Source: Thermoproteaceae archaeon
Lineage (GTDB): Archaea; Thermoproteota; Thermoprotei; Thermoproteales; Thermoproteaceae
Direction of reading: 5' to 3'
Length of the DNA stretch: 16,035 nucleotides
Assembly (NCBI GenBank): GCA_020833025.1
Contig: JAJHRB010000036.1
Span: 1 to 16,035 of the forward strand
The translations under genes were made by a program, and so were the position numbers. Shown one piece after another: positions 1 to 16,035 of the stretch. Position 1 is the stretch's first letter, and each line of letters begins with the position of its first letter. The notes beneath the pieces were generated by a model. It did not search any database. It was not told where the DNA came from and worked only from the letters and a program-made list of their open reading frames with translations.

Positions 1-125
1 ATTGTGCCGAGGTAGAGCAGAAAGACGTCCTCGGTGGAAAGCCTCTTGCCCTCCCTTATCTTGCCGAGCGCGTGCTCGACTGCCGTCTTGAGCGCGTCGT
101 AGGCGACGGCGGAAATGTCGGCCAC
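1..125 (-). CDS. N-terminal fragment of a paREP15-like coiled-coil repeat-family protein (runs off the window)
   Basis: GTG at 125 reads MADISAVAYDALKTAVEHALGKIREGKRLSTEDVFLLYLGTI to the window edge. TATA-like ATAAATAT at 153-146. The 'GKRLSTEDVFLLYLGT' motif resembles Pyrobaculum paREP15 proteins as I recall them (not searched). Confidence 0.55.
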   Translation of the reverse strand, partial: MADISAVAYDALKTAVEHALGKIREGKRLSTEDVFLLYLGT

Positions 126-230
126 TAGGAGGTCTCTTCGGGTGCATATTTATCCGTATTGCCCTAGTCCCCGCACGGGCCGCCCTCCCCCGCGACTTTC
201 GGCACGATGGGCGTCATGAACGTGGCGGCG

Positions 231-365
231 CTAGGGAAACGCCGGCGCGGCGAGCGGGTTGCGCTCCCTCGACGCCTTGCGCCACGCGAGCCAGAAGTAG
301 AGCAGCGCGGCAAGCGCGGCGAGCGGAGAGACGAGGAGCCAGAGCAGCCTCCTGAGGGCGCTCAT
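231..365 (-). CDS. 44-aa single-pass membrane protein (not in ORF track)
   Basis: ATG at 365 to TAG at 231-233: MSALRRLLWLLVSPLAALAALLYFWLAWRKASRERNPLAAPAFP. It has a ~20-aa hydrophobic stretch flanked by basic residues and starts 4 nt after the stop of the upstream minus-strand gene (370). Confidence 0.65.
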   Translation of the reverse strand: MSALRRLLWLLVSPLAALAALLYFWLAWRKASRERNPLAAPAFP

Positions 366-369
366 GCCC

Positions 370-1010
370 CTAGCCTGCTCTTCTTTCCCTCTCCTCCTTT
401 TTGCACCACGGCGGCGGCACTCTCGCCCCGCGCCCCCCGAGCCCTCTTCTCCTCTCGTCCTCCACCGTTGCCTCCCAGTCCCTCCTGAACCTCTCGATCA
501 GCCTGCAGACCTCGTCGATGAACTCCTCGACCCTGCCCTCGATCTGCAGCCTCGCCACCCTGCTGAACTCCTCGTCCGTGATCCACTTGCCGCGGTACAT
601 CGCATTCAGCAGCCACCCCGCGCACTCCACCCTGCACTTGACAGACTCCGGCGTGAAGCACGCGGAGTAGGCGTAGAAGAGGCAGCGCTGCATGTCCCCG
701 CCCACCTCGAGCTCCGCCCGGGCCCGCTCGATGAGGTACCGCCTGACCTCCTCGCGGTGTATCTTCTCGCCAAGGCGTCTCAGCCTCTCCAGCTGCTCGG
801 CAATCCTGCTCAGGGCCGCGGCCAGCTCCTCGTGGCGCGCGAGCGCCGCCGGCCCGGGCCCCCCGCTGCCTCCACGGCCTCGCGCTGCAGCGGCGTCAGC
901 GCCTCCCTGGGCACCTCCCCGAGCTGCGGCAGCACTCTCTCGACGATTACAATAACCCCCTCCCTCTCCAGCTTGTCACGTATCTCGCGGTGCGTGCGCC
1001 AGTCGGGCAT
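370..1010 (-). pseudogene. Hypothetical helical protein split by an apparent 1-nt frameshift (about 213 aa if joined)
   Basis: The frame from ATG 1010 (MPDWRTHREIRDKL...) stops at 810-812. The frame of ORF 370..705 is open from 975 and reads protein-like (PAALARHEELAAALSRIAEQLERLRR...) well upstream of its only start. Adding one base to the C6 run at 859-864 joins them. TAAATA box at 1038-1033. Confidence 0.6.
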
Positions 1011-1220
1011 CGCTACTGCCTGCACATCGTCCTATTTAGGCCTGCGCCGGAACCGGGCGGTTTCGGCACAACGCTTTTAAGAGAACTTAGACTGCAATTT
1101 ATGACATTCTGCTGTTTCAGCGGACCCTCGCATAGAGTAAGACTTGAAGGAAGAGATGCCAGATGGTTATCGCCATTAAACTGGTCACATACGGCGATGT
1201 CCTAAGTGAGGGTTAAGGCT

Positions 1221-1872
1221 ATGGCGGGGGGCCAGAGCCGGGTTCGTTATTGTCTCGATCTGTGTGCAATTGCGTCGGACGAGGAGGAGAAACGGAACTG
1301 TGTGTTGAGATGTCTCAATGTTGCCTCTAGCGAGATTGTTGGCGTTGCCAAGCCGGCGTGTCCTTCCTCTGAAGGTGCGATGCATGAGTTTTACGAGCTT
1401 CTGAGCAGGATCAAGAAATACCTCCACGGCTTGGAGGGCTGGCAAATAGCGTCACGCATACCCTCCGCTGCCTACACGATGCTTGGTGAAGGTTACGACA
1501 AAGAAACCGCTAAGAGAATGCTGATAGACACCTTAGACAAAGCTGTGGTTGATCGCTACGCCGTACGGCGCGCCTACCTACACGGGACGAGGCCGGAGGT
1601 AGTGGAGATATTGAAGGAAGTTTTTCCGAACGTACGCTCCCTGCCGGCGCCAGCTCCGTCTGCGAAAAGAGGTAAAACAAGACGCCGGCGGCCACTTGTC
1701 AAGAAACGCTCAGAGATACCAGTATATAGCACCGTCATCTTCACGCCCTCCGCCTAGCGGTTCAAGGCTTCTTAGAGCTCTTGCAGCCTTTGCCATCGTG
1801 CTTGTGGTGGGGTTGCTGACCTACATTTTCCTCAGCCCATTTCTCAGCCAAATCCTGCTGGGGCTGGGTTAA
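1221..1872 (+). pseudogene. Low-GC hypothetical protein, probably membrane-anchored, with an apparent +1 frameshift (main ORF 1221-1757; TM tail in +1 frame to 1872)
   Basis: ATG 1221 follows GAGGGT. The annotated frame ends in an Arg-rich tail. The +1 frame is open 1615-1872 and encodes KEVKQDAGG...PPPSGSRLLRALAAFAIVLVVGLLTYIFLSPFLSQILLGLG*. Confidence 0.5.
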
Positions 1873-2028
1873 AATGCCGCAGTGTTGTGGGGTACAACAG
1901 GTGTAGCATATGGCGCCGCCATGGCGCGTCCTTGGCGTGCCGTCCTTACGCGTTTTTGGCGCGCTTTTGGAGAAACCGCGCCGACATTGCAAAGGCGGCG
2001 CTTTACAGAGCTGAAGAGCGGCGGGGGC

Positions 2029-2116
2029 TGGCGCCGGGGCCGGGATTTGAACCCGGGCCCCCTTGACGGGGACGGGATCTCCAGTCCCGCACCTTGGGCC
2101 GCTCGGCCACCCCGGC
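2029..2116 (-). tRNA. tRNA-Ser(GGA), intronless, CCA encoded
   Basis: Reverse complement GCCGGGGTGGCCGAGCGGCCCAAGGTGCGGGACTGGAGATCCCGTCCCCGTCAAGGGGGCCCGGGTTCAAATCCCGGCCCCGGCGCCA. It shows a 7-bp acceptor stem, CT-GGA-GA anticodon loop, long variable arm, GTTCAAATC T-loop and G73. Confidence 0.97.
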
Positions 2117-2137
2117 TTAGCCCAGCGGTGGCTCTGC

Positions 2138-2152
2138 AAATAAAAATTTCCC
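2138..2152 (-). promoter_or_regulatory. BRE/TATA promoter of tRNA-Ser
   Basis: Minus strand GGGAAATTTTTATTT lies 22-36 nt upstream of the tRNA 5' end (2116). Confidence 0.65.
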
Positions 2153-2159
2153 CGCGCGG

Positions 2160-2196
2160 GTTTCAATCCTTCTTGTTTCAATCCTTCTTGAGATTC
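2160..2196 (-). repeat. Exact 15-nt tandem duplication forming a degenerate, spacer-less CRISPR-repeat-like element
   Basis: TTTCAATCCTTCTTG occurs at 2161-2175 and 2176-2190. The minus strand of 2175-2196 reads GAATCTCAAGAAGGATTGAAAC, resembling the GAATCTCAA...GAGGATTGAAAG repeat class of Pyrobaculum/Thermoproteus. Confidence 0.7.
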
Positions 2197-2347
2197 GCCA
2201 GAGCGCGATCATGGAGGCCGTGGTTGGGACAGTATCGCATTAAAAGGTTTCAACACACCAGTACATGGCACACCTCACGCAATACCGCCCTGCCGCGTGC
2301 TGCCGCGCTCCGGCGTCACAGGGCTGCAGGGACGCCAGGCGCGCCGT

Positions 2348-2761
2348 ATGAGCTCCTCAATTGACATTGCTGTGTGCGATATAGAGTCGAGGCGAAGGCT
2401 TATACCTATCGCGCTCAGAGTCGCGCAGGGCGGCGTCGAGCGCGCCAGGCCCGTCTCGGCCTTCATCTCGGGCGGCTGCATGCACGTGCTCTACGAGCAC
2501 GACGTCAATGTCGTGCTCGTCCTCGAGGAGCTCTACAGCCCGCCGATGCGCGTCTCGAAAGTATTCAGATGCGCGGGCCTAGATCGCGAGCTGTGCTGCG
2601 AGGTCGCGCACGCGGCGTACGCCAAGTGGGCTTACATGTGGGGCATCGACGAGACTCTAGGTGCAATTGAGAGTGTTCTGCGCACTAGAGAGCTGAAATA
2701 CGTGAGGCGGTACGGCTGTCCCGATGAGCTGCTAGAGACAGCTCGCTTTCCCTACCGGTAG
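2348..2761 (+). CDS. Hypothetical protein (137 aa, Cys-containing)
   Basis: ATG 2348 to TAG 2761, protein-like composition (MSSSIDIAVCDIESRRRLIPIALRV...), followed by the pyrimidine/T tract CCCCTCCCTTTTT. No family recognised. Confidence 0.7.
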   Translation: MSSSIDIAVCDIESRRRLIPIALRVAQGGVERARPVSAFISGGCMHVLYEHDVNVVLVLEELYSPPMRVSKVFRCAGLDRELCCEVAHAAYAKWAYMWGIDETLGAIESVLRTRELKYVRRYGCPDELLETARFPYR

Positions 2762-2888
2762 AGGCGGCCCCTCCCTTTTTCCCGCGCCAATTTCAGCCTG
2801 GAGCGCGGCGAGGCTCATACGAATGCGCATCGCTCTTTCCGGCACTGCGATCACAGAGGGGGACAGAGTGGTGCGGCCGCCGGGATTT

Positions 2889-2905
2889 CTAGGCGGGTTT
2901 TCCCT
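2889..2905 (-). other. tRNA-Phe intron 2 (17 nt), position 56/57 in the T-loop
   Basis: AGGGAAAACCCGCCTAG contains a GGG/CCC mini-hairpin, a central helix GCCT pairing exon GGGT (51-54), and bulges TC|A and AG|A. Confidence 0.8.
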
Positions 2906-2922
2906 GAACCCGGGACCGCCCG

Positions 2923-2962
2923 CTACAGGCCCCGGGAGTTTCCTGGCGCCGCTCCCGGGGCT
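2923..2962 (-). other. tRNA-Phe intron 1 (40 nt), position 39/40
   Basis: Only this junction restores the G31-C39 and G30-C40 pairs. Internal perfect 10-bp helix GCCCCGGGAG/CTCCCGGGGC begins one nt after the 5' site. It is followed by 4 nt (CTGT, partly pairing GAAG) and an AG|C bulge, i.e. relaxed bulge-helix-bulge (BHB) geometry. Confidence 0.75.
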
Positions 2963-3113
2963 GTCTTCAGCCGGGCGCTCTCCCGCTGAGCTACGGCCGC
3001 CGGCTTTACGTGGCTGCTGGAACTTAAATTTTTCTCTCTCTCTACTCTCCGGCGCCCGGCTCCGTTAAAGGCGGAGGCGAGGCTCCCGGCCCGCGGACTC
3101 CCGCCTTAGTAGC

Positions 3114-3127
3114 TAAAAACTTAAATA
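3114..3127 (+). promoter_or_regulatory. BRE/TATA promoter upstream of the tRNA-Leu 3' fragment
   Basis: CTAAAAACTTAAATA. Spacing by analogy with the Ser and Phe tRNA promoters predicts a start near 3146-3150. Confidence 0.7.
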
Positions 3128-3145
3128 GCGCGGACAAGAGGTCAA

Positions 3146-3234
3146 GCGGCGCCCGCCACCACCCGCCCAGAGGGGCAGGGTTGAGGTCCCTGTGGCGTAG
3201 GCCTGCGTGGGTTCAAATCCCACCCCCCGCACCA
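3146..3234 (+). tRNA. tRNA-Leu(GAG) 3' portion only (about position 22 to CCA, 3171-3234) with a 25-nt C-rich leader; candidate split-tRNA half
   Basis: 3171-3234 has AGGGG, CAGGG-TTGAGGT-CCCTG anticodon arm, GGC-GTAG-GCC variable arm, GTGGG-TTCAAAT-CCCAC T-arm, CCCCCGC-A-CCA. No GCGGGGG acceptor strand or CCCGAG D-stem lies upstream. Confidence 0.85.
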
Positions 3235-3627
3235 CCCTCCTCCGGGCACTCCCTCCGGCTACCCACCCAACCTGACCGGGGTTAATTTCATACGTCAGCC
3301 GTCCCTGGTGCGCTGGTTCAAGGCATCTGGCGTCAACAGCGCGGCACGGGCCGGGGCGCGGCGCTCAGCCCGAGCCCCGCAGTCCCTGCCCTCCCGGCGA
3401 TAGCCAGCGCGCTCGCCTCTCGTGCGTCAGGGCGGCCGCTAGGGCCTTCCGTACCTTGCGAAGCTGCCACGACCGCGCCCGTGATCGGTCTGTTAAGCTG
3501 AGAGCCCCCATGCACGAGTCGAGATGCGTGTCAGCACCGCAGTGCGTGAGGTGCAGCGGGAAGGGCGCCGCCGCGGCCGCGATCTAACTGATGCCAATCT
3601 TTTTATGCAGCGTTGCGAGCAGGCGCA

Positions 3628-4176
3628 ATGGGCGCCTCCCAGCCGGCCAGGACGACTATAATTGACATCCTGGAGGTGGCGACGCAGACTGCGACGCAGA
3701 GCGCGGCGCAAGCGCTCGTTCAGGGAGCCGCGGGCCGGGCCGTGGTGACGATATCAATAAATCTCGAGGAGGCAGTGCTTACAGTCACGATAGGCCTCGA
3801 GAAGGGGCCTGTCGCCGTCACCGGCGACGGAAGAGTGCGAGTCTTCTGCCGGCTGTCGCCCGCCGACCTCCAGCGCGCGGCTGAGCAGCTGCCGGCAGAG
3901 GAGTTCGTGCGCTACGCGGTGAAACAAATATTCCCCGCGGGCGGGCTCTCACAGTTTAAGGAGCGCTACACGAGGATGTTGCAGGAGGGGAGGAGCGCGA
4001 GGGAGATGCTCGAGGACATGATCGGGTGGCTCTGCTCCCTTTTGCGCAGCGGCAAGGCGGCTCCTGCCGACAGGAGGAGCGAGAGCCCGCTGAAGGCGTG
4101 GGAGGAGTTCTGCGCGAGGGACGGGGGGGAGGCGTCCAGCGGCAGCGGCGCTGGCGCGGGGAGGCAGGTAAACTAG
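3628..4176 (+). CDS. Hypothetical protein (182 aa)
   Basis: ATG 3628, 22-29 nt after CTTTTTAT (3599-3606), reading [19 protein letters not shown]...; stop TAG 4174-4176. No family recognised. Confidence 0.75.
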
Positions 4177-4187
4177 CGCCAGCCTCC

Positions 4188-4652
4188 GTGTCCTCCAAGA
4201 AAGAGCTCATCGTCAGCAAGATAAAAAACGGCACCGTCATCGATCACATACCTGCAGGTCAGGCGCTTCTAGTACTTAAAATACTCGGCATAACCGGGAG
4301 GGAGGGCTACAGAGTCGCGCTGGTGATGAACGTCGAGTCGAAAAAGCTCGGCAAGAAGGACATAGTGAAGATAGAGGGAAGGGAGCTCACGCCGGAGGAG
4401 GTCAATGTGATATCTGCAGTCGCGCCGACGGCGACGATAAATATAATACGCAACTTTGAGGTCGCCAAGAAGTTCAGGGTGTCGCCGCCCGAGATAATAC
4501 GCGGGCGCTTCAAGTGCAAGAACCCGGTGTGTATCACCAACGTGCCGCGAGAGCCTGTCGAGCCAGTGTTCTATCTCGTTAGGAGAGACCCCCCGCTGTT
4601 TGCCTGCGCGTACTGCGGGAGGTACCACGAGATAGCCGACTTGATGCTGTGA
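4188..4652 (+). CDS. pyrI: Aspartate carbamoyltransferase regulatory subunit
   Basis: [31 protein letters not shown] and APTATINII motifs, plus the Zn site CKNPVC...CAYC. Start reassigned to GTG 4188 (the ORF track's 4026 start overlaps the upstream gene). Confidence 0.96.
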
Positions 4653-4700
4653 GCGCGCGGCGCGGTACATAGCTTTTAACTGCGGCGGCAATGTAGTGCC

Positions 4701-5132
4701 ATGCAGCAGGTGTACGAGAGGCACGTGGAGGTGCCAATAAGGATCTCAAAGAGGGCCGACGAGCAGACAAGGCTCAGGCGCCTCGAGAGGTGGCCGCGCG
4801 AGGCTGGCGAGAGCGTCGTGCTTGACGAGTCGGGATCTACATTCCGCAAGCTGCTGCAGATGTACGCGGCCGATTACAAGCTGGAGGTCGGGCAGAGGAG
4901 GTGGGATGTGAAGTCCGAGGGCGACGCAATTAGAGCAAGACTCGATGTGGCGCTGCTCAGGGGCGGCGAGGTCCGGGGGAGGGCCGTAATGGAGGCCGAG
5001 ATTCCCAAGACCCCGACGGGCGAGGAGGGCGAGAGCCTGGTATACACCGCGAGGCTCCGCTACTACGTCGAGATTGACGAGGGCGTGCTCGCGGAGGCTG
5101 CAGGCAGCGGCTTCGTCGAGTTCCCGCTCTGA
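4701..5132 (+). CDS. Hypothetical protein (143 aa)
   Basis: ATG 4701 about 21-28 nt after CTTTTAAC (4673-4680); protein-like Glu/Arg-rich composition. No family recognised. Confidence 0.8.
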   Translation: MQQVYERHVEVPIRISKRADEQTRLRRLERWPREAGESVVLDESGSTFRKLLQMYAADYKLEVGQRRWDVKSEGDAIRARLDVALLRGGEVRGRAVMEAEIPKTPTGEEGESLVYTARLRYYVEIDEGVLAEAAGSGFVEFPL

Positions 5133-5405
5133 GCCGCGGCCGGCCCCATCTGCTCGCCCCTCTCTTCCTGATGGCGCCCGCAGCCAGACTCACGGGCGCG
5201 TGCCCTCCCAGGCCGTGGCGCGCTCAGAGAGCTCGGGGGCGGCTGGCCGCCAGCCCGCCGCCCGTCAAACCAGCCCGCGGCTTGTAGCCCGGCGGCGCCG
5301 CGCCCAATTAGTGCATAGTACTTCACTTAAAATAGTCTTGGACGATACGTCTACATGCGCACTATTTTGTAAAGGGGGCTTTTAAGAGCGCCCAGGCGTG
5401 AAGAC

Positions 5406-5546
5406 GTGGAGCGCATTGTGATTTCCGTTCCCGAGAGCGAGCTCCGCCAGCTACTTGATGTGTGTAAAAAGTATAATCTGGATTCACTGGATGACTGTGT
5501 AAGCATGGCACTGGCAAGATTGATATACATTTACAAGGGCTCTTGA
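5406..5546 (+). CDS. 46-aa ribbon-helix-helix (CopG/MetJ-like) DNA-binding protein (not in ORF track)
   Basis: GTG 5406 to TGA 5544-5546: MERIVISVPESELRQLLDVCKKYNLDSLDDCVSMALARLIYIYKGS. The alternating beta-strand (RIVISVP) followed by two helices fits RHH. CTTTTAAG TATA at 5379-5386. Confidence 0.7.
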   Translation: MERIVISVPESELRQLLDVCKKYNLDSLDDCVSMALARLIYIYKGS

Positions 5547-5585
5547 GAGAACAAGCCCGGCCTGGCGCCGGCCTAGAGTGCTGTT

Positions 5586-6332
5586 TCAGAGTATCGGCCC
5601 GGGCGGCAGCTCCTCCCGGAGGAGCCTAGACATTACATACCTCAGTGTTTTCAGGTAGTTCCTGCTTATCCTTGCGAGATAGTGCGCGAGTCTCAGTCTT
5701 ACGGGATACCGGGCGAGCAGAGAGCACACGCGATCTACCGGCATCGACTTCGGGAGCTCGACGTAGAGCACGAAGTCTGACTTGATATACGTGCCGTGGA
5801 GATGGCCCAGATCTACCGGCTCCAGGTAAGAGCCGGGGGGCGCGTCTGCGAGCAGGAGCGCGGCGGCCCTCCGCTCCCCGAGGGCTCTCGAGACTTTAGT
5901 GAAGGCGCCTCTCCTCGCGGCGTCGGGTATTCTGGGCCCGTACCTACCGAGCCTGGGATCCTTGGACACGCCCACAACTCGCGTTTTACTCACGTAGGGC
6001 GTCAGCGGGCCGTCGACTAGGATGATTCCCGCGTCTATGGACTCCGCAAACGCTATCTCGTTGAGTCTCGCGGTCTCGTGAGGCCTCGCGCCCACTCTCT
6101 GAACGACGAATTTCCTCCTCACGTCCCTACCGACTGCGACTAGGGACTGAACCAGCACGTCCACCTCGCCGACGCGCCGCACGACGTAGCCCGAGTCTAC
6201 CGCGTAGTAATCGGCGGGCCTCTCGCCCCCGCACGGCACTACCATTTCTTTTAGCTCTCTCGGGGCGCTCGCCCTGAAGACTGTGTACTCGAGCTCGGCG
6301 AATCTCAAGAGCTCCGAGAGGAGGCGGTGCAC
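5586..6332 (-). CDS. NurA-family nuclease-domain protein (248 aa)
   Basis: Motifs YAVDSG, NE, ILVDGPL, VVGVSK and C-terminal YPVRLRLAHYLARIS match the NurA pattern (avDGS...E...DG.l...K...YP..L..AH). GGAGG Shine-Dalgarno just upstream of GTG 6332. Confidence 0.7.
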   Translation of the reverse strand: MHRLLSELLRFAELEYTVFRASAPRELKEMVVPCGGERPADYYAVDSGYVVRRVGEVDVLVQSLVAVGRDVRRKFVVQRVGARPHETARLNEIAFAESIDAGIILVDGPLTPYVSKTRVVGVSKDPRLGRYGPRIPDAARRGAFTKVSRALGERRAAALLLADAPPGSYLEPVDLGHLHGTYIKSDFVLYVELPKSMPVDRVCSLLARYPVRLRLAHYLARISRNYLKTLRYVMSRLLREELPPGPIL

Positions 6333-6360
6333 GGGCCTCCGAGCTGCCGCCTCAAGCCGC

Positions 6361-6873
6361 CTAGTAGACCTCCTCCACCAGCCTCTCGAACACCCTCCTC
6401 AGAGTCTCGCGGTCTGAGACCTCCACCGCGTCAGCTACATGAGGCGGCAGAGACTCTATCTGGCCTGTAATGTACTGGTGAATTAGCGAAAGCGTCTGCG
6501 ACCTCCCGGACTTCCTTCTCTCCGCTATGACGATTTCCTTTAGCCTTCTCACCGCAACGTCGACGTCCACCCCGGTCTTGTGCAGCGCCTCGAGAAGCTC
6601 GCGCTGCAGGATGCCTGCCTCCTCGTACAGCGTCAGCGGGATTCCCCTGATGTACACCTTGCCGCCCACCACGGCAGCAACAGGCTTCTTCGTGTGCTTG
6701 CCTATTCCTATGGGCACGCCGTTGCTCACAGCGCCGGTGGCAATCACAGATTTCAACTCCCTGCCGCTCAAAATAATGACGTCGTAAAACTGCGGCGCCC
6801 CCCTGGCGTCTATCACGACATCGCCGTCCTCGCTGCTGCCCCCCTCCCTCAAGATTGCAATTTTCAGCGCCAC
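6361..6873 (-). CDS. Hypothetical protein (170 aa; alternative start 6909), co-oriented with the NurA-like gene
   Basis: Open frame with protein-like composition. AAATTAAG TATA (6900-6893) sits 21-27 nt upstream of GTG 6873, favouring that start. Stop is 28 nt before the NurA-like start. Confidence 0.8.
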   Translation of the reverse strand: MALKIAILREGGSSEDGDVVIDARGAPQFYDVIILSGRELKSVIATGAVSNGVPIGIGKHTKKPVAAVVGGKVYIRGIPLTLYEEAGILQRELLEALHKTGVDVDVAVRRLKEIVIAERRKSGRSQTLSLIHQYITGQIESLPPHVADAVEVSDRETLRRVFERLVEEVY

Positions 6874-6954
6874 GCGACTTCCCGGCCGCGGGCTTAATTT
6901 GCCCAACATTCAAGCGGCCCGCTAGATCATCCAGCCCGGCGCTGCTGCGGGCGC

Positions 6955-8019
6955 TCAGCGCCGCGACGCGCGCAATCTCTCCAGAGCGGCGGGCACGTAG
7001 TACTTCTCGAGAACGTAGTTCATCAGCTCGCCGGCTCCCCTGCACTCAAGGGCTGAAATCTCTGCAACCGGCGAGAATAGCTTTCTGGCGCGCTCCAGCT
7101 CCTCTCCCGATGCCAGGTCGGCCTTGTTTAACGCGGCGACGGCGGGGGCGGGAAAGCTCTCGGCGATCTCTCTGTACAGCCTATACTGCATGTCAAGCGA
7201 AAACCCGCTGTGGTAGGTCGGGTCGACGAGAAAGAGTATCACGCTGGCGAGGTGGCGCAGCGCCAGTACTGCCTGTCTCTCTATCATGTTCCGCTCGCTG
7301 AGAGGCCTGTCGAGAAGCCCTGGCGTGTCGATAACCTGAACCACATCGCCCCTCAGCCTCACGTGCCCCACGTGAATCCGCTTCGTGGTGAACGGGTACT
7401 CGGCAACCTCGGGCTTTGCCGTCGAGACGCACCTGACGAAACTGCTCTTCCCCACGTTCGGAGCCCCGGCCACCACGACAGTGAACGCGCGGGGGTCAAT
7501 TGATGGGAGCTTTCGCAGTAGCGCAACAATCTCTCTCATTCTGTCAAGCTCGGGCCTCAAGTCTTCAATCAAGCTTACGATCCTGCCGCGGTACATCCTC
7601 CTCGCGTGTAGCACGCCGCTCTTGTCGGGAGCCGTCCTAACGGCATTAATTGCCTCTCTGGCTATTGCCCTGACGGCGATGTGCGCGTTCCCAATCTTGG
7701 CAACCGCGTGTTTGTAGGCGCGCGCGCCGAGAGCCGCGTCTATGATGTCTCTGTAGAACGGGTGCAGCTTGTCGAGAAACGGCATTCTGAGCGCAATCTC
7801 TCTCAGGACCGATGCGATGGCCTTTCCCGACGCCACGATGCGCCTTATCTCGTGCCTCTTCTGCTTCACGAAGGCAGGCTCCGCGCCCGAACCCCGGCTC
7901 TCCTCGCGTGCGTAGGCTGCAAGGAACATGCCCACCAGCTCGTCGGCGCTGTAGACATACGGCAGCCTTGTCCTATCCACAACCTCGAGCTCGCCGCCGG
8001 CTCCCGCCGCGGTACTCAC
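6955..8019 (-). CDS. NOG1/Obg-family GTP-binding protein
   Basis: GAPNVGKS (G1), EVAEYPFTTK (G2), DTPGLLDRPLSERNMIERQA (G3), NKAD (G4), and an N-terminal helical domain with LPFLDKLHPFY. TTTAAA box at 8039-8044. Confidence 0.93.
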   Translation of the reverse strand: MSTAAGAGGELEVVDRTRLPYVYSADELVGMFLAAYAREESRGSGAEPAFVKQKRHEIRRIVASGKAIASVLREIALRMPFLDKLHPFYRDIIDAALGARAYKHAVAKIGNAHIAVRAIAREAINAVRTAPDKSGVLHARRMYRGRIVSLIEDLRPELDRMREIVALLRKLPSIDPRAFTVVVAGAPNVGKSSFVRCVSTAKPEVAEYPFTTKRIHVGHVRLRGDVVQVIDTPGLLDRPLSERNMIERQAVLALRHLASVILFLVDPTYHSGFSLDMQYRLYREIAESFPAPAVAALNKADLASGEELERARKLFSPVAEISALECRGAGELMNYVLEKYYVPAALERLRASRR

Positions 8020-8093
8020 ACTACGGCATCCCGGCCGGTTTAAATCCCCGCCAGCGCGCCGGAAGGTTAATATCTGCGCGCGCCGGCCGCCCA

Positions 8094-8876
8094 GTGGCAG
8101 TAATAGCCTTACTGACAGACTTCGGCACTAAGGACTACTTCGTCGCGGCTGTGAAGGGAGTCATCCTGTCGATAAACCCGGGGGTTACCATTGTCGACGT
8201 GACCCACGAAATACCGCCTCAAGACGTGTGGTCAGGTGCCTTCGCGCTGAAGTCGGTCTACAAGTGGTTCCCGCGCGGCACAATATTTGTCGCGGTGGTC
8301 GACCCCGGGGTCGGGACCGAGAGGGCGGCCCTCATAGTGAGGACGAGGAGGTACTACTTCGTGGGCCCCGACAACGGCGTGCTCTCGCTGGCAGCCGGGG
8401 AGGACGGCGTTGAGGAGGTGTACGCAATACGCGCGGGCCTTCCAGAGGTCTCGAGAACGTTTCACGGTCGCGACGTGTTCGCCCCCGCCGCCGCCTACCT
8501 GTCACTCGGCGTCGAGCCGCGAATGCTCGGCGTGCCCGTCACGAGCTGGCGCAAGCTCGAAATCCCGCGCGCGCGAATTGAGGGCAATTCTATCCTCGCG
8601 CGGGCGATTTACGTTGACAGATTCGGCAATGTCTACACGTCCGCGCGCGACGAAATTTACAAGATCGCGGCGCCGGGAGATCGCGTTTGCGTAGAGACGG
8701 GCCGCGGCGCCGTTGAGGCGCGATTCGTCGAGACCTACGGCGCCGCGGAGCCGGGCGATACTGTCGTGCTCGTAAACAGCGAGGGCTACCTGGAGATAGC
8801 AGTTGTCATGGGGAGTGCCGCGGCGGCTCACGGCCTGAGGCCAGGCCAGGAGCTGAGAGTTTACAGGTGCGCCTGA
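8094..8876 (+). CDS. SAM hydroxide adenosyltransferase / SAM hydrolase (DUF62, chlorinase/fluorinase superfamily)
   Basis: IALLTDFG, DVTHEIPP, VAVVDPGVGT, FVGPDNGVL, TFHGRDVFAPAAA, YVDRFGN and NSEGYLEIAV motifs. Start reassigned to GTG 8094 (TTAATAT at 8067-8073). Confidence 0.92.
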   Translation: MAVIALLTDFGTKDYFVAAVKGVILSINPGVTIVDVTHEIPPQDVWSGAFALKSVYKWFPRGTIFVAVVDPGVGTERAALIVRTRRYYFVGPDNGVLSLAAGEDGVEEVYAIRAGLPEVSRTFHGRDVFAPAAAYLSLGVEPRMLGVPVTSWRKLEIPRARIEGNSILARAIYVDRFGNVYTSARDEIYKIAAPGDRVCVETGRGAVEARFVETYGAAEPGDTVVLVNSEGYLEIAVVMGSAAAAHGLRPGQELRVYRCA

Positions 8877-8880
8877 CGCG

Positions 8881-9294
8881 CTATACTCCCAGCCTTACCC
8901 TCAGCCCCGTCACTCTAACTGACTTGACAAACTCGATTACGTAGGGCGCCAGTCTCTCTACCTCCCGCCGCGGCACCGTGCGCCACGCCGGGCAGCTCCT
9001 GTCCACCGTCACCGTCTCGCCGTCGTAGACAAGCGGGTACAGCCGGCAGCCAACAGGCCTTATGCTGTAAATCCTGCAGGACCTCGAAGAGGGGTCGTAA
9101 AACACGCAGTGGCCGTCGACGTTCCTCAGCCTGTAAATGCCGTCGCGCTCCACCGCAAAGTCCTCCGGCGCGTAGCCCGCGGCCGCCACCCGCCTGATGT
9201 CCTCGGCGAGGAGCTCCATTTCCGTGCCGACGCAGCACGCCCCGCACTTCAAGCACTTAAACCTAACCTCGAACCACTCCGGCTGGCTCCACAC
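8881..9294 (-). CDS. YkgJ/UPF0153-family cysteine-cluster protein
   Basis: [10 protein letters not shown]...CVFYD...[15 protein letters not shown] pattern. Start moved to GTG 9294 because TTAAATA (9318-9312) is at leaderless spacing. Confidence 0.88.
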
Positions 9295-9405
9295 GAGAGC
9301 CGGCGCGGCAGTATTTAACTGCTCCCCGCCAGCCCGCAGCCACGCAGCCACGCCCCGGGAGCCAGGGGCGCTTTAACGCGTTTTAACCGCCGCTCCGAGT
9401 GCGAC

Positions 9406-10500
9406 GTGGCGTACGACGTCGTGGTGGTCGGCGCGGGGCCTGCAGGCTCGACGGCGGCTCTCGTGGCCGCGAGGCTGGGTCTCAGAGTCCTCGTGATCGA
9501 CAGGCAGCAGCCGCCCAGAGAGAAGCCGTGCGGCGGCGGCCTAACCCCGCGCGCGTGGAGGCTCCTCGAGAGGCTCGGCGTTGAGTACCCGGTGTACGGC
9601 GCGTGCAGCGAGATCGTGATAAGGGCCGCCGGGCTTGAGTACACCATGAGGGGGGACCCGATTCTCGTGACGAGAAGGCCGGATTTCGACCACGCGCTCT
9701 TGAAACAGAGCGGCGCGGACTTTACGAGAGATCACGCAATTGGCGCGAGACACGACGCAGTCGTTGGAATTCGCGGCGAGTACGCCGGGAGGGTAATCAT
9801 AGGGGCGGACGGGGCGGTGAGCGCCATCGCGCGCTCCCTCGGCATACGCAACTTCCGCGGGCACAAGAGCCACGGCGTGGCGTACGTTACAATTGCCCGG
9901 GGGCCTCCGGGAAGCGCGTGTACTATAGACTTCGACGCGGTGTTCGGCCGGACGGGCGCGGCTGGCTACGCCTGGGTATTCCCGCTGAGGGATGGCGCGA
10001 GTGTTGGAGCCGGGATTGCGTGGACGGGGTGGAGGGATCTCAGGCCGCTGGTCGCGAGCTATGCAGAGAGCGCGGGATATAGGGCGGGCAGAATACTGGG
10101 CCACCCAATATCTCTGGGCTACATCGCCGGCCTTGGCAGCCGCAACGTCCTCCTGGCCGGAGAGGCGGCAGGTCTCGTGGACGCCACGACAGGCGAGGGA
10201 ATTTATTACGCTGTCGCCTCCGGCGCGCTCGCAGCCGTTGCCGCGTACATCGCGCTGAGGGTTTACGGGAGAGAGAAGCACGCGCTTGAGATTTACAGGA
10301 GTCTTGTGGCCCCTTACGTCGAGGAGGTGAGAAAGAGTAGATTGCTGTCGCGCGCGGCGAGAGCTCTAGGCGTGAGGAGGGCGGTGGTGCGCCTCCTCGG
10401 GAGGCGCCTGCTCGCCATGTATTCGAGAGTGTACAGAGGCGACGCGACGTACAGCCTCCTGCTCAAGCCAGTTGAGCAGAGGCTCGCGCCGAGGCATTAA
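9406..10500 (+). CDS. Geranylgeranyl reductase-family FAD-dependent oxidoreductase
   Basis: YDVVVVGAGPAG dinucleotide-binding motif, KPCGGGL, IGADG, GYAWVFP and LAGEAAGLVDATTGEGIYYA. Confidence 0.88.
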   Translation: MAYDVVVVGAGPAGSTAALVAARLGLRVLVIDRQQPPREKPCGGGLTPRAWRLLERLGVEYPVYGACSEIVIRAAGLEYTMRGDPILVTRRPDFDHALLKQSGADFTRDHAIGARHDAVVGIRGEYAGRVIIGADGAVSAIARSLGIRNFRGHKSHGVAYVTIARGPPGSACTIDFDAVFGRTGAAGYAWVFPLRDGASVGAGIAWTGWRDLRPLVASYAESAGYRAGRILGHPISLGYIAGLGSRNVLLAGEAAGLVDATTGEGIYYAVASGALAAVAAYIALRVYGREKHALEIYRSLVAPYVEEVRKSRLLSRAARALGVRRAVVRLLGRRLLAMYSRVYRGDATYSLLLKPVEQRLAPRH

Positions 10501-10702
10501 AGCGGCTCGCATTCCTTTCAATTCCGGTACATTCCGGGCTCCGGGACGCCCCGGCTTTTAGCGCGGCCTCCTGTCTGGAGGCGGGAGGTCTTGCTGCAAA
10601 TTTCAACGGGCGCGCGGAGCCGCTCCAGCGCCAGTCTGGCCCCAGCAGTGGAGATCACGGCCTCCCAAATGCTGCGAATTAATACCCCGCACCCGGCATT
10701 GG

Positions 10703-13564
10703 GTGTACGCATTTGTCGACTCGCCGTTCAGCCCCAGCGGGGTGACGCACTTACTGAGGCTCCACAGACCAGTGGGCCTCGATAGAGAGCTTAGAGAAAT
10801 TGCCGATGTGCTGAGGGTTGCTAAAGAGGGCAACAATAACGTCCTCGCCGTCGTGGTGGCGCCCTACGGGTGGGGGAAGAGCGAGCTGCTTGACGAGATT
10901 GAGGTCCTCGCCAAGAGGGAGGGCTTTGGAGTCATCAGGACGGCGCTCTCGCTCGCGCATGACTTCAAGCTCGAGCTCTCGCACAAGCGCCGCGACGAGC
11001 CCGCGCTAGTGCTGATCGACGAGGCCGACGAAGTTTCAAGACTGGCTGCAATATACAAGCTTGGTGCGCTGAGCAACGAGAAATTCATGGAGGCCGTCCA
11101 GAGGCTCGCGACTTGCATCAGGGCGCTGCTAGAGCCGCGCTCCTACAGGCACGTGCTCGGCGAGCCTGAGAGGTTCAATAAAATCGCGATCATCGTGGCG
11201 CTGACGCCGCAGCTGTACTACACCATACTGAAGAACGTAGTTCCAGACGTGTTTGACGTGACCAGCGGCAGGGTCTACAGGGAGGTGGCAATTGACGCCA
11301 GATTTCCATTCTGGCAGTACGTGGAGGCTGTGAGACAGAGGCTGCTGGCGTACTCGACAGCAGAGAGGCTAGAGAAGATCCACGCCGGCGAGCTAGACGC
11401 GCTGAGCCCCTTCACGCTGCTGGATCTCGCCGCCATTTACAGGCTGGCCAGAGAGCGGGGCGAGCCCTCGCCGCGGTTCCTCATGAAGCTGACGGCGAGA
11501 CTATTCCAGCTAAAGAGGGAGGGCAGGAGGCTGGCGGACCTCCTGAGAGAGGAGGGCATGACGGCGGAGCTTGACGGCGAGATTCTGGAGCGCGCGTACT
11601 CAGGAATGCCGTTTGACGGGGAGGCGCACTACGCCAAGAGGGTTCGCATCTACAGAATTCCTTACGACGACAAGGAGGCCCTCGCCGTGGCGAAGAGATT
11701 CGTGGAGATGCGCGGGCGCGAGCTCGACACGAGGGACCCGAAGAGTGTCTCCTACGAGCCGTACCTGTACTACTCGCTGCTGGAGGGCGGCAGGCTCTAC
11801 GTGTACGTAATTGCGGACGAGGACCTCAAGCTCGAGGAGTATGCAGCCGGCGAGAGGTATGTCGTCTCGGACGACGTTGCCAGGCTCGTCGGCACGACCG
11901 AGGCGCAGCTCGCGTCCGCAATAGCCCGTGAGTACTACCAGAGGCTCGAGGACCCGCTGGCGCTGCTCGAGGAGGCCGCGAAGCTCGCGGGAGTCGAGGG
12001 AATCCGCCTGAGGCTGTGCTGCGGGTTCGCGCTGTGGCAGAACAACATGGGCGTGCGCGAGGCTTACATCTTCGCGAGCGTGGACAGAGAGGACGAGCTG
12101 AGAGAGGCCGCAAAAATTCTTGCAGACACAATCAGCGCGGGCACTCTCGGCGGGTACGTCGTTGACTGCGTGAGCGTGCTCGTGGTGAGCAGGGTGCTGC
12201 TGACAGACGCGTTGCGCGACGCCCTCCAGCCGCTGCTGTCGGCCTACTGGAAGAGGCTGTACCCCGAGCCTGCGTCCAGCTTTGTCACGCTGCAGCTGTA
12301 CGGCGCGGACAGGATCGAGAGGCTAAAGCACGAGCTCGTGAGGTGCGCAATAGACAGGGCGCTGAGGAGGAGCCCGAGAGCGCCAGAGTTCGCCGACGCA
12401 ATTCGCCTCGGCAGGGAGAGGGCAAAAGAGAGCATCATGAAGTACACGCTCGCGCTAAAGAGGGGCAAGGAGAGGAAGCAGCTGGCGCTCGTCAAGATAG
12501 CTGAAATGCTCGACGGGGGGCAGGAGGTCGAGGGGTTCAGGGCTTACAGGCACGTCGAGGAGATCTTGCTCAACGCATTTGATGAGTCAATACACGAGCG
12601 CGAGCTAAAATCGCTGATAGACACGCTCCTCCCCGTCAACCTGTGGAGAGAGCTGAGGGAGGATGACCTGATCGAGATAATGAAGCTGCGCGGCGTTCTG
12701 GTGCCGGCCGGCGACGTTCTCTACAAGTACAGGGACGACGTCGCGAGACGCCACCTCGCGGAGCTGTTGAAACAGCTCGAAGCGCTGAGCACAGTCGAGG
12801 TCGTGAGAGAGACGCCGCTCGGCACGATAAAGCTCTCTAGGAGAATAACGGAGGCGAGCCCTCAGCTGCCGCCGTTCGGCGACAGGAGGGCTTACGCCAG
12901 AGTACTGAGAGACATAACTAAGAGGCTTCTGGAGCTGAGAGAGAGGCGCGAGGAGGTTGAGAGGGAGCTCGCGCGCGAGGCTGACGAGAGGGCCAGACTT
13001 CTCTCCAGGCTCTCCGCGGCGCTTGCCAGGTACCGGAAGCGCGTGAAGTTCCTGGACTTGAGCAGAGTGACCGAGAGCGACGTCGCCAGAGAGGAGGCGC
13101 TGGCGCGGAAGGCGGAGGAGGCGCTGAGGCTCTGGAGCGAGATAGGCCACATGGCCAGGGCGCTCGGCTCGAGAGTTGACGTGGTGAGGGACTTAGAATT
13201 GCTGACCGAGCTCCCGCAGCCGTGGCTCGACGACTATCTGGCCAACCTTAAGCTTTACGCATCGGAGATCTCCAGGCGCCACGCCGCGCTGCTGGAGGCC
13301 GAGAGGGCCAGGAAGAGGGCGCTGGAGTGGCTGAGGCAGAGGCTGAACATCACTGAGAGCGACGTCGAGAGCGCAATAAACATCGCGGCGGCCAGGCTTG
13401 GGGTCAGTCCCGAGCTTCTCAAAGCGGTCGCCCGCAGGGGTCCAGGCGCACTGCTCGACATCGAAGAGCTGGCCAGAGAGGCCGCCCTCGACAGGGAGAG
13501 GGTCGAGGAGTACATGGAGAGGCTGCACAGAGCCGGCGCGGTGAAAAAGGCCTACATCGCATGA
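10703..13564 (+). CDS. 953-aa P-loop (AAA+/STAND-like) ATPase with long helical/coiled-coil region and C-terminal winged helix
   Basis: Walker A APYGWGKS, Walker B LVLIDEAD, sensor-like IIVALTP and GEPSPR, Glu/Arg-rich heptad region near aa 740-890, and C-terminal [44 protein letters not shown] at 10677-10684. Confidence 0.8.
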
Positions 13565-14658
13565 GTGCAGCCGCCGTGATGGCAGACGGGCCCCGCCGCG
13601 GGCAGGCCCGGGCTAGGGGCGTGGCCGACGCCCCTCACGCGCATTATATACTTGCCGTCAGCGCGTCCCAGCTCGAACTTCACTGGAAGGAATCTCTCCA
13701 CGACGTAAATATTTGTCTGCAGGTGCATTGTGACCTCGCTCGTTGACAACACGCTCTCCCCCTCGGCGAGCGCCATGTACACCACAGCCATGTCCGCCAT
13801 GTGGGGGTCTAGGGAGGCGCCCGCCCTCATGACGGCGAGCAGCCTCTCCGCAGCCTCCCTGCCCACGACCTCCGCCGGCTTTCCCCTACTCCCGAGCGAG
13901 TCCCCCCCGACGACACAGCCCGTGTCGGAGGCAGCCCAGAGCACTATGCCGCTCCCCGGCCCCAGACCGTCGCTCCTCACCTCAACGGATATGTCGGCGT
14001 CGTAGCCGGCCCTCGCCAGAACCTCTCTCGCCGACCTGGCCTGTCTCTCGGCGACGTGCCGCGGCAGGTTGACCGCGTGGGACACGCCCCCCACTTCAAC
14101 GAGCCGGCCGAAGTCCGGCGAGTTAACTGCAGCGAGCCTCCCCACCGGCTCGGCTCTGAGTATTACCTTGCCTCCCCCGCGCGGGTAGTGCCCGCGCCTC
14201 ACGACCTCTATCTCGACCCTGGCGCCGAAGCGCGAGAGCGTCCGCGCGAAGACGTACCTCATGTAGTCTATCGGCGGGGACCACGCAACGTCAGTGCCTC
14301 CCGTGATCGTGACAGTGGTCGCGCACGGCGCGAAGAGCATGATTGGCGTTAATGTCTGAATTACAAGCGATATACTCCCGGCCGTGCCTATACTCACGTC
14401 GAATGAGCCGCACTTGATGGCTCTCGGCCTGAAGAGAAGGCGCGTCGAGCCTCTGGCCGCGCCCTCTAGCTCCGCGTCCGCCAGCGCGGCAGCGGCCATG
14501 ACGCCGGCCAAGTGCTGCGGCTGGAGCCCCGGATTTGGCCTCCTCGCGCGAATGTTGACTATCTCAACGGGCTCCCCCAGCAGTGCCGATAGCGCTATTG
14601 ACGTGCGCAGTATCTGCCCGCCGCCCTCGCCGTACGAACCGTCTATCCTGACAACCAC
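13552..14658 (-). CDS. rtcA: RNA 3'-terminal phosphate cyclase
   Basis: [57 protein letters not shown] and LDPHMAD motifs. Start GTG 14658 preferred over 14688 on TATA spacing. Confidence 0.95.
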
Positions 14659-14741
14659 GGAGAGCGGCCGGCGCAGGATTTTAGGCATTGCGCGGCGCGT
14701 TTTAGAATGCGCCGGCAGGCCCGCTCAGCAGGAGTCGCGGG

Positions 14742-15926
14742 CTACAGTGACACCTCGGCGAGCTGCCTGAGCACGTACTCCCTCATCTCTCTCTCGCTCT
14801 GCAGCTCCCTCACGAGCCTGCCCTCCTCGAGCCACTTGGCGAGGAGCGGCTCCCCGCAGGGCGGCGTCTCGCCCCACGGGACGGTGACCCTCCTGTCGCC
14901 GCACTTGTACACCTGCTTGAATCCCGGCAGCTTGCCCCGCTTGGTTATTGGAATCCACCTCCCCCCGACCTCTACCTCCACTATATCCATGGAGATGTCA
15001 ATTGATGGGGGGAAGGCTATCGCCGTGCCCACGCCGAAGCCGTCAGCCACGTCTCTGAGCGCATACACTTGACTCTCATCCAGCCCGCCGCTGACAAATA
15101 TTTTAACACTCCCGTGACCGTGCAGCGCCAACGTCCACTTGACCTCCTCGACTATTCTCCTCATGTCGCCTCTCCTACTGCCGGGAGTGTCTAGCCTGAT
15201 GCCGTAGAGCCGCCCCCGCAGCAGTCCCGCCGCCAGCAGTGCCTCCTCTCTCTCGTCTAGGAACGTGTCGGCGAGGACGATCCGCGGCACGTCATCTGGC
15301 ATCACCTTGTCAAACCAGACCCAGGCCAGCGTGTGGTCGCCCCTCACGGCCCTGAATATTATCATCAGTGCGTGCGGCATCGTGCCCGACGGCTTGATGC
15401 CCAGCATCTCGGCGCCGAGCACTGTGGCCACGCCGTCACAGCCCCCGATGTAGGCCGCCCTGTCCGCCATGGGCTGTATGGCCGGGTGGAGCGCCCTGGC
15501 GCCGAAGAAAAAACACAGCTTGTCGCCGGCGGCCTTCTTTATGCGCGCCGCCTTTGTCGATATGCTGGAGTAGTGGCGCGCGATGCCGAGGATTGCAGTC
15601 TCCAGCGCTGCGAACTCGACGTAGGGCCCCTCTATCACCATTATCGGCTCGTTCTCGTAGAATACTGTCCCCTCGGGCATTGCATACAGCGTCACGCGCC
15701 TCCCCTTCAGCAATTCCACGACCTCCTTAAGCCCCGTGAAGAGCGCCCACTTGTAGCCCCTGGGCAGCGACGCGACGTGAAACTCTGCTCTGACCCTAAC
15801 GTCAGAGAGACCCGCGCTTCTCAGCACGTCAATTGTCCTGAGGAAGTACACGTCGGCCGTCCTCCCGGCCGCTATGTCTGCTGGCGCCGCCACGTGAAAC
15901 ACAGGGCGGCGCGGCGCGGCGCTCAA
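14742..15926 (-). CDS. pncB: Nicotinate phosphoribosyltransferase (archaeal type)
   Basis: GRTADVYF, FFGARALHP, GTMPHAL, LADTFLDE, GIRLDTPGSRRG, IFVSGGLDE, GFGVGT, DISMDIVEV and KRGKLPG motifs. TTG start at 15926. Confidence 0.92.
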   Translation of the reverse strand: MSAAPRRPVFHVAAPADIAAGRTADVYFLRTIDVLRSAGLSDVRVRAEFHVASLPRGYKWALFTGLKEVVELLKGRRVTLYAMPEGTVFYENEPIMVIEGPYVEFAALETAILGIARHYSSISTKAARIKKAAGDKLCFFFGARALHPAIQPMADRAAYIGGCDGVATVLGAEMLGIKPSGTMPHALMIIFRAVRGDHTLAWVWFDKVMPDDVPRIVLADTFLDEREEALLAAGLLRGRLYGIRLDTPGSRRGDMRRIVEEVKWTLALHGHGSVKIFVSGGLDESQVYALRDVADGFGVGTAIAFPPSIDISMDIVEVEVGGRWIPITKRGKLPGFKQVYKCGDRRVTVPWGETPPCGEPLLAKWLEEGRLVRELQSEREMREYVLRQLAEVSL

Positions 15927-15947
15927 AAATATTGCCGGGCAAAATTT

Positions 15948-16035
15948 GTGAGTGCCGGCCGGCGGCGCTGCGTGGCGGGATGCCGACAGTGCTGCCCAAT
16001 ACCGCCGGAGGCGGGCGCCGGCGGCGCGGCCGCCC
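15948..16035 (+). CDS. Possible start of a Cys-cluster protein running off the window
   Basis: GTG 15948 reads MSAGRRRCVAGCRQCCPIPPEAGAGGAAA with no stop before the edge; AT-rich AAAAATATT upstream. Only 29 codons are visible. Confidence 0.25.
   Translation, partial: MSAGRRRCVAGCRQCCPIPPEAGAGGAAA

Follow-up and report, generated by a model that had tools for sequence, protein, structure and literature searches.

The window analysed here, a stretch of 16,035 nucleotides, is an entire contig (C102, 16 kb) of a Pyrobaculum MAG of 1.56 Mb in 126 contigs, with 62.6% GC and 94% completeness, which is congeneric with Pyrobaculum sp. WP30. The locus under study is flanked by housekeeping genes (PyrI, NurA and a NOG1-type GTPase), with no integrase among them. 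A tRNA-Phe(GAA) gene at 2873–3000 (−) has at least two and probably three interruptions, near positions 37/38, in the variable region and in the T-loop, the last being an intron reading GGGAAAACCCGCCTAG. On the forward strand, a BRE/TATA element (TAAAAACTTAAATA, 3114–3127, +) is followed by a GC-rich leader of 25 nt (GCGGCGCCCGCCACCACCCGCCCAG, 3146–3170, +), by the 3' exon of a tRNA-Leu(GAG) reaching from A22 to the discriminator A73 (3171–3231, +), by a genome-encoded CCA (3232–3234, +), as is encoded in all Leu genes of this genome, and by a downstream flank (CCCTCCTCCGGGCACTCCCTCCGGCTACC, 3235–3263, +) common to two further Leu 3' halves, those with the anticodons UAG and CAG. The exon, assigned from its class II tRNA-Leu sequence, holds the 3' strand of the D-stem, an anticodon arm CAGGG/UUGAGGU/CCCUG with the anticodon GAG at 3183–3185 (+), a long variable arm, a T-arm GUGGG/UUCAAAU/CCCAC and the acceptor 3' strand CCCCCGC; it differs from the unsplit Leu gene of contig C100 only within the anticodon arm (positions 32–38). 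The acceptor 5' strand GCGGGGG and the 5' part of the D-arm were not found anywhere in the 16-kb contig, in agreement with the preliminary description, which had read 3171–3234 as a tRNA-Leu from about position 22 to CCA without its 5' part.

The promoter is of the AAA(G/A)CTTAAA type that stands upstream of the intact tRNA genes of this genome. Its TATA begins 25 nt before 3146; the same type of element begins 28–36 nt before +1 in the intact genes. In the other split pieces (n = 5) the distance, measured to the first base that is paired or belongs to the exon, is 26–29 nt where our scan detected the element; the scan left that of one 5' half (half A, see below) undetected, so that this promoter was read by eye. 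The GAG promoter is near-identical to that of the UAG 3' half, and the promoter region of a CAA 3' half resembles it as well. A transcription start near 3146 had been proposed from the BRE/TATA at 3114–3127; the element is of the tRNA type, and pairing of the leader begins exactly at 3146. We also considered whether the start of the leader, GCGGCGC, could be the degenerate acceptor strand of a complete cis tRNA; this was rejected, with only 5 of 7 pairs, no D-arm and 19 bits.

ARAGORN left the GAG locus unreported, as did the Rfam tRNA model at its gathering score (19.2 bits for this locus); run genome-wide, ARAGORN mis-called several disrupted genes. Across the whole genome only 19 Rfam matches reach that score, and most tRNA genes of the genome are therefore interrupted or split. 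The codons read by a GAG anticodon, CUC and CUU, make up 50% of the Leu codons and ~5% of all codons in the long ORFs. No second GAG-bearing Leu sequence is present in the 1.56 Mb assembly (94% complete); the expectation that an intact Leu(GAG) gene would be missing was thus upheld, GAG occurring at the window locus only.

Where, then, is the beginning of this tRNA? The Leu 5' exon GCGGGGGTGCCCGAGCCAGGTCAA occurs in exactly three copies in the assembly, one in the unsplit Leu(UAA) gene on contig C100, which is the only intact Leu gene in the assembly, and two as stand-alone copies on contig C89. These two 5' halves, A (C89:55050, −) and B (C89:44350, +), comprise positions 1–21, and each has its own TATA and a GC-rich trailer. 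A separate 5' half of the form GCGGGGGTGCCCGAG...GG... with its own TATA had been predicted from the window, and both pieces answer to it. The arrangement goes beyond one 5' half, being a combinatorial Leu system of two 5' and four 3' halves. In addition to the GAG half, a promoter and leader stand in place of the 5' exon in a CAG 3' half (C89:53558, −) and a UAG 3' half (C89:48505, +), and a CAA 3' half with its own TATA is found on contig C34 (C34:22705, +; region 22645–22790), its leader ending in ...CCGCCGCCCGCCC-GACU-CA↓A (arrows mark splice sites), in which GACU pairs fully with GGUC. The assembly thus contains five Leu 3' ends, the C100 gene and the GAG, CAG, UAG and CAA halves. Anticodon-loop introns in the C100 and C34 genes are read as 34/35 introns and yield UAA and CAA; their motif has an H helix GGGC:GCCC with bulges UU↓U or UC↓U and AC↓A. 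The full set of five Leu isoacceptors is covered only if the halves are used.

The trailer of a partner had been expected to be complementary to 3146–3164. It does pair, but the real sequence of trailer A, GGGGCGGGUGGCGGGUGCUGC, is not the exact reverse complement; an ungapped genome search with the exact reverse complement of the leader gave a match beside the 5' half and otherwise GC-rich noise. For the GAG–A duplex, the leader segment 3146–3160 (+) forms 15 contiguous base pairs with the trailer, followed by a CG/A (2x1) internal loop, the helix GGG:CCC with leader CCC at 3162–3164 (+), and one unpaired G; this register contains two G-U pairs and leaves GCCC free. Duplex energies were calculated between the trailer and the leader minus its last 6 nt, omitted here since the splice motif requires them. 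The GAG leader reaches −39.7 kcal/mol with trailer A (15 bp + 3 bp) and −31.5 kcal/mol with trailer B. The CAG leader likewise gives −37.3 kcal/mol with trailer A, the UAG leader gives −46.3 kcal/mol with trailer B and −30.9 kcal/mol with trailer A, and the CAA leader gives −41.4 kcal/mol with trailer B, so that A is the preferred cognate trailer of GAG and CAG, and B that of UAG and CAA. Among 3000 random 31-nt genome stretches, none was as good as the GAG value (mean −14.4, sd 5.2, best −36.5), and the cognate values of CAG and UAG were likewise reached by 0 of 3000 random genome 31-mers. Since halves A and B give the same exon, either partner would yield the correct tRNA. The GAG 3' half and the 5' halves are on different contigs, linked by binning and complementarity alone.

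Could the GAG locus be a dead remnant, a functionless 3' tRNA fragment that arose through a deletion or as an att duplicate when a virus or plasmid integrated? Such 3' fragments do occur in this genome: positions 30–76 of tRNA-Ser(CGA) are copied at C17:~30–96 (−), at a distance of 10.4 kb from the intact gene, which has the same orientation (C17:10494–10581, −), and also on contigs C78 and C69. In addition, three of the Leu 3' halves share about 25–29 nt of downstream flank, in which the 16-mer CCGGGCACTCCCTCCG is found exactly only after the GAG, UAG and CAG 3' halves. The fragment on C17, which resembles an att site duplicated by an integrated element, contrasts with the Leu halves. There is no intact Leu(GAG) gene to be duplicated, the anticodon of the GAG half is unlike that of its paralogues, and an integrase is absent beside it. 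The promoter lies upstream at tRNA spacing, the complementarity of the leader to the trailer of a 5' half exceeds that of any random genome stretch tested, and the 3' splice geometry of a homologous cis intron is kept. Furthermore, the exon is undecayed (100% identity to other Leu genes outside the anticodon arm) and CUC/CUU codons are heavily used. We therefore regard a dead remnant as very improbable.

An ordinary cis gene with a very long intron, in which the 5' exon is far upstream, unjoined in the assembly, and one long precursor spans both, seems at first sight suggested by contig C89: half B is followed in the same orientation by the UAG half after 4.1 kb, and half A by the CAG half after 1.4 kb, which resembles giant introns, and for tRNA-Asp of Aeropyrum pernix a low-level read-through precursor is on record (PMC3218864). 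At the window locus, however, the 3.1 kb of contig upstream has no 5' exon and carries tRNA-Phe and tRNA-Ser on the opposite strand, and the GAG 3' half has its own promoter. Moreover, the four 3' halves outnumber the 5' halves, of which there are only two. This explanation is thus most unlikely, and with no 5' exon nearby the GAG half can only work in trans.

We consider it highly probable that window positions 3114–3234 constitute an independent gene for the 3' half (positions 22–76) of tRNA-Leu(GAG) that is joined in trans. This reading is based on the gene pieces, the promoters, the complementarity, the lack of an intact GAG gene and the homology to a cis intron of relatives.

A cis intron of 28–38 nt is found at the same D-loop site in relatives, with ends homologous to the trailer and the leader. 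Four Leu genes of Pyrobaculum sp. WP30 carry it, and it is also present in three other Pyrobaculum MAGs and in Thermoproteus sp. AZ2. One example reads ...GGTCAA↓AGGGGCGGGTGG-TT-GCCCGCCCGGCTAG↓AGGGGC, or, divided by element, GGTCAA↓AGGGGCGGGTGG TT GCCCGCCC GGCT AG↓AGGGGCAGGG. The first 12 nt of trailer A are common to the WP30 introns, and trailer B together with the UAG leader matches both intron arms of Pyrobaculum MAG 2016_B02_str_C_12, including its T that forms a G-U pair. Among metagenome contigs, a scan with the exact pattern of the GAG leader gave no match, and a looser pattern returned 52 cis-intron genes and two genes cut at a contig edge, with no further split versions. Across these 52 contigs the intron opens with A, T or C after a constant GGTCAA, which places the end of the 5' exon at A21 and the start of the 3' exon at A22. 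The 16 other genomes of the genus that were searched have only cis or intron-less Leu forms. As the relatives have a cis intron at exactly 21/22 with homologous ends, the split is a broken intron.

The structure that we propose for the cis intron consists of the D-stem, GGUC paired with the 4 nt before the final AG, AA or AU, and a stem GGG...CCC. Applied to 8 distinct cis introns, it leaves 90% of cells paired, against 33–57% in slid controls; the central helix is 100% paired in these introns (with GU/GC and UG/UA variants), and compensatory changes are seen at three pairs of the stem. The GAG leader has the same order of elements and matches the cis introns position by position: CCC (3162–3164), then GCCC (3165–3168, +), which forms one strand of the central 4-bp helix with GGUC at tRNA positions 18–20a as its partner and one U-C mismatch, and AG↓A, where AG (3169–3170, +) and A3171 (+) form the 3' splice-site bulge, as assigned from structure and cis-intron homology. 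The extent of the leader itself, which would be the removed half of the intron, is likewise defined by the duplex, the structure and the cis-intron homology. The preliminary description had noted a 3' splice geometry of 4 nt plus AG, and the same geometry is present both in the cis introns of relatives and in T-loop introns of this genome. These T-loop introns form a family of ~17 nt (GGGGAGAGCCCGCCCAG or similar) that interrupts many tRNA genes, at C28:35930, C29:15245, C74:17801, C89:48814, C89:52520, C125:3487 and window position 2897 (−); their 3' end, ...CCCGCC(C/T)AG↓A, is shared with the Leu leaders.

A relaxed splice motif can be drawn for the GAG pair, with an H helix GGUC:GCCC containing a U-C mismatch, a 5' bulge of 4 nt and a 3' bulge AG↓A. 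All members have six D-loop bases between the D-stem and the central helix and a 5' bulge of 4 nt. This is not a strict bulge-helix-bulge, and the strand GCCC here stands against GGCU, GGCC or GACC in relatives. Plain MFE co-folding leads to non-cloverleaf structures and does not favour the splice-competent fold, which has −79.6 kcal/mol compared to −82.9 kcal/mol for a rival register (GCCC with trailer GGGC) and −91.2 kcal/mol for the MFE. Because energy does not single out the splice-competent fold, the junction rests on the homology to cis introns. Judged from their genes, the relaxed geometry seems to be one that sister species must splice for four of five of their Leu tRNAs.

How might the GAG tRNA be assembled? 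From the sequences, we infer transcription and annealing of the Leu halves, exact cleavage sites and ligation as follows. The GAG gene would be transcribed from its own BRE/TATA into an RNA that opens with the leader of ~25 nt. This leader may anneal to the trailer of a 5' half (positions 1–21) that is transcribed on its own, with half A as the best partner and half B as a possible substitute. Annealing would rebuild the D-loop intron, with the D-stem, the helix GGUC:GCCC, a 5' bulge AA↓A(G), the GGG:CCC and 15-bp pairings and the 3' bulge AG↓A. The splicing endonuclease would then cut after A21 and before A22, and RtcB would join the exons into the predicted junction ...GGUCAA-AGGGGC... (GGUCAA-AGGGGCAGGGUUGAGG). 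Halves A and B may also serve the CAG, UAG and CAA 3' halves; with two 5' halves serving four 3' halves, four of the five Leu isoacceptors would be assembled in trans. The genome encodes an EndA catalytic subunit (C61:40093–40611) and RtcB (on C60), and a structural beta subunit of EndA was not detected in the genome with Pfam models. The RtcB match at C60:4614–7331 (+) falls into two blocks, covering profile positions 2–55 and 46–426, that are ~450 codons apart within one frame of 961 aa, and this interruption looks like an intein insertion.

A C/D-box-like sRNA at C89:~61690–61760 (−) has a guide TGCCCCTTTG complementary to CAAAGGGGCA, the ligated 21/22 junction, and matches each Leu half alone at 9 of 10 positions. 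The same junction sequence is also present in the unsplit Leu(UAA) gene. A second guide of this sRNA is complementary to CTGTGGCGTA of tRNA-Leu.

The arrangement is not confined to the MAG under study. In another genus of the Thermoproteaceae, the MAGs JALWZH01 and WANN01 each have one Leu 5' half, with the trailer GGGCGGGCGGCAGAC..., and promoter-bearing Leu 3' halves split at the same 21/22 site, four in JALWZH01 and three in WANN01 among the loci fetched. Taken together these 3' halves carry CAA, GAG, UAG and CAG, with a leader ending in ...CGCCGCCCGCCCGGCAAG↓A, and those with GAG, UAG and CAG are additionally interrupted by an anticodon-stem intron. With the same architecture in two independent assemblies, the design exists outside the genome studied here. 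This also bears on whether the split is an artefact of assembly or binning, with contigs that are chimeric at the repeated tRNA-Leu sequence or pieces that derive from different organisms, a concern that arises from a fragmented MAG (126 contigs) in which the Leu exons are repeats. However, the flanks are unique to each of the six pieces, all of which have a promoter and a non-tRNA leader or trailer, contig C89 alone holds two complete 5'/3' sets, and the two MAGs of the other genus, which show the same architecture, were assembled independently. We consider an artefact extremely unlikely.

What broke the intron? The DNA between the C89 halves, in the 4.1-kb and 1.4-kb spacers, has 52.6% and 58.2% GC, respectively, compared to 63–69% in the flanks, and its ORFs have no Pfam, PHROGs or NCBIfam match (ORFan). 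A TnpB/Cas12f-like ORF (PF07282; C89:55543–56826, −) is located just upstream of half A. This suggests that foreign DNA was inserted into the intron loop, a mobile origin being pointed to only by the low GC and the TnpB-like ORF. The four 3' halves share promoter and leader, and three also share 23–29 nt of downstream flank. They look like copies of one cassette with a changed anticodon, or like products of gene conversion; the downstream flank shared by the GAG, UAG and CAG halves marks these as paralogous cassettes. Protein synteny with the Leu loci of WP30 is weak, the downstream neighbour being kept only at the CAA half, and a simple rearrangement model could therefore not be shown. Taken together, we lean slightly towards a scenario in which nearly all Leu decoding (four of five isoacceptors, ~98% of Leu codons) proceeds via combinatorial trans-splicing of two 5' and four 3' pieces. 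This system would be of recent origin, dating from the disruption of a mobile D-loop intron by foreign low-GC DNA, and would have spread from isoacceptor to isoacceptor as a promoter–leader–exon cassette with anticodon switching; a second Thermoproteaceae genus would have either arrived at this design by itself or inherited it, in a version with a single 5' piece. Since standard tRNA finders miss split Leu genes, such genomes seem to be without tRNAs for the commonest Leu codons.

Published lists comprise 29 trans-spliced tRNA genes with 12 anticodons in seven genomes (PMC4033280). The split isotypes known are iMet, His, Lys, Gln and Glu in Nanoarchaeum, Gly, Glu and Ala in Caldivirga, Asp in Aeropyrum and Thermosphaera, and Lys in Staphylothermus (PMC3218864, PMC4390854, PMC4033280). 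Neither these lists nor a full-text literature search contained a split tRNA-Leu, a split class II tRNA, a D-loop junction or a case from Pyrobaculum or the Thermoproteaceae. A 2019 paper predicted 'hybrid' Leu(TAA) genes composed from halves of other tRNAs in other genera, which are unrelated.

A close counterpart is Caldivirga maquilingensis (Fujishima et al. 2009, summarised in PMC4390854 and PMC4033280), a free-living crenarchaeon of the same order (Thermoproteales), in which each piece likewise has its own promoter, the GC-rich leaders and trailers correspond to introns of related species at the same position, and one constant piece is common to several anticodon-bearing pieces of synonymous tRNAs. 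Its family is Thermocladiaceae in the usual taxonomy, versus Thermoproteaceae here. In contrast to the split and tri-split Gly, Glu and Ala tRNAs of Caldivirga, the present case concerns Leu, a tRNA of class II, with the junction at 21/22 in the D-loop, two 5' pieces for four 3' pieces, and a cis-intron progenitor within the same genus. In Nanoarchaeum equitans (Randau et al. 2005, summarised in PMC4033280), 5' and 3' halves are similarly joined in trans through complementary leaders, with one half common to two partners (tRNA-Glu); this organism, however, is a symbiont with a reduced genome, its split tRNAs are iMet, His, Lys, Gln and Glu, and it is not known to have a cis-intron sister form.

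The split tRNAs of Aeropyrum, Thermosphaera and Staphylothermus resemble the C89 arrangement in that the halves are close together in the same orientation, a promoter inside an apparent long intron leads to a GC-rich leader of 20–25 nt, and the split is read as recent and possibly brought about by mobile DNA. They differ in splitting at 37/38 and 30/31 with a canonical hBHBh' motif and in affecting a single tRNA each, whereas here the junction is 21/22, the motif is relaxed and the GAG half is on another contig. They were verified by experiment, with RT-PCR for all of them and northern blots at least for A. pernix tRNA-Asp.

Finally, the leader and trailer relate the Leu halves to the transposable non-canonical introns of Thermoproteales (Sugahara 2008, Fujishima 2010; PMC4033280), as they are the ends of such an intron; the leader 3' end ...CCCGCCCAG↓A also ends T-loop introns in at least seven tRNA genes of the genome. 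Unlike those introns, the intron is here broken into two transcription units. The mechanism is that of known trans-splicing, and Leu, class II, the D-loop junction and Pyrobaculum/Thermoproteaceae are new to the published lists. In this case the cis-intron form in sister species stands beside the broken form, with low-GC ORFan DNA between the halves. This bears on the long-standing debate over an ancestral versus an intron-derived origin of split tRNAs; here the split is clearly derived.
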